This document shows, in pieces, positions 1-64,000 of a stretch of 64,000 nt of DNA. The position numbers and the translations under genes were made by a program. The notes beneath the pieces are model-generated. The model was not told where the DNA came from. It was given only the letters and a program-made list of their open reading frames with translations, and ran no database searches. Within the stretch, counting starts at the first letter, position 1. The number at the start of each line of letters is the position of its first letter. This DNA comes from an uncultured delta proteobacterium (GTDB taxonomy: Bacteria > Desulfobacterota > Desulfobacteria > Desulfobacterales > B30-G6): positions 896,001-960,000 of the forward strand of contig CAWGLD010000001.1 of NCBI GenBank assembly GCA_963823335.1. The letters are read 5' to 3'.

Positions 1-12
1 TTAATGTAAGAC

Positions 13-1281
13 ATGACAGATATTGTATTAATAGGGCTGAATCACACCACAGCACCGGTTGAACTCAGGGAGTGCATCGCGTTTACACCCGAGGATACCT
101 TCGTTGCCTTGGACCAGTTGAAACAGGAATCCGCCATTGATGAAGTGCTGGTCTATTCGACCTGCAACCGTGTTGAAATTCTTCTGGTTACCGGGGACAT
201 CCCTGCTGCCGTCGATATAACCAAGAAATTCATCGCCTCCATGCATCAGATTCCTTTGGAACGTTTCGAGAATTTTCTCTATTATTGGGAAAACGATGAT
301 GCCGTCAGGCATGTATTTCGTGTCGCGTCCAGTCTGGACTCCATGATAGTTGGAGAGCCTCAAATTCTGGGACAGATCAAATCGGCCTATCAAACCGCCA
401 CCCAGCGCAAAGCCTCCGCACTGATTCTGAATCGATTGCTGCATCGCGCTTTTTTTGTGGCAAAAAAAGTACGCACCGAAACAGGCATCGGTGACCGGGC
501 GGTATCCATCAGCTATGCCGCGATTGAGCTGAGCAAGAAAATCTTTGACTCCCTGCTAAAAAAGAAGGTGTTGATGATCGGTGCCGGAGAAATGGCTGAA
601 CTCGCGGTGGAACATCTGATCCGACAAAAAGTCGGGAATCTTTATGTTGCCAACCGGACATTTGAACGGGGTGTTTCACTGGCGGAAAGATACAAGGGGC
701 AGGCAGTCCGAATGGAAGAAATACCTCGGTGCCTTGAACAGGTCGATATCATTATCAGTTCAACCGGATCATCCGAACTGGTTATCCAACGCGACCAGGT
801 AAAAACCGCCATGCGTGTCCGACGAAACAGGCCTTTGTTCTTTATCGACATCGCCGTTCCGCGGGACATTGACCCGGAAATCAACCGATTGGACAATGCA
901 TATGTCTATGATGTCGATGATCTCCAGAACATTATCAAAGAAAATCTCGAAGATCGCAAAAAAGAGGCCTTGAAAGGGGAAAGAATCGTGGACGAGGCGG
1001 TTATCCGTTTTCGAGACTGGTACGACAACCTGAATGTCGTTCCAACCATTGTCGATCTCAGAAACAAATTACGCAAAATTATCGAAAATGAGCTTCACAG
1101 AACGATTCCGGATCTCAAACAGGCTCCGGTAGCAGATCAGGAAGCCCTGCAGAAAATGGCAGGAACGATGGTCAATAAGATTATGCATGATCCCACCCGT
1201 CTCTTGAAGACGGAGGGACACCACATCAACAAGCCTGTCTATCTGGATTTGCTGCGCAGGCTTTTCAACCTGGACGATTAA
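13..1281 (+). CDS. hemA: Glutamyl-tRNA reductase
   Basis: STCNRVE catalytic motif, LDSMIVGEPQILGQ, GAGEM nucleotide-binding motif, DIAVPRDI. Confidence 0.97.
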   Translation: MTDIVLIGLNHTTAPVELRECIAFTPEDTFVALDQLKQESAIDEVLVYSTCNRVEILLVTGDIPAAVDITKKFIASMHQIPLERFENFLYYWENDDAVRHVFRVASSLDSMIVGEPQILGQIKSAYQTATQRKASALILNRLLHRAFFVAKKVRTETGIGDRAVSISYAAIELSKKIFDSLLKKKVLMIGAGEMAELAVEHLIRQKVGNLYVANRTFERGVSLAERYKGQAVRMEEIPRCLEQVDIIISSTGSSELVIQRDQVKTAMRVRRNRPLFFIDIAVPRDIDPEINRLDNAYVYDVDDLQNIIKENLEDRKKEALKGERIVDEAVIRFRDWYDNLNVVPTIVDLRNKLRKIIENELHRTIPDLKQAPVADQEALQKMAGTMVNKIMHDPTRLLKTEGHHINKPVYLDLLRRLFNLDD

Positions 1282-1360
1282 CTATTTTGAATTGTTGGTT
1301 AAAAAAAATATAAATGCCCCTTGCCCAACCCAGACAAACCGGAAAAGAAAAAGATATTTT

Positions 1361-1440
1361 ATCACGAAAACACGAAAGTACGACACCACGAAAACGACCA
1401 TGAAACTTTTCGTGGTTTTCAGATTTCGTGTTTTCGTGAT
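1361..1440. repeat. Nested intergenic palindrome (CACGAAA type)
   Basis: ATCACGAAAACACGAAA (1361-1377) is the exact reverse complement of 1424-1440; inner ACCACGAAAA/TTTTCGTGGT pair. Confidence 0.85.
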
Positions 1441-1507
1441 TGCTTTTATTTTTCTTGCCACAAAACACACAAATTTTACAGTTAAAGGACTAACCAGGAG
1501 ACTTCAC

Positions 1508-2446
1508 ATGAAAAAAATAGCGTTTTTATTTCCCGGTCAAGGCTCCCAACGCATTGGTATGGGCCTCGAGTTTTATCAGGCATCTGATATTGTTCGGGAA
1601 GTTTTCGACATGGCAGAAGAGCTGGTTAAAATCAATTTGTCAAAACTTTGTTTCAAGGGCCCCATGGAGGATTTGACCGCCACCGTGAACCTTCAACCGG
1701 CGTTGACCGCGATCAATCTGTCCACCCTGGCGGTAATTCAAAAGGAGGGCATCAGGGCCGATGTCACGGCAGGCCACAGTCTGGGTGAGTACAGCGCCTT
1801 ATGTGCCGCCGCCGTTATTTCAAAGGAAAACACCATCCGGGCTGTCATGAAAAGAGGCGAGTTGATGCACCGCGAAGCCGCACGGCAGAAAGGCGCCATG
1901 TCTGCGATTATCGGGCTTCCCATTGAAGCGGTAGAGGATATCGTCACCAAGGCCGGGTCAGACGGTATCGTATCCGTTGCAAATCACAATACCAAGGAAC
2001 AGATCGTGATTACCGGGGAACCGGCGGCTGTCCTGAAGGCAGCCACCCTGGCTGTCGCCCAAAACGCCCGTTCGATTCCCTTAAAAGTGAGTGGTGCATG
2101 GCACAGCGCCTTGATTCAAGATGCAGAAAACGATTTCAAGGATTTTTTAGAGAGCATCCCGTTCAGCACGCCCCAGATGCCTGTGCTGCACAATGTGACG
2201 GCCGAGAGTACGAAAGATCCCCATGAAACTCGATCGCTGATGGTGAGACAGCTGTGTCACCCTGTTAAATGGTACGACATCATGTGCAGACTGATGGACC
2301 AAGAAATAGAAATATTTGTGGAGGTGGGTCCAGGAAACGTTCTTTCCGGACTTTTGAAAAAAACAATACCGGCAGGATACCGGTATCAGATTTTCACTGT
2401 TAGCAACATGAAAACACTTGAAATGTTCTTTGCAGCGGTTCTCTAA
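1508..2446 (+). CDS. fabD: Malonyl-CoA:ACP transacylase
   Basis: AFLFPGQGSQ, GHSLGEY, VSGAWHS, EVGPG; start moved to ATG 1508 after AGGAG RBS. Confidence 0.95.
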   Translation: MKKIAFLFPGQGSQRIGMGLEFYQASDIVREVFDMAEELVKINLSKLCFKGPMEDLTATVNLQPALTAINLSTLAVIQKEGIRADVTAGHSLGEYSALCAAAVISKENTIRAVMKRGELMHREAARQKGAMSAIIGLPIEAVEDIVTKAGSDGIVSVANHNTKEQIVITGEPAAVLKAATLAVAQNARSIPLKVSGAWHSALIQDAENDFKDFLESIPFSTPQMPVLHNVTAESTKDPHETRSLMVRQLCHPVKWYDIMCRLMDQEIEIFVEVGPGNVLSGLLKKTIPAGYRYQIFTVSNMKTLEMFFAAVL

Positions 2447-2697
2447 AAATCGTCCGGTTCTACCCAAACGATATGATTTTTATTGATAAAACGTGTCTTC
2501 CCCGACGTATCGATAGAGGAGACATCTACCATGACAATAAAAGACCGTTCGCCTTTCGTAAAAATGTCTGAAACTCTCTGATCCGGTGAAATGTTCACTT
2601 TTCCATTAAATGTCGAACCATCGATGGTTCTGACGGTAATGGATTTGTATTGCGTACTATAATTGTCTTCCGCCATGTCCATATCCATCTCCTCCAT
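2443..2697 (-). CDS. Small conserved hypothetical protein (DUF6812-like)
   Basis: RTIDGSTFNGKVNI...RVSD.F...FINKNHIVWVEP pattern typical of small deltaproteobacterial proteins; start may be a downstream Met. Confidence 0.65.
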   Translation of the reverse strand: MEEMDMDMAEDNYSTQYKSITVRTIDGSTFNGKVNISPDQRVSDIFTKGERSFIVMVDVSSIDTSGKTRFINKNHIVWVEPDDF

Positions 2698-2911
2698 TTC
2701 AGTCGAGTCCGAAAAAATCGTGCAATGATCTTTTTCTATATACGTTATCCGGCCGGTACTGACAACACCTAATTATCGTCCAAAAGTGCAAATGAAGACC
2801 CGTCACATGCATATTGTCCAGCTGTTTCAACATTAGGGCTTTACAGCATTTTATTTTTGTGCTATGCAAGCTTTTTTAGTAGATATTGCTCCATGATTTT
2901 GAGGTGCTATT

Positions 2912-3274
2912 ATGAAAAAGAAAGACACTGAATTTTTTAATGAACAACTGACGCAAAAATTAGAGTCCCTTCTCAATCAGGCGGATGATACCGTTTCCGG
3001 CATGACCGCACCCAAAGAGAATTTCCCGGATCCAACCGATCGTGCGGCCCTCGAATCCGACCGGAATTTCATGCTTAGAATTCGTGATCGAGAAAGCAAA
3101 CTCATCGATAAAATCAAAAAAGCGCTCACACGTATAGAAAACGGCACCTTTGGCATCTGCGAATCCTGTGGTGAGGACATCTCGATCCAGCGTTTGAAAG
3201 CCAGAATGGTAACGACCCAGTGTATCGATTGTAAAACAAAAGAGGAAGCATTCGAAAAGGCCCTTGGATTATAA
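2912..3274 (+). CDS. dksA: RNA polymerase-binding transcription factor DksA
   Basis: PDPTDRA coiled-coil tip, CESC...CIDC zinc finger, GAGG RBS. Confidence 0.95.
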   Translation: MKKKDTEFFNEQLTQKLESLLNQADDTVSGMTAPKENFPDPTDRAALESDRNFMLRIRDRESKLIDKIKKALTRIENGTFGICESCGEDISIQRLKARMVTTQCIDCKTKEEAFEKALGL

Positions 3275-4826
3275 AGAAAACATCAGCATCGATCTGCATA
3301 TTCACTCCACCGCCTCAGACGGCACCTTGACACCCTCAGAAATTATTTCACTGGCACACGAACTCGGATTGGGTGCCATTGCCATCACAGATCATGACAC
3401 GCTTGCCGGAGCAAAAGAAGCGCTTGGTCTCACCATACCCGCAACCATTGAATTGGTAACCGGTGTCGAAATCAGTGCAGGACCCATCACACCATTCGAC
3501 TCTGTCAGCAGTTATCACATTCTGGGATATTTTATGCGTATGGACGATCCTGTGCTGAACCAGACACTCGACGAACTTCAGCAAATTCGCCGGCAGCGAA
3601 ACCAGAAAATCATCCAGCGTCTGAACAGTATGGGTATCATGATAACCATGGAAGATATCCGAAAAGGGGTTGTCTCCGGTGAAATCGGTAGACCCCACAT
3701 TGCCACGGCCCTGTTGGAAAAAAATATTGTCCATTCCATCGATGAGGCCTTCGATGAATTTCTCGGCCAGGGGAAACCTGCCTATGTGGACAAACAACGG
3801 CTCACTTGCCGAAAAGCTATCCAAGTCATATCCGGTGCCGGTGGTGTTCCCGTTCTGGCCCACCCCGGGCTGCTGAATATCGACCAGGAAAGTGATCTGG
3901 AGACCTTGATTGTCGCTCTAAAAAAAAGGGGATTGAAAGGTGTCGAAGTCTACTATCCGGAACACTCGGATCAGCAGATCCAACAACTGCTCCGAATAGC
4001 CTCATCACATGACCTGCTTTTAACCGGCGGTACTGATTTTCATGGTGACTTGAAGCCGGAGTTGAAAATGGGTTCTGGATATGACGGTCTGCATGTGCCT
4101 TATGGTTTATTTGAAAGCTTGCGGCTATGCGCCCATGCACCGGACAATCTCTCAACGCTGGAAAAGAGACTCGGATACGTATTTCAGAACCGACGGATCG
4201 TGTCCGAAGCTGTCCGCCACAGCTCCTTTGTGAATGAGCAGGCAAATCCAGATATGCGCGACAATGAACGATTCGAATTTCTTGGAGACGCAGTGTTGAA
4301 TCTCGCTGTTGGGCATATTTTAATGGAGCGTCATCCGGACCTGAAAGAAGGAGATCTGACCAGAATCCGCTCGAATATGGTCAATGAAACCCAACTGGCG
4401 TCTTTGGCCCACTCTTTGAGCATTGGCAGCCACATTCTCTTTGGTAAGGGTGAATATCTCACCGGCGGACATCAAAAATGTTCGATTCTTGCCGATACCA
4501 TGGAAGCAATTATTGCCGCCATCTACCTGGATGGTGGGTATGATACCGCCTATGCCATGATCGAACAGCTCTTTTCAGATCTTTTCGATGCCGTCGGGAA
4601 AGGGGTACCATTTCTGGACTATAAAAGCGCACTTCAGGAAGAGGTTCAGTGCCAGGGCAAACCAGCACCGGAATACCGGATAATCGAAGAAAAGGGACCC
4701 GACCATGACAAAACCTTCAGTGTGCAGGCCGACGTATGCAGTCTTCAAGCGGTTGGAGAGGGAAAAAGCAAGAAAGCCGCCGAGCAGGATGCTGCGCGAA
4801 AAGCCCTGAATGCCTTGAAGTCCTGA
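3264..4826 (+). CDS. rnc: Fusion of PHP-family (TrpH/YciV, RNase AM-like) phosphoesterase with ribonuclease III
   Basis: First ~290 aa: DLHIHSTASDG, AITDHDT, GVEIS, HILGY, GRPHIA, VLAHP, TGGTDFHG. Last ~225 aa: NERFEFLGDAVL, ADTMEAIIAAIYLDGG, dsRBD (DYKSALQE...GPDHDKTF...GKSKKAAEQDAA). One uninterrupted frame, TTG start overlapping dksA. Confidence 0.9.
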   Translation: MDYKENISIDLHIHSTASDGTLTPSEIISLAHELGLGAIAITDHDTLAGAKEALGLTIPATIELVTGVEISAGPITPFDSVSSYHILGYFMRMDDPVLNQTLDELQQIRRQRNQKIIQRLNSMGIMITMEDIRKGVVSGEIGRPHIATALLEKNIVHSIDEAFDEFLGQGKPAYVDKQRLTCRKAIQVISGAGGVPVLAHPGLLNIDQESDLETLIVALKKRGLKGVEVYYPEHSDQQIQQLLRIASSHDLLLTGGTDFHGDLKPELKMGSGYDGLHVPYGLFESLRLCAHAPDNLSTLEKRLGYVFQNRRIVSEAVRHSSFVNEQANPDMRDNERFEFLGDAVLNLAVGHILMERHPDLKEGDLTRIRSNMVNETQLASLAHSLSIGSHILFGKGEYLTGGHQKCSILADTMEAIIAAIYLDGGYDTAYAMIEQLFSDLFDAVGKGVPFLDYKSALQEEVQCQGKPAPEYRIIEEKGPDHDKTFSVQADVCSLQAVGEGKSKKAAEQDAARKALNALKS

Positions 4827-4895
4827 CGGACGTTTCCATTGTCCATAACCCAATAGGGTGACACCGTTAAATCAACGACAACTTGGTTTTGTTGC

Positions 4896-5975
4896 GTGAC
4901 CAACATGACAACCGCCCCCCCTTCCAATTATCCAAACAAAAAAAAGGGCTCCCGCCCTTTCATCGTCCCTGTTTTCATTCCCCATGCCGGGTGCCCTCAG
5001 CAGTGTGCATTCTGCAACCAGACACACATTGCGGACCGTCCTGAAGATATGCCTTCAGTAAAAGAGGTCGAGGTGCAGATCACCCGTTTTTTAACGTATC
5101 ATCAACCCTACCATGGGGCAGCTCAGATATCGTTTTACGGCGGCACCTTTCTGGGGCTCGGAGAAGAAGGGATCCTCAGATTTCTGAGCCTTGCCAACCG
5201 ATTTGTTTCCCGGGGGCAGGCAACGAGCATCCGCTTTTCAACCCGCCCGGATACCATCACCCCAGCCATGCTTGACCTGATCCAGGCGTTTCCAGTCAGA
5301 ACCATTGAACTGGGCGTCCAATCCATGGATGACACGGTGCTGCAACGTTCCCTTCGCGGGCATACCGCCCTTGACACCCGTCTGGCCGTGCCTCTTTTAA
5401 AAGAACGCGGCTATGACGTCGGCCTCCAGATAATGATCGGTTTACCAGGTCAGGATGAATCCTCCGCCGTGTCAACCGCCCATGAGATCGCCGATCTTTT
5501 ACCGGACTTTGTGCGTATCTACCCGACAATTGTATTGAAAAACAGCCGCCTGGAAACATGGTATCAAAACGGATCCTATGCACCCCTTGCCCTGGATGCG
5601 GCCGTCAGCCAGGCAAAAACGCTCTATGGTTTCTTTCGGGAAAAACAGATACCGGTTATTCGAATGGGTCTCCAGGCGTCAGAAAGCCTCGATTTAGAAG
5701 GAACCGTTGTTGCCGGTCCCTATCATCCTGCTTTTGGCCACATGGTCCACGCAGAAATTTTTTTCGACAAGGCGGCCGCAGAACTCGCTCTGGAAACGAC
5801 ACGCATACACAAGACATCGTTTTTTGTTCATCCAAACAGCCTCCCGAAAATGAGAGGTTTTAAAAACACCAACATCAAACGCTTGAAGACAATTTTTCAA
5901 ATAGATTCAATTGAATTGGTACCGGATGCCTCTATTTCCGAAGAAACACTCCGTGTTGAGGTAGGAGAAAAATAA
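4896..5975 (+). CDS. Radical SAM protein (Elp3/YhcC-like, commonly next to rnc)
   Basis: FIPHAGCPQQCAFCNQ CxxxCxxC, FYGGTF, STRPD, IELGVQS, RIYPT; start 4896 GTG or 4905 ATG. Confidence 0.88.
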   Translation: MTNMTTAPPSNYPNKKKGSRPFIVPVFIPHAGCPQQCAFCNQTHIADRPEDMPSVKEVEVQITRFLTYHQPYHGAAQISFYGGTFLGLGEEGILRFLSLANRFVSRGQATSIRFSTRPDTITPAMLDLIQAFPVRTIELGVQSMDDTVLQRSLRGHTALDTRLAVPLLKERGYDVGLQIMIGLPGQDESSAVSTAHEIADLLPDFVRIYPTIVLKNSRLETWYQNGSYAPLALDAAVSQAKTLYGFFREKQIPVIRMGLQASESLDLEGTVVAGPYHPAFGHMVHAEIFFDKAAAELALETTRIHKTSFFVHPNSLPKMRGFKNTNIKRLKTIFQIDSIELVPDASISEETLRVEVGEK

Positions 5976-6161
5976 TTGAGTGCCTCGAGAATGAAATCCG
6001 AAAATCAACTGCTCAAATGATCCAAACCGGGCCTATGCTCTCGAAGATGATATGCTTTGTTTTGGTCATTGGGTGTGTTTAGGATTTCGATTTTCCCACG
6101 TCGGATTTAAATGGCGGCCGCTATCGATATTGCCAAATGGCACAGAACTGGTCCAAAAACC

Positions 6162-6698
6162 CTACACGTCTTCGGGGAGCCGGACCACCAGCACAGGTTT
6201 CTTTGATCGTCGCACCACCCGCCTGGCTGTGCTACCCATCATGGCGTCCGTGAGGGTTCCACGGCCATGGGTTCCCATGACAATCAGGTCGCAATGGTTT
6301 TCATTCGCCGTCTCGAGAATGACCTCCACAGGGTTTCCTCGTTTGACGATAACTTCATCAGACGGAATGGCATGCTCACCTAAATCCGCTTTGGCCTTGG
6401 CGCTGAATTCACCCAAAATTTCACTGATCAGGGCATGATCCCGGCGCTTGCCGATAAGGGCGTCCTTGGCTTCCTGCAAATTATTTTCTTTGATTGATTC
6501 CCATTGGGCTTCACCGATGTATCCACTGATGATGTTTTTATTTATGATATCTGGTACTTCCGACAGAACATGCAGTAGAATCAACTTGGCCTTGTACGAA
6601 TTCGCCAGACTGACGGCATAAGCAAAGGCATAGCGTGCGTTTTCAGAAAGATCGGTCGTATATAGGATAGTATTAATACTAACTTTTATTGGCTCCAT
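6162..6698 (-). CDS. Universal stress protein (UspA family)
   Basis: ILYTTDLS, DLIVMGTHG, GSTARRVVRRSKKPVLVV. Confidence 0.93.
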   Translation of the reverse strand: MEPIKVSINTILYTTDLSENARYAFAYAVSLANSYKAKLILLHVLSEVPDIINKNIISGYIGEAQWESIKENNLQEAKDALIGKRRDHALISEILGEFSAKAKADLGEHAIPSDEVIVKRGNPVEVILETANENHCDLIVMGTHGRGTLTDAMMGSTARRVVRRSKKPVLVVRLPEDV

Positions 6699-6744
6699 AA
6701 CACCCTCCGATGTGACCTGTTGTTATCGATAACGCGCCCATGGC

Positions 6745-8901
6745 TTAGTGCGCAACGGCCGCTGGTGCTTTCTTTCTCCTGCGCCGCTCATCAATCGGCA
6801 GGGTCAAATCGGGATTTTTTCGAATCCGTATTTTCTGCATGAAATAGACGATCACCCACAAACCAACCCCTGATATATCGACGAGAAATATCGGCACATC
6901 CAGACCGGTAACCCATAAAACGATGCGCGGAAAAAACAGTAGCAGTGTGGCTACGGCCGAGACAATCCACTCAGGCAGGTTTGTCGGGCAAAGAAAATAT
7001 CCCATGGTGAGACTGCCAAAGGCGATGGTTCCCAGCACAATGGTAACCCAGGTAGACACCACCTGAAACCAGGGGATGAAGTGCTCCGGCCCCCCCATCA
7101 GAAAGCCCGGTGAAAAAGCAAAGAGAAAGGGTCCAAGATACAGCATTTTGGCAAATTTAAAGGCAGTCCATCCGGTCTTCCAGGGGTCGGAGCCGGCAAT
7201 GGCTGCACCGGCATAGGCCGCAACGCAAACAGGCGGTGTGATGTTCGAATCCTGGCTGAACCAGTATACGATCATGTGGGATGCCAGAAGTGCCCAGCCG
7301 ACCTTCCCCATGAGTTCCAGACGCTTGGGATCGTCGGCCAGAAGGCTCCCGAGGGGCAGTTGCAGCTCCTGGAACGATACACCGAATGTGGTAAGGGATA
7401 TCATGTTGGACACCGCTCCCACGGCTAGCACCGCGGTGATGAGATAGGCGGCGGTGACCGGAACGCCCATGCCCAGAACCAGGCTCGCAAGACCGACGAG
7501 TAGAATCGCCAAAGGCAGAGAGCCGAAAGACAGCTCGATGATGATCTGGGAAAATTTCAGCCCGATACCCGTCAGCTGGATGGTTCCGACGATGATGCCG
7601 ATCACACCTACGGTGGCGCCAATAATGATGGTCTGACGCGCCCCCTCGTTCATGGCATTCAAGATCTCTTTCAGACCCATGCGCTTGTCCGCTGTCATCC
7701 AGCTGATGCCGACACACGAAATGATGGCCCAGAAGGCCGCATATCCGGGTGAAAAGCCGAGCAGCATCATGACCACGATGATCACCAGCGGCAAGGACAT
7801 AAACCATTGTTGTTTCAGGATATCCCAAGCCGTCGGTGCGTCGTCCTCCCTTATGCCCACAAGACCGTAGCGCTTGGCCTCGAAATGAATCATTACGAAA
7901 ACGGATAAAAAGTAGATCACGGCCGGGAAAATGGCCAGAAGCATAATCTTGACATACGGAATCTCGGTCATTTCCGCCATTAAAAAACCGCCGGCGCCCA
8001 TGATGGGGGGCATGAACATACCACCGATGGAAGCGGACGGTTCGATAGCCCCGGCGACATGGGGCCTGAATCCGGCTTTTTTCATCATGGGAATGGTGAA
8101 GGCGCCGGTGGAAACCGTGTTGGCGATGGCCGAGCCAGAAACCGAGCCGAAAAAACCCGAAGCGATGACGGCGACCTTGGCAGGCCCTCCAACCGACCTG
8201 CCGGCCAAGGCCATGGGCAGGTCGATAAAAAAACGGCTGGCCCCCGAGGCCCTGAGAAACGACCCGAAAAAGATGAACAAGATGACATAGGTCACCAGTA
8301 CAGTGGCCATGATGCCGAAGACCCCCTCCTGCTTGAAATAGATGTGGTTCAAGGAGCGGTCGAGGGCAAAGCCTGAGTGCGCAAAGGCCTTGAGAATCGG
8401 CACATGGTGGAGCAGATTACCCCAAAAGGCATATAATAGAAATACCACTCCCACAAGGGTCATGGACCATCCCAGCACCCGCCGCGCCACCTCCAGTGAA
8501 ACAAGAATGCCGATGGTGCTGACAAAGGTATCCATACGGGTTTCGGAACCCATGCGGTAGTTGATGGCCTCATACTCCATGATGTAGTAGCCCACCACGA
8601 AAACAGCCACCAACGCTATGACGATATCGGGTAAAGATGGGCGGTTATGCGGGGAAGAAGGCAGCATGGGATAGAGCAGAAACACCAAGACATATGTGAG
8701 CAGCACATATACGCCCAAAAAATACTGGGTGTCTACGGGAACCGCGGCACAATACAGATAGAACAAGACCATGAAGATGCACATGGCCGATGTGAGATAG
8801 TGCCAGGATCCTTCAAGGTTTCGACCGGCACGTTCATCTTTCTTAATGATTTCTTCCAGCTTTTCCTTGTCGGCACCAGCCGGCATATCATGTTCTGTCA
8901 T
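6745..8901 (-). CDS. TRAP transporter fused 4TM/12TM permease (TAXI type)
   Basis: GGPAKVAVIASGFFGSVSGSAIAN, STGAFTIPMMKK, MPPIMGA, ITPPV; start moved to ATG 8901 after GAGG RBS. Confidence 0.93.
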   Translation of the reverse strand: MTEHDMPAGADKEKLEEIIKKDERAGRNLEGSWHYLTSAMCIFMVLFYLYCAAVPVDTQYFLGVYVLLTYVLVFLLYPMLPSSPHNRPSLPDIVIALVAVFVVGYYIMEYEAINYRMGSETRMDTFVSTIGILVSLEVARRVLGWSMTLVGVVFLLYAFWGNLLHHVPILKAFAHSGFALDRSLNHIYFKQEGVFGIMATVLVTYVILFIFFGSFLRASGASRFFIDLPMALAGRSVGGPAKVAVIASGFFGSVSGSAIANTVSTGAFTIPMMKKAGFRPHVAGAIEPSASIGGMFMPPIMGAGGFLMAEMTEIPYVKIMLLAIFPAVIYFLSVFVMIHFEAKRYGLVGIREDDAPTAWDILKQQWFMSLPLVIIVVMMLLGFSPGYAAFWAIISCVGISWMTADKRMGLKEILNAMNEGARQTIIIGATVGVIGIIVGTIQLTGIGLKFSQIIIELSFGSLPLAILLVGLASLVLGMGVPVTAAYLITAVLAVGAVSNMISLTTFGVSFQELQLPLGSLLADDPKRLELMGKVGWALLASHMIVYWFSQDSNITPPVCVAAYAGAAIAGSDPWKTGWTAFKFAKMLYLGPFLFAFSPGFLMGGPEHFIPWFQVVSTWVTIVLGTIAFGSLTMGYFLCPTNLPEWIVSAVATLLLFFPRIVLWVTGLDVPIFLVDISGVGLWVIVYFMQKIRIRKNPDLTLPIDERRRRKKAPAAVAH

Positions 8902-8967
8902 GGCCGTTTCCTCTTGTCTTATGAAAATAGACGCCGTGTAGTGTCGGTTTCTGCGGCATTGAAACTC

Positions 8968-8998
8968 ATTGGAGAAGGACCTGACGTCCTTCTCCAAT
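8968..8998 (-). terminator. 13-bp hairpin between TAXI binding-protein gene and permease gene
   Basis: ATTGGAGAAGGAC/GTCCTTCTCCAAT perfect stem with 5-nt loop; no long U tract, so it may be an mRNA stabiliser rather than a terminator. Confidence 0.55.
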
Positions 8999-9026
8999 TC
9001 CCAAACAAAACGATTTATAACTTGTA

Positions 9027-10004
9027 CTACGGTTTGAGCTTGTCCGGAATTGATTTGCCCTGTTCGGCCCAGAACTTGGCAGCTCCCGGGTGCAGCTGAA
9101 CGGAGGCACCATCAAACCCGTTTTCCATGGTCGTCTCTTTTGCCGCCTTATGGGCCATGAGCAAGGTCTCCAAACCTTCCTTGGACCAAATGGACTTCGT
9201 GATAGCATAGATCAGATCTTCCGGCAGGTCTGCGTTCGTGCTCAATATACAGGAATCCTTAAAGCTTTTTGTTTCCGGCATGTCCTTTCCGTATGTTCCA
9301 GCGGGTATCACCGCGGGCGAATAGGCGAAAGCGTCATAGAAACCGCTCTTTTCAGCGTCCACACCCACATCGACTAGCCGGATCTTCACCTGCACGCTGG
9401 CCTCAATGACCGAGCTGTTTGGATAGCCCACCAGAACCCAGAAGGCATCGATTTTGCCGTCTTTGAAAGCACTGGCGGCGGCCGAGTAGCCCATAAAGGT
9501 CGGCTTGAAATTGTCCCAGACCCCGATGTGCCGGAAAAATCTTTCCGCGCTGGCCGCTGCACCCGATCCGGCATTTCCCACTGCAACGCGCTTGCCCTTC
9601 AGGTCGTAGGCGCTTTTGAATTCACTGTCCGCCCGTACGACGAGCTGGGCCGGTGCACCATACAGGTACCCTATGGATCGCAGTTTGTTATACTTGTTGG
9701 CATCCTGAGGCAGCAGCCCTTTGTATCCCAGGGCGCTGTCCACGGCATAACACAGTCCTAAATCCGATTCGCCGTTGTGTACACGCTTGACATTTTCCAC
9801 GGAGCCACCAGAGCCCACGGCGCTTGCCTGAATATCCGGGTTTGCTTTGGGAAGATATATCGCCATGCCGTTTGCAAACGTGTTGAAGGTCCCACCCGTG
9901 GGACCGCCGCCGATTTTAATGCTATGTTGCTGTGCCATCAACGGGGTAAGCATCAGGGCGAAAGCCGCCAGAGTCAAAATTGAGATCGATAGAAATTTCT
10001 TCAT
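9027..10004 (-). CDS. TAXI-family TRAP solute-binding protein
   Basis: Signal peptide, GGGPTGGTF, GSGGSVEN, DLKGKRVAVGNAGSG, LHPGA. Confidence 0.95.
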   Translation of the reverse strand: MKKFLSISILTLAAFALMLTPLMAQQHSIKIGGGPTGGTFNTFANGMAIYLPKANPDIQASAVGSGGSVENVKRVHNGESDLGLCYAVDSALGYKGLLPQDANKYNKLRSIGYLYGAPAQLVVRADSEFKSAYDLKGKRVAVGNAGSGAAASAERFFRHIGVWDNFKPTFMGYSAAASAFKDGKIDAFWVLVGYPNSSVIEASVQVKIRLVDVGVDAEKSGFYDAFAYSPAVIPAGTYGKDMPETKSFKDSCILSTNADLPEDLIYAITKSIWSKEGLETLLMAHKAAKETTMENGFDGASVQLHPGAAKFWAEQGKSIPDKLKP

Positions 10005-10385
10005 GTGAATTTTTCCTTTCTTTGGTTTGATAGATTGTTTAACGATCGTTTATCCGCTTGGGTTTGTGAAAATACGCGAGTGAGATGGATCGAGTGTGTA
10101 CCGGAATAAAAAAACAGCCAGCCATGAGACGCTCCATGGGGAACGAGTACGACGAGTCATTCTTTTTTAGTCTACTTCAAATTTCGCGTACGTCTGATTT
10201 TAAATCCGATAACCTGGATTGTCAAGGAGAACCAATGATTCGGCCCATTCCCGAAATAATTATTTTTCCGGCGACAACAGCGTTGGCCTCTGACCTTCCA
10301 GGTAACGTCATACAGGGCTGCCATGAAACCGTCAATTAGACAATTTCTGATCTTTTTGTCGGGATTTTTCTTACAAACAGATGGC

Positions 10386-10526
10386 TCATGCTTCTACCAA
10401 CCTGTTTTGAATGGCAAATCGGGATAATTCAGCATTGTTTCTGAGCTTCAGCTTTTTCAATAGCCGCGGTCGATAGGTGTCGACTGTTTTGATGCTGATG
10501 TTGTAATTTTCTGCGATCTCACGATT
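10386..10526 (-). pseudogene. C-terminal LuxR/NarL-type HTH remnant
   Basis: NREIAENYNISIKTVDTYRPRLLKKLKLRNNAELSRFAI matches the LuxR HTH; no receiver domain and no credible start; begins 30 nt after the mrcA stop. Confidence 0.75.
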
Positions 10527-10555
10527 TAACTGTATGTGATGGTTGGTTTTGGCGG

Positions 10556-12961
10556 TTACATGTCCAGCTTGAAAAAGTCTTCTGCTTCGGTAACCGTATC
10601 TGGCTTGCGGGTATATTCCGTGGGCACCGTGCCTTCTTTGAAACACTCGAATATGGTCTTTTTCGATTCCGGGATCGGCAGCAGCCCGGTCTCTGCATCG
10701 ATCTTGGCAAAGACAACACCTTCCGGCACTTGAAAAACCTTTATAGGCTGATCTTTCAGAATCTCCTGCATGAAACCGAGCCAGATAGGACTGGCGGTAC
10801 GGGCGCCTTGCTCACCTTCTCCCAGTGATTTCTCTTCGTCAAATCCGACCCAGACCCCGGTGATATAGCGCGGTGAATACCCCACAAACCAGGCATCATA
10901 AAGGTTGTTCGACGTACCTGTCTTGCCTGCCACCGGTCGCTTCAACGCCTTGACCCGCCTTCCGGTCCCGTTTTGGATAGCCCCTTCCAGGAGATTGGTT
11001 ATCAAGTAGGCGGTATTTTTCTCCAAGACTTTTTCTCTTACGGTGCTGGCCTCTTCGAGAATATTGCCATCACGGTCGACAATTTTTTGAATGAATACCG
11101 GTTGAACCAGATATCCCTGGTTGGCAAATACAGAATACGCATTCACCATCTCCAGCAGCGAAACACCGGACGACCCCAGGGCGATGGAAAGATCGTTGTT
11201 TAAATCTGAAGTGATGCCGAGTCTCCTGGCATAGGAGATACAATAGGACACGCCGATATCCTGTAATATTTTAATGGTGATTACGTTTCTGGATTCTTCC
11301 AGCGCCTCACGTAAAAGCGTGGGGCCATAAAATTTCTGGCCATAATTTCTCGGTTTCCACTTGAAATCCATTTCATCGTTCTGAAACACAATGGGCGAAT
11401 CGATGATGACAGAAGCCGGCGTATAACCCTTGTCCAGGGCTGCCGCATATATAACGGGCTTAAAGGCAGACCCGGGTTGCCTTCGGGACTGTACCGCCCG
11501 GTTGAACTGACTCTCCAGAAAATCCCTGCCGCCCACCATGACCTTGACATGGCCCGTTTCAGCTTCAATGCACAGCAAGCCTGCCTGTGCATCGGGTGTC
11601 TGCTCCAGAAAAAGGTGCCAGATGCCGGTTTCGGTGTCCAGCTCTCCGGGGCTTACCGAAATGACATCTCCCACACGAAAAACCTCGCTAGGTTTCCTGA
11701 CCTTCACGCGGAAATAGGCAATGTCAGAATCTGGTTTGCGTGCCCAGCGAATGTCTTCCAGCTGAATAATGCCCTGCTCTTTTCCCATCCGCACCCAAGT
11801 CTTGCCCTGGTCGTTGTCGACCTTGATGACAACACCTTCAGTGAGCATCCCCTGTGCCAGGGGCGTTTCTGCCAGTTTTTCTTCAATCGCAATGGAAAAG
11901 GCTTCGAATTCTTCCGGGGGAATCCGTTTGATGGGCCCGCGATAGCCCCGTCGGCGATCCAGGTCACGAAGTCCAATTTCAATCTCGGTACGGGCTTTTT
12001 TCTGCATTTCGATATTGACCGCTGTATAGACTTTCAAGCCCTGATTCAACAAGGCATCCGCGCCATACTGCGCTTCAATGTACCGCCGAACATGTTCGGT
12101 GTATTCCGGAACTTTCTCGATATACCAGTTCCGTCGGGGTTTGATATCCAGTTCGATGTTGATGGCTTCCGTTGCCTGGACACTTGAGACAAACTCCTCG
12201 TCAACCATCCGATTTAAAACATATATTTGTCGTTGCTTGGCCCGTTCCGGATGCCAGAAAGGTGAATACCGACTCGGGGCCTGGGGTAAGCCGGCCAAGA
12301 TGGCACATTCTGCCAGGTTTAACTCCTTGGCGGATTTTCCAAAATAATTTTCTGCTGCAGCTTGAACGCCATAGGCACCGTGTCCCAGGTAAATCTGGTT
12401 TAAATAAAGGTACAGAATATCTGCTTTAGAAAACGCTTTGTCGATACGATAGGCAAGGATCGCTTCCTTGATTTTTCGCTTATAGCTTCTTTCGGGTGTA
12501 AGAAAAAATGATTTGGTGACCTGCTGCGTAATGGTGCTTCCCCCCTGCACGATGGTTCCCGCCTCAAGATTTTTAAAAAATGCCCGCATGATACTGACGA
12601 AGTCAATCCCCTTGTGTTTAAAAAATCTGGCATCTTCAGCGGCAATAAAGGCATTCTTCAAGGTCTGAGGTATTTCAGACAAGGGGATAACGATTCTTCT
12701 TTCGGTATAAAATTCACCTATCTTACGATCGTCGTCTGAAAAAACTTCTGTGATCGTCGGTGGGCGGTATGCTGACAAAGAGGTGATTTTGGGCAGATCT
12801 TTGCTCAGATACAGGTAAAGACCGCCTGCAGCAATGACCACAGCAACCATGCACCCGACCAGGACCACCAGGGTCCACCGAAAAAGCCTTGAAATAAACG
12901 ATCTCTTTTTTTGGGGATGGTGATTCTTGGCTGGTGATAACTGTTCTGTGTCCGTCGTCAT
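10556..12961 (-). CDS. mrcA: Penicillin-binding protein 1A
   Basis: N-terminal TM, EDARFFKH, QGGSTITQQ, RKIKE transglycosylase motifs; SAFK, SRN, KTG transpeptidase motifs; ATG 12961 after AGGAG. Confidence 0.95.
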   Translation of the reverse strand: MTTDTEQLSPAKNHHPQKKRSFISRLFRWTLVVLVGCMVAVVIAAGGLYLYLSKDLPKITSLSAYRPPTITEVFSDDDRKIGEFYTERRIVIPLSEIPQTLKNAFIAAEDARFFKHKGIDFVSIMRAFFKNLEAGTIVQGGSTITQQVTKSFFLTPERSYKRKIKEAILAYRIDKAFSKADILYLYLNQIYLGHGAYGVQAAAENYFGKSAKELNLAECAILAGLPQAPSRYSPFWHPERAKQRQIYVLNRMVDEEFVSSVQATEAINIELDIKPRRNWYIEKVPEYTEHVRRYIEAQYGADALLNQGLKVYTAVNIEMQKKARTEIEIGLRDLDRRRGYRGPIKRIPPEEFEAFSIAIEEKLAETPLAQGMLTEGVVIKVDNDQGKTWVRMGKEQGIIQLEDIRWARKPDSDIAYFRVKVRKPSEVFRVGDVISVSPGELDTETGIWHLFLEQTPDAQAGLLCIEAETGHVKVMVGGRDFLESQFNRAVQSRRQPGSAFKPVIYAAALDKGYTPASVIIDSPIVFQNDEMDFKWKPRNYGQKFYGPTLLREALEESRNVITIKILQDIGVSYCISYARRLGITSDLNNDLSIALGSSGVSLLEMVNAYSVFANQGYLVQPVFIQKIVDRDGNILEEASTVREKVLEKNTAYLITNLLEGAIQNGTGRRVKALKRPVAGKTGTSNNLYDAWFVGYSPRYITGVWVGFDEEKSLGEGEQGARTASPIWLGFMQEILKDQPIKVFQVPEGVVFAKIDAETGLLPIPESKKTIFECFKEGTVPTEYTRKPDTVTEAEDFFKLDM

Positions 12962-13064
12962 CTTGCTCCTGTTCAAATAGCATTTAATAAAAACATAGTA
13001 TTTACAATAGGTACTCCCATTAGACAACATAAAAAACAATTTGACTTTATTTTTCGGTGCCGTT

Positions 13065-13189
13065 ATTGAAGAACCTCGCAGCATGCGAAAGGAATTCCAT
13101 CTAAGTCAGCTTCGCTCGCTAACCCCGCGGCGTGCGAAGCACTGCCGCAGGCAGAACCCATGGGGAATGCGCTCGCTGTTCAGGTTCAA
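13065..13189. repeat. Dispersed palindromic repeat family, copy 1 (longest)
   Basis: Reverse complement GGGGTTAGCGAGCGAAGCTGACTTAGATGGAATTCCTT aligns with 26933-26970; ends also match 23286-23345 and 61966-62020. Confidence 0.8.
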
Positions 13190-13204
13190 GCAGCATGCCT
13201 TTAG

Positions 13205-13396
13205 AAGCAATCTCAAAAATAGGATTTTTGTTCCCCGCAAAAAGAGCGGGATCTTCGTCAAAGTCAAGGCGGTACCGAGTTTCAACCTTCAGGCGCCCGC
13301 AGGATGTGCCCCTGGGGTGAATACTGCAGTATTTTGAGAACTTGAAACGAAAGTACAACACAGAATTTGGGCTAAAAGACATTTTTGAGATGACTT
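13205..13396. mobile_element. MITE-like element (~190 bp) with terminal inverted repeats
   Basis: AAGCAATCTCAAAAAT vs ATTTTTGAGATGACTT (14/16 inverted match, 11 bp perfect); no coding capacity. Confidence 0.55.
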
Positions 13397-13494
13397 ATCG
13401 TTAGGCCGATTCCCTATAGAGATGATCTGCAATCGCTTGCAGATAGACAATGGTCTGCTCCCGGCGAAAGACAACAATACCAAAGCAGGAAAAA

Positions 13495-13872
13495 ATGAAC
13501 AAACTCGATTTTCAGAAAACCGGTGGTCTGATACCTGCCATCGTCCAGGATGCTGATACAGGAGATGTCCTCATGATGGCTTATATGAACCCAGAGGCCT
13601 GGGAAGCGACACAAGCGACACGCAAAGCCACTTTCTGGAGTCGCAGTCGACAGGAGCTCTGGGTCAAGGGTCTGACCTCCGGAAATGTTCAGCATGTAAA
13701 AGAAATCTACATTGACTGTGATAACGATGCGGTCCTCCTGAAAGTGAAACAGGCAGGAGGGGCGGCCTGCCATACCGGCCATAAGAGCTGTTTTTTCAAA
13801 CGGGTCGAAGGCGAAACCATCCAGATTGTCGGCGAACCCGTATTCGACCCGAAGGAGGTCTACAAGTTATGA
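13495..13872 (+). CDS. hisI: Phosphoribosyl-AMP cyclohydrolase
   Basis: [35 protein letters not shown]; start moved to ATG 13495. Confidence 0.96.
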
Positions 13873-14744
13873 TGTCACCACTGAAACTCGGTATCCCCAA
13901 AGGGAGCCTTCAGAATTCAACCATTGCATTGTTCAAGCGATCGGGATGGACCATCAATGTGAACGGCAGAAGCTATTTTCCCGAAATTGATGACGACAGA
14001 ATTGAATGTGCCATCTGCCGGGCACAGGAAATGTCGCGTTACGTTGAAAACGGAACCCTTGAAGCAGGTCTCACCGGTAAAGACTGGATCGCTGAAAACA
14101 CTTCCGATGTACATGTCGTCACCGATCTCGTCTATTCAAAAGTCAGTTCCCGTCCAGCAAGATGGGTGCTGGCCGTCCCGTTTGACTCGGGTATTCGTTC
14201 CCTTGAGGATTTGAACGGCAAAAAAATAGCCACTGAGTTGACAGGCTTCACCCAACGCTATTTCGCCGAAAAGGGAATCGATGTAACAGTAGAATTTTCC
14301 TGGGGCGCAACCGAGGCAAAGGTCGTATCCGGTCTGGCAGATGCCGTTGTCGAGGTCACAGAGACAGGCAGCACCATCAAAGCCCACGGCTTAAGAATCA
14401 TTCATGAGCTGATGCAGACCAATACCCAGCTGATCGCCAACCGGGAAATCTGGAAAGATAAATCCAAAAGAAAAATAATCGAGCAGATCGCGCTGCTGCT
14501 GAAAGGCGCTCTGCGTGGTGAAAAGCTGGTGGGTCTGAAAATGAATGTTTCCGAAGATCACCTGAAGAAGATTATTGCACTGCTGCCAAGCCTGAATGCA
14601 CCAACCATTGCACCGTTGTACGAGACAAGCTGGTTTTCCTTGGAAACGGTCGTCGATATCAGCGTGGTGAGAGATTTGATTCCGGTACTCCTGAAAGCAG
14701 GGGCCGAAGGCATCATTGAATACCCCTTGAACAAGGTCGTCTAA
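13869..14744 (+). CDS. hisG: ATP phosphoribosyltransferase (long form)
   Basis: [23 protein letters not shown]-terminal regulatory domain (GAEGIIEYP). Confidence 0.96.
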
Positions 14745-14749
14745 ACACT

Positions 14750-15349
14750 ATGTTGATTAAATCCGCTCAATTCGTTACCAGTGCTGTCAAACCATCTCAG
14801 TACCCGGAGCCCTCTTTTCCGGAAGTGGCCTTTGCCGGACGCTCGAATGTCGGCAAATCATCCCTGTTGAACGTACTGGTCAACCGAAAAAGTCTGGTCA
14901 AGACCAGCAAAACACCCGGCCGTACGCAGCTGATCAATTTTTTCCTGGTGAATCAGGCGATTTCCCTGGTAGACTTGCCTGGGTATGGCTATGCCAAGGT
15001 TCCCACCGCCGTCAAACGCACCTGGGGTCCCATGATCGAGACCTACCTTTCCGAAAGGAAACCATTGACAAGTGTGGTTTTAATCATGGATATCAGGCGG
15101 TTACCGAAAGAATATGAGCTCAACTTCCTTGACTGGCTCTCCCAGCAACGCCTGCCCTGCATTCCCGTCCTCACCAAGGCGGACAAACTTTCCAAAACCC
15201 GCCAGATGAAACAGCGGTTTTCTATTGCGAAACTGCTTGGCATGGGTCCTGATCAACTTATCCTCTTTTCTGCCAAGAACCGATCGGGCATCCTAGAGGT
15301 CTGGCATGCCATTGAGCACCATCTGATAGGTGGAGAAACAGGATCATGA
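14750..15349 (+). CDS. engB: Ribosome biogenesis GTPase EngB/YihA
   Basis: GRSNVGKSS, TSKTPGRT, DLPGYGYA, TKADK. Confidence 0.96.
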   Translation: MLIKSAQFVTSAVKPSQYPEPSFPEVAFAGRSNVGKSSLLNVLVNRKSLVKTSKTPGRTQLINFFLVNQAISLVDLPGYGYAKVPTAVKRTWGPMIETYLSERKPLTSVVLIMDIRRLPKEYELNFLDWLSQQRLPCIPVLTKADKLSKTRQMKQRFSIAKLLGMGPDQLILFSAKNRSGILEVWHAIEHHLIGGETGS

Positions 15350-16248
15350 CCAAAATGGAACCAATTGATTTCAAGTCTGGTTTTGTCGCCATTATCGGTG
15401 CACCCAATGTCGGCAAGTCAACCCTGCTCAACAAAATGCTGGGGCAAAAACTGTCCATCACTTCAAAAAAGCCCCAGACAACCCGAAATCGCATCCTAGG
15501 TATCGCCAATAAACCCTCTGCCCAGTATATCTTTCTGGACACACCGGGTGTTCACCAGTCAAAAAGCCCTCTCAATCTGAGGATTGTGGAGGTGGCCCTG
15601 GCAACCCTCGGGGACTCCGACCTGATTCTCATGCTCGTGGACGCATCCAGACCCGATCCCACGTCAGAAGGCCTTCTGCTTCAGGCCCTTAAAAATCAGG
15701 CAAATCCAGTGGTGCTAGCCATCAACAAAACAGATCTGGTTAAAAAACCCGTGCTTTTAGGACAAATCGATAGCTGGCATAAGGCCTATCCCTTCCAGGC
15801 AATCATCCCCATTTCAGCCAAAACAGAAGATCAGGTGGATGCCCTGTTTTCTGCCATGGCCACATTGCTGCCTCCGGGCCCGCCACTATTTCCTGAATCG
15901 TTGATGACCGACATGCCGGTGCGCTTCCTGGCCGCTGAAATGATTCGGGAAAAGGCCTTTCGAATGACTGGACAGGAACTCCCCTATGCCGTTGCCGTTA
16001 CAATCGATGCCTTCAAAGAAGAAAAAAACGGCCGCTTGACTTCTATCGAGGCAACCATCCATGTTGAACGGGATTCCCAAAAAGGCGTTATCATAGGTAA
16101 AAAAGGCTCTAAACTCAAACAGATCGGAGAGGCAGCCCGCAAGGAAATCGAACTGATGCTGGCAAGCAAAGTTTTTTTAAAGCTGTTTGTGCGGGTTCAA
16201 AAAAACTGGACCCGGGATACCAAGGCTCTACGTCGCTTCGGCTACTAA
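15346..16248 (+). CDS. era: GTPase Era
   Basis: GAPNVGKST, KPQTTR, DTPG, NKTD, KH domain VIIGKKG. Confidence 0.97.
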   Translation: MTKMEPIDFKSGFVAIIGAPNVGKSTLLNKMLGQKLSITSKKPQTTRNRILGIANKPSAQYIFLDTPGVHQSKSPLNLRIVEVALATLGDSDLILMLVDASRPDPTSEGLLLQALKNQANPVVLAINKTDLVKKPVLLGQIDSWHKAYPFQAIIPISAKTEDQVDALFSAMATLLPPGPPLFPESLMTDMPVRFLAAEMIREKAFRMTGQELPYAVAVTIDAFKEEKNGRLTSIEATIHVERDSQKGVIIGKKGSKLKQIGEAARKEIELMLASKVFLKLFVRVQKNWTRDTKALRRFGY

Positions 16249-16321
16249 TCCGAATATTTCATGAAACGTTGCAAGTTTCACCCTCCTGTCTCGCTCTTCG
16301 AGTTTTCATTCTATGTGCTTG

Positions 16322-17599
16322 TCAGAATGACTGGCCACGGGAGGATCGCATCCCTTTAAGGATGCCCTGGATGATGAGTCCCATGAAGGTGATGCCGGCC
16401 GCCACTACAAACGAGATCTGATAGGCCGTTGTTTCTGCATAATTTTTCTGAATCATCTGGTCCACGATTGGCCCGGCAATAAAAGTACCTGCCAGCCCCC
16501 AGCTCAAAAAGAATGTGGCATTGAACAGGGCGAACAACCGACCCCGTTTTTCCGGCGGAATCAGGACAGATGCCATGGTGTATGATGTTGCCATGATGAT
16601 CACATCGGCAAACCCTCTCAAAAAGCTACAAAAATAAATCAGTGGCAGCCAGGTCGTTTTTGCGAGCACCAGCAGCGCAACAATACCGACGGCGGTGCTG
16701 GCCATCAGTGACACATCATCGCCTATCCTGCGGCTCATCCATCCGGTTGTCCATCCCAGAAGGATCATGGCGGCAGACTGGGTGTTGAAAATATATCCCA
16801 GTTCGCGGCTGCCCACGTCGATACCCGTCGGCAACGTCAGGTATTGGGCCAGGATAATGGCCACGGAATTGCGACCAAAGTTGATAAAAACCATGCCCAC
16901 CAGAAACAAGGTAAAAAAGAGCGTCGTGGCGGTATTGGCCCCGGCAATAGGAAGCACATCTTCTTTTTTTCCGGGCGGTTTTGTACCGCCTTCCGGCAGC
17001 AGAAACAACGGGAGGGTCGATATCCACATGGCGGCCGAAGCCACAAAAAACAAGCTCCCCTCATGGAAACCCCAGCCTTCGAAATGAATTCCCATGCCAT
17101 CATACAGCAGGCCGCCCACCCAGACTCCCGCCATTCTGCCCAGCCCGCCCATGCTGGTGAGCCTCCCCAGCATACGGCTCCTGTCCTTATCGGTGTAGAT
17201 ATCTGAAATCAGGGCACTCCAGGCAATGTTTGACATGGACCAGAAAATTTCGACCACGGACAGACCCACAACGATAGCATACCCCGCCGCTGCAGGGTGG
17301 GCAAATTTTCGGTGCACATACCACACCAGAAGGGTACCGATACCTGCCAATATTTCACCGATAACAATTAGTGTCCGTCGCAGTTGAAATCGGTCGGAAA
17401 TGCGTCCCCAGATAAAAGTCTGGCACACTATATTCACGATCATGGGCAAGGTCGCGAAGAGAGTCGTCTCTGTTACGCTCAGACCGAGATAATGCCGCAG
17501 ATAAATGGAGAGATAGGCATAAAAAAGACCCCGTCGAAACATGGCCAGCATTTCAAAAGATGAAAGGCCAAAAAATTTCTTATGGCTTGGCAGATTCAA
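16322..17599 (-). CDS. MFS transporter
   Basis: About 12 hydrophobic segments, WGRISDRFQLRR motif A-like; TTG start abutting the upstream stop. Confidence 0.85.
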   Translation of the reverse strand: MNLPSHKKFFGLSSFEMLAMFRRGLFYAYLSIYLRHYLGLSVTETTLFATLPMIVNIVCQTFIWGRISDRFQLRRTLIVIGEILAGIGTLLVWYVHRKFAHPAAAGYAIVVGLSVVEIFWSMSNIAWSALISDIYTDKDRSRMLGRLTSMGGLGRMAGVWVGGLLYDGMGIHFEGWGFHEGSLFFVASAAMWISTLPLFLLPEGGTKPPGKKEDVLPIAGANTATTLFFTLFLVGMVFINFGRNSVAIILAQYLTLPTGIDVGSRELGYIFNTQSAAMILLGWTTGWMSRRIGDDVSLMASTAVGIVALLVLAKTTWLPLIYFCSFLRGFADVIIMATSYTMASVLIPPEKRGRLFALFNATFFLSWGLAGTFIAGPIVDQMIQKNYAETTAYQISFVVAAGITFMGLIIQGILKGMRSSRGQSF

Positions 17600-18379
17600 T
17601 CAGCGTTCTTTCCACTGGGCAATTCGTTTTTCCAAAAACGAACTGATACCTTCCTTGGCATCGTCAGTGCTGCAAAGTCTTGCAAATGCCTCGTTCATGT
17701 ATTCGAAGGATTTATAATAATCAAGATCGGCAGCAGAATAGAATGCTTTTTTAGCGATCTGTACGGCAATGGGGCTTTTCTTTGCTAAAATTTTTGCCCA
17801 GGCCCGCGTCTCGGTCTCAAGATCCTCTTTGGGGACAATTCGGTTAACAAGCCCCATGGCCATGGCCCTATCGGCTTTGATCAACTCTCCGAAAAGCAGG
17901 AGCTCCAGGGCCCTCTTTCGGCCAACAGACCGTGAGACAGGCACCACCGGTCCCACGCAGTTCAGCCCGACATTGATAGCCGTCAATCCCAGGCGGGCGT
18001 TTTCCGCCATAACAGCCAGGTCGGAAGCTGCCACAAGACCGGCGCCATTGGCTGCCGCCACACCCTGAACCTGGGCGATGACCGGTTTGCTGATACGGCT
18101 GATGGTTATCAAAGGATTCTCCATACGTTCCACCCAGGATCGGTATTCCATGGTATTTTTTTCGAAAAATTCACTGACATCGATTCCGGCACAGAAAGCT
18201 TTACCCGCGCCCTTCAGAATAATGACCCTTACGGTACGTTCCTTGTCCAGATCATGGAAAGCCTGGTCCAGTTCCAGTGCCATGGGCGAGTTAAACGTAT
18301 TCAGGTGCTCAGGCCGGTTGAGAGTGATCACACCGACAAAATCATCCCCGATGGTAACCGTAAGATTCTGATAATTCAT
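17600..18379 (-). CDS. Enoyl-CoA hydratase/isomerase (crotonase) family
   Basis: ITLNRPE, AFCAGID, KPVIAQVQG, GLVNRIV. Confidence 0.92.
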   Translation of the reverse strand: MNYQNLTVTIGDDFVGVITLNRPEHLNTFNSPMALELDQAFHDLDKERTVRVIILKGAGKAFCAGIDVSEFFEKNTMEYRSWVERMENPLITISRISKPVIAQVQGVAAANGAGLVAASDLAVMAENARLGLTAINVGLNCVGPVVPVSRSVGRKRALELLLFGELIKADRAMAMGLVNRIVPKEDLETETRAWAKILAKKSPIAVQIAKKAFYSAADLDYYKSFEYMNEAFARLCSTDDAKEGISSFLEKRIAQWKER

Positions 18380-18657
18380 CTATTTCTCCTTTTCTTGCGC
18401 TGCTTCGGCTGCGGTCATACATTGACGAACAACCCCTATCGGCAGGATAGTATGGGGTTGTCAAACAAACCGTTGCTCGATTAAAATATTTGACACCTCC
18501 CTATTGCGGATTACCTCTTTACAGGATATAGCATTATGAAAAAGCAGTTCAATGTGGCAACAATTTACACAACCGAATGGTAGTTCTTTACATAGCAAGC
18601 CAGATGACATACGATGCATCGAATTAATATCATTATGAAAAACTAAATTCCCGTTTC

Positions 18658-18673
18658 TGGCATCAAAGTTGCT
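18658..18673 (+). promoter_or_regulatory. Putative sigma54 (-24/-12) promoter for the lytic transglycosylase gene
   Basis: TGGCAT-CAAAG-TTGCT with correct spacing, ~65 nt before the ATG. Confidence 0.6.
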
Positions 18674-18739
18674 GATGTTGTATAGAGATGGTCAACAACA
18701 AAAAACCTTATACTATTTGATCACACTTGCGTGTAGCAT

Positions 18740-19372
18740 ATGAATACCCTAAAAACCATACTGACCATATTATTTGCTTTCAGCATTCTTTCCATTCCGA
18801 AAGCTATCAGCAGTCAGCAAAGCGCCATTCTGATGCTCGTGGACAAATCGATACCAACGGCATCGCTGCCGGTACCTTCAAAGATCGCCTATCCTGTGGG
18901 CCATAACAAAAGCCTCTCTCAGATAGGCAGTAGGGTGTCCGTTTATCTGAGTGCCCCCCATCTGCTTTATAACACTATCATCGAAACAACTGCAGCACGA
19001 CACAAAATCGATCCGGCACTCGTCAAAGCCGTCATCATGGCCGAATCACGCTATAACCACCGTGCTGTCTCAAAAAAAGGGGCCGGCGGTTTGATGCAAT
19101 TGATGCCCCGCACCGCCAAGTCGCTTGGCGTCCAGGACATATTCGATCCCGAAGATAACATCATGGGGGGGGTACGCTATCTCAAGAAACTGCTCAACCG
19201 CTTCGGGGGAGATACCAGGCTGGCCCTGGCTGCCTACAATGCCGGCAGTCGCCATGTCAGGCATTACAATGGCATCCCTCCATTTCTTCAAACCAGGACC
19301 TTCATAAAGAACGTCTTGAAATACCAACAAATGTATAAAACAAACGTCCTCCAGAGAAGCAAGCTCGTCTGA
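18740..19372 (+). CDS. Lytic transglycosylase (SLT domain)
   Basis: Signal peptide, AVIMAES, GAGGLMQLMP, ALAAYNAG. Confidence 0.93.
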   Translation: MNTLKTILTILFAFSILSIPKAISSQQSAILMLVDKSIPTASLPVPSKIAYPVGHNKSLSQIGSRVSVYLSAPHLLYNTIIETTAARHKIDPALVKAVIMAESRYNHRAVSKKGAGGLMQLMPRTAKSLGVQDIFDPEDNIMGGVRYLKKLLNRFGGDTRLALAAYNAGSRHVRHYNGIPPFLQTRTFIKNVLKYQQMYKTNVLQRSKLV

Positions 19373-19454
19373 CACCATCCCGGGTCTGGCCTTCTAGTAC
19401 GGCAATGGTAAAGACCTGCTGATGAACAGACAGGAATTGCCCGCCGAACCCGGT

Positions 19455-20345
19455 TCAAATCGATACGGCCGCTTTCGTCGAATCTGACAGCAGAACGCTA
19501 TTCAGGACAACCGCCATGAGGCCATGATTGTTTCCCTGATCAACCACACGAACGCGTGTCAAGACAGAATGATGATCCATACGTAGCACCTCTGCTGTGG
19601 TTAGAAAGGGACCCGTTATTCCCGGTGACATGTAGTGAATGACCAGATCCTGCGTCTGTCCAGGCTTTCCTGTGGCTTCCCGGGCGGCAGCTATTCCTGC
19701 CAGGTCTGCCAGAAAAGCCGTCATACCACCCTGGAGGGAGCCGAGGCTGTTGCGGACATAATCATTCATTTTCAGAACAAGCTTCCCTGCTGCGCGATCG
19801 AGAATTCGAATACCGGCTTTTTGGATAAAAGGCTTGTCCAGACCCGTTCCCTTCAGTGAAAATCGAACGGCTTCACGGGGATTGTCCGTGGTCTTCATCC
19901 GCAAGTTTGTTTTGTTTCCCGGCAACCGGGAATAAGTTATCATGGCATAACCCGCCGGGGTCTTCTTTTGGGGGGCACCCGTTTCTTCTGCCTGGATGTC
20001 AACACCGATAACAACGGAAGTGCGTCCGGCACGCAGAACGTGACCCTCAGCTGATACCGGTCCGGACAGCACCTGGCGGGTGGTATGGATTGACAGGTTC
20101 GATGTTGAAATCCAGTCCGGCGAGACGGCGGGAATAGCAACGACACCCCCCAGTACATCCACCAGTGCCGCCAGCAAGCCCACATAGAAAACACCCTTTT
20201 CCGAACAGACCTCGGGAACCACCGGTGCCCGGATGATGGCACCATCCATTGTGCTTGTTACCACTTCTATACAGAGATCCCTAAGCATATGGTTCTGGGG
20301 TGGATAGGTGCTATCCAAAAAATGTTTGAACGTCGTCTCTACCAT
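19455..20345 (-). CDS. Tandem hotdog-fold (PaaI-like) thioesterase
   Basis: Two hotdog repeats; NSLGSLQGGMTAFLAD in the second. Confidence 0.8.
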   Translation of the reverse strand: MVETTFKHFLDSTYPPQNHMLRDLCIEVVTSTMDGAIIRAPVVPEVCSEKGVFYVGLLAALVDVLGGVVAIPAVSPDWISTSNLSIHTTRQVLSGPVSAEGHVLRAGRTSVVIGVDIQAEETGAPQKKTPAGYAMITYSRLPGNKTNLRMKTTDNPREAVRFSLKGTGLDKPFIQKAGIRILDRAAGKLVLKMNDYVRNSLGSLQGGMTAFLADLAGIAAAREATGKPGQTQDLVIHYMSPGITGPFLTTAEVLRMDHHSVLTRVRVVDQGNNHGLMAVVLNSVLLSDSTKAAVSI

Positions 20346-20391
20346 TTAGATCGTCTGTGTCTCTCCATAAAAAGGTTATACGAAACAGGCA

Positions 20392-22167
20392 TTAAAACGG
20401 CCAAACCATGGGTATTAAAACAGTTGCCGAAATTACCACCAACAGATTCAGGGGGACGCCCATCGTCAAGTAATCGCTGAATTTGTACCCGCCGGGAGTG
20501 TAAACCAGTAAATTTGTCTGGTAACCGATGGGAGAGGCAAAACAGGCACTCGCACCAAAACAGATGCCAATCACAAACGGTCTCGGATCCACGCCGAGAC
20601 CCACGGCGGTCGATACAGCAATGGGAACCATGAGCACCGCAGTCGCATTGTTGCTCAACAGTTGCGTTCCGATACTCGTCAGAAGAATCATGCCGCCCAG
20701 CACAAAGCCCGGCGACAGACCAGAAAAGAATGACAGGAATGTCTTTGCGTAAATCTGGCTGGTTCCTGTCTGCTCCATGGCCGCTCCAAGGGCGATGGTT
20801 CCTGCTATGAGAAGAAGAATGTCCCCCTGGAGGGCCCGATAGGCGTCTCGCATCTGAAGACAGCCGGTGAAAACCATCAGAAAGGCGGCTGCCAGCGCAC
20901 AAACCATGATGTCGGCCAATCCAAAGGCAGCCGATGCCACCATTGCAACGAACACACTCATGGCAATCCAGGTTTTACGCTTATGGACGATTTCTTCGTA
21001 AACATCTTCGATGATAAGATAATCTGTTTCGGCCCGCATGCCTGTCAATTTGTCGCCGTAGCACCAGATGAGAATCATGTCACCGTTCTTGAGTTTCACA
21101 TCACGAACCTGTTTTTCGGTAAAATGAAGATTGCTTCGCTTGATGGCAATCACATGAATATCAGGGTCTTTCATCAAGCGCGTTTCAATTAACCGCTGTC
21201 CCAACAGGGCGGATTGAGGTGTAATGATAAGTTCGACCACGAGGGATTCATTCTTGGCCACTCCGAACGAAAGTCCTTTTTCTGAGGAGGGCAATGCCAC
21301 CGCTTCCTGATCGAGAATAGCGACGAGGTCGTTTACCGACCCTTTTACCAACAGCATGTCGTCGGCCGCCACCGAGACAACATCCCTGTCAGGATGAAAG
21401 ATATGCGAATATCGTATCAGTTCCAAAACGGTAACCGCCGGAAATTTTTCGTTGAACATCGATGCAGGGTTCTTGCCGATGAGACCACTGCCCCGGGGAA
21501 TTTCCAATTCCGCCAGGTACTGTCGATTTTCGCTGTCCCGGATCTGGCAAACGGGGTTTGCCAGTGAGGGCATAAGCTTCGGTGAGGCAACAAGCAAAAA
21601 AAGGATGCCGATGACGGCAATCGGAACACCTACGATCGACAACTCAAAAAATGACAGGGGTCCCAATCCATATTGCGCACTTAAATCACTCACGATAATA
21701 TTGGTGGAAGTGCCGATCAAGGTACAGGTTCCAGCCAGTATAGATGCATAGGAGACAGGGATAAGAAATTTTGCAGGGCTTAGATTGAATTCACAGCAGA
21801 TTGTCATCACAACGGGGATAAAGAGGACGACCACGGGTGTGTTGTTGATAAAAGCAGATGACACCGCCACTACTGACAAGATCGAGAGCATTGCCAAAGT
21901 GAGGTTCCCTCTGGCAAGTCGGGCTATGCGTCTGCCGATGTATTCTACCGAGCCGGTCCGTACCAGCCCTTTGCTGATCAAGAACATGGCGCCCACGGTC
22001 ACCACCGCCGGGTGTGCCAGCCCGGCCACAGCCTCCCGGGGTTCCAGAACACGGCTAACCACAAGAGAGACCATGATACCGATGGCCGTCAGTGCCACCG
22101 GTATCTTCTCGGTGACAAACAGTACCAGGGCACCAACAAGTACAAATGATACAATCCAGATATCCAT
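20392..22167 (-). CDS. SLC13/CitM-type permease with TrkA-C domains
   Basis: SAFINNTP, GTCTLIGTSTN, SNNATA, SPIGYQTN; central soluble RCK-C repeats. Confidence 0.9.
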   Translation of the reverse strand: MDIWIVSFVLVGALVLFVTEKIPVALTAIGIMVSLVVSRVLEPREAVAGLAHPAVVTVGAMFLISKGLVRTGSVEYIGRRIARLARGNLTLAMLSILSVVAVSSAFINNTPVVVLFIPVVMTICCEFNLSPAKFLIPVSYASILAGTCTLIGTSTNIIVSDLSAQYGLGPLSFFELSIVGVPIAVIGILFLLVASPKLMPSLANPVCQIRDSENRQYLAELEIPRGSGLIGKNPASMFNEKFPAVTVLELIRYSHIFHPDRDVVSVAADDMLLVKGSVNDLVAILDQEAVALPSSEKGLSFGVAKNESLVVELIITPQSALLGQRLIETRLMKDPDIHVIAIKRSNLHFTEKQVRDVKLKNGDMILIWCYGDKLTGMRAETDYLIIEDVYEEIVHKRKTWIAMSVFVAMVASAAFGLADIMVCALAAAFLMVFTGCLQMRDAYRALQGDILLLIAGTIALGAAMEQTGTSQIYAKTFLSFFSGLSPGFVLGGMILLTSIGTQLLSNNATAVLMVPIAVSTAVGLGVDPRPFVIGICFGASACFASPIGYQTNLLVYTPGGYKFSDYLTMGVPLNLLVVISATVLIPMVWPF

Positions 22168-22180
22168 TCTGAAACATCCT

Positions 22181-23239
22181 TCAAGCAACTATTTTGCTGA
22201 TCTTTTCGATAAAGGTCTGCATATCTGCATCGGTACCGATGGTGACCCGCAGGTACTCATCGATGCGTGGTTTATCAAAATATCGAACCAAAATATTTTC
22301 ATCTTTGAGCCGGGTATAAAGTTCCCTGGCCTGTATCCCGCTGGGTTTGACGAAAATAAAATTCGCCATGGAGGGAACAATCGAAAATCCCATTTTAGAC
22401 AGCGCCGCAACCGTACGCTCCCTCGTTTTTATCACCTTTTTACAGGTCGCTCGAAAGTAAGCTTCGTCCCTGATGGCCTCTACGGCGCCGGTAATGGCCA
22501 GTCTGTCCAAGGGGTAAGAATTGAAAGAGTTCTTGGCCCGTTCAAGTCCTTCGATGAGTTTTTCAGATCCCAGGGCTGCGCCGACGCGCAAACCAGCCAG
22601 CGATCTCGATTTTGAAAAAGTCTGGGCCACCAATAGGTTTTCATACTCTCCGAGCAACTGAATGGCGGATTCCCCGCCAAAATCGATATAGGCCTCATCG
22701 ACAATAACGACGCTTTTGTCATTGAGCGCCAACAGATTTTCGATTTGATCCAATGAAAGCAGTTTTCCCGTGGGCGCGTTGGGATTCGGAAAAATAATTC
22801 CGCCATTGGGTTGTGCGTAGTCCGCCAGGGAAATGTCCATATCTGCCGTCAGGGGAACCCGGACATTCTCAATTTCAAAGATACTGCAGTATACCTCATA
22901 GAAGCTGTAGGAAATATCCGGAAAAAGAATGGGCTGCAGCTGCTTGAAAAAACTGATAAAGGAAAGGGCCAGGACTTCGTCCGAACCGTTACCCGCAAAA
23001 ACATTCTCCTTATTCACCGAATAATAATCCGCAATGGCTTGCTTCAACGCCTCACAATTTGGATCCGGATACCGCCGTAAAGCGGCATTGGTTTCCTTCA
23101 CAATAGCGTCGATGACTTTGGGCGAAGGGGGGTAGGGGTTTTCATTGGTATTCAGTTTAATGAAAAGGTCATCTTTGGGTTGTTCGCCCGGAACATAGGG
23201 CTTCAACTCTCGGATAATTTGGCTCCAGTATTTGCTCAT
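22181..23239 (-). CDS. hisC: Histidinol-phosphate aminotransferase
   Basis: PYVPGEQP, KLNTNENPYPPS, GNGSDE, NPNAPTG, DEAY, TFSKSRSLAGLRVG. Confidence 0.95.
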   Translation of the reverse strand: MSKYWSQIIRELKPYVPGEQPKDDLFIKLNTNENPYPPSPKVIDAIVKETNAALRRYPDPNCEALKQAIADYYSVNKENVFAGNGSDEVLALSFISFFKQLQPILFPDISYSFYEVYCSIFEIENVRVPLTADMDISLADYAQPNGGIIFPNPNAPTGKLLSLDQIENLLALNDKSVVIVDEAYIDFGGESAIQLLGEYENLLVAQTFSKSRSLAGLRVGAALGSEKLIEGLERAKNSFNSYPLDRLAITGAVEAIRDEAYFRATCKKVIKTRERTVAALSKMGFSIVPSMANFIFVKPSGIQARELYTRLKDENILVRYFDKPRIDEYLRVTIGTDADMQTFIEKISKIVA

Positions 23240-23285
23240 GATTTTTCCTGTCACATATCAGTGGGTGGTGTGGACTATTCTAAAG

Positions 23286-23345
23286 TATTGAAGAACCTCG
23301 CGGCAAGCCACCACGAATGTTCTGCCACAGGCAAAACCCATGGGG
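23286..23345. repeat. Dispersed palindromic repeat family, copy 2 (partial)
   Basis: TATTGAAGAACCTCGC and CTGCCACAGGCAAAACCCATGGGG match 13064-13079 and 13142-13165. Confidence 0.75.
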
Positions 23346-23807
23346 TTACCGTTCCCTGCTGCGGGTCAACAGCAATAGCACCATTCGTGTGGCTTCCTTT
23401 GTGTAGTTGAAACAGTCCTTTTTCAGGCCATGGGTCTTAAAATAGGACTGCCCCGCTTCCGTACCCAGGTCGCAGCCAATCAGCTCCCTGCAGTTTGTGG
23501 ACCCGAATTTTTCTTCGAAAAGGCTGAAAAACTTCCTCACAAGAGCATAGTTTTCCTCCACGGAGCTGTTGGCGTCATTTCTGCCCGTCAACAGGTTAAT
23601 GCTCAAAATCGCTCCATTGACAGCACCACATTGCCCACACATCCTCGAGGTGCCGCTGCAAAAGCCGGTGGCTATTTTTGGTATGAGTTTGGATTGTATC
23701 CCGTACTCTTCCGCAATGGCCAATAGAACACTTTCGGCACAATAATACCCCGATACAAATAATGACACGCTTCGTTCGGCTGTTTTTTCGATAGTCTCTT
23801 TTTCCAT
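23346..23807 (-). CDS. C-GCAxxG-C-C family putative redox protein
   Basis: GYYCAESVL, GQCGAVNG, FGSTNCRELIG, C-terminal Cys. Confidence 0.88.
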   Translation of the reverse strand: MEKETIEKTAERSVSLFVSGYYCAESVLLAIAEEYGIQSKLIPKIATGFCSGTSRMCGQCGAVNGAILSINLLTGRNDANSSVEENYALVRKFFSLFEEKFGSTNCRELIGCDLGTEAGQSYFKTHGLKKDCFNYTKEATRMVLLLLTRSRER

Positions 23808-23893
23808 AGTGTTTCAAAATCGTTCCAATTTTGTTTGGTCAATGGCTGAAATGTCATAGCTACCCGCGGCTGCTTTGTCGGTCTATTTTTCAT
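23807..23893 (-). pseudogene. N-terminal remnant of a probable GNAT acetyltransferase
   Basis: ATG overlaps the asparaginase stop (ATGA); MTFQPLTKQNWNDFETL resembles the N-terminus of a GNAT subfamily, then similarity stops at the next gene start. Confidence 0.45.
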
Positions 23894-24387
23894 TTGTCTA
23901 ACGATGGCAATGTCTCGAACATACCTTGTTGTCTGTTTTTTCTGACCTGGTCATGGGTAAAGACACACCCATTCATGACAATGTAAACACCGGGCGGCAG
24001 CGTCTGTGCTGCGATAACGGCACAACCGATGTTAAAGACCGCATCGGTTGTTTTGAAAAGCGCCGGTTTGAGTGCACCCGTCAATACGATTGATTTTCCC
24101 TGAATGTCGGCCAGTTTTTTGGCGGTTTTCACCATGGTGTCCGTACCATGGGTAATTAGGATCCTTTCGGACGGATCCCGGTCAACGGCCCTGTAAATGA
24201 TTGTGCGGTCCTCCTCCGTGATCTCCAGACTGTCTTTTTTCATTAAAGATTCAATCGTGTAGGTGAAGGCCAGCTTCAACTCCTCAAAAACCGAGGATAT
24301 ATTCGGCGGGCCCACCTGATACGCGCTCATTTCATCAAAATAGACTTTGTCAATGGTCCCGCCGGTTGTAAATATCTTGATATGCAT
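23890..24387 (-). CDS. Short asparaginase-domain protein
   Basis: TTGGTIDK, KKDSL, ITHGTDTM, VLTGA; start moved to ATG 24387. Confidence 0.9.
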   Translation of the reverse strand: MHIKIFTTGGTIDKVYFDEMSAYQVGPPNISSVFEELKLAFTYTIESLMKKDSLEITEEDRTIIYRAVDRDPSERILITHGTDTMVKTAKKLADIQGKSIVLTGALKPALFKTTDAVFNIGCAVIAAQTLPPGVYIVMNGCVFTHDQVRKNRQQGMFETLPSLDK

Positions 24388-24576
24388 ATTTTCTTTTCCC
24401 GTCTCTTTAATTTTCAGATAAATGTATTGAATCTGACGGTTTTTTTCAAGAATAAACCCATACCCCTTTTCAGACAATCTTTGCTTTGGCATAAAAACCA
24501 ATCGCCACGCTGTCACTATCAAGGGAAAACTTCTGAAACGCGAACTCAGGAAATTTTCCTTCTAATTATTTTTATA

Positions 24577-24616
24577 TTGACGACAAGCACGTCAAATGTT
24601 AATGGTCGTTCATTAA
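24577..24616 (+). promoter_or_regulatory. Putative promoter/operator upstream of the TetR gene
   Basis: TTGACG-N7-CGTCAA and TTAATG-N6-CATTAA palindromes overlapping a TTGAC -35-like element. Confidence 0.4.
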
Positions 24617-24735
24617 TCTTGGTGCCTTTAGCTGTGGCGTCGATAGCTCGCGTACCGCAACGCTTTCAAACTTATTATCCCCACCGAAATTACCGTTTAT
24701 AGCAATATTGACAGCCTTCATTTATACAGGTCAAA

Positions 24736-25344
24736 ATGGCTGAAAAAAACACCAAACAAAAAATGTTGAATTTGGCAAGAAAACTTTTCTGGGAGAAAGG
24801 ATATAATGCCACCAGCATGCGGGACATCGCCCATGCCTATGGATGTAAGCCTGCCAACATTTACAACTTTTTTTCACAAAAAGAAGACATCCTGTATGAA
24901 GTTCTTCTAGAAGAAATGCAGCAGATCATTACGCCTATCATTCATCTGGAAAAAGACGAACAGACAAACCCCATCGCTCAACTACGAACCGTCATCGAAA
25001 GCCATTTAAGGGTTACCTTAAGCTACAGGCGATCGGCAAAATTACTGTTTGACGTGGGGCTGGATCAACTACCCCGTCAAAGACGTCAAACGATCGTTGC
25101 CATGCGTGACCGGTATGACCAGATCATCCGCAACATCATACAAAGGGGCATTGATCTCGATTTGTTTCCGGAAGTCAATAAAAAACTGGCCGGGTTCATG
25201 ATCGCCTCTATGATTACAAGAAGCCGTCTTTGGTACCACCCGAAGAAGGGCGTTTCTATATCAGACCTAACCGACTTTATTGTGAGTTTTTCCCTTAACG
25301 GACTGACCGGTACCAAACCGGTTTTATTCGAGCTTGCTGGCTGA
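24736..25344 (+). CDS. TetR/AcrR family regulator
   Basis: LFWEKGYNATSMRDIA...NIYNFFSQKEDIL HTH. Confidence 0.93.
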   Translation: MAEKNTKQKMLNLARKLFWEKGYNATSMRDIAHAYGCKPANIYNFFSQKEDILYEVLLEEMQQIITPIIHLEKDEQTNPIAQLRTVIESHLRVTLSYRRSAKLLFDVGLDQLPRQRRQTIVAMRDRYDQIIRNIIQRGIDLDLFPEVNKKLAGFMIASMITRSRLWYHPKKGVSISDLTDFIVSFSLNGLTGTKPVLFELAG

Positions 25345-25551
25345 AACGTTACTTGATCTAAGCCAAATGCCGATCTTGATAAAAGAATTGGCGGAATAAC
25401 CGCCTTTTGACCCAAATATATACGATCCCGGTCAGCCATTCGATGTGACGCCCCACCAAACATCTGATGAAGGCATCATATAATTAGGTGAGTGGTTTTT
25501 ATCGGTCGATTGCTGTCGGGAAACAATATCAAGAGCAGGAAAGGAGGGAAC

Positions 25552-26868
25552 ATGAAACCAAACAAACCCATCACAATTTTGGTAATGGTCTGCGTTGCCG
25601 TGGTCTTGCTGACATGTCCGGCCTGGGGTGCCAAAACCATCAAGATCGGCGTCATCGGCCCGATGCAATTTGTCCAGGGCAAGGGCCACTGGAACGGTGC
25701 CACCATGGCTGCCGAAGAAATCAATGCCAAGGGCGGTGTCAACGTGGATGGCAAGATGATGAAGATTGAGCTGGTCAAGGCCGATTCAAATGAGTTTCTG
25801 AACGTGACAGACGCCACCAACGCCATGGAACTTTTGGTAACGCGTGAAAAGGTGGACTTCATCGTGGGCGGTTTCCGCAGCGAGGCTGTTCTGGCCATGC
25901 AGGATATCGCCATGGACTACAAGACCATTTTCATCGGCTGCGGGGCGGCACATCCGGAACTCTGCGAACGCGTGGCCAAGGACTACGACACCTACAAATA
26001 CTTCTTCCGCGGTACACCATTCAACTCCAAATTCCTGGTCAAGACCTGCTTTATTCAAATGGCAACCGTCGGTGCAATCCTGAAAAAGTCCCTGGGTCTC
26101 GAAAAAATTAAGGTGGCCATTGCCGCTGAAAAGGCCATGTGGGTAGACCCCATGATCGAAGCTGCCGAAGGATTTATCCCCAAAATGGGTATGGAGGTCG
26201 TGGGTGTCTGGCGGCCGTCGCCCGTGGCAACGGATGTGACCGCCGAGCTCTCCGCCATTCAGAGATCGGGTGCGCACATGATATTCACGACCTTTTCGTC
26301 CTCGGTGGGCATCCCTTTTGCCCGTCAGGCCGGCGAGCTGAAAATCCCGGCAGCCCAGGTGGGCATCAACGTGGAAGCCCAGAAAGAGGGTTTCTGGGAT
26401 GCCACCCAGGGACAGGGCAACTACGTAATGACCCTCAACACCTATTGCCCGGGGGTCGAATACAACGAACTCACCAAACCGTTCATGGACGCCTACACGA
26501 AAAAATTCAATGAGCCACCGACTTACACGGCAGCCACCTATGATGCCATTATATCTAGTATCGTGCCGGCCATCGAGAAGGTCGGTTCGCTGGATACGGA
26601 CAAGCTGGTGGCCTTCATGGAAAATCAAGAGATCCTGGTGCCTACCGGAAAAGTGGCCTATCTTAAGGATGAGGAAGGCCGTCACCTGCACGATCTACGC
26701 TGGGGACCCGGCTACCTGACCAGTCTGGGGGTTCAGTGGGTAGACGGCAAGCAGATCGGTGTCTGGCCCAACAAGTGGGTGGCTGCCGAAGGCGCGCCAG
26801 AAATCACCTACAAAGGTATTCAGCCCTATAAGATCGCACCCTGGATCATCGAAGCCTACAAAAAGTAA
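25552..26868 (+). CDS. Liv-type ABC transporter substrate-binding protein
   Basis: Signal peptide, IKIGVIGP, AAEEINAKGG; AAGGAGG RBS before ATG 25552. Confidence 0.92.
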   Translation: MKPNKPITILVMVCVAVVLLTCPAWGAKTIKIGVIGPMQFVQGKGHWNGATMAAEEINAKGGVNVDGKMMKIELVKADSNEFLNVTDATNAMELLVTREKVDFIVGGFRSEAVLAMQDIAMDYKTIFIGCGAAHPELCERVAKDYDTYKYFFRGTPFNSKFLVKTCFIQMATVGAILKKSLGLEKIKVAIAAEKAMWVDPMIEAAEGFIPKMGMEVVGVWRPSPVATDVTAELSAIQRSGAHMIFTTFSSSVGIPFARQAGELKIPAAQVGINVEAQKEGFWDATQGQGNYVMTLNTYCPGVEYNELTKPFMDAYTKKFNEPPTYTAATYDAIISSIVPAIEKVGSLDTDKLVAFMENQEILVPTGKVAYLKDEEGRHLHDLRWGPGYLTSLGVQWVDGKQIGVWPNKWVAAEGAPEITYKGIQPYKIAPWIIEAYKK

Positions 26869-26894
26869 ACACACCGGAAAGAAACCCGGTTTTT

Positions 26895-26970
26895 TAACCG
26901 AAATAGCGCTCGCTAACCCTGACGCTTGCTTCGGGGTTAGCGAGCGAATCTAAATCAGACAGAATTCCTT
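26895..26970. repeat. Dispersed palindromic repeat family, copy 3 (strong hairpin)
   Basis: CGCTCGCTAACCC (26907-26919)/GGGTTAGCGAGCG (26934-26946) perfect stem; tail CGAATCTAAATCAGACAGAATTCCTT is 24/26 identical to 48481-48506. Confidence 0.85.
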
Positions 26971-27012
26971 ATTCTGAATTCTCTTATTTTGATTTCCGAA
27001 TTGTGAGGTTCT

Positions 27013-27882
27013 ATGATTCTGGATATTTTTATCACCAGCATAATCAATGGCAGCACCTATGCTCTGTTGGCCATCGGGTTCTCCCTGATTTTCGGTGTGG
27101 CCCGTATTGTCAATATCGCCCACACCGCATTTTACATGGTGGCCGCCTACTGCATCTATTTTGCTTCCCATAAGCTGGGGCTGCACGTTCTCGTCGGTAT
27201 GGCTGCCGGTATTGTGCTGGTACCTATTTTCGGTTTGATCGTTTACAAGATCTTTATCGACCCCATTCGCGAACACGAAGCCGCCGTTCTAATCGGGACG
27301 ATCGCCCTTGCCATTGCCCTGCAGGAAGCCATGATGATCATCTTCACCGGCGACTATCTCAGCGTGGCGCCTATCGTGGCCGGTTACTTCATGATATTCG
27401 GAGTGAAGGTGTTCTATCAGCACCTGATAACATTTGTGACCGTGATGATGGTGCTGAGTGGGTTGAGATTTCTCCTGATGAACACGCGGCTGGGTGTGGC
27501 CATCCGGGCCACCGCCCAGGACCGTGAGGTGGCCAACCTCATGGGTATGAACGAAAGCCGGGTAGCCCTGATCACCGTGGGCATTTCCATTGCTTTGGCC
27601 GCCTTGACCGGTGCTGTTATCGCCCCCCTGACCATCGTGGATCCCTATATGTGGATGCACCCGCTGATCATGATGATGGCCGTGGTGGTACTGGGAGGAT
27701 TGGGAAGCATCAAAGGCAGTTTCATTGCGGCGTATATTCTGGGTTTTGCGGAAGCCCTGGTGGTATTTTTAATCCCTATGGGTGCTTTTTTAAAAGGGTC
27801 GGTTGCGCTTTCCATCATGATTCTGGTGCTGCTGGTCAGACCGGAAGGTCTTTTCGGCGTCGCTTTCGAGGAAGAGAGATAA
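27013..27882 (+). CDS. Liv-type ABC permease (LivH-like)
   Basis: YALLAIGFSLIFGV, TRLGVAIRA, VVLGGLGS, RPEGLFG. Confidence 0.93.
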   Translation: MILDIFITSIINGSTYALLAIGFSLIFGVARIVNIAHTAFYMVAAYCIYFASHKLGLHVLVGMAAGIVLVPIFGLIVYKIFIDPIREHEAAVLIGTIALAIALQEAMMIIFTGDYLSVAPIVAGYFMIFGVKVFYQHLITFVTVMMVLSGLRFLLMNTRLGVAIRATAQDREVANLMGMNESRVALITVGISIALAALTGAVIAPLTIVDPYMWMHPLIMMMAVVVLGGLGSIKGSFIAAYILGFAEALVVFLIPMGAFLKGSVALSIMILVLLVRPEGLFGVAFEEER

Positions 27883-27884
27883 GC

Positions 27885-28925
27885 ATGGATCTGATACGCT
27901 ATTACATCGGCAAGCTTTTTAATTTCATCAAAAATGAAGTGTTCATACTGCCCAGCCGGATCATCGTGGCCCTGTTCGTTGTGCTTCTGCTGATCCTGCC
28001 GCTCATCACCAGCGATCTTTATCTCTTGCGGATCATCATTCTGACCAGTATTTTTGCGATTTTCGCCGGAAGCTGGGACCTGCTGTCCGGATTCACGGGA
28101 CAGATGAATTTCGGGCACGCACTGTTTTTCGGTGTCGGTGCTTACGGCGCCGCCATGCTCAACCATAAACTCGGGTTACCACCCATTGCCAGCATCCCTT
28201 TGGGTGCGATAGCCGCCGTTCTGGCAGGTCTTATTATCGGTATACCCTGCCTGCGGTTGCGCGGAACCTACCTGGCCCTCACCACCCTGGCGTTCCCCAT
28301 TATCCTGATGGGGCTCGTGTTCGCTTTTCCGGATCTCACCGGCGGCGAGTTGGGTATCTCCGGATTAAAGCGGCTGGCTCGCTCCCGGGTAGCCAATTAT
28401 TACATCATCGTACCCATCATGCTGGTTCTGGTGTTTGCCATGTGGAAAATCACGGACTCCAACACCGGAATTATTTTCCACGCCATTCGGGAAGATGAAG
28501 TTGCCGTCAGGGCCTCCGGGATCAACACGACACGCTATAAGTTACTGGCTTTCTGCCTTGCCGGTTTCTTTGCAGGGGTTGCCGGTGGACTTTACGCACA
28601 CTTCATGCGTATTGCCGGGCCATCCACCCTCGAGATCGGCATGTCTTTTCAGGTCGTTATCTGGTCGGTATTCGGCGGGGTGGTGACCATCTGGGGGCCG
28701 GTGGGTGCCGTATTCATTCTATTCCCATTGCTGGAGTTTTTCCGTTTTTGGCCGGAATATCGCATGCTTTTGTTTGCCTTTGTTATTCTGCTGATCCTGC
28801 TGTTCATGCCCCAGGGGATGCTGCCCTGGCTGCGGGATAAAATAGAAAACGAGTGCCCAAGATGCAAAGTTCGCAATGTAGCATCGCGAAAAGCCTGCCG
28901 GGTGTGTGATGCACAGATGCACTGA
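27885..28925 (+). CDS. Liv-type ABC permease (LivM-like) with C-terminal CxxC...CxxC zinc ribbon
   Basis: GFTGQMNFGHALFFG, LRLRGTYLALTT, AIREDE, PQG; tail ECPRCKVRNVASRKACRVC. Confidence 0.92.
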   Translation: MDLIRYYIGKLFNFIKNEVFILPSRIIVALFVVLLLILPLITSDLYLLRIIILTSIFAIFAGSWDLLSGFTGQMNFGHALFFGVGAYGAAMLNHKLGLPPIASIPLGAIAAVLAGLIIGIPCLRLRGTYLALTTLAFPIILMGLVFAFPDLTGGELGISGLKRLARSRVANYYIIVPIMLVLVFAMWKITDSNTGIIFHAIREDEVAVRASGINTTRYKLLAFCLAGFFAGVAGGLYAHFMRIAGPSTLEIGMSFQVVIWSVFGGVVTIWGPVGAVFILFPLLEFFRFWPEYRMLLFAFVILLILLFMPQGMLPWLRDKIENECPRCKVRNVASRKACRVCDAQMH

Positions 28926-29020
28926 ATTCGCATCGATTACCACGAATTGAGGTGGTTTGGTGACCGCCCCGTAATGGGCTCTGTCTCTTATAAAGAACTT
29001 CAGAAGGAGAAAACAGACAT

Positions 29021-30730
29021 ATGGATCCCAAAGACGTCTATATGAGCAAGCCGTGGTTGAAGTACTACCCCGAAGGTGTGCCCCACACGGTCGAGGCGCC
29101 TGATACGACGGTGCATGCGCTATTTGACGACATTGCTGATAAGTACGGCAAAAAAACCGCGCTGATTTTTTACGGGAATAAAATATCATACAGGGAACTG
29201 AAGGAATCCGCCAACCGCTTCGCCGCTGCCCTGGCGGATCTCGGTGTTCAAAAGGGTGACACGGTGTCTCTCTATCTGTTGAATTGTCCCCAGTATGTAA
29301 TCGCCTATTTCGGCGCCCTGAAGGCCGGTGCAAAAATCACCCCTATCAGTCCGGTCTACACCAGCCAAGAGGTTAGACACCAGTTGACGGACAGCCAGGC
29401 GAAAACGGTCATCTGCGAGGACATGCTTTATGAAAACATAGAGCGTACAGGGGTAACGCTGAACAATGTCATTCTGTCGAACATCGGCGATTATCTTCCC
29501 AAAATGAAAAAGCTGTTCGGCAAGGCGGCCCTGAGCAAAGCGTATCAGGACCGGAGTGTCCCCAGCGCAGATAAGATCAGACAGGCGGGCTTGCACACAT
29601 TCAAGGCTCTTTTGAAAAAATATCCGCCCAATCCACCGGACGTGCAGATGAACCCTAAAAAAGATCTGGCCGCACTGCCCTACACCGGCGGGACCACCGG
29701 TCTTCCCAAGGCGGCCATGTTGACGCACCACAACCTGGTTTCGCTCCAGAAGCAGGTCATTGCCTTTTGGCCCTTCATGGAAGAAGGCAATGAAACCGTG
29801 ATCGCCTTCCTGCCGTTTTTCCACATCTACGGGCAGGTCCTGCTCATGCTCGGCAGCTTGACCCAGGGGCACACCATCGTTCTGTTCACCACACCCGATC
29901 TGGACGAAATCCTCGAAGCCATTGAACGCTACCGGGCATCCGCTTTTTACGGCGTGCCCACGCTGTACGAGTATCTGAAAGAGCATGAAAAAACCGACCG
30001 GGTCAATTGGAAACGTATGAAAGCCATCGTCTGTGGCGCAGATACCCTGCACGAATCCACCATACAGGGCTGGGAACGTCGTACCGGTACCCAGATACTG
30101 GAAGGTTACGGCATGACCGAAACCACGGCAGTCAGCCATACGACGCCCCCCGACCGTCCCAAACCGGGGTCATTCGGTGTGCCCATTCCGAACATGAATG
30201 CCGCCATCATCGATGTGGACGGCACGGAATTCAAACCTGTCGGTGAGGAAGGCGAACTCATCCTGAACGGCCCCAACATCATGCAGGGATATTGGCAGCG
30301 CCCGGAAAGCATGCAGGAAGACTTTGTGGAAATCGACGGCAAACAGTGGCTGAGAACGGGAGACCTTGTACGTATGGACGAAGATGGCTATTTTTATTTT
30401 TTCGACCGCAAACGTGACCTGATCAAACACAAGGGATTTTCGGTCTTTGCCCGCCATGTGGAAGAAGTATTGTACAACCATCCGCAGGTAAAAGCCGCTG
30501 GTGTCGTCGGGGTCCCCGATCCCAAGGTGGGAAATACCATCAAGGCTTATGTCGTCTTGCAGAGTGAGGCCCGGGGCAAGATTTCCGAGAGCGAAATTAT
30601 CCAGTTCTGCAGGGATAACATGGCCCACTATAAGGTGCCCGGCATTGTCGAATTCAGGGGTGAACTCCCCAAAACCGATGTCGGCAAAGTCTCACGGCGA
30701 GAATTGAGAGAAGAAGCGGAGGAAAGCTGA
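29021..30730 (+). CDS. Acyl-CoA synthetase (long-chain-fatty-acid CoA ligase family)
   Basis: YTGGTTGLPK, EGYGMTE, RTGDL, DRKRDLI, LPKTDVGK. Confidence 0.94.
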   Translation: MDPKDVYMSKPWLKYYPEGVPHTVEAPDTTVHALFDDIADKYGKKTALIFYGNKISYRELKESANRFAAALADLGVQKGDTVSLYLLNCPQYVIAYFGALKAGAKITPISPVYTSQEVRHQLTDSQAKTVICEDMLYENIERTGVTLNNVILSNIGDYLPKMKKLFGKAALSKAYQDRSVPSADKIRQAGLHTFKALLKKYPPNPPDVQMNPKKDLAALPYTGGTTGLPKAAMLTHHNLVSLQKQVIAFWPFMEEGNETVIAFLPFFHIYGQVLLMLGSLTQGHTIVLFTTPDLDEILEAIERYRASAFYGVPTLYEYLKEHEKTDRVNWKRMKAIVCGADTLHESTIQGWERRTGTQILEGYGMTETTAVSHTTPPDRPKPGSFGVPIPNMNAAIIDVDGTEFKPVGEEGELILNGPNIMQGYWQRPESMQEDFVEIDGKQWLRTGDLVRMDEDGYFYFFDRKRDLIKHKGFSVFARHVEEVLYNHPQVKAAGVVGVPDPKVGNTIKAYVVLQSEARGKISESEIIQFCRDNMAHYKVPGIVEFRGELPKTDVGKVSRRELREEAEES

Positions 30731-30731
30731 T

Positions 30732-31499
30732 ATGGGCACAGGTTTTCTGGAAGTCAGCGGAATCACCAAAAGCTTCGGTGGATTAAAAGCGGTCAGTGAC
30801 GTTACCTTCACCATGAAACGGGATGAAATCATCGGTCTCATCGGGCCCAACGGAGCCGGAAAAACCACGCTGTTGAGACTGATTACGGGTTTTCTGAAAC
30901 CAGACACCGGCACCATCGTTTTCAAGGGGAAATCTATCACCCGCATGAAAACCTGGGACATTGTCAACATGGGAGTTGCCGGCACCTTTCAGAACATGCG
31001 GCCCTTCCGAAGACTGCCGATCATCGCCAATGTCATGGTTTCCTGCTTGTCACCCCGCGCTATGAAGCGAGGGGAATGGGTCAAGCGCATCGAAGCCAAG
31101 GCTTTGGATGCACTCGAATTTTCAGGCATATCGGATATGGCTCTGGAAAAGGCTTCCACTCTTTCCCAGGGAGATCTCAAACGGCTGGAGGTCGCCCGGG
31201 CCATCGCCACCGAGCCAGAGCTGCTGCTGCTGGATGAACCCTTCGGTGGCTTGAGCCCGGCAGAAACCGACCTGATGGCCAAATCCATACACCGCTTGCA
31301 CAAGGGGGGACGCTTCGGTCGTCTGCACAGTGAAGGTCCTGCTATGATTATCATCGAACACAAACTGCAGCAGCTCATGAAAATAGTTGATCGGGTCATT
31401 GTCCTCAATTTTGGTACCATGGTAGCAGATGGTGTGCCCGAAGTTGTCTGTGCCAACAAGGACGTCGTCGAGTGTTACCTCGGAGAAGGAGGCATCTAA
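30732..31499 (+). CDS. ABC ATP-binding subunit (LivG-like)
   Basis: GPNGAGKTT, LLLLDEP, IIEH. Confidence 0.93.
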   Translation: MGTGFLEVSGITKSFGGLKAVSDVTFTMKRDEIIGLIGPNGAGKTTLLRLITGFLKPDTGTIVFKGKSITRMKTWDIVNMGVAGTFQNMRPFRRLPIIANVMVSCLSPRAMKRGEWVKRIEAKALDALEFSGISDMALEKASTLSQGDLKRLEVARAIATEPELLLLDEPFGGLSPAETDLMAKSIHRLHKGGRFGRLHSEGPAMIIIEHKLQQLMKIVDRVIVLNFGTMVADGVPEVVCANKDVVECYLGEGGI

Positions 31500-31501
31500 G
31501 C

Positions 31502-32251
31502 GTGTTGTTGAACGTATCTAATCTGACAGTCTGTTACGACAAGGCCATGATCATCAATGACATTAGCCTGCATGTCAACAAAGGTGAACTGGTCAGTCTC
31601 GTGGGGCCCAACGGCGCCGGAAAATCAACCTTACTACGCGCCATTACGGGTCTGGTGATCTGGGAGAAAGGGATCCACAGGGGTACCTCAGAGGGAGATA
31701 TCACACTTGAAGGTACCGTTATCTTTGACAATGAACACCTGGAACGGGTACCCGCCCATGAAATTACCCGTCGTGGTCTGATACACTGCCCGGAACGGAG
31801 GAGACCTTTCCGGGAAATGACCGTTCTGGAAAATCTCCATGCCGGGGCCTATCTCATCAGGGATAAAAAGCAGCAGATGCAAAATCTGCAAAACGTCTAT
31901 CAACTGTTCCCGCGATTGAGAGAGCGCTCCGGACAAATATCCGGAACCCTGTCCGGCGGTGAACAGCAAATGCTGGCCATCGGCCGGGCTCTCATGTCCA
32001 ACCCAAAACTGTTGTGTATCGATGAACCCTCTACGGGCCTGGCTCCCATCATGAAGCATGAAGTGTTTACAAAAATCGGTGATATCAAAAAAATGGGTAT
32101 TACCGTTTTGCTAGTGGAGCAGGAAGTTAAGGCCGTGTTTGAGATGGCCGACCGCAATTACGTACTTTCCTCAGGTAAAATAATTGCCGAAGGATCAGGA
32201 AAGGAACTGCTTAAAGATGAAATCCTTCGCAAAACCTATTTAGGATTATAA
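31502..32251 (+). CDS. ABC ATP-binding subunit (LivF-like)
   Basis: GPNGAGKST, LSGGEQQMLAIGRALM, DEPS, LVEQ; GTG start after GGAGG. Confidence 0.93.
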   Translation: MLLNVSNLTVCYDKAMIINDISLHVNKGELVSLVGPNGAGKSTLLRAITGLVIWEKGIHRGTSEGDITLEGTVIFDNEHLERVPAHEITRRGLIHCPERRRPFREMTVLENLHAGAYLIRDKKQQMQNLQNVYQLFPRLRERSGQISGTLSGGEQQMLAIGRALMSNPKLLCIDEPSTGLAPIMKHEVFTKIGDIKKMGITVLLVEQEVKAVFEMADRNYVLSSGKIIAEGSGKELLKDEILRKTYLGL

Positions 32252-32374
32252 ACGTTCCGCTCTCGTTGTTGTCTCAACGATATTACGCATGAAATTCAGA
32301 GACAAAGACAATTCCATATTTCTATAAACTGACATATCATAAATCGTTTTCACCGATAACAGAGGATCTGTCCG

Positions 32375-33073
32375 TCATGAAAGGTGCTTTAACCCATAAG
32401 GGCAAACCGACGAACATATCCCGCAGTTATGACCCTTGTGGAACTGAAGGTAATGCTCTTTTTTCCATCGGTCACAGGTTTCCGCATCCAGTATTTCCTT
32501 TCTTTCAATACCGGGTTTCCAGTCTTTCCCGGACAAAGCGCCGGCAGGGCATGCTTCCACACAATCGCGACAGGTGCCGCAATATCCACGGTTGAAAGGT
32601 GTTCCATAGACCATGGGCATGTCTGTAAAGACCGTTCCCAGGCGGATCCAGGGCCCGAAGGGTCGGGTAACCAGCTGGCAATGACGGCCGACCCACCCCA
32701 GCCCGGAAAGCGTGGCCGCTGTTTTGTGAGGAAACTCGCCTCTGATCTTTTTCTTGTCCGTCCGGTCTGATGCTGCCAGGGGATAAGCGCGAAACCCTTT
32801 TTTAGCAATGGCCTTTGAAAGGTGCTGTGCTATCTCAGTAATGCGTACATTGGTTTGGGAATAGGCATCGGCATATGCCCGGGTCGGCCCGTTTTTAATA
32901 CCGGCCATGATCTCGGGGGACATGGGGAGGGTCCATGAGATGGCACCTGGATAGGGTTCGCGATTTTTCCCCATGCGAACGCACAGCTTGCAAATATCTG
33001 CAGCCCCCCAGAGCGGAACACCCTGTGATTGCATCCAGCCGTTCAACCACTCATTATTATTAGCTTTTTTCAT
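32375..33073 (-). CDS. QueG-like 4Fe-4S double-cluster protein
   Basis: HKTAATLSGLGWVG, FGPWIRLGTVFTD, CGTCRDCVEACP, CGICSSVCP. Confidence 0.85.
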   Translation of the reverse strand: MKKANNNEWLNGWMQSQGVPLWGAADICKLCVRMGKNREPYPGAISWTLPMSPEIMAGIKNGPTRAYADAYSQTNVRITEIAQHLSKAIAKKGFRAYPLAASDRTDKKKIRGEFPHKTAATLSGLGWVGRHCQLVTRPFGPWIRLGTVFTDMPMVYGTPFNRGYCGTCRDCVEACPAGALSGKDWKPGIERKEILDAETCDRWKKEHYLQFHKGHNCGICSSVCPYGLKHLS

Positions 33074-33087
33074 GCAGTTAATCCCCT

Positions 33088-33480
33088 TTATTCTCGCCAA
33101 AATTTGCTGAACAACTCCACCACACCCACCAGCAATACCACCACGGCAATGCACCACAAGAGTATCTGGCCACGCATGGGCAGATCAGGGGATGACATCA
33201 ACAACCATCCCAATAGCGTCCCCGCCCCACAGAAATTAATGACAATCGCCCCGCCCATACCCAGCCCGCGAACACCTTTAGAACCACCCCACTCCTCCAG
33301 GAGCAGGGCAATACCTATGCCGAACAGAACCGCCCCGAGAACGCACGGGTATAAAAAGGAAACCGGTTCCGGCACCCCCAGAAAAGATGCCATGCCGAAA
33401 GGAACCAACAGGAGCAGAATACCCAGTACCAGGTTAATAATACCGTCTATTATCAATAGAGTACGATGTTTTTGTTCCAC
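33088..33480 (-). CDS. Hypothetical membrane protein (4 TM)
   Basis: Four hydrophobic segments; in register with neighbouring genes. Confidence 0.7.
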   Translation of the reverse strand: MEQKHRTLLIIDGIINLVLGILLLLVPFGMASFLGVPEPVSFLYPCVLGAVLFGIGIALLLEEWGGSKGVRGLGMGGAIVINFCGAGTLLGWLLMSSPDLPMRGQILLWCIAVVVLLVGVVELFSKFWRE

Positions 33481-33498
33481 TGGATATTTCTTTCCGGA

Positions 33499-33909
33499 TT
33501 AGAACCCACCCAAAACCGATGACAGCTTACGCACCACCTGACCATACCCCTGGTCAACATACAAAGCGATCTGGGCGATACAGGAATATGCAATGGCAAA
33601 CTGGGCAATGGCGTACCCTGCAATGGTAAACTGACTGATACTGATCACACCGACACCGAATTGAGATATGTTGATAATCCCGGCCCCGAACTGGCCAATG
33701 GAAATGACACCCGTTGCAACCACCGGCATCCGGTTCATGCGGTACTTAAAGGATATATGCACCAGGGGCAGACCCAGAAAATTGGCTTTTGATTTGTATT
33801 CATACCCCCACCCATCCCACTTCGGCTTTGCCGGATGCAAGGCACCACAGTTGGGACACATATACGCCTGCTCGCTCACCTGATGCTTGCAATCTCTACA
33901 TTCTTTCAT
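33499..33909 (-). CDS. Zinc-ribbon protein with Gly-rich repeat C-terminus
   Basis: CRDC...CPNC, GYEYKS, GLPLVHI, repeated IGQF/ISQF/IAQF; GAGG RBS. Confidence 0.75.
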   Translation of the reverse strand: MKECRDCKHQVSEQAYMCPNCGALHPAKPKWDGWGYEYKSKANFLGLPLVHISFKYRMNRMPVVATGVISIGQFGAGIINISQFGVGVISISQFTIAGYAIAQFAIAYSCIAQIALYVDQGYGQVVRKLSSVLGGF

Positions 33910-34000
33910 GGTTTGACCCTCTCCCAGTTGCGAACACTCCCTTTGACAATATGAAAAATAGGATGCGGCTCCGGCATCCCGACATCACAAAAGCGTTTAA

Positions 34001-34157
34001 TCAGATACGCGGCGATGACTGGCGTTGAAAACGTTTCAATTGAGGGTGATGCCTGTATCCCACGGTGTTACCACCCAGCACCGCCTGGGCCAAAAGGCCC
34101 TCACGCCACAAGCCCTTTGCTGCCCAGGTATCTGGGATGTATGGTCCATAACCGCAT
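34001..34157 (-). pseudogene. Frameshifted, truncated pyrimidine-dimer DNA glycosylase (endonuclease V/DenV-like)
   Basis: MRLWTIHPRYLGSKGLVA, then in a shifted frame WREGLLAQAVLGGNTVGYRHHPQLKRF, then IAAYL in another frame; not in the ORF track. Confidence 0.8.
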
Positions 34158-34162
34158 GGCTT

Positions 34163-34762
34163 CTATTTATGGTCGGGATCCATGCCCATTTCTTTGATGG
34201 TTTCCAGATCTTTTGGCCAGTTCCGCTGTTTGAAATAGGCTGCAAGTTCCGCCCTTACGTTTTCCGGTTTCCCCTGTGCCAGCTCACTTTTGGCAGATGT
34301 CCTTTCTGGACGGATCTCGACGACCGCGCAGGTTTTATAATCCGCCATTTCTTGATGAACTTTTTTGAGAGACCTGCCTGCTTCGTGCTTTTCCACCAGG
34401 GCGTTCAAGGCATTGGTTTTAAGTTGTGCTTCATCCACCACCCGTGCCGTTCCGCGCATGATGACACACTGGTAAAACTGGTGAAGTTTGCAGGGCGAGC
34501 CATCATCGGAAAACTGTGAATCCAGATACGCCAAGGGTATATCGACCTGAAAACCGACCTTGGCATTACGCGCAATATTATCCAGTTTTTCACCGGTCAA
34601 TGCACAATGAAAATAGATATTTCCCTTATAGGACACAAAATTTACCGGCGTAATATAAGGGTAGCCATTTATATCAGTGGTTGCCAGACGACCGATGGTG
34701 GATTTTAAAAGAATTTTTTCTATACTCTCAGGGTCAGTCACCTCACATGCTTTGCGCTTCAT
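34163..34762 (-). CDS. Pyridoxamine 5'-phosphate oxidase-like FMN-binding protein (NimA/PNPOx family)
   Basis: GRLAT, GYPYITPVNF, IYFHCA..GEKLDNI. Confidence 0.88.
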   Translation of the reverse strand: MKRKACEVTDPESIEKILLKSTIGRLATTDINGYPYITPVNFVSYKGNIYFHCALTGEKLDNIARNAKVGFQVDIPLAYLDSQFSDDGSPCKLHQFYQCVIMRGTARVVDEAQLKTNALNALVEKHEAGRSLKKVHQEMADYKTCAVVEIRPERTSAKSELAQGKPENVRAELAAYFKQRNWPKDLETIKEMGMDPDHK

Positions 34763-34812
34763 TCTGATTTATCTCCTTTGTTGTTCGTCCATCATTTACA
34801 AATTGATACCTC

Positions 34813-36036
34813 TCAGATGGGTTTCAGGGTTGTCTGTATTTTAACCTTGGATTCCAAGGTTCGGTGAACCGGGCACCTGTCAGCAATTTCCATCAATCGT
34901 TGTGACTGGGATGCATCCAGGGACCCCATCAGCTCCACGTCTCTTTCGATCCAGTCCACCATGGCCTGGTCTGTTTCACATGTTTTGCAGTCCCTGGCGT
35001 GAATCTTCTTATGAGACAAGGAAACCACCACCTCTTCCAGGGGCCATTGCTTGCGGTCCGCATACATGCGCAGGGTCATGGCTGTACAGGCCCCCAGCCC
35101 GGCCACGAGATAATCATAAGGTGTCGGTCCCATGTTCGTCCCACCAACGGAAACCGGCTCATCTGCAATCAAAGAAAGTCCATTGGCCATGATTTCCGTT
35201 CGAAATCCAGTATCACCGATACGTGCGACAATACGGTTTTTCTCTTTACCGTCTTCAGCGGGCTCCGTTCGTTCAATGGTGAGGTATTTCCGTACCCATG
35301 AAGCAATCATGGCACCCACATACCTGGCATCTTCCGCATTCATGAGCAGGTGATCTGCCTGATCCAGGGAAATAAAACTTTTGGGATGACGCGCATACTG
35401 GAAGATCTTGGCAGCATTGTCGATACCGACAGTCTTGTCCACAGGTGAGTGGAAAATAAGAAGGGCTTTTTTCAGGTTTCGAACCGCCTTTTCCATCTGA
35501 ACCGCTCCCAGATCATCCAGGAATTGCTTCTTTATCCTGAAAGGTCTGCCCTCTATGGCAATTTCCGCCTCACCGTCCAATGCGATGGTCTCCTGGTGCT
35601 CTTTGAAGTGACGCATGACATGTGCAGGATCTGCCGGCGCACCGATGACGGCAACCGCTTTACTGGATCGTATTTGCCCGGCTGCCTGCAGTACCGCCGC
35701 CCCACCCAGGGAGTGACCAATGAGAATTTTGGGCGCTTCGTACTCGCTTTCAAGAAAGTCTGCCGCCGCCACCAGGTCTGCAATGTTGGTCGAAAAATTG
35801 GTGTCTGCAAAATCGCCCTCACTTTCTCCCAGACCCGTAAAGTCAAACCGTAAAACTGCAACCCGTTCACGGGTTAAGGCCCGACTGATATGATTGATGG
35901 ATTTGAGATTCTTGGTGCAGGTAAAGCAATGGGCAAACAATGCGAATGCTTCGGGGCGACCGTCGGCAGGCAGATCCAAAAGCGCCGACAATTGATTGCC
36001 GCCGCTCCCTTTGAAATAGAGTTTCTTCAATGTCAT
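34813..36036 (-). CDS. Bifunctional alpha/beta hydrolase-OsmC protein
   Basis: AHCFTC, RFDFTGLGES, GHSLGG, ADH; ADEP..VGG..GPTPYD, GACT, CPVHRTL. Confidence 0.93.
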   Translation of the reverse strand: MTLKKLYFKGSGGNQLSALLDLPADGRPEAFALFAHCFTCTKNLKSINHISRALTRERVAVLRFDFTGLGESEGDFADTNFSTNIADLVAAADFLESEYEAPKILIGHSLGGAAVLQAAGQIRSSKAVAVIGAPADPAHVMRHFKEHQETIALDGEAEIAIEGRPFRIKKQFLDDLGAVQMEKAVRNLKKALLIFHSPVDKTVGIDNAAKIFQYARHPKSFISLDQADHLLMNAEDARYVGAMIASWVRKYLTIERTEPAEDGKEKNRIVARIGDTGFRTEIMANGLSLIADEPVSVGGTNMGPTPYDYLVAGLGACTAMTLRMYADRKQWPLEEVVVSLSHKKIHARDCKTCETDQAMVDWIERDVELMGSLDASQSQRLMEIADRCPVHRTLESKVKIQTTLKPI

Positions 36037-36464
36037 GATGGCACCTTTTGTAATGCTTTCTCATTGATCTTTTTCTCAAATGTTGCCGCGTCAACAATAA
36101 AACGTTCGTGCATCCCTTTGCTGATAAGGTCAATCCCATCTGATGCAGAAACGTCGAAAACCAACCGCCGCCTGTCCACTTCCACAAGTTTCACAAACAC
36201 CGTCACCTCAAGGCCGGGGGGTGTCGCGGCCGTATGATTGATCTTGATATCGGTTCCCACAGTCTGTTCTTTTGGCCAGTCAATATACGGGTTGATGGCC
36301 TGAATGCAGGTCCATTCCATAAGACCCACCAGAAAACCGGTGGCCAGAACTTTGGGCATAACCTGAAGTTCCGCTGCTTCCGGGTATAGCGCCGGAACGA
36401 TTTTGGACTCGGGAACCAGGTATTTGAACTCATGATGAATTCCGGGCGTTAATGTCTCTTTCAT
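36033..36464 (-). CDS. FlK-like hotdog thioesterase
   Basis: VLATGFLVGLME, TVGT, HTAATPPG, HER. Confidence 0.88.
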   Translation of the reverse strand: MKETLTPGIHHEFKYLVPESKIVPALYPEAAELQVMPKVLATGFLVGLMEWTCIQAINPYIDWPKEQTVGTDIKINHTAATPPGLEVTVFVKLVEVDRRRLVFDVSASDGIDLISKGMHERFIVDAATFEKKINEKALQKVPS

Positions 36465-36532
36465 CGTTTCTCCTTGGCATTCAGAAGCTTTGCGTATGGA
36501 GAGGGTCAACTAATTCTCTTTTCTATTAAGGT

Positions 36533-37459
36533 TCAAAGACTGATGGGTGATCCCTGAGCGGCTGTGATATTAAAAAACTGCAAGGCGTTTTCCCTGAATA
36601 TTTTTAACATGGAGGCTTCTGAAAGACCGGCTTTCTGGATTTGCTTGATTTCCCTGTCCCAGGCATATGGGATATTAGGGTAGTCCGATCCATACATGAT
36701 ACGATCCATCCGCATATCAGCAAGCCGGATGACCTGTTCCGTGGGTAGAAAATCAGCGCAAGCCACGGATGTGTCGAGCCAGAGATTGTCAAATGTCTCC
36801 GTCATGCGCTGATATGCCGTATATTCGTCCATTCCCAGATGCGGTACACAGATCTTGAGAGCAGGATAGCTTTTCAGCACCTGTTCCAGTTTGTCTGCCC
36901 GGCAGAGCGCATAGGGATCACACATGTACGATTCGCTCTTGGGTTCTCTTCCCACATGCATGACCAGTGGTTTCCCTCTTCGTGAACAAACATCATAGAT
37001 AGGGTCCATGTCGGGACTGTTCATGTCAAAGCACTGAACATGGGCATGCAGTTTGACGCCTCTCAACCCGGCATCAAACGCCTCTTCCAGGATGATTGCG
37101 GCATCCGTCTCACCAGGGAAAACTGTGGCCATGCCGGTGATGCGCCCGGAAAATTTCCGGCACAGACCCAGCATATACAGATTGAGATCCCGTGCAATGC
37201 CAGGCTTGTGAGCATACTGGAGGGCGACAATATGGTCAACCCCACGTTTCAAGAGATATTCAAGAAGCTCGGGTGTGGTACCCTTGTAGCGGATGGGCCA
37301 TGCATTTTTCTCAAACCATTCCCACAGGGCCTTGAAAACCGGCTCCGGAAAAACATGAACATGGGTATCCACAATACCGGGCAGGCCCGATGGTACGATG
37401 TCACCCTCCTTGTCTCCCACGGCAGGAAACGGCAGATCCAGTTGGCGTGCATTATTCAT
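36533..37459 (-). CDS. Amidohydrolase family 2 protein
   Basis: DTHVH, GVKLH, MHVG, PHLG, YGSDYP. Confidence 0.9.
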   Translation of the reverse strand: MNNARQLDLPFPAVGDKEGDIVPSGLPGIVDTHVHVFPEPVFKALWEWFEKNAWPIRYKGTTPELLEYLLKRGVDHIVALQYAHKPGIARDLNLYMLGLCRKFSGRITGMATVFPGETDAAIILEEAFDAGLRGVKLHAHVQCFDMNSPDMDPIYDVCSRRGKPLVMHVGREPKSESYMCDPYALCRADKLEQVLKSYPALKICVPHLGMDEYTAYQRMTETFDNLWLDTSVACADFLPTEQVIRLADMRMDRIMYGSDYPNIPYAWDREIKQIQKAGLSEASMLKIFRENALQFFNITAAQGSPISL

Positions 37460-37460
37460 T

Positions 37461-37934
37461 TTAAAATTCGTCCAGTGTCAACAGCATGTATTGTGCCTCG
37501 GGTAGAGGGTTGTGGTAATACGGCACTGTTTCTCTAAAGCCGTGTGATCGGTAGAGCGCTTGCGCATTCACCATCGTCGAGAGGGTGTCCAGGAGCATTT
37601 CCCTGTAACCGAGCTGCCTCCCTTTTAAGATGATTCTCCGGCAGAGTGCCTTGCCGATACCCTTGCCCCTGAATTGCGGCCGAACATACAATCGTTTCAT
37701 TTCACTGCGTCGGCTGTCAATTTTACGCAAACCCACACACCCCGCTGGTACGTCACCCTGTATGGCCAGAAGCAAAGCCCCCTCCGGTGGCATGTAGATG
37801 TCTGAGAGATGCATCAACTCCTGTTCAAAGTTCTGAAATGTCAGATCGATGCCGATGGAAAGCGCATATTCATCAAACAGTTCCCGTACGGTTTTAATAT
37901 CACTGGTTCTTGTCACTTCTATTAATTGGCACAT
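37461..37934 (-). CDS. GNAT acetyltransferase
   Basis: [29 protein letters not shown]. Confidence 0.9.
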
Positions 37935-38752
37935 TCCTTGAAAACCTTTGCCAGCAACTCCATATGCTTTTTTTCCATTTGAGAAATTGAAAAAAAGATG
38001 TCCTGTGCTGTTGCATCCGTCAACACGTTGGCCATGTTTCTGTAGAGATCATAGGCCTGGATTTCAATATTGAGCGCAAATTCCATCAGGGCCGTACAAC
38101 CCTTGCCCGCTAAAGATGCCACACGTTGGATGGCCTCCATCAGTTTTTCACCCCCTTCAAGGATTTCCCCGTCCAGGCTTGCAAAGAGCTCTTTGAACGG
38201 CAGTGGGTTTTTCCGCGTCCGCTGCCAGTAGGTATAAATAGTCCTGGCGTGTGCCTCCTCGGCCCGGGAAAGGGTCTCGAGAATAGGTGCATAGGATGCT
38301 TGGGCATGGCTGTCAAAAACAGATTCATAGAATCGTAGAGCAGCCTTTTCCAGACCCATGGCTGTCAGCATGAGATCCGGCATGGAAGCATCCGCCTTAA
38401 ATACAGCCATCCGGGGAAGAGCTGCCAGAGACAGACCATCCCAGTCCATCATTCCGCCAATCAGATTGTGTACCTTCTGGAGCGCAATTCCGCTGTCCAG
38501 GGAAATAATGGCCGCCGCCTGGGATCGGGCACCGCTGCGGCAGTAAAAAAAGAGATCCTTGTCCTCAGGCAGTTCCGAAAGATGGGATTCCAGATCGTCG
38601 AGGGGCATCAACTTTGATCCGGGAATATGCCCCTGGATATACTCATCCGGTTGACGGACATCGACCAGAATATAGTCCTGCTCCCCATGGTCCTTCTGGT
38701 ATTGTCTGAATGTTTCCGAGCTTATGTTTTCAAAATCCATTGCATTCATCAT
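37922..38752 (-). CDS. Rhodanese plus ferritin-like (rubrerythrin-type) domain protein
   Basis: [46 protein letters not shown]. Confidence 0.88.
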
Positions 38753-38839
38753 TTCCCCTTATAACGCCAATCGATTATGGTCCAAAGTTAAAAAAAACGG
38801 ATCTTCTTCCAATAAGTTGTGAGAAAGGGTTCAATCCTT

Positions 38840-38874
38840 AATTTGGATCAACTCTTTGAGAGATGATCCAAATT
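38840..38874 (-). terminator. Hairpin immediately after the pirin stop codon
   Basis: AATTTGGATCA/TGATCCAAATT 11-bp perfect stem. Confidence 0.45.
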
Positions 38875-39761
38875 TATTTAAGAAAGGTACCTGCCTCATA
38901 TTCTTCAAATGCGATCCGTAGTTCTTCCTGGGTGTTCATGACAATGGGACCTTGCCAGGCAACAGGTTCTCTGATGGGCATGCCGGAAATCAATAAAAAT
39001 CTAAGCGCATCCTGCCTGGTGGAAACCGCCACCTGCTCGCCGTCCGCAAAAAGTACGAGGGTTTCATGGGATAGCATGTCAGCCGTGTCAGCATCCTCCT
39101 GTGCAGCTGATTTCATGGCATCCGGGCCGAAAAAACCCTGACCGTCGATGATGTATGCAAACACGGTATGCCCTGGTTGGGTCGGGTGCACAAACACCTG
39201 CCCCGCAGGCACTTGTACATCCAAATAAGATGGATCAATAAAAATGTCTTCAACCGGGCCCTGCTTTCCATATGCCTTACCGCAGAGGATGCGGATCGTG
39301 GTACCGTTGTCCAGCACCACCTGGGGAATTTGTTCCCGCGTAATATCCCGGTAACGCGGCTGGGTCATTTTATCGCTTGCCGGCAGGTTTGCCCAGAGCT
39401 GAAAACCACCCATGCGACCGTTTTTGTCCCCCCTGGGCATTTCCTGATGGACAATACCGCTGCCGGCGGTCATCCACTGGACATCACCGGAAAAAATGAT
39501 GCCTGAGTTGCCCAAACTGTCGCCGTGTTCTACCTGGCCATCGATCATATAGGTAATGGTCTCGATACCCCGGTGTGGATGCCAGGGAAACCCTTTCAGA
39601 TAATGCGCAGGATTATCCGAGCGAAAGTCATCCAACAGCAGGAACGGATCGAACAGTTCTGTATTGCCAAACCCGAAGACCCTCTTAAGGTGGACACCAG
39701 CACCTTCTAAGGTGGGCTGACTCTTTATAAGCCTTGCAATGCGTCTATTTTCAGGCATCAC
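38874..39761 (-). CDS. Pirin family protein
   Basis: EGAGV, DPFLLLD, HPHRGIETITY, WMTAGSGIVHQE, QLWANLP, GPIVMN. Confidence 0.95.
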   Translation of the reverse strand: MMPENRRIARLIKSQPTLEGAGVHLKRVFGFGNTELFDPFLLLDDFRSDNPAHYLKGFPWHPHRGIETITYMIDGQVEHGDSLGNSGIIFSGDVQWMTAGSGIVHQEMPRGDKNGRMGGFQLWANLPASDKMTQPRYRDITREQIPQVVLDNGTTIRILCGKAYGKQGPVEDIFIDPSYLDVQVPAGQVFVHPTQPGHTVFAYIIDGQGFFGPDAMKSAAQEDADTADMLSHETLVLFADGEQVAVSTRQDALRFLLISGMPIREPVAWQGPIVMNTQEELRIAFEEYEAGTFLK

Positions 39762-39969
39762 GGACCTCCTTGTTCATCTTTGGTGCAACGATCTCCCACT
39801 GGTCTGCATAATGATTCCAGCCTGTATCGTCGTGCAGAACGGTGACATCAAAACGATAGGTTCTCTCACCGGATATGGACACCTGCACCATGCCGATATC
39901 TGCCTTGCCGGCATATGTCGGCATGGCCGGAACCATGAGGGCCAGAATGAAACCCGCCATCCATTTCAT
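39751..39969 (-). pseudogene. Probably 3'-truncated secreted protein
   Basis: AAGGAG RBS, signal peptide, YRFDVTVLHDDTGWNHYADQWEIVAP, then runs into the pirin RBS; family members as I recall them continue with an HPH..EQPFTRS motif that is absent here. Confidence 0.55.
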
Positions 39970-39987
39970 CTGCTTCTCCTTTGGTTG

Positions 39988-41055
39988 TTACCATTTGTTT
40001 TTCTTGGATTTCATCACCGATTTAACCATCTTTCCGAACTGTTTGTCCTTTTTCTTTTTTTCCTGGTAGGACATTTCATGAAAAATCGATTCTTTGTTCA
40101 TTTTCAAATAGTTTTGATAGCGCTCTTCTAATATAATACCTGATTCCAGGGCTGAAAGGACCGCACACCCTTTTTCTTTTGTATGTGAACAATCATGGAA
40201 ACGGCAACCGGAAGCCAAGTCTTCAATCTCATGAAATGCGCTCTTTAACCCGCTGTCCACGGCAAGACTTCCAAGCTCCCGCATGCCGGGCGTATCAACG
40301 ATCATGGCGTCATTTTTCAGACGTATGAGCTGCCGGCGTGTGGTGGTGTGCCGACCCTTGCCGTCTTTTTCCCTTACCGTTTGGGTCTCAAACACACTGT
40401 CTTTTAGCAGGCTGTTTAGCAGCGTTGTCTTTCCAACCCCCGATGAGCCCAGCAGGCAATAGGTGTTTCCGGGTGTCAGCAGTGCCCATATGCTGTCCAG
40501 CCCTTCTCCGGTTTTATTGCTGAAGGCGATAACCCGCAGCTCTGGAAAGATGGCAGCGATTTCATTCAAGCGCATTTCAATGGCGTGGGTTTCAAGCAGA
40601 TCGCCTTTGCTCAGCAGCGCCACCGGCTGAATACCACCATCGTAGACCATGACCATGTACCGCTCCAGTCGTCTCAGATTATAGTCGGCATCCAGGGACT
40701 GGACAATAAAAGCCGTGTCAATGTTGGCGGCAATGAGTTGATGGGATATTTTTCTGCCGGCGGTCTTGCGCTTTAATACGGTTTTTCGCCGGCAGATAGC
40801 ATGAATTATGGCCCGGGACCCCTGGTCCACCATTTGAACCCGTACCCAATCACCCACTGCTGGATAGTCCAGAGGGCTTTCCGCACTGAACATGAGTTTG
40901 CCTGTAATTTCAGCCGTTGTTTCCTGGTTTTCATTGGCAACCACGTAATGCTCCCGGTCCACGGCAATCACCCTGGCCATGTCCAGTTCATCGTCCATGA
41001 CAGTATCGGCCTGTCCTGTCTGTTCTTCTTTTAAGCTGGGGGATTTCATTTTCAT
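39988..41055 (-). CDS. rsgA: Ribosome small subunit-dependent GTPase A
   Basis: PAVGDWV, AANID, SKGD, GSSGVGKTT, GRHTT, DTPGMRE, CRFHDCSH..E.GC; start uncertain. Confidence 0.9.
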   Translation of the reverse strand: MKMKSPSLKEEQTGQADTVMDDELDMARVIAVDREHYVVANENQETTAEITGKLMFSAESPLDYPAVGDWVRVQMVDQGSRAIIHAICRRKTVLKRKTAGRKISHQLIAANIDTAFIVQSLDADYNLRRLERYMVMVYDGGIQPVALLSKGDLLETHAIEMRLNEIAAIFPELRVIAFSNKTGEGLDSIWALLTPGNTYCLLGSSGVGKTTLLNSLLKDSVFETQTVREKDGKGRHTTTRRQLIRLKNDAMIVDTPGMRELGSLAVDSGLKSAFHEIEDLASGCRFHDCSHTKEKGCAVLSALESGIILEERYQNYLKMNKESIFHEMSYQEKKKKDKQFGKMVKSVMKSKKNKW

Positions 41056-41275
41056 ATGGCTCGATGCTAAAAAATCCAACCATCATTGTCAAAATAATTC
41101 CGTTGAATTGATTTTAGTCCGAATATTTCAGGTTTGTGAAATTTCCGGGTTCGTAAACAACGGATTTTCCATGAACACGTGTGCTTCATTAGGCTTGTTT
41201 TTTCATGTCGGTTCTAATAATAAAATGGCTCAACTTAGTTTATTGAATCACAGTTACGCCAATACGGAGGTTGAG

Positions 41276-42082
41276 ATGAATGAGGACAGCTTTGTAAAAC
41301 TTGAAATGAAGGGACACGTTGCCTGGGTAACGCTGAACAGGCCTGAAAAACGAAACGCTTTGAATTTTGAGATGCTTGAACAACTGGTCGCCACCTTTCA
41401 GCAACTGGATCAGGATGATAACACCCGGGTCATCGTTATCAACGGAGAAGGGAAAAGCTTCTGCGCCGGTCTGGAACTGACCGCTCTGGCAGGCCTGATC
41501 GAAAAGAAATCAGCCGATTACAGGGAACGCCTGCGTAGAACCATTCTCCATGGGCAGACCAGCACCAATATTATTGAGCTGTGCAATAAACCGGTGATCC
41601 TGGCATCCCACAGCCACTGTATCGGGGGAGGCGTTGACATCGCCTGTGCCTGCGATATACGCTTGGCCTCCAAAGACGCGATCTTCTCTGTTCGTGAAAC
41701 CAGACTGGCCTTTGTTGCAGACCTTGGCACCACCCAGCGGCTGCACCGTATTGTGGGTGAACCCTGGGCAAGGGAGCTTTGTCTTACCGGAAGAGATTTT
41801 ACCGGCGAGAGCGCCCTTCGGATTGGATTTATCACCCACCTATGTGAAGACAAGGCATCCTTGTTTCAAAAAGCCCAGGAAATTGCCCAGGAAATTGCGG
41901 ACAACTCGCCCCTGGCTGTCCAGGGTGTCAAGGATGTTCTACGCTTTACCAGCGATCACGGCACCGTGGCAGGACTCAAGTATGTGGCCCAGAAAAATGC
42001 CGCCATGCTCATCTGCGACGATGGTATCGAAGCCGTCACCGCAGCCATCGAAAAGAGGAAGCCCGTATTCAAGGGCAAATAA
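41276..42082 (+). CDS. Crotonase-family enoyl-CoA hydratase/isomerase
   Basis: VTLNRPEKRNA, SFCAGL, CIGGGVD, ADLGT; GGAGG RBS before ATG 41276. Confidence 0.92.
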   Translation: MNEDSFVKLEMKGHVAWVTLNRPEKRNALNFEMLEQLVATFQQLDQDDNTRVIVINGEGKSFCAGLELTALAGLIEKKSADYRERLRRTILHGQTSTNIIELCNKPVILASHSHCIGGGVDIACACDIRLASKDAIFSVRETRLAFVADLGTTQRLHRIVGEPWARELCLTGRDFTGESALRIGFITHLCEDKASLFQKAQEIAQEIADNSPLAVQGVKDVLRFTSDHGTVAGLKYVAQKNAAMLICDDGIEAVTAAIEKRKPVFKGK

Positions 42083-42119
42083 TATATTTACACGAATAAA
42101 ATTCGTGTGAATATATTAT
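42079..42119. repeat. 19-bp inverted repeat after the crotonase stop
   Basis: ATAATATATTTACACGAAT / ATTCGTGTGAATATATTAT, 18/19 complementary, 3-nt loop. Confidence 0.8.
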
Positions 42120-42326
42120 CGAACACGACATTGCCGTTTCAGGCGAACCGGTTACTTGGGCGGCAATGACATGGCAAAATCGACACCTCCTTCAATTGTT
42201 ATACAGGCACTGTCTGTTTGGGTTCTGCGGTTGTTACTTTACGTAAAATATTATATGTATGGACGTGTTCCATGTCACCATCCAGAACAAAAACCGCAAC
42301 CCTTGGATACCGATTTTGGAGGCCTC

Positions 42327-43967
42327 ATGAAAAAAGCCAGCCCGTACATCCTAATCGTTTTTTTCATCTTGTCGACCCTGGGTCATGCTTCTGAGTTCGT
42401 ATCGTCCCAAATTTCGGAAGTCACTCTTTTTTCCAACCAGGCCATGGTTGTCAGAGAAGGGCAGGCCCATTTAACGCCAGGCATGAATGAACTGCTTGTT
42501 GAAACCACTGCATTCAACGTGGACAAGGATTCCGTGTCCGCCCAGGTTTTTGGGAATGGAGAGATGGTCAGTGTCCAGATCAAGCAGATCCCCCTGGCTG
42601 ACTTCCCTCAAGATCAGGTCAATACCCTTTCGGAAAAACTCAGAAAACTGAAACAATCCCGAAAGAGTTTGTCCGACAAAAAGACGGTTCTCGGTAAAAA
42701 GGCGTCTTTCCTGGATGGTCTGATTGATTTTTCAAAAACACAACTCCCCAAGGATGTTCAAACCCGTTATCCCAAGATGGAAGACATCCAGGAAACATTG
42801 TCCTTTATCGGTTCCACATCCACAGAGATCCATGCGGAAAGCCAGACCCTCGATATTGCCCTGGAAGACATGGACAGGGAAATTGATAAAGCCCAAAAAG
42901 AGCTCGCCGCCGTAGGCGGTAGCAGCCGAGCCTCCAAACAGGCCATAGAAATCCTTTTCAATGCCACCCAGGAGGAAACCGTTCTGCTGAGTGTTCAATA
43001 TCTGGTGAGTAGCGCCCTTTGGCAGCCTTTGTACAAAATTTCCGTGCCCATGGATCTATCGGTATTGGATTTGACCATGTTTGCTCATATTTCCCAGAAA
43101 TCAGGGGAAGACTGGAAGAAGATAGCCCTTTCTGTGTCCAATGTCATTCCGGTAAAAGGGGTCCGATTTCCCGATATATCTCCCTGGAGACTAGATCTGC
43201 CAAGACCCGCCCCTGCACTTCTCATGCGGTCCCAGGCCAAGTCCCTGGCAGAAGTCTCTGATACCATGGAACACGATGAAGAAATTCAATTGGGTGCAAG
43301 TGTTCCCGCTGAATATATGTCTGCTTCGGCAAAAGAGCTGCCCCTCTCCTTTGAATACAAGATGCCCTTTCCCGTGGACATCGATTCCAGAGATCAATAC
43401 TCGATTTTACCATTGTTGACAAAAAAATTGTCCGCCGACACCTTTCACTACAGCGTTCCCGGGAAAACTAATCTTACCTTTCTTGTTGCAGAAACCAAGG
43501 CGGACAAGGAGTTGTTGGCAGGCAAGTTGAATGTCTATTTTGGCGGTCGCTATATCGGAAATACCTCTTTGTCCGAAAAAAAGCCAGCCGAACCCTTTTC
43601 CCTGAATCTCGGCGCCGACCGTGACGTAAAAGTTCATCGCAAAAAATTGAAAGACAAGATCAAAGAAACCTATTTTGGTACCATTCAGAGGGATACGGTG
43701 GTCCGGTCGTTTTCGTATAAAATAACTGCCGAGAATATCAAAGACCGACCGGTTACGTTAAAAATAGTTGACAGGGTGCCTGTTTCAAAAACAGACAAGA
43801 TCGAGGTTAAAGACATCCAACTCACCCCGGTGCCGACAGAAAGCAACTATCAAGACAAGGAAGGCGTCCACTTGTGGGTGCTCCAGCTGTCACCGGGGGA
43901 AACACGCGAAATTTTTCTCGACTTCACGGTTGCCTATCCCACGGGATCTAATCCCTTGGGGTTTTAA
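42327..43967 (+). CDS. DUF4140/DUF4139 (MuiA-like) secreted protein
   Basis: Signal peptide, ISEVTLF, coiled coil, WQPLY, QKSGEDW, LGAD, DRVPVS; GGAGG RBS before ATG 42327. Confidence 0.88.
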   Translation: MKKASPYILIVFFILSTLGHASEFVSSQISEVTLFSNQAMVVREGQAHLTPGMNELLVETTAFNVDKDSVSAQVFGNGEMVSVQIKQIPLADFPQDQVNTLSEKLRKLKQSRKSLSDKKTVLGKKASFLDGLIDFSKTQLPKDVQTRYPKMEDIQETLSFIGSTSTEIHAESQTLDIALEDMDREIDKAQKELAAVGGSSRASKQAIEILFNATQEETVLLSVQYLVSSALWQPLYKISVPMDLSVLDLTMFAHISQKSGEDWKKIALSVSNVIPVKGVRFPDISPWRLDLPRPAPALLMRSQAKSLAEVSDTMEHDEEIQLGASVPAEYMSASAKELPLSFEYKMPFPVDIDSRDQYSILPLLTKKLSADTFHYSVPGKTNLTFLVAETKADKELLAGKLNVYFGGRYIGNTSLSEKKPAEPFSLNLGADRDVKVHRKKLKDKIKETYFGTIQRDTVVRSFSYKITAENIKDRPVTLKIVDRVPVSKTDKIEVKDIQLTPVPTESNYQDKEGVHLWVLQLSPGETREIFLDFTVAYPTGSNPLGF

Positions 43968-43981
43968 GAATCTACTAACCA

Positions 43982-44452
43982 TTACAGCAGTTTTTTTCGC
44001 ATAAAAACAGACAAGGGATCTTTTTGATACGAACCAAAGGGTCCTGTTTTTTCATATCCAAGCTTTTGATAGAGCCCCAAGGCTTCGCTTTGATGGATAC
44101 CTGTTTCGAGGCAGGCCTCTGGATAACCCTCTTGAACCGCTTTCTTTTCCAGGGCATTCATCAGCTTTATTGCCAGGCCCATTCCCCGGTTTTGGTGGGG
44201 CACATACAGTCGTTTTATCTCCACATACTTCCCGGGCATGCGTCTGAATGAGGCAATTCCCAGTAATTCCTGGTCGTTGCATGCGGCAATAAAATAGTAG
44301 TCAGGAGAAACGAGTTTTTCCAACGGTTCAAGGTGGTTGCTTTCCGGTGGATAGAGGGATGCCTGGTAATCATCCAATTTTAAAATCATCTCTTGAATGG
44401 AAGGCGTCCTCGGATCCGCAGGACCAATTTTAAGCTTTATTTTTTCTTTCAT
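43982..44452 (-). CDS. GNAT acetyltransferase
   Basis: LYPPESNH, EIKRLYV, RGMGLA, LETG..Q.EALGLY. Confidence 0.9.
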   Translation of the reverse strand: MKEKIKLKIGPADPRTPSIQEMILKLDDYQASLYPPESNHLEPLEKLVSPDYYFIAACNDQELLGIASFRRMPGKYVEIKRLYVPHQNRGMGLAIKLMNALEKKAVQEGYPEACLETGIHQSEALGLYQKLGYEKTGPFGSYQKDPLSVFMRKKLL

Positions 44453-44456
44453 CCTT

Positions 44457-45008
44457 CTAAATCATTTTCTGCAATATCTGCTCTGTCGAGAGAACCGCTG
44501 CATAGGTGCCGGACAGTGCGGCCATAAAGGACGCATGCACTGCTGAGGCTGGGATGGTTGTATCGTTGAAATACAAATCACGGGTGGCACAGGCGTCTTC
44601 GGCGACCTCACAATCAAACCCCAGATCAAACCCGGCCCGAACGGTGGCGTCAATACACATGTGGCTCATAGCACCACAAAAAAGCAGACCGGTGATGTTC
44701 TCTTTTTTCAGAATTTCCAGGAGAATGGTATCACGAAAGCTGTTTGGGTAGTTTTTTGTTACAACCGTTTCACCTTCTTGAGCGGCCAACAGGTTATGGG
44801 TTTCGGCACCGCGGGTTTCCGGCAGGAAAAATGTCGCCTTCGGACCCATGGAAACATGCCGCACGTGAATGATTCGGGAACCCGTGCTTCTATATTTTTG
44901 CAACAGCATCTTTGCATTTGCGGCAGCCGTTTCCATGCCGACAAGCGCCATGCGACCATCCGGAAAATAATCATTCTGAATGTCAATCAATATCAAGCAA
45001 GTTTTCAT
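44457..45008 (-). CDS. Isochorismatase-family cysteine hydrolase
   Basis: [33 protein letters not shown]. Confidence 0.93.
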   Translation of the reverse strand: MKTCLILIDIQNDYFPDGRMALVGMETAAANAKMLLQKYRSTGSRIIHVRHVSMGPKATFFLPETRGAETHNLLAAQEGETVVTKNYPNSFRDTILLEILKKENITGLLFCGAMSHMCIDATVRAGFDLGFDCEVAEDACATRDLYFNDTTIPASAVHASFMAALSGTYAAVLSTEQILQKMI

Positions 45009-45438
45009 CTATCTGCTTTCCCATGCTGATTCGATCTTCCAGCGCATACCCATTGAACCGATAAAACCGCTGAACATCTTCATTTCCTCTCAATATCTGG
45101 AGGTTGATTTTAACACACCCCAGGGAAGCCAGACGTCTCTCCGCATGGGATAGCAGTAATGACGCTATGCCCTTTTTTCGATGCCCGGGATGAACCGCCA
45201 TAGCATAAATCCAGCCCCTGTGCCCATCGTAGCCCGCCATCACCGTTCCCACGATTCCCTCTGGGTGGACGGCCACAAAAAACAAACCATCGAGCATGGC
45301 AATTTTTTTGTCGATGACAAAACCTGGGTCGTTGCGAGCCGCTTCGTAACCAAAAATATCTCTCCAGAGTGTGACAACCTGTTCGCGGTGTTTCACGTTG
45401 TTATATGGTAGAATTTCAAATGGATAGTTATCCATCAT
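44983..45438 (-). CDS. GNAT acetyltransferase (YpeA-like)
   Basis: [31 protein letters not shown]. Confidence 0.9.
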
Positions 45439-45557
45439 TTCATTGCCTGTTCAAGATCAGCCATAATATCATCGGCATCTTCTATCCCCACAGACAAACG
45501 CAACAAACCGTCTGTAATGCCCAGTTCTGCACGTTCCCCATCCGTGAAGTTTTGCAT
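45435..45557 (-). pseudogene. C-terminal remnant of a PLP-dependent Cys/Met metabolism enzyme (MetB/MegL family)
   Basis: [32 protein letters not shown]; only 40 codons, with an in-frame stop just upstream; its stop overlaps the next ATG. Confidence 0.85.
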
Positions 45558-45577
45558 GGGCGGCCAATTTCAAACGT

Positions 45578-46072
45578 CTAAAGGGTATAGGCCAGTAAAG
45601 AAACCTTGAAAGGTAAGTGTGAAAATGTTTTGACTTCTTGCTCCACAAATCCCATCTTCTCGTACCACTTCTTCAATTCAATCTGTTCGGAAATGATGCC
45701 GATACCGATTCTATGAACCCCCGCAGCTCTTGCCACGTCAAATACATGGCGTATGAGTTCTTTGCCAAAACCATTATTTCGATATTGAGGCAACACCGCC
45801 AGGCGCTCAAGATAGCCCTCTTCAGGCTTGGCTTTTTCAAAGGCTGTGCACCCGATGGTCTTCTCATCAAGCTCAAGGCAATAGTAACTTACCCCACGGT
45901 TCATATCCTTCTTCACCCAGTTTATGCTGCAGTTGGACGGATGCTTGGGGCAGTTTTGATCTGTGAGATTAAACCGTTCAGCCACATCCCGGTAGGCGAC
46001 CCGGATGAGGCCGGCCAGATTGGAAGCTTCATGCGGTCCTGCTTCCCTGATATGTCGGGCGATTTCATTCAT
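45578..46072 (-). CDS. GNAT acetyltransferase
   Basis: NCPKHPS, YLERLAVLPQYRNNGFG, WYEKMGF. Confidence 0.88.
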   Translation of the reverse strand: MNEIARHIREAGPHEASNLAGLIRVAYRDVAERFNLTDQNCPKHPSNCSINWVKKDMNRGVSYYCLELDEKTIGCTAFEKAKPEEGYLERLAVLPQYRNNGFGKELIRHVFDVARAAGVHRIGIGIISEQIELKKWYEKMGFVEQEVKTFSHLPFKVSLLAYTL

Positions 46073-46092
46073 GTCGACCAGGGGTGTTCCTG

Positions 46093-46668
46093 TTACCAGC
46101 TTTCGCAAAACAACTCGAAATGACCGGTCGGTCTTACACAGGCAGGACATTTCCCCGGAGGTTGGGTCCCTTCATGAATATACCCACAGTTTCTGCAGCG
46201 CCAACGCATCTGTTTTTCTCGCTTGAAAATTTTACCGGATTGCATGTTCCGGGCCAGGGCCAGGAAGGTTTTCTCATGCTGTACTTCGGCAACGATAATA
46301 GCATCCCAGGTGTCTGCCGCCCGCAGGTAGTTTTCCTCCCGCGCTATGGCGGCAAACCCTGGATATAGCGTTGTATGCACATTGTTTTCAAGCTCTGCAG
46401 ACGCTATCAGGTTCTCGTGGGTCGTTTTGATGACACCGGTAAGAAACGTTGCCGTAATTTCGAGTTCGCCGCCATTGAAAAACTTGAAAAATCGCAAGGC
46501 GTGTTCCCGCTCCTGATCAGCGGTTTCTTCAAATATTGCAGCGATCTGGGCAAATTCGTCTTTTTGGGCCTTGTTCGCAAAAAATTGATACCGCGTGGTT
46601 GCCTGGGATTCGAAAGCAAAGGACGTCAGCAGGTTTTTGGCTGTTTGGCTTTCCTTGAATTTCCCCAC
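46093..46668 (-). CDS. rbr: Rubrerythrin
   Basis: TAKNLL...ESQA..RY, ETADQEREHA, AEVQHE, WRCRNCGYIH...CPAC; GTG start after GAGGAGG. Confidence 0.93.
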   Translation of the reverse strand: MGKFKESQTAKNLLTSFAFESQATTRYQFFANKAQKDEFAQIAAIFEETADQEREHALRFFKFFNGGELEITATFLTGVIKTTHENLIASAELENNVHTTLYPGFAAIAREENYLRAADTWDAIIVAEVQHEKTFLALARNMQSGKIFKREKQMRWRCRNCGYIHEGTQPPGKCPACVRPTGHFELFCESW

Positions 46669-46756
46669 ACCGCCTCCTCTTAAATAGCGATCGCACCCTC
46701 AACCTCACCCTGAGGGTTTCGCTATTGGAAATGTTCAATGCATATATTAATGGCTG

Positions 46757-46948
46757 TTACTCGATAATTTCAATCGCCTCGGCCCCGCACTCGGCAGCAG
46801 CCTGTCGAACAACTGCTTGCAGATGTTCGGGAATTTCATCGAATTTAACGATGGACATCAGCTGATCTTCGTCGTACTCAAAAACCTCCGGGCAAAGTTC
46901 ATTACAGTTTCTGTCTCCCATGCAATTCTTGGTGATAACAACTTTCAT
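46757..46948 (-). CDS. Small monocluster ferredoxin (CxxDxxC type)
   Basis: CMGDRNCNELCPEVF...AAAECGAEAI; AAGGAGG RBS. Confidence 0.88.
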   Translation of the reverse strand: MKVVITKNCMGDRNCNELCPEVFEYDEDQLMSIVKFDEIPEHLQAVVRQAAAECGAEAIEIIE

Positions 46949-47109
46949 CTTTCCGCCTCCTTTTTTGATATTTAAATACATCCTTCGGGTTGCAGGCCCT
47001 CAGAATTTTGAGTTGTGCATTTCACGATTAACTTATATTGCTTAAAAACCAGATTTTGTGTCCTGTCAACAAAAGGATCCGATAATATGAACAATCTTCA
47101 TAAGCGACA

Positions 47110-47949
47110 ATGATACTCTCTTTTCACCCTTTATATACAGCAGACCTAAATCTGCTGTGTGCCGGGCGTGATCCCGGCAGGTCTGAACGGGCGGCACTCC
47201 TTCAGGCAAAGGCCGTGATTCTGCCCCAGGGCTGTCGGGAATCGCTGTATCGCATGGCAAAAAACAACTGCGCGTATGTGTTCCCAGACTATGATGCACG
47301 CTTTGCATATCCGGAAAAAATCGGCCAGGCCAAACTGTTTCATGAAATGAAGGCCCCCCATCCGCATACCGTGATTTATGACAAAGGCGCTTTGACCGAG
47401 GCAGAATATCAAGCCGTGTTGAACAATCCTCCCTTTGAACTGCCATTTGTTTTCAAGTTCAACTGGGGCGGCGAAGGTGAAACCGTTTTTTGCCTAAAAT
47501 CTCGGGAGGCCGTTGAAAAAACACTGAAAAATGCTATTTTATATGGAAAAACGGGTCAGTACGGCTTTCTGCTCCAGGAGCTCATACCATCCAAAGGGCG
47601 TTCGCTACGCGTGGTTGTAATCCATCAATCCTATATTTCCTACTGGCGGGTCCATGAAGATGACGATGGTTTCTACACGAACCTGACAAAAGGTGCTAAA
47701 ATAGACGCTGAATCAGATCCAGCCTTGCAGGAAGCTGCAGTAGCTGCAACTCGAACGTTTTGTAATCAAACAAAGACCAACCTGGCTGGGTTCGATTTTC
47801 TGTTTTCAGAAACGGACCTCGAAGCCGGTGTAATAAAACCGCTCTTTCTTGAAATCAATTATTTCTTCGGCCGCAAAGGGCTCGGTGGCTCTGAAAAATA
47901 CTATCAAATCCTGCATGACGAAATCGACAACTGGCTCAAACAGATATAA
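47110..47949 (+). CDS. RimK-like ATP-grasp protein
   Basis: PFVFKFNWGGEG, LLQELI, LRVVVI, TNLTKG, AGFD, FLEIN. Confidence 0.82.
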   Translation: MILSFHPLYTADLNLLCAGRDPGRSERAALLQAKAVILPQGCRESLYRMAKNNCAYVFPDYDARFAYPEKIGQAKLFHEMKAPHPHTVIYDKGALTEAEYQAVLNNPPFELPFVFKFNWGGEGETVFCLKSREAVEKTLKNAILYGKTGQYGFLLQELIPSKGRSLRVVVIHQSYISYWRVHEDDDGFYTNLTKGAKIDAESDPALQEAAVAATRTFCNQTKTNLAGFDFLFSETDLEAGVIKPLFLEINYFFGRKGLGGSEKYYQILHDEIDNWLKQI

Positions 47950-47950
47950 A

Positions 47951-48244
47951 ATGGACCCATACGCTTATAATCTTTCTGAAAACGACATCAAGCGGGAACG
48001 TCACAAGGCGCGCGAGATGCGAAGCTCCCAGTGGTGGAAACGAAAGTGCGACAAAGGTATCTGTCATTACTGCGGTCGCTCGATCCTGCCCAAAGAGCTC
48101 ACCATGGATCACATCGTACCCCTTGCCCGGGGTGGAAAAACCACCAAGGGCAATGTCGTTCCCTGCTGCAAGGAATGTAACACGCAAAAAAAGCAGCTTC
48201 TGCCATTGGAGTGGGAAGCCTACCTCTCCCGTCAGACGATATGA
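47951..48244 (+). CDS. Small HNH endonuclease
   Basis: CHYCG, LTMDHIVPLARGG, NVVPCCKECN. Confidence 0.9.
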   Translation: MDPYAYNLSENDIKRERHKAREMRSSQWWKRKCDKGICHYCGRSILPKELTMDHIVPLARGGKTTKGNVVPCCKECNTQKKQLLPLEWEAYLSRQTI

Positions 48245-48460
48245 TCTTACGTCATCTGCTGCGATCCAAATTAAAAAGATTGACATCCTCTCCATAAAAG
48301 AATAGGTTAATTTCCCGAAATAACTTCATGTTCTTATGGTTGTGTCTCGTTGTAGTACTTGCGTTATCTCTGAATTCTCCTTTCGCCCGGTACCCACAGC
48401 GTGCCAGTCTGTGAACTGTTGTTGAATAAGCCCGTGGCTTATCAGAAAATCCGCTTTATC

Positions 48461-48571
48461 GGGGTTGCGGTTTTGACGAACGAATCTGAATCAGACATAA
48501 TTCCTTTCGGTCGCTTTTAAGCACCGCCGCACGGCAGAAGATTCCTCGCAACTTGTGGGAGGAATCTTCAA
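48461..48571. repeat. Dispersed palindromic repeat family, copy 4
   Basis: CGAATCTGAATCAGACATAATTCCTT matches copy 3; terminal hairpin GAAGATTCCTC/GAGGAATCTTC (48537-48569). Confidence 0.78.
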
Positions 48572-48601
48572 GTTCTTCTAAATGTATGGTCAGGAGATAC
48601 G

Positions 48602-50086
48602 ATGCGTACTGAAAAAGAAATCGAGTACCTTTTAAAAGCCATCGATGCATTCCAGAGAAAAATCCTTGTCGTCACATCTGACTTTAAAATCCTGGCCTCA
48701 AATGTCCCCCTCGACAAGCTATCCGAGTCCAAAGATAATGGAAACACCTGTCACGAACTTTTTTATGATCGCCCGTCACCTTGCGAGAACTGCGCTGTCA
48801 AAGCAACCAAAGAAAGCCTCTCGCCGTCCCTGTGTCCCAAGCCTGACAGCTTCATTCTCGAAGGCAGTTTACCCTGTTTTTACGCCTATCCCATCATGGA
48901 CGGCAATACCGTGGAGGCCTATGTCAGTATGGACTTTCAGATCCCCAGCATAGGGCTGTTGGAAGAAGAGCTGCACCGCACCAACGCGCTATTGGAAAAC
49001 CTCCTTCTGAGTGCCGTCGATTGTGTGATCGCAGCCGACATGAAGGGGAATATTTTTCTGTTCAACGCATCCGCCGAGGAACTCTTCGGATACAGCAAGA
49101 AAGAAGCCAGAAACAGTATCAATGTACGCGACATCTACCCGGGAGACGGTGCACGTCAAGTGATGAAACTGTTGCGAAGCGATACCTATGGAGGTAAAGG
49201 GCGTCTAAAAACCTATCATACCAATGCTCTTTCCAAATCAGGAACAGAGATACCTATCAGCCTTTACGCATCTGTCATTTATGAAGAAGGCAAGGAAGTT
49301 GCTACCATTGGATTTTTTCATGATCTCAGGGACCGGATCCGGATCCAGAAAGAATTAGACGACACGCAGGTGCAACTATTACAAGCCGAAAAAATGTCTT
49401 CCCTGGGAAAACTGGCGGCAGGTGTTGCCCATCAGATCAATAATCCCCTGGGGGGTATTACCCTTTTTGCCAAGCTGATGCTGGAAGAATACACCCTTGA
49501 AAAAGGTGCTCAAGAAGATTTGCACCGCATTTTAAGAGATGCCGAGAGATGCCAGAACACGGTCAAGGAACTGCTCGAGTTCACCCGCCAGACACGGCAT
49601 CTGATGCAACCCAACAACATCAACGAAGCACTGAATCGAACACTGTTTCTTCTTGAAAATCAAACTCTTTTTCAAAATATTGATATCAAGAAAGATTTTC
49701 AGCCGGATCTTCCCCTCGTTGTATCCGATGCACAGCAGCTGTATCATCTGATGATGAACATCATTCTCAATGCAGCCCAAGCCATGGATGGCAATGGTGC
49801 GCTTCACCTTAAAACCTATCATCTGGAAAAACAGGCTCGTGTCTGCATCGAAATTTCCGACACGGGTCCGGGGATACCCGAGGAAGCCCTGCCACATATC
49901 TTTGAACCTTTTTTTACTACCAAGGATGAAGGCAAAGGAACCGGCTTAGGGCTCAGCCTGGCATACAATATCGCCGAAAGCCACGGAGGTAGGATGTCCG
50001 CCAGAAACAACCGGGAAAAGGGCGCCTCGTTTATTATCGAGTTGCCATCTGCTTCTAAAGATCAGAAAGGAGACGAGCGTGAATGA
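48602..50086 (+). CDS. PAS-domain sensor histidine kinase (NtrB-like)
   Basis: Cys-rich N-terminal PAS-like region, PAS, AGVAHQINNPL, NAAQA, DTGPGI, FFTTK, GTGLGL. Confidence 0.93.
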   Translation: MRTEKEIEYLLKAIDAFQRKILVVTSDFKILASNVPLDKLSESKDNGNTCHELFYDRPSPCENCAVKATKESLSPSLCPKPDSFILEGSLPCFYAYPIMDGNTVEAYVSMDFQIPSIGLLEEELHRTNALLENLLLSAVDCVIAADMKGNIFLFNASAEELFGYSKKEARNSINVRDIYPGDGARQVMKLLRSDTYGGKGRLKTYHTNALSKSGTEIPISLYASVIYEEGKEVATIGFFHDLRDRIRIQKELDDTQVQLLQAEKMSSLGKLAAGVAHQINNPLGGITLFAKLMLEEYTLEKGAQEDLHRILRDAERCQNTVKELLEFTRQTRHLMQPNNINEALNRTLFLLENQTLFQNIDIKKDFQPDLPLVVSDAQQLYHLMMNIILNAAQAMDGNGALHLKTYHLEKQARVCIEISDTGPGIPEEALPHIFEPFFTTKDEGKGTGLGLSLAYNIAESHGGRMSARNNREKGASFIIELPSASKDQKGDERE

Positions 50087-51575
50087 CAGCGCTGAAGCAT
50101 TGCAGGTTCTCATCGTGGATGACGAACAGGATATTCGAGAAGGCTCGGAACGAATCCTCATCCGTATGGGTTTCAAGGTGTCCAAGGCCGCCAATGGACA
50201 AGAGGCCCTGGATGTCTTTCCAAAGATAAAACCCACAATCGTTCTGCTGGATCTCAAAATGCCGGGCATGGACGGTATGGAAGTCCTGGAGCGGCTCAAA
50301 AAAATCGACCCCGCCATCATCGTCATCGTCATCACCGGCTATGCCACGGTGGAGACTGCTATCCAGGCAATGAAACAGGGTGCTTATGATTTTATCCCCA
50401 AGCCCTTTGAACCAGATCAACTCCGACTCATTGTCAACCGGGCAGCGGAAAAAATCCGTCTTGAAATGGAAGCGGAAAAGCTGACCCGGGAGCGCCAGCG
50501 AACCCTGCTGGACTTGGGAACTGAAAAAAGCCGTATCCGCACGATCCTCGAGTCACTCCCCAACGGCGTCCTGGTAACCAATACTCTGGGACGGGTCGTT
50601 TTAATGAACCCAGCCTTCAAGCAACTCCTGGGGTTCGATGCGGATTATCCCCTGGGTGAAAGCATCGAAAGATACCTTCCCGATGATGGCTTGTGCAAGC
50701 TTGTCATGGAAATTTCCAAAGGCAGGCATATCGACTTTGAAGACATTCCGGAATATGAGTTCTCTTTTTCCAAAGAACAGTATTTCATGGCCAAGGGGCG
50801 TCCGGTATTAGGACAGAAAAAGGAATGCCTGGGTGCTGTGGTAACGGTGGTGGACATTACCGCACTGAAAATGATTGATCTGCTGAAATCTGAATTCGTT
50901 GCCAAGGTGTCCCATGAACTGCGGTCTCCCCTCTCCACCATTCACGAACAGCTTGCCGTTGTTCTGGGCGACATGATGGACATCGCACCTGAAACCGACC
51001 AGAAAATCCTCGGCCGAGCCAAGGAAAAGACCCACAGCCTCATTTCCCTGATAGGCGACCTGCTTGACCTCTCCAGAATCGAAGAGGGCGTTATCTGCAA
51101 AGAACCCGTACCGGTCCAGGTCGACGTCTTATTGAAAAACATCATCGATTTCCTCAAGGACAAGGCCATTGCCAAGAAGCAGACATTGAGCCTGGAAATC
51201 ATGGGCGATCACCTCCCGGAAATGCAGGCAGACCCGATAGCCCTGGAAAGCGTCTTTGGCAATCTCATTGCGAATGCCATCAACTATACACCCGAAAACG
51301 GCCATATCCGCGTTACGGCCGAGGTGGCCGGCATCAATATCAAGGTGAATGTCATCGACAATGGGTTTGGGATAGAAGACAAGCATCTGGGCCAGATCTT
51401 TGAGCGGTTTTATCGCGTCAAAAACAATCAGACACGCTATATCACGGGAACCGGTCTGGGGCTCCCCATCGTGAAAGAACTGGTCCAGGCACTTGGCGGG
51501 TTTGTCGAGGTAGAAAGTGAGTTTGGCAAGGGGTCGGCATTCACGGTGCTACTTCCGGTAGCCTTGAACACCTGA
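50079..51575 (+). CDS. Hybrid receiver-PAS-histidine kinase
   Basis: VLIVDDE, LLDLKMPG, KPF; SHELRSPL, NAINY, DNGFGI, GTGLGL. Confidence 0.93.
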   Translation: MNDSAEALQVLIVDDEQDIREGSERILIRMGFKVSKAANGQEALDVFPKIKPTIVLLDLKMPGMDGMEVLERLKKIDPAIIVIVITGYATVETAIQAMKQGAYDFIPKPFEPDQLRLIVNRAAEKIRLEMEAEKLTRERQRTLLDLGTEKSRIRTILESLPNGVLVTNTLGRVVLMNPAFKQLLGFDADYPLGESIERYLPDDGLCKLVMEISKGRHIDFEDIPEYEFSFSKEQYFMAKGRPVLGQKKECLGAVVTVVDITALKMIDLLKSEFVAKVSHELRSPLSTIHEQLAVVLGDMMDIAPETDQKILGRAKEKTHSLISLIGDLLDLSRIEEGVICKEPVPVQVDVLLKNIIDFLKDKAIAKKQTLSLEIMGDHLPEMQADPIALESVFGNLIANAINYTPENGHIRVTAEVAGINIKVNVIDNGFGIEDKHLGQIFERFYRVKNNQTRYITGTGLGLPIVKELVQALGGFVEVESEFGKGSAFTVLLPVALNT

Positions 51576-51737
51576 GCTAAAAATTTCAAATTCCTATTTT
51601 TGGAACAACTTATAGTAAAATCGTCTTGTTCATCGGCTCTGCTGCAGGCTCTCGGCTGTTCTCGTTAAACCGGCCAACAACTGAGAACAAAGAGCGAAGG
51701 AGCTTGCCCCTTGAACCCTCCAAACCTCCACCCCTTT

Positions 51738-52553
51738 TTAATCCCCTTCAATAGCCGAAATAAACTCTTGCGGTGGTACCTGTAGGCCGGTCCATAGGGC
51801 AAAGGTTCTGCGAGCCTGATAGGCAAGCGGCATTAGACCATCCAGAAATCGAATCCCTTTGTCCTCGGCAGCCTTCTTCCAGAAGTTTTTCGGTCGGTCG
51901 TAATTGAGGTCCATCATCATTTCACAGGCTGGTAACTCCAAAGAGGCCACCAAGGCTGCCATTTCAGAAGATTCATCCATGCTCGAAACAGATGTGGCGT
52001 TGATGATGATATCAACCGGTATTCTCTGTCCCTCCAGGGAAGAGAGTGTTCTTGCTTCTCCCCCGAAGCGTTTCACCATCTGCTGCAATTTCTCATCGTC
52101 GCGCCCCGCTACAAAAATAGTTTTTGTGCGCAGCCAGTTCAGGATAAAAACAACCGCCCGGGCTGCTCCCCCGGTACCGAAAACCATGGCCGACTTGTCT
52201 TCGACGTCAAAACCGGCATAGGACAAGGCGTCCATAAATCCGATGGCATTGGTGTTGTATCCCTTGAGCTTGCCTTCAATGAGAACGATGGTGTTGACGG
52301 CCCCAATGATATTGGCACCCTCGGACAGGATATCCAGATAGGGAATGACCGCTTCCTTGTAGGGTATGGTAATGTTCGCACCGGCCATGTTCAGGATGCG
52401 AAGACTCTGAAGGGCCTGACCCAGATGCTCTGGTGCAACCTTGAACGGCACATAGATGCCTTTGATACCCATCCGCTTGAATACCATTGAAAATATCGCT
52501 GTGGATTTTGCTCGATATGCCCGTTCGTCAGAGATGATGCAATAGACTTGCAT
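51738..52553 (-). CDS. Shikimate dehydrogenase-like protein with degenerate active site
   Basis: GANITIPYKE, GAVNT, GTGGAARA, INATS, DG...LAYQA; but GYNTN replaces GYNTD and the HSxSP motif is absent. Confidence 0.85.
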   Translation of the reverse strand: MQVYCIISDERAYRAKSTAIFSMVFKRMGIKGIYVPFKVAPEHLGQALQSLRILNMAGANITIPYKEAVIPYLDILSEGANIIGAVNTIVLIEGKLKGYNTNAIGFMDALSYAGFDVEDKSAMVFGTGGAARAVVFILNWLRTKTIFVAGRDDEKLQQMVKRFGGEARTLSSLEGQRIPVDIIINATSVSSMDESSEMAALVASLELPACEMMMDLNYDRPKNFWKKAAEDKGIRFLDGLMPLAYQARRTFALWTGLQVPPQEFISAIEGD

Positions 52554-52603
52554 AATTTTTTGAGCCCGGTTTTATCAATACACACATGAAAAATCCATAA
52601 ATT

Positions 52604-53920
52604 TCATGAAGTTTCAGGGTTTGGGTACGGATTCACATCCACCAGATCCGGACCCAGATAAGTACGCTCGTTTTCTCCCAGAATGCCCATGGCCAGACAC
52701 ATGATGGTCCAGAGATGTAAGGTGTGGTAGTCCCCCTTGTAATGCTCTTTCAGGTCATGAATTTGAGAATGGCAGTTGTGACATGGTGTGATACAGTAGG
52801 TTGCCTTGGTTTCCGCTATCTGTTCAAATTTTCTACGGCCATAATACCGCCGCTCTTCCGGTAGCCCGGATTGAAGAAAACCGCCGCCGCCGCCACAACA
52901 AAAATTGTTGGAGCGGTTAGGTGTCATATCGATGAAATTCTCTTCCCCTACAATAGACTTGACAATAAAACGGAGGTCTTCCGCTATGGGATCCCCAAGT
53001 GACTTTCTCACCAGCTGGCAGGGATCCTGGACCGTGAATTTGACGCCCAGTTCCTTGTTCCAATCCGAGTTGACCTTCAACTTTCCTTCACGCATCCACT
53101 GCGCGTAGTATTCGATGATTGATTTGACTTCAAACGTATGTTCGATGTTGAACTTGTTCAGTCCGACCCGGACCGAAAAAAATTCATGCCCTCACTCCGT
53201 ATTGAGCCAGACCTTACACCCCAAATCCTCCACGGCCTTGGCTTTTGTTCGAACATTTTTTTCCCACTTCTCGTTATCGGCCAGAAACAGACAGTAATTC
53301 TCCGCTGCCCACCCTTTTGAACCATAGGTCCAGTCCGCACCCACCGTATGGAGAATTTTCCATAGTGGCACCATCTCATCCGGTTCCGTCACGGGCTCCC
53401 GGGAGTTCTGGTTCAGGAAAAATTCAGCCCCGGCCCTATTGATCGAGGCCTGCATCTCTTTGAATTCCGGTTGGGCTTCCTGATATTCTTCCAGCACATC
53501 TTCCACCACGAAGATAAAATCCTCTTCGGTTGCCCCCATGGCACTGCAGGTCTCGTTCTTAAAAGACATTTCACACGATCCATGAATGCCTTTCGGCAGA
53601 TCGTCCTTGGGCCATCGGTTTCTTACATTGAAAACAAGACCTGGAATATCGATTTTCATGGGGCAGGCGTAAATACACCGCTGGCACATGGTGCACATCC
53701 AGGCCCACTTGGAACTCAGGACCTCCTCATCGAGCCCGAGTGACGCCATTCTCAAAAATTTTCTCGGGTCCATCCCTTCCAGTCCAGTGGCAGGACACCC
53801 GGAGGAACAAAGACCGCAGGTCAGGCAGAGATTCAGGTTTCCGCCCTCGGGCAGAATTTTCATAACCTCGTCTTTGAAGATGCTCTTGCTTTTTTTTAAC
53901 TCCAGAACCGGCATTGACAT
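52604..53920 (-). CDS. Selenocysteine-containing HdrC-like/CCG-domain Fe-S protein (HdrD/DsrK/TmcB-like), 438 aa, Sec243
   Basis: ORFs 53192-53920 and 52604-53095 are in one frame separated only by TGA (53192-53194) in NTE-U-GHE (ECGH motif); CLTCGLCSSGCP, CTMCQRCIYACP, DPC, CCGGGGG, PCHNC. Confidence 0.9.
53157..53177 (-). promoter_or_regulatory. Putative SECIS element
   Basis: TTCGGTCCG-GGT-CGGACTGAA stem-loop starting 14 nt after the UGA. Confidence 0.78.
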
Positions 53921-53993
53921 GCTTGACTCCTCACAGTTTCGGACATCAGAAATAAACCGTATGCTTCATCGAATCAGATCGGTCTTGCCCTGT

Positions 53994-54383
53994 TTACATG
54001 TTGAGCATCTGCCTGATACTTTGGGAAATCGCTTCCGCAGAGGCTGGTTTGGCGATATAATCATCTGCTTCCGTACTCATGCCGTCGGCATGGGAATAGC
54101 GGGTAGAGGTCACATGGGATGCCACGGCAGTCAGCAACAGCACCGGAATATCGCAGAGATTGCTGTCTGCCTTGAGTTCCTTGCACATCTCGTAACCATC
54201 TTTTTCCGGCATCATAACATCGAGCACAATAGCATCCGGGGGATTGGCTTGAACCTTTTCCATGCCCTCCACACCATTGTAGGCCAGTTCAACTTCGAAT
54301 CCTTCCTTTTCAAGCTGCCCCTGAACAATGGAGCAGAAGTCAGGCTCATCGTCTACCACCAGTATTCTTTTTTTATCTGTCAT
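53994..54383 (-). CDS. Single-domain response regulator
   Basis: ILVVDDE, VLDVMMP, LLTA, YIAKP; GAGGAGG RBS before ATG 54383. Confidence 0.93.
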   Translation of the reverse strand: MTDKKRILVVDDEPDFCSIVQGQLEKEGFEVELAYNGVEGMEKVQANPPDAIVLDVMMPEKDGYEMCKELKADSNLCDIPVLLLTAVASHVTSTRYSHADGMSTEADDYIAKPASAEAISQSIRQMLNM

Positions 54384-54480
54384 GGAAAACCTCCTCTTTA
54401 TAACGTTAAACACCGCACTGATGACCCTCGAACCTTTGACTGAGATCAACTTTTCAAGATGATCAACAACAGGCTTATTC

Positions 54481-55410
54481 CTAAATCTGGGGTCGTGGGT
54501 ACAGACCTGTCTTTTCTACGATCTCGGGAACCTTTTCCTCCCATTCGATGGCCATGACGTGAAATCCGCTGACACCCTCCACCTCTTTCAGGCGTTGAAT
54601 ATCCTCGATGCAGATTTTGATACCTTCTTCGGCCTGTTTTTCCTTAGGCGTATCTGACAGGCGCTTGACCAGTTCATCGGGGACATCCATTCCCGGAACA
54701 CGGTTTTTCATGTATTTGGCCATTCCCGCAGATTTCATGGGTGTCATGCCCGCCAGAATATAGACCTGTTCGTGCAGGCCGCGATCTCTAGCCAGCTTCA
54801 TCCACTCTTCAAACTTATCCAGATTGTAGATGCACTGTGTCTGAATAAATTCTGCGCCAGCCTTGATCTTCTTGGCAAGTCTCGGAACACGAATTTCAAA
54901 GGGATCTGCAAAGGGATTTGCAGCGGCGCCCACGAACATTTGGGGCGGCCGCTTGATATCATCACCCCCCAGAAATTTTCCTTCGTCTCGCATGTGGCGA
55001 ACGGTCTGGACCAGCTGCATGGAATCCAGATCGTGAACATTCTGCCCTTGTGCACAGTCTCCAAAACTCTGATGGTCACCTGAGAGACACAATATGTTGG
55101 CAATATCAAAGGATGCGGCACCCAGAATATCGCTCTGAAGAGCGATACGATTTCGGTCACGTGTCACCATTTGCAGCACCGGCTCCAGCCCCATGAGCTT
55201 GAGACGGATACAGGCGGCCAGGCTGCACATGCGGGTTACCGACGTCTGGTTGTCCGTGATGTTGATAGCATCCACATGATCCTTGATCAGCTCGGCTTTC
55301 TTGATAATGGTATCCGGATCACTGCCGCGTGGCGGACCACACTCTGAGGTTACGGCCAGATGTCCGGCGGAGAGAATTTTTTCCAAGCGACTCGGTGTCT
55401 TCGTTTTCAT
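54481..55410 (-). CDS. metF: Methylenetetrahydrofolate reductase MetF (MetV-associated type)
   Basis: SECGPPRG, INITDN, RDRNRIALQSDILGA, LSGDH, KIKAGAEFIQTQ, GFHVMAI. Confidence 0.93.
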   Translation of the reverse strand: MKTKTPSRLEKILSAGHLAVTSECGPPRGSDPDTIIKKAELIKDHVDAINITDNQTSVTRMCSLAACIRLKLMGLEPVLQMVTRDRNRIALQSDILGAASFDIANILCLSGDHQSFGDCAQGQNVHDLDSMQLVQTVRHMRDEGKFLGGDDIKRPPQMFVGAAANPFADPFEIRVPRLAKKIKAGAEFIQTQCIYNLDKFEEWMKLARDRGLHEQVYILAGMTPMKSAGMAKYMKNRVPGMDVPDELVKRLSDTPKEKQAEEGIKICIEDIQRLKEVEGVSGFHVMAIEWEEKVPEIVEKTGLYPRPQI

Positions 55411-56075
55411 GGTTGCACATCCTCCCTCACGACTTTTCTGGGTCCACCTGCCCGGTCGGTGGACCAGTCTTTGATCGGACTCAGATCTTCATATTCTTCG
55501 AATCTGTCCAGAGCCTTGAGACGCTCGACAATCAGTTGCCAGGCACATACCAGTTCCTTGTTTATTTCACACATTCCCTTGCTGGAACCGCCGCAGGGTC
55601 CATTCATGACGCGTTTTGCACATCGGGAAACCGGACAGATACCGCCTGTTCGGGATAGAATGCACTGACCGCAGCCCTGGCATCGCTCGGCCCAGTGGCC
55701 TCGCTCTTCGGTCACGCCCATAAAACAGGTGTCCACCCCAGGATAAATGGGTGTTGAATGGTATTTTTCGGCGGCAAACTGGACACCCACACCACAGGCA
55801 ATCGACACGATGGCATCGTACTGATCAACGACATTGCGGATCTCTTCGAGATATTCGTGATCACACTGACGCTCAAGGGTGTTTTCATCGATCTTCATTT
55901 CCTTGCCCTGGTTCAGAAAATACATGCGCAGGGCCGAGGCCAGAATGCCTACTTCCTTTTTTCCTCCAGCTTCACAGACCGTTACGCACTCATTGCATCC
56001 CAGCACCAGGATTTTATTATGGTCCTTGATGTCCTCAATAATCTCTTCAATCGGTTTTTTGTCGGCGACAATCAT
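55407..56075 (-). CDS. metV: MTHFR small Fe-S subunit MetV
   Basis: GCNECVTVC, RQCD, ACGVG, RCQGCGQC, CPVSRCAK..NGPCGG, CAW; stop overlaps the metF ATG. Confidence 0.9.
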   Translation of the reverse strand: MIVADKKPIEEIIEDIKDHNKILVLGCNECVTVCEAGGKKEVGILASALRMYFLNQGKEMKIDENTLERQCDHEYLEEIRNVVDQYDAIVSIACGVGVQFAAEKYHSTPIYPGVDTCFMGVTEERGHWAERCQGCGQCILSRTGGICPVSRCAKRVMNGPCGGSSKGMCEINKELVCAWQLIVERLKALDRFEEYEDLSPIKDWSTDRAGGPRKVVREDVQP

Positions 56076-56119
56076 AATTTCATCCTTTTACTTTCCATAA
56101 ACAGATCGGTTATATGAGC

Positions 56120-56551
56120 TCACGCTGCTTTTTTTTTCTGCAACTTGATCGGATTCGGTCCGAGTTCCTTAATCCGTTCCACCATTTTGACCGCCACCTC
56201 TGCGAACAGGGGGCCTTCGCTCGACGCCATGTTGAACATCTCCACACGCTGGCTGCCCACACCCACGGTGTCGAGTATCTTCTTGGCCTGCTCGATCCGT
56301 TTTCGTGCCCTGAAATTCCCACTGGTGTAATGGCAGTCGCCTTCCATGCAACCCACGGCATAGACTCCGTCGGCCCCCTTTTCAAAGGCTTTTAAAATAT
56401 GCAAGATATCGACCTTGCCGGTGCAGGGTACACGAATGATTTTGATATTCGTGGGGTATGTCAGTCGCATGGAACCTGCCAGGTCCGCGGCTGTGTATCC
56501 TCAGAAGTTACAGCAAAATGCGATAATGATCGGTTCAAACAATTGACTCAT
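56120..56551 (-). CDS. mvhD: Selenocysteine-containing MvhD [2Fe-2S] subunit, 143 aa, Sec17
   Basis: ATG 56551 overlaps the hdrA stop; [17 protein letters not shown](TGA 56501-56503)-GYTAADLAG continues in frame into RVPCTGKV, GADGV, GCMEGDCHY. Confidence 0.93.
56471..56486 (-). promoter_or_regulatory. Putative SECIS element
   Basis: GGACCT-GGC-AGGTTCC hairpin (one bulge) starting 14 nt after the UGA. Confidence 0.68.
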
Positions 56552-59500
56552 AAGACCCCCTCCAGCAAAGCTTCTATCTTGCAGATCAGTTGATCATCTT
56601 GATACCAATTCAATTCTATGGCCTTGGCCGGGCATTCCGATGCGCATACCCCGCACCCCTGGCACATGGCGATGTCTATTTCACTCACCCCTTCCTGGTT
56701 GATTTTCGGGACCCCATAGGGGCACGAACGAACGCATACGAGACATGAAGCACATTGATCAGCGTCTACCCAGGCCGTAATGGCTGACAATGTCAGCTCC
56801 GGCTGGGCAAGAAATGTAATAGCCCGGGAGGCGGCGGCACTGGCCTGGGAAATGGTTTCAGATATTAATTTGGGGCTGTGGGCCGTACCGCAGACAAAAA
56901 TGCCTTCCGTGGCCATATCCACCGGTCTCAGCTTGACATGCGCTTCCATGAAAAAACCTTCCGGTGTTCTGGCAAGCTTGACGATGGAAGCGAGCTCAGA
57001 CGTGTCTTCGGCAACCATGCCTGCGCTCAGGACCAACTTGTCCGCCGTTACCATCAACGGTCGATTCAAGACATGATCAAAAAATGTCACCTGCACGCCA
57101 TCTTGCGATGATGCCACCTGAGGCGGGTTCTCCGGTGTATAGCGGAAAAACAGAATGCCCTGTTTTCTGGCCTCTGTATAGTACTCTTCCAGGAGTCCAT
57201 AGGTCCGAATATCCCGGTATAGGACATAAATGCTGGCATCCGGATGATCTTTGCGGATATGCAATGCATTCTTGATGGCGTTCTGGCAGCAGATACGCGA
57301 ACAGTTGGGGTTCTCGTCATTTCGGGATCCAACGCACTGAATCATGACCACCTGCTCCAAAGAACCCGACGGCACATCATCCAGGTGCTGGGCGAATTCC
57401 ACCTGGGTCATGACCCGGTCGTCTTCTCCGTACAGATACTCTTTGGGCTGATATTCCTTTGCGCCGGTAGCCAGTATTACAACGCCATGCTCGATTTTTC
57501 GTTCGTACATACCCGGTCCAACCAGAACTTCCGTGGTGAAATTGCCCTTGAAACCGGAAAACCCCACAATCAGGGACTGAGTCAGCACCTGGATTCTTTC
57601 ATGGGTCATCACACGGTCCGAAAGCCGCGTCAGATAAGGCTGAATTTCGGCGCCTTCAATGGTGGCCTTCAGCTGGTTGGCCATACCCCCCAGACGATTC
57701 TCTTTCTCCACCAGAAACACCTCGTATCCCTGGTCTGCAAGTCCCAGGGCGGCATTCATCCCGGCAATGCCGCCACCCACCACCATGGCTTTTTGAATGA
57801 CCGGGATGGTTTTTTCCTGGAGTGGATGGAGGGTTGCTACCCTGGCCACGGCCATGCGTACCAGATCCTTTGACTTTTCGGTGGCTTCCTCGGCTTGTTT
57901 GGCGTGTACCCATGATCCCTGGTTACGAATATTCGCCATTTCGAAAAGATATTTGTTCAGTCCGCATTCCCTCATCGTATCCATAAAGATCGCTTCATGT
58001 GTTTTGGGCGTGCAGGCGGCCACGACGATACGGTTGAGGTTCTGCTCCTTGATGATTTCCTTCATCTGGCCCTGAGAATCCTGGGAACAGGTAAAGAGAT
58101 TCTGCCCAACATATGTGACATACGGCAATGTTTTTGCATAGGCTTCCACGGCAGCCACATCCACGACACCGGAGATATTGATCCCGCAGTTGCAGACGAA
58201 TACGCCAATCCGGGGTTCTGCGTCACTCACATCGATTTCTTCCGGCAGATCGACCGAGCGGGTCAAGGTGTTTCGAACCGCTGCAAGGCTTGCACCCGCC
58301 GCACAGGCAGCGGCCGAGGCCTCCGTGACGGAGCTGGGAATGTCTTTTGCCTCCTGAAAGGCACCGCAGACATAGACACCGGGACGCGATGTCTCCACCG
58401 GTGAAAACGGATGGGTCACGGCAAAATGATTGTGATCCATCTCCACATCCAAGCGCCGGGCCAGATCAATGGTCTGCTCCGACACCTGAAGACCGACAGA
58501 AAGTACCACCATGTCGAAGAATTCTTCCTGCATTTCGCCGGCCTCGTCTGCATAGCGGATACGAAGATCTTTCGCTTCTCCAACCTCATCGATGGTATGC
58601 ACCCGGGCCTTGACAAAATTCACGCCCTCCTGGTCCTTGGCTCGAAGATAATATTTTTCAAAATCCTTCCCGAACGTCCGGATATCCATGTTGAAAATGG
58701 TGCAGTCCAAGTTGCCCTGGGCATGCTCCTTGGCCACCATGGCGTCCTTGATGGCATACATACAGCAAACAGAAGAACAATATCCATTACCGCACTGGTT
58801 GTTGTCCCTGGAGCCGATACACTGAAGCCAGGCAATACGCTTCGGCTCTGTTTCATCCGAAGGCCTGATCAGGTGCCCCATGGTCGGACCGGAGGCGCTC
58901 AGCATCCGTTCGAATTCCAGGCTGGTCATGACATTGGGATTCGTTCCATAGTGGTAATGCTTTTCAAGAACAGTGGGGTCGTACGGGCGGCTTCCCGGGC
59001 TGAGGACCACGGAACCCACCTGGATCTCCTTTTCCACGACAGCCTGGTCATGTTCCACGGCACCGGCCAGACATGCTTCTACGCACTGGTAGCATTCTGA
59101 ACAAATCCCGCAGGAAAGACAGCGATTGGATTCTCTTTGCGATATGGCTTCATCGAAACCGAGTTGAACCTCGTTGAAATTGGAGACTCTTTGATCCGGC
59201 GACATGCAGGGCATCTCTTCTTTGGGCAGTTCAGCTACACCCTCCAGGGGCACCTCGTCAATCGGAACCCATGCCTTTTCCCTACCGGCTGAAAGGTCTG
59301 TCCCGCAAACAAATCGATCGATGGATATGGCAGCCTCTTTTCCCGCAGCCACGGCTTCCACAACCGTTGCCGGCCCCGTGACGGCATCCCCGCCTGAAAA
59401 GATATCCGGATCATTCGACTGCAGCGTTACGGGATCCACATTGATGGTTCCCCAATCGCTCAAGGTGCAGGCACATTCATCCGTCAGACAGGCCCAGTCA

Positions 59501-61002
59501 CTTTCCTGGCCAATGGCCGGAATCACTGTATCAACTTCGATGGTAAATTCGGATCCTTCAATGGGTACAGGTCGGCGACGGCCGCTGGCATCGGGTTTAC
59601 CCAGTTCCATTTTAATACATTCCAGCGCTACGACCTTCCCGTTTTCACCGATAATACGCACCGGACTGGTGAGGGTCATGATGTCAATACCCTCTTCCCG
59701 GCATTCTTCGATCTCTACATCATTGGCGGGCATCTCCTCGAAGCTCCGCCGATAAATGACAAACGGTTTGGAAGAACCGGTCCTCAGGGCCGTGCGAACC
59801 GAGTCCATAGCCACATTTCCGCCGCCGATCACGGCTACCCGGTCTCCCAGCTGAACCCTGTTTCCAAGATTGACCTCACGCAGAAAATCAACGCCTGGAT
59901 AAACACCCTCCTGCTCTTCTCCTTCAACACCCAGGACTTTGCATTCATGAGACCCGATGCCAAGAAAAAAGGCCTTGAATCCGTCCTTGCGCAATTGGTC
60001 GATGGTGATGTCTTTTCCGAGCTCGACACCCGTTTTGAATTGAACCCCAAGATCCTTGATTATTTGAATTTCACTTTCGATGATATCTCGTGGCAGACGG
60101 TAGGATGGAATGCCGACGGTCAGCATACCGCCCAGCACCGGCAGTTTCTCAAAGACCGTGACCTGGTAGCCTTCTATGGCCAGGAAATACGCGCAGGTCA
60201 AGCCTGCCGGCCCTGCCCCGATAATTGCTATCTTTTCAGGTCGTTTTGCTTTCTGTTCCGGTACAAAGGGGGCTTTTGCTTCAAGATCCCTATCCGCCAG
60301 AAAACGATGCAGATACTGGATGGACAAGGTTTTGTCCACTTGGTTTCTGGTACAGGCGCCTTCACAGGGATGATGGCACACCCGGCCGCAGACCCCTGGG
60401 AAGGGATGGTCCTGTTTGAACAGTTTCAGTGCTTCCAAATATTTCCCAGACTGAATAAGGGCAATGAATCCCTGGACGCTTACATGTGCCGGACAGGAGA
60501 CCTTGCAGGGCGCCGTACCTCTTTTTTCGATGGCAAAAGCGCCTGGAATCGCCTGGGGATACTGCTTGAAGGCCGCTCTTTTGTCTGAAAGACGTTCATT
60601 GTAGTCGTCGGGCAGGGATACCGGGCAGACCTTTGTGCATTCACCACAACTTGTGCATTTGGCGATGTCGATATACCGTGGCGCCTGACGGATCCCGGCA
60701 GTTAAATTACCCGGTTCTCCTGTGAGAGACATGAGTTCGGTATTGGTTAGAAGTTCGATGTTGAGATGCCGGCCGACCTCGACCAGTTTGGGTGAGATAA
60801 TTCACATGGCACAGTCATTGGTTGGAAATGTCTTGTCCAGCTGTGACATCATTCCACCGATCGCGGAGGATGATTCAACCATGTACACATAATAGCCTGA
60901 ATTGGCTAGATCCAGGGCCGATTGCATACCTGCGATGCCACCACCGACCACCATGACCGAACCGACCAAATCCTTTTTGTGATCACCTGATTGTTTCGTC
61001 AT
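56548..61002 (-). CDS. hdrA: Selenocysteine-containing large HdrA (HdrL type) with GltD/NfnB-like NAD(P)H module, 1484 aa, Sec67
   Basis: ORF 60802-61002 (GGGIAG...[12 protein letters not shown]) reads through TGA 60802-60804 into [17 protein letters not shown] and the 1394-aa ORF; U replaces the second Cys of HdrA DCxx[42 protein letters not shown], second GGGIAG, C-terminal 2x[4Fe-4S]. Confidence 0.93.
60769..60786 (-). promoter_or_regulatory. Putative SECIS element
   Basis: CTGGTCG-AGGT-CGGCCGG hairpin starting 15 nt after the UGA; the AGGU loop resembles the E. coli fdhF SECIS loop. Confidence 0.75.
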
Positions 61003-61012
61003 TTTTGATTCC

Positions 61013-61882
61013 TTAAACCCTTTTCAGTATCGCCGGGAGCTTATCTTCCCACCCGATTGTGGAAAGCTGCACACCGCAAAAGCCTTCCTTTTTTAGTGTT
61101 TCAACCATTTCTGAAGCAATTTTAATACACTCAGCGACCTTGTCTGGTGCCTTTTGGAGACGCTGGATCAACGAATCGGGAATGAATGTGCTGTTTACAT
61201 TGCGGGATATATAGCGTGCCATTCCAAGGGATTTGAGCAGCAGAACCGTCGGGATTATTTTGGTTTCTGTGCGGTCCACACGCTTGAGAAACGGTTCGAT
61301 GGTGGACAGGTCAAACAAGGGCGGGGTTATGAAAAACGCCGCGCCGGCTTCTTTTTTCTGATCCATCTCTTCCCGTATCAGTTCCGGTGACTTGTCTCTT
61401 GCTCCGGCATCGACGGTTGATCCCACCAGAAAGGTGGGCGCACCATTGAGCTCGATACCGGCCATGTCTCTTCCATTCTGAAGCCCCCTAATGGCTTTCA
61501 ACAGCTCCGGTAAGTCAATATCATGCACCGCTCTGGCCTGGTGGTGATCGCCGAAACTTGGATCTTCTCCCCGGACAACCATTACATTTCGAATACCGCA
61601 ACCATTGGCCGCCAGAAGATCCGCCTGGATGGCGAGACGGTTGCGATCCCTGCAATTGACCTGCATGACCACATCCATGCCCTTAGACTGGAGGATCATA
61701 CCGCATCCCAGGGAACTCATCCGCATCACAGCGTTACGCATCTCCGGTACAACGAATGCATCGACGATTCCTTTAACTCTCTGCGCATTTGCAACCATTG
61801 CGGAAACATTCACCCCTTTGGGGGGTTCCATTTCTACAAGAACGGCAAATTTCCCTGCTTCTAATTTCTGTTTTAGACTCAT
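61013..61882 (-). CDS. Divergent MetF-like (MTHFR-fold) paralog
   Basis: [45 protein letters not shown]. Confidence 0.88.
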
Positions 61883-61965
61883 GGGTTACCTCCGAATAAA
61901 GCCGGCGTCCGGTGCTATAAAACCCGCGGTTCCCTTCAACATCGGGACGTGGGCCATGCGAGAGA

Positions 61966-62020
61966 AATCTTGGGTCGTAAGGTATCGGTCTATTTCAGAT
62001 TCGCTCGCTGTTGCGGTTCA
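61966..62020. repeat. Dispersed palindromic repeat family, copy 5 (internally deleted)
   Basis: TCAGATTCGCTCGCTGTTGCGGTTCA joins the TTCGCTCGCT core of copies 1/3 to the GCTCGCTGTT..GGTTCA end of copy 1. Confidence 0.7.
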
Positions 62021-62040
62021 GATGTGTTAACAGACTGCAT

Positions 62041-62057
62041 AGCAATGACTGTGCCAA
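62041..62057 (-). promoter_or_regulatory. Sigma54 (-24/-12) promoter of the metF2-hdrA-mvhD-metVF operon
   Basis: Minus strand reads TTGGCAC-AGTCA-TTGCT, matching TGGCAC-N5-TTGC. Confidence 0.85.
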
Positions 62058-62163
62058 AGCCCCTGTTAATTGCGGAAGGCTAAAAGAACCTATACTATCA
62101 AACAACTATCTTCTTTTACGATCGAAAGTGCACACAAGTATCAGGTCTCGTGGATAGGACGGC

Positions 62164-62254
62164 TGTGCCATTTTGGAACATAGCTTCATATTTCTGTTGT
62201 ATTGTTGAGAGATTGGATGGTATGTGCCATATTGGCATACGCCAAAGTGGCAGG
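62164..62254. promoter_or_regulatory. Putative enhancer (UAS) palindromes for the divergent sigma54 activator
   Basis: TGTGCCATTTTGGAACA (62164-62180), TGTGCCATATTGGCATA (62223-62239), weaker TACGCCAAAGTGGCAGG (62238-62254). Confidence 0.6.
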
Positions 62255-62325
62255 GCAGTGACCCCTTGTCGGCCGCACAGGTATTTCAACATCGTTTCAA
62301 CTGTTTCCCAGATAGGAGGAAAGGT

Positions 62326-63696
62326 ATGGAGCCACATATTCTTGTGGTGGATGATGACCGTGATTTTCTTGAAATCATGAAACGTCGCCTTAAAGATCTC
62401 CATTTCAGGCATGTACATCTCAATGAAAATCCATTCAAGGCGGCATCCCTCATAGAAACCGGTAAACATATTGACCTGGCACTGCTGGACATGACCATGC
62501 CCGACATGACCGGGCTGGAACTTCTGGATATCATAAAAAAAATAAGCCCTGTCACCGAGGTCATTATCATCACGGCGGTGGACGAAGCCAGAACAGCTGT
62601 GACATGCCTGCAAAAAGGCGCTTATGATTACCTGATCAAACCGGTATCAAAGGAAGATCTGGCCTTGTCCATTCACCGCGCTCTGGAGCACAAACTGTTG
62701 CTGGATCTCCGAGATATCGGAAAGCAGCAGGCCGTACCCCGTCTCAAGGACAAAGAGGCCTTCAAAGAAATCAATACCGTCTCAAAACGCATGATGCGGG
62801 TTCTCAAGGAGGCCGAGCTACATGCCGTTAGCGATGTTCCTGTGCTCATCACCGGTGAAAGCGGCACGGGAAAAGAGTTGCTTGCACGAGCCATTCACCA
62901 GGCCAGCCCCAGAAGAACCCACCCATTTACAGCTATCAACATGGCCTCTCTCAACGGAAATCTGTTCGATGCCGAGTTTTTTGGACACACAAGAGGCGCC
63001 TATACAGGAGCAGAAAAAGACCGGGCCGGATATCTGGAATACACCCACAAGGGGACCCTTTTTATGGATGAAATTGGGCTTCTTCCCCTAGAGGTTCAGG
63101 GAAAGCTTCTTCGGTTTATGCAGGACGGCAGGTATCTCAAGCTGGGAACCAGCGCCGACAAACACGCGGATGTCCGTTTTGTTGCCGCTACCAACACCAA
63201 CCTGGAAAATCGCATGAAGCAACGACAATTTCGGAAAGACCTTTTTTACCGTATCCGAGGTGGATGGTTGCATCTACCTCCCCTGCGGGAACGCAAAAAG
63301 GATATTCCGCTGCTGATACGGACATTTCTTTCGACCCATTACGACCTCGACAAGGGAAACAGTATTACACCTGAGGCTATTGATATTCTTGTAAATTATG
63401 ACTTTCCCGGCAATGTGCGGGAACTCAAAGCCCTTGTACAGTCGGCTGCTAATCTTGCCCAGGGAAAACCCATCTCGCCCCGATTTCTCCCGGAATCCAT
63501 CCGCCGTCGAAAACAGCTCAAGACCACGGCGCTGGCGCCAGGCGCAGCGCCCCTCACATCCCTGGGCGTGGTGGAAAAAATCCATATTCTTCATGCTTAC
63601 CGGCAACTGGGGAAAAACAAATCCCAGACGGCCAGGATCCTGGGGATCGGTCTGAATACCCTGCGAAGAAAACTCGCCCTGTATGGGGAAAAATAA
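62326..63696 (+). CDS. NtrC-family sigma54-dependent response regulator
   Basis: Receiver ILVVDDD/LLDMTMP, GESGTGKE, GAYTGA, LFMDEIG, FRKDLFYR, FPGNVREL, Fis-type HTH; AGGAGG RBS before ATG 62326. Confidence 0.95.
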   Translation: MEPHILVVDDDRDFLEIMKRRLKDLHFRHVHLNENPFKAASLIETGKHIDLALLDMTMPDMTGLELLDIIKKISPVTEVIIITAVDEARTAVTCLQKGAYDYLIKPVSKEDLALSIHRALEHKLLLDLRDIGKQQAVPRLKDKEAFKEINTVSKRMMRVLKEAELHAVSDVPVLITGESGTGKELLARAIHQASPRRTHPFTAINMASLNGNLFDAEFFGHTRGAYTGAEKDRAGYLEYTHKGTLFMDEIGLLPLEVQGKLLRFMQDGRYLKLGTSADKHADVRFVAATNTNLENRMKQRQFRKDLFYRIRGGWLHLPPLRERKKDIPLLIRTFLSTHYDLDKGNSITPEAIDILVNYDFPGNVRELKALVQSAANLAQGKPISPRFLPESIRRRKQLKTTALAPGAAPLTSLGVVEKIHILHAYRQLGKNKSQTARILGIGLNTLRRKLALYGEK

Positions 63697-63697
63697 A

Positions 63698-64000
63698 TCA
63701 GATCACCAACTGTTTGAATATCTGATAGACGAGTGGAATAAAAATGGCTGGAAGCATATTGCCAATCTTGAGTTTTTTTATCTCCAGGAGGTTGATTCCA
63801 ATGGCCAGAATCAGCAAGCCCCCGACTGCTGACATCTGTACTACGACACCTGGAATCAGAAACTGTTTCAAAACGGATGCCGCCAGTGTGATGGTTCCCT
63901 GGTAGACAAAAACCGACACGGCGGAAAAAATCACCCCCAAACCGAGGGTGGAAGCAAACAGGATCGAGCCAATGCCATCCAGGAGGGATTTGGCAAACAA
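63698..64000 (-). CDS. DUF554-family membrane protein (C-terminal part; 5' end lies outside the window)
   Basis: KSLLDG, FASTLGLGV.FSA, YQG.IT, GGLLILAIGINLL, NMLPA. Confidence 0.85.
   Translation of the reverse strand: MFAKSLLDGIGSILFASTLGLGVIFSAVSVFVYQGTITLAASVLKQFLIPGVVVQMSAVGGLLILAIGINLLEIKKLKIGNMLPAIFIPLVYQIFKQLVI

Follow-up and report, generated by a model that had tools for sequence, protein, structure and literature searches.

A Desulfobacterales gene cluster of the probable Hdr-linked methylene-THF reductase type with a selenium-containing HdrL

The locus analyzed here raises the question of why the genes for a methylene-THF reductase are placed with those for a large HdrA-type flavoprotein in an uncultured member of the Desulfobacterales, and of which reaction their products might catalyze together. 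The window is the whole 64-kb stretch of DNA that was analyzed, and all coordinates are positions in it unless stated otherwise.

Gene content and linkage

All eight co-oriented genes placed at 51738-61882 in the preliminary description were found on the minus strand using gene calls and profile matches. In the direction of transcription, these are metF2 (61013..61882; 289 aa; PF02219, 101.2 bits), hdrL (56548..61002), mvhD (56120..56551; 143 aa, a selenoprotein; PF02662, 166.3 bits), metV for the Fe-S partner of MetF (55407..56075; 222 aa; PF12225, 122.6 bits), metF for the methylene-THF reductase catalytic subunit (54481..55410; 309 aa; PF02219, 125.9 bits), a gene for a single-domain response-regulator receiver (53994..54383; 129 aa from its ATG; PF00072, 87 bits), a gene for an HdrD-like selenoprotein with fused HdrC-like and CCG parts (52604..53920; 438 aa), and an aroE-like gene (51738..52553; 271 aa; Pfam PF08501 and PF01488). 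Both of the ATGA overlaps noted earlier are real (hdrL/mvhD, 56551-56548; metV/metF, 55410-55407), and the five remaining intergenic gaps are 10, 44, 97, 73, and 50 nt. A divergently oriented gene borders the cluster upstream and a convergently oriented one downstream, and, as had been stated, no separate hdrB or hdrC is present within it.

Gene linkage was surveyed in 40 fetched loci of relatives, of which 18 were of type A and 10 of type B (hdrL-mvhD-hdrD-metV-metF; one of these ends at a contig end after hdrD). MetV and MetF shared a locus with a full-length HdrL in 30 of the 40, in agreement with the proposal that hdrL, mvhD, metV, metF, and the HdrC/CCG gene belong together. The same genome carries a paralogous hdrL-mvhD-hdrD-metV-metF cluster (C1:1680349-1688215), in which the HdrC/CCG gene (73% identical) lies between mvhD and metV, and the HdrD-like gene is absent from the cluster in five type-A loci (L112-L114, L116, L135) and in L145. 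The combination MetV-MetF-HdrL-MvhD was also found in one MAG each of Clostridiales and Spirochaetes, and a Dehalococcoidales MAG contains HdrL-MvhD-MetV. HdrL-MvhD occurs without nearby MetVF in Smithella/Syntrophaceae loci (L023, L024, L026, L040) and in L127, L138, and L139, so this module is not tied to folate.

Such loci are compatible with two separate enzymes linked by co-transcription alone, namely a ferredoxin-dependent MetFV (with MetF2) and an NAD(P)H : disulfide/ferredoxin oxidoreductase of the Flx-Hdr kind composed of HdrL, MvhD, and HdrD. According to the source sections available, MetFV of Clostridium ljungdahlii alone is a working ferredoxin-dependent reductase, and the HdrABC/HdrL of Syntrophobacter is tied to sulfate respiration and not to folate. 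This arrangement is nevertheless unlikely: the hdrL-mvhD-(hdrD)-metV-metF linkage is kept in both paralog types and in three further phyla, MvhD separates HdrL from MetV, the junctions being overlaps or short gaps, and six homologous proteins are described as co-purifying in Moorella.

The cluster is a common Desulfobacterales variant of the known Hdr-linked methylene-THF reductase complex, and we know of no purification of this variant. Its composition had been called unusual, which is no longer tenable because the cluster type is widespread in the order (MetF2 orthologs were present in 168 of 301 sampled genomes) and because its neighborhoods are already in the literature, HdrL since 2009 (Strittmatter et al. 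2009, PMC2702500) and Hdr genes beside metF in sulfate reducers from no later than 2018-2023 onward. HdrL1-3 of Desulfobacterium autotrophicum HRM2, a member of the same order, are likewise large HdrA/glutamate-synthase-type fusions with an NADH site and an adjacent mvhD, and two of the three copies are selenoproteins; the available text of that paper ties them to DsrABC and electron cycling rather than MetF and is without a domain-level asymmetry or a Cys197 = Sec equivalence (PMC2702500). Marine Chloroflexi hdrA-mvhD-metVF-hdrCB clusters share a fused hdrC/hdrB, two-component genes beside metF, and two dissimilar metF copies (Sewell et al. 2017, PMC5736913), and Seep-SRB1g HdrABC adjoins metF in a further case of Hdr beside Wood-Ljungdahl genes in Desulfobacterota, interpreted there as a bifurcating MetF-Hdr (Murali et al. 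2023, PMC10553843). The portions of these two papers at hand do not include the metF2-receiver-aroE-like triad, the Sec sites, or the HdrL anatomy.

HdrL and the selenocysteine sites

The table-11 ORF listed previously for hdrL (60732..56548, 1394 aa) is cut short. The real gene encodes a selenoprotein of 1484 aa, starting with the ATG at 61002, 10 nt past the metF2 stop, and reading through the TGA at 60804-60802 (codon 67). Profile matches and structure alignment upheld the proposed architecture of two HdrA-type modules plus a GltD/NfnB-like insert. Module 1 contains FAD, Cys64/Sec67, and an inserted ferredoxin domain split by the NfnB/GltD-like NAD(P)H module, and module 2 contains an N-terminal Fe-S domain, FAD, and a C-terminal 2x[4Fe-4S] domain. 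The domain map was generated by alignment to PDB 5odc_A (HdrA) and 4ylf_B (NfnB): HdrL residues 17-161, 634-842, 929-1100, and 1333-1480 correspond to HdrA residues 147-291, 293-499, 3-174, and 500-650, respectively, and HdrL 163-567 corresponds to NfnB 44-461. The 5odc_A alignment is gap-free from 147 to 249 and places Sec67 at Cys197 of the solved HdrA. Three GxGxxG flavin sites besides the NfnB-like insert were identified by a Cys and GxGxxG motif scan. That HdrL has an integral NAD(P)H module, as first suggested, was borne out by the NfnB alignment and by the motifs GGGNVAMD (393-400) and YRR (417-419), which are invariant in 14 aligned homologs. Judged from its sequence, HdrL is a single-chain asymmetric HdrA pair in which each accessory HdrA domain is present once.

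The methanogen MvhADG-HdrABC (PDB 5odc, 8rvu, 7bkb) can be aligned over the FAD, the CC-motif cluster, the Cys197-ligated N-terminal cluster, both ferredoxin domains, and MvhD, and its HdrC and the second CCG domain of HdrB align to the HdrD-like protein. It differs in having a hydrogenase, CoM-S-S-CoB as substrate, and an HdrA dimer, whereas here one HdrL chain carries each accessory domain once and the NAD(P)H module on the ferredoxin branch. In ANME-1 HdrA9-11, a 500-residue NfnB-like module also interrupts the inserted ferredoxin domain, and a link to MetF-derived electrons was proposed; these proteins are archaeal and do not adjoin metF, and the available text describes no tandem second HdrA module (Chadwick et al. 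2022, PMC9012536). The HdrL module order, with the Cys197-bearing module first and the N-domain-bearing module second, is the reverse of that of ANME HdrA3/4 as described.

Only the HdrC-like/CCG protein had been recognized as a selenoprotein, yet in-frame TGA codons are also present in hdrL and mvhD, which raises the number of Sec codons in the cluster to three. Selenocysteine was assigned to the three proteins based on TGA/Cys tallies, hairpins, and tRNA-Sec. At the hdrL position (UGA 60802..60804, minus strand, aligned with HdrA Cys197), 72 aligned stretches had 44 TGA and 22 Cys codons, 5 gaps, and 1 GAA. The SECIS-like hairpin CUGGUCGAGGUCGGCCGG (60769..60786, minus strand) begins 18 nt past the UGA, and the mean fold energy of the 33-nt stretch was -10.2 kcal/mol in 42 TGA genes versus -5.8 in 22 Cys genes. 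The mvhD UGA (56503-56501, minus strand; codon 17, motif CCNFUGY) corresponds to 32 TGA and 22 Cys codons in 54 aligned stretches; RNA folding placed a SECIS-like hairpin at 56472-56486 (minus strand), for which no difference in fold energy was found between TGA and Cys genes. The HdrD-like UGA (53194-53192, minus strand; codon 243, motif NTEUGH) lies within a degenerate first CCG region, and its position was TGA in 30, Cys in 0, and Tyr in 1 of 31 aligned stretches. Its SECIS-like hairpin (53158..53176, minus strand) also begins 18 nt past the UGA, and RNAalifold applied to 20 sequences gave 8 pairs, 3 of them with pair-keeping changes on both sides. The N-terminus of this protein is HdrC-like (2x[4Fe-4S]), and its one complete CCG motif consists of C301, C341, C342, C380, and C383. 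It scored below every NCBIfam cut-off (HmcF, 175.9 against 750; TmcB, 165.4 against 735; DsrK, 117 against 400).

Transcription and the metF2-receiver-aroE-like triad

The sigma-54 -24/-12 consensus is TGGCAC-N5-TTGC. The sole zero-mismatch match in the 64-kb window, which contains 78 matches at two or fewer mismatches, was TGGCACAGTCATTGC (62042..62056, minus strand), 160 nt upstream of the metF2 start codon, and 8 of 17 type-A loci carry the strict pattern ahead of metF2. A sigma-54-dependent activator (receiver, AAA+, HTH_8) is encoded divergently at 62224..63696 (plus strand), and two PAS histidine kinases, the second a receiver-PAS-kinase hybrid, are encoded convergently at 48602..51575 (plus strand). 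Contigs of metatranscriptome libraries, in which DNA carry-over is possible, span the metF2/hdrL, metV/metF, and receiver/hdrD junctions and also cover the cluster flanks. The overlaps, short gaps, sigma-54 motif, and RNA-library contigs over three junctions together suggest transcription as one sigma-54-dependent operon.

MetF2 had been described as degenerate. It is 33% identical to MetF, and a match to PF02219 profile positions 2-285 of 287 together with a mean column identity of 78% among 17 orthologs (90% for MetF, also in 17 orthologs) indicates a divergent but well-conserved MTHFR paralog without decay. Structure prediction suggests that MetF2 probably pairs with MetF: the ipSAE was 0.91 (best of 3 controls, 0.00), a mark that 116 of 157 solved complexes attain, as do 2 of 215 mismatched pairs, the partner pLDDT was 89, and contacts agreed to at least 97% between model runs, although the score may mirror likeness to solved MTHFR homodimers.

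MetF2 and the AroE-like protein had both been suggested as accessory subunits, and the predicted MetF pairing favors this for MetF2 only. The metF2-receiver-aroE-like triad occurs alone in four chosen genomes, with the same sigma-54 activator on one side and PAS kinases on the other; in one such locus (L140), it is flanked by the same activator gene and the same PAS kinase pair. The AroE-like and receiver genes thus resemble Hdr-complex subunits less than they do parts of a three-gene module with metF2, which would be a separate, co-travelling accessory module. Across 17 orthologs, the receiver residues D11, D12, D55, T85, and K112 do not vary. The AroE-like protein retains the Lys of the shikimate dehydrogenase motif, its NTD motif reads NTN in the window's copy and in 16 of 16 orthologous stretches (the distant match L053 has NTD), and no variation was seen at K66, N100, T101, and N102 across 15 sequences. 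It scored under all NCBIfam shikimate dehydrogenase cut-offs, and a canonical aroE is present at another site in the genome. Our guess is that the receiver and AroE-like protein may have a regulatory role.

Candidate reaction and electron routes

The closest known system is the Moorella thermoacetica MetFV-HdrABC-MvhD methylene-THF reductase, reportedly the subject of Mock et al. in 2014. As far as it is described in the sources at hand, it shares metV-metF, mvhD, a large two-flavin HdrA, and HdrB/C functions in one transcription unit, and its HdrA is likewise a fusion of two HdrA modules, complementary in Cys197 and N-terminal domain, that carries an NAD(P)H site. By the same descriptions, the present cluster differs in the three GxGxxG flavin sites plus NfnB-like insert of HdrL, the fusion of HdrB and HdrC into an HdrD-like selenoprotein that has just one complete CCG motif, the three Sec residues, and the extra metF2, receiver, and aroE-like genes.

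The preferred reading, with a probability of about 0.55, is that the cluster is the Desulfobacterales version of this Moorella-type enzyme, encoded in one sigma-54-dependent operon and coupled as follows. The gene content points to MetV-MetF as the folate-side enzyme, with MvhD and the HdrD-like protein completing the set, and the complex would most likely be a reversible methyl-/methylene-THF : NAD(P) : disulfide (or ferredoxin) oxidoreductase. We infer the electron routes by placing the HdrL domains on the published paths of the solved MvhADG-HdrABC (for these paths and the role of Cys197 in HdrA, see the available part of Chadwick 2022, PMC9012536), and it is likewise by inference that we assign a direction to the reaction, a second acceptor, and bifurcation. 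One exit would lead from the Sec-ligated N-terminal-domain cluster through the inserted ferredoxin domain and the NfnB-like flavin to NAD(P)+, and the other to the HdrD-like protein, whose Sec/CCG site would reduce a disulfide, with a DsrC-type protein as the obvious candidate. Counting against this reading are the HdrL-MvhD pairs found away from MetVF, the clusters that lack the HdrD-like gene, and the single complete CCG motif and low family scores of the HdrD-like protein; moreover, in the summary of Buckel and Thauer (2018), the Moorella enzyme, the only purified relative, gave no physiological coupled reaction.

If the complex instead ran the scheme proposed for the purified Moorella enzyme (Buckel and Thauer 2018, section 16), NAD(P)H, entering at the NfnB-like module, would be the bifurcation donor, methylene-THF the high-potential acceptor, and ferredoxin or flavodoxin the low-potential acceptor, with the HdrD-like protein a mere wire or ferredoxin site; run backwards in a sulfate reducer, methyl-THF and reduced ferredoxin would give 2 NAD(P)H. 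NADH is described as binding on HdrA in Moorella (Yi 2021), and the CO dehydrogenase/acetyl-CoA synthase of the genome would provide reduced ferredoxin. This scheme is possible but clearly less probable, as it leaves the always-Sec residue of the CCG protein without a role, the outward ferredoxin branch of the solved HdrA topology, and not the donor branch, bears the NAD(P)H module, and ferredoxin was not reduced by the Moorella enzyme in the tests summarized by Buckel and Thauer (2018).

A non-bifurcating NAD(P)H-dependent methylene-THF reductase, in which HdrL would do no more than oxidize NAD(P)H and pass the electrons over its Fe-S clusters to MetV-MetF, like RnfC2 of Acetobacterium woodii, seems quite improbable. 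MetFV of A. woodii is described as accepting electrons from an added NADH module without bifurcation, but two complete HdrA-type flavin modules, MvhD, and a Sec/CCG protein would be a costly wire, and methyl-THF oxidation with NAD(P)+ alone would be uphill by about 120 mV.

Under the preferred coupled reading, the host would be a sulfate reducer oxidizing acetyl-CoA via the reverse Wood-Ljungdahl pathway; the genome also encodes acetyl-CoA synthase, formyl-THF synthetase, FolD, and DsrC. Methyl-THF (E0' of the methylene/methyl-THF couple, -200 mV; Buckel and Thauer 2018) would reduce NAD(P)+ uphill, with the other electron sent downhill to the sulfur side, and the opposite direction would serve CO2 fixation. 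The travelling triad and the predicted MetF2-MetF pairing are additions to prior knowledge of a putative operon that would join the folate enzyme for the acetate methyl group to a selenium-containing, electron-splitting flavoprotein in a sulfate reducer.

Gene cluster and selenocysteine codons

Gene calls combined with Pfam and NCBIfam naming placed eight co-oriented genes on the minus strand at 61882-51738, in the order metF2, hdrL, mvhD, metV, metF, a receiver (REC) gene, an hdrD-like gene (fused HdrC/CCG) and an aroE-like gene; the preliminary description had likewise counted eight co-oriented genes. The ATGA overlaps that it had claimed at hdrL/mvhD and metV/metF are both real, the other intergenic gaps measure 10 to 97 nt, and the unit is bordered by a divergent gene upstream and a convergent gene downstream. 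Using Pfam, metV was assigned to PF12225 (122.6 bits) and the adjacent, overlapping metF to PF02219 (125.9 bits); an HdrA-type flavoprotein and MvhD share one putative transcription unit with these two genes. The first reading of hdrL as a cut table-11 ORF (1394 aa) was corrected: the true start is at 61002, 10 nt past the metF2 stop, and read-through of the TGA at 60804-60802 gives 1484 residues. A second read-through TGA, at 56503-56501 in mvhD, is also a correction to the first reading.

The TGA positions were aligned against the fetched loci of relatives (80 + 40) and the two clusters of the window's own genome. HdrL codon 67 was TGA in 44 of 72 aligned stretches, the remainder being 22 Cys codons, 5 gaps and 1 GAA; MvhD codon 17 was TGA in 32 of 54 and a Cys codon in the other 22; and codon 243 of the HdrD-like gene was TGA in 30 of 31 (1 Tyr), with no Cys homolog in any of the 31 stretches. 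In-frame stops at all three sites were TGA without exception. A hairpin with a G-rich loop begins about 14 to 18 nt 3' of each UGA. For the HdrD-like gene, RNAalifold run on 20 sequences predicted 8 pairs in this hairpin, with compensatory changes at 3. The mean fold energy of the hdrL stretch was -10.2 kcal/mol in 42 TGA genes versus -5.8 in 22 Cys genes, while that of mvhD did not differ between TGA and Cys genes (-9.4 versus -9.3). A search of 51000-62500 against Rfam with E up to 10 returned no SECIS family and four chance-level matches only. The features by which bacterial selenoproteins are recognized were found, namely UGA aligned with Cys in homologs (HdrL and MvhD), a downstream hairpin and a tRNA-Sec encoded in the genome. 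In the available text of two sources, HdrA, MvhD and an 'Fe-S oxidoreductase' are listed among known selenoprotein families of marine Deltaproteobacteria (Kivenson 2021; Strittmatter 2009, PMC2702500).

HdrL, the HdrD-like protein and the proposed electron path

HdrL was aligned to the solved HdrA (PDB 5odc chain A) and NfnB (4ylf chain B). HdrL residues 17-161 correspond to HdrA 147-291, residues 163-567 to NfnB 44-461 (E 2.4e-94), residues 634-842 to HdrA 293-499, residues 929-1100 to HdrA 3-174, and residues 1333-1480 to HdrA 500-650. In module 1, which bears Cys64/Sec67 and the NfnB-like insert, the thioredoxin-reductase-like domain still has its CxxC, and the inserted ferredoxin domain is present and is split by the NfnB-like module; module 2, which bears the N-terminal Fe-S domain, lacks the CxxC, and none of its stretches aligns to the inserted ferredoxin domain. 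Every element of the HdrA fold was found in HdrL (FAD site, CC-motif cluster, the cluster of Cys197 and the N-terminal domain, inserted and C-terminal ferredoxin domains), and each accessory domain occurs once across the two modules. Three GxGxxG sites are present. The NfnB/GltD features, comprising N-terminal Cys clusters, an FAD GxGxxG and an NAD(P) motif, have motifs invariant among aligned homologs, and residues 68-572 of the 1394-aa ORF matched NF009410 at 559.5 bits, over its cut-off of 516. Against the NCBIfam methanogen HdrA equivalogs HdrL fell under the cut-offs (HdrA2, 802.8 of 1100; HdrA, 645.9 of 1400), and judged by these profile scores it is a relative, not an equivalog. It does show the features by which HdrL was defined, a glutamate-synthase-type NAD(P)H module joined to HdrA in one protein and an adjoining mvhD (Strittmatter 2009).

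In a gap-free alignment, Sec67 of HdrL occupies the position of Cys197 of HdrA, which the available text of Chadwick 2022 (PMC9012536) describes as a ligand that one HdrA supplies to its partner, for the cluster in the partner's N-terminal domain; HdrL is therefore a single-chain heterodimer. The same text infers this kind of arrangement for ANME HdrA3/4 and Moorella HdrA, which HdrL resembles, although its module order is reversed relative to them, and reports an NfnB-like insert, as in HdrL, for ANME-1 HdrA9-11.

The HdrD-like protein was compared using a profile of 15 orthologs. Its N-terminus matched HdrC (E 1.7e-18) and its C-terminus the second CCG domain of HdrB (E 2.4e-07). One complete CCG motif is present (C301, C341, C342, C380, C383), and the region ahead of it is degenerate and carries an invariant E-U-G-H containing Sec243. 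The nearest NCBIfam models, HmcF, TmcB and DsrK, all scored far under their cut-offs, and by this measure the protein lies outside every curated family tested. The HdrC and HdrB CCG alignments agree with the preliminary description in pointing to a protein that could stand in for HdrB plus HdrC.

[quoted passage not shown] When HdrL is mapped onto these paths, its donor branch would be MetF-MetV-MvhD, its high-potential exit the Sec/CCG site of the HdrD-like protein, and its low-potential exit the NAD(P) site of the NfnB-like module. A rival scheme with ferredoxin, as in Moorella, we regard as unlikely but worth keeping in view. That the assembly is a plain NAD(P)H wire we consider very improbable. 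For the proposed split between the NAD(P) and Sec/CCG exits, the potentials of the couples are relevant: NAD(P) stands at -320 mV and the CoM-S-S-CoB disulfide at about -140 mV. The methylene/methyl-THF couple is given as -200 mV in the available text of Buckel and Thauer 2018. Because it lies between NAD(P) and the disulfide, methyl-THF fits as a bifurcation donor, and methylene-THF as a confurcation acceptor.

Distribution of the cluster and its accessory genes

An HdrL-like match (E<=1e-150) was present in 38 of 41 related genomes, and 40 loci around near-full-length HdrL matches, picked by coverage, were fetched. The window's cluster type (type A) was found at 18 of these loci, 10 with the complete order metF2-hdrL-mvhD-metV-metF-REC-hdrD-aroE-like, 3 cut by contig ends and 5 without the hdrD-like gene. 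A second type, hdrL-mvhD-hdrD-metV-metF (type B), was found at 10 loci, one of which ends at a contig end after hdrD, and hdrL-mvhD-metV-metF at 1. At 2 loci (L136 and L137, in related genomes G035 and G025), HdrL-MvhD and then an insert-free tandem HdrA-MvhD stand ahead of hdrD-metV-metF; the last 9 carry HdrL with MvhD, with an upstream HdrD-like gene, or alone, 3 of them cut by contig ends. The operon is real, common and well conserved.

The window's genome (G000) also has a type B cluster, on its contig C1 at 1680349-1688215, in which the genes for HdrL, MvhD and the HdrD-like protein each have their in-frame TGA and metF2, receiver and aroE-like genes are absent; identity to the window's proteins was 61% for HdrL, 73% for the HdrD-like protein and 63% for MetF. 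Both types were also present among the fetched loci of seven related genomes (G001, G004, G008, G009, G012, G013, G014), and because they co-occur in the same genomes a division of labour is suggested.

A collection of named genomes was searched with patterns in the NfnB-like part, and 66 of the 80 loci obtained proved to be plain GltD/NfnB relatives. At least 1000 HdrL residues were covered in the other 14, and MetV and/or MetF adjoin HdrL in three of these (Clostridiales, Spirochaetes and Dehalococcoidales MAGs). Four Smithella/Syntrophaceae loci have HdrL-MvhD without MetV or MetF. The alternative that the window's genes encode two separate enzymes seems to us distinctly unlikely. A sequence search of the PDB returned no MetFV-type complex, and distant MTHFRs only for MetF and MetF2.

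MetF2 matched PF02219 over its full length at 101.2 bits. Its E-x-x-P-P motif retains the Glu, while D112 (SGD) of MetF is replaced by E106 and T191-Q192 (TQ) by T186-P187; we take these Glu, Asp and Gln positions to correspond to Glu28, Asp120 and Gln183 of the E. coli enzyme. A three-chain model of MetV, MetF and MetF2 was built with a 17-row alignment for each. MetF2 is predicted to dock on MetF, the two proteins meeting at matching surfaces to which each contributes its RDRNR motif, with an ipSAE of 0.91 versus 0.00 for the best of 3 controls, at least 97% contact agreement between runs and a partner pLDDT of 89. In calibration, 116 of 157 solved complexes attained this mark, as did 2 of 215 mismatched pairs. 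As a prediction the model supports MetF-MetF2 binding, and likeness to solved MTHFR dimers may be the cause of the pass. The accessory role suggested for MetF2 in the preliminary description gains support from this model; a contact of MetF2 with MetV gains none, its score being 0.00 in a control with MetF replaced.

In the AroE-like protein the motif Lys and GxGG are conserved and HSLSP is missing. NTN replaces NTD in the window's copy and in 16 of 16 orthologous stretches, and likewise in 15 aligned sequences; the NTD Asp and the conserved Lys presumably form the catalytic pair in shikimate dehydrogenase. Scores were under every NCBIfam shikimate dehydrogenase cut-off (182.6 of 252 and 174.1 of 200.2), and a canonical aroE is present elsewhere in the genome. 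In the ESM Atlas the protein fell in ordinary shikimate dehydrogenase clusters, from which nothing further was learned. A role as FolD replacement was dropped because the genome has a FolD gene. Across 17 sequences of the receiver protein, none of the five signature residues is lost. Its residues 87-109 (gene 53994-54383), between the T and K signature residues, read VA.HV.STRY.H.DGMS.EADDY without variation in 17 orthologs; such a segment is not usual in a plain CheY-like receiver, and it could serve for docking.

Orthologs of metF2 (E<=1e-70) were found in 168 of 301 sampled genomes of the order (94 of 155 genera) and those of aroE-like (E<=1e-60) in 135 of 301; 124 genomes have both, 44 metF2 only, 11 aroE-like only and 122 neither, counts to which no statistical test was applied because the sampled genomes are kin. 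Ten loci were fetched, picked for metF2 and aroE-like genes about 0.8 kb apart (in genomes of another family) or for contiguity. Four of them (L140-L143, in G216, G071, G301 and G249) show the order metF2-REC-aroE-like, and the 19 kb fetched contain neither Hdr nor MetV genes. At L140 a divergent sigma-54 activator borders this triad at one end; at the other lie a receiver-PAS kinase and a PAS kinase on the opposite strand. The frame matches that of the window, whose operon therefore reads as an Hdr/MetVF core set into a triad cassette, or as the reverse history. At two further loci (L147 and L148, in G088 and G098), metF2 orthologs 63% and 72% identical stand with the other seven genes absent within about 9 kb; a GltD/NfnB-like gene lies nearby at L147.

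The sole perfect match in the window to the sigma-54 motif TGGCAC-N5-TTGC lies on the operon strand at 62056-62042, beside the sigma-54 activator gene and 160 nt ahead of metF2, and the strict motif was found upstream of metF2 in 8 of 17 type A loci. The -24/-12 motif and the neighbouring enhancer-binding protein gene mark the unit, by sequence, as a putative sigma-54-dependent operon. Scans for sigma-70 promoters and terminators gave chance results (10 versus 10.1 expected and 12 versus 12.2 expected, respectively), and no weight is given to a terminator-like hairpin at 51712-51697, 26 nt past the aroE-like stop, the scan being at chance level. In each of four metatranscriptome runs from estuaries, contigs are present in between 27 and 30 of 30 bins, and contigs of these runs span metF2/hdrL (60802-61219), metV/metF (54953-55640) and receiver/hdrD (53678-54415); they show presence in RNA libraries and not one transcript, the flanks being covered too. 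In one bin, 60500-60863, contig depth reached 495 (X10), 186 (X13) and 29 (X12), with many loose ends at 60754-60758. Contigs of other organisms are probably piling up here, because this stretch encodes a conserved HdrA motif and the hairpin.

Relation to known systems and significance

The genome has acetyl-CoA synthase, formyl-THF synthetase, FolD and DsrC, a gene content that fits a sulfate reducer with the Wood-Ljungdahl pathway. About 3 kb separate the sole DsrC gene found from another HdrA-type set with an in-frame TGA and its own MvhD (G000:C1:1607162-1614424), which recalls the HdrL1-MvhD-DsrABC locus of Desulfobacterium autotrophicum, as far as the available account of that locus goes. 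At G000:C1:522790-524187, MTHFR and MetV-C matches share one 538-aa frame that looks like a fused MetF-MetV, the genome's fourth MetV copy. A further Hdr set, at G000:C5:439295-444000 on another contig, consists of an HdrD-like gene, MvhD and a tandem HdrA that has a TGA and lacks the NfnB-like insert, and no folate genes were detected with the queries used.

According to the available portions of the literature, HdrL was defined in 2009 (Strittmatter 2009) and the Moorella complex was purified in 2014 (via Buckel and Thauer 2018). For Chloroflexi, a fused hdrCB, metF in two unlike copies and two-component genes next to metF were described in 2017 (Sewell 2017, PMC5736913). Met-Hdr sets in 8 genomes of Proteobacteria, a phylum that then included sulfate-reducing Deltaproteobacteria, followed in 2018, and Hdr adjoining metF in Seep-SRB1g in 2023 (Murali 2023, PMC10553843). 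No description of the exact cluster composition was found in the available text of Buckel and Thauer 2018, Chadwick 2022, Sewell 2017 or Murali 2023, although Fig 4 and S3 of Strittmatter 2009 and S10 Fig of Murali 2023 may already show the cluster. The available literature likewise yielded no account of four features: the asymmetry between the HdrL modules, with Sec taking the place of Cys197; an HdrD-like selenoprotein in the role of HdrBC; the metF2-receiver-aroE-like triad between sigma-54 activator and kinase genes of its own; and the predicted pairing of MetF with MetF2.

Taken jointly, these data could be read as follows, with a probability that we put at roughly 15%. Methyl-THF would be a bifurcation donor whose electrons are split to NAD(P)+, via the Sec-ligated cluster and the NfnB-like flavin, and to a DsrC-type disulfide at the Sec/CCG site. 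MetF2, the receiver and the AroE-like protein, the last as a putative pseudo-dehydrogenase that binds NAD(P), would together make up an accessory set under phosphorylation control, docking on MetF and setting the activity or direction of the enzyme.

How anaerobes running the Wood-Ljungdahl pathway in reverse pass the oxidation of methyl-THF, which is uphill with NAD+, is unsettled, and so, in the field, is the question of which second substrate is used by the one Hdr-linked reductase purified so far. Among the genomes sampled from this order, a major one of marine sulfate reducers, more than half have the cluster type. The domain layout of the cluster provides a concrete three-port wiring hypothesis (folate, NAD(P) and a Sec/CCG thiol site), and the triad, with its own sigma-54 activator and kinases, provides a defined handle on the regulation of the step. 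If the joint reading is true, the methyl branch of acetate oxidation would be tied directly to sulfite reduction.
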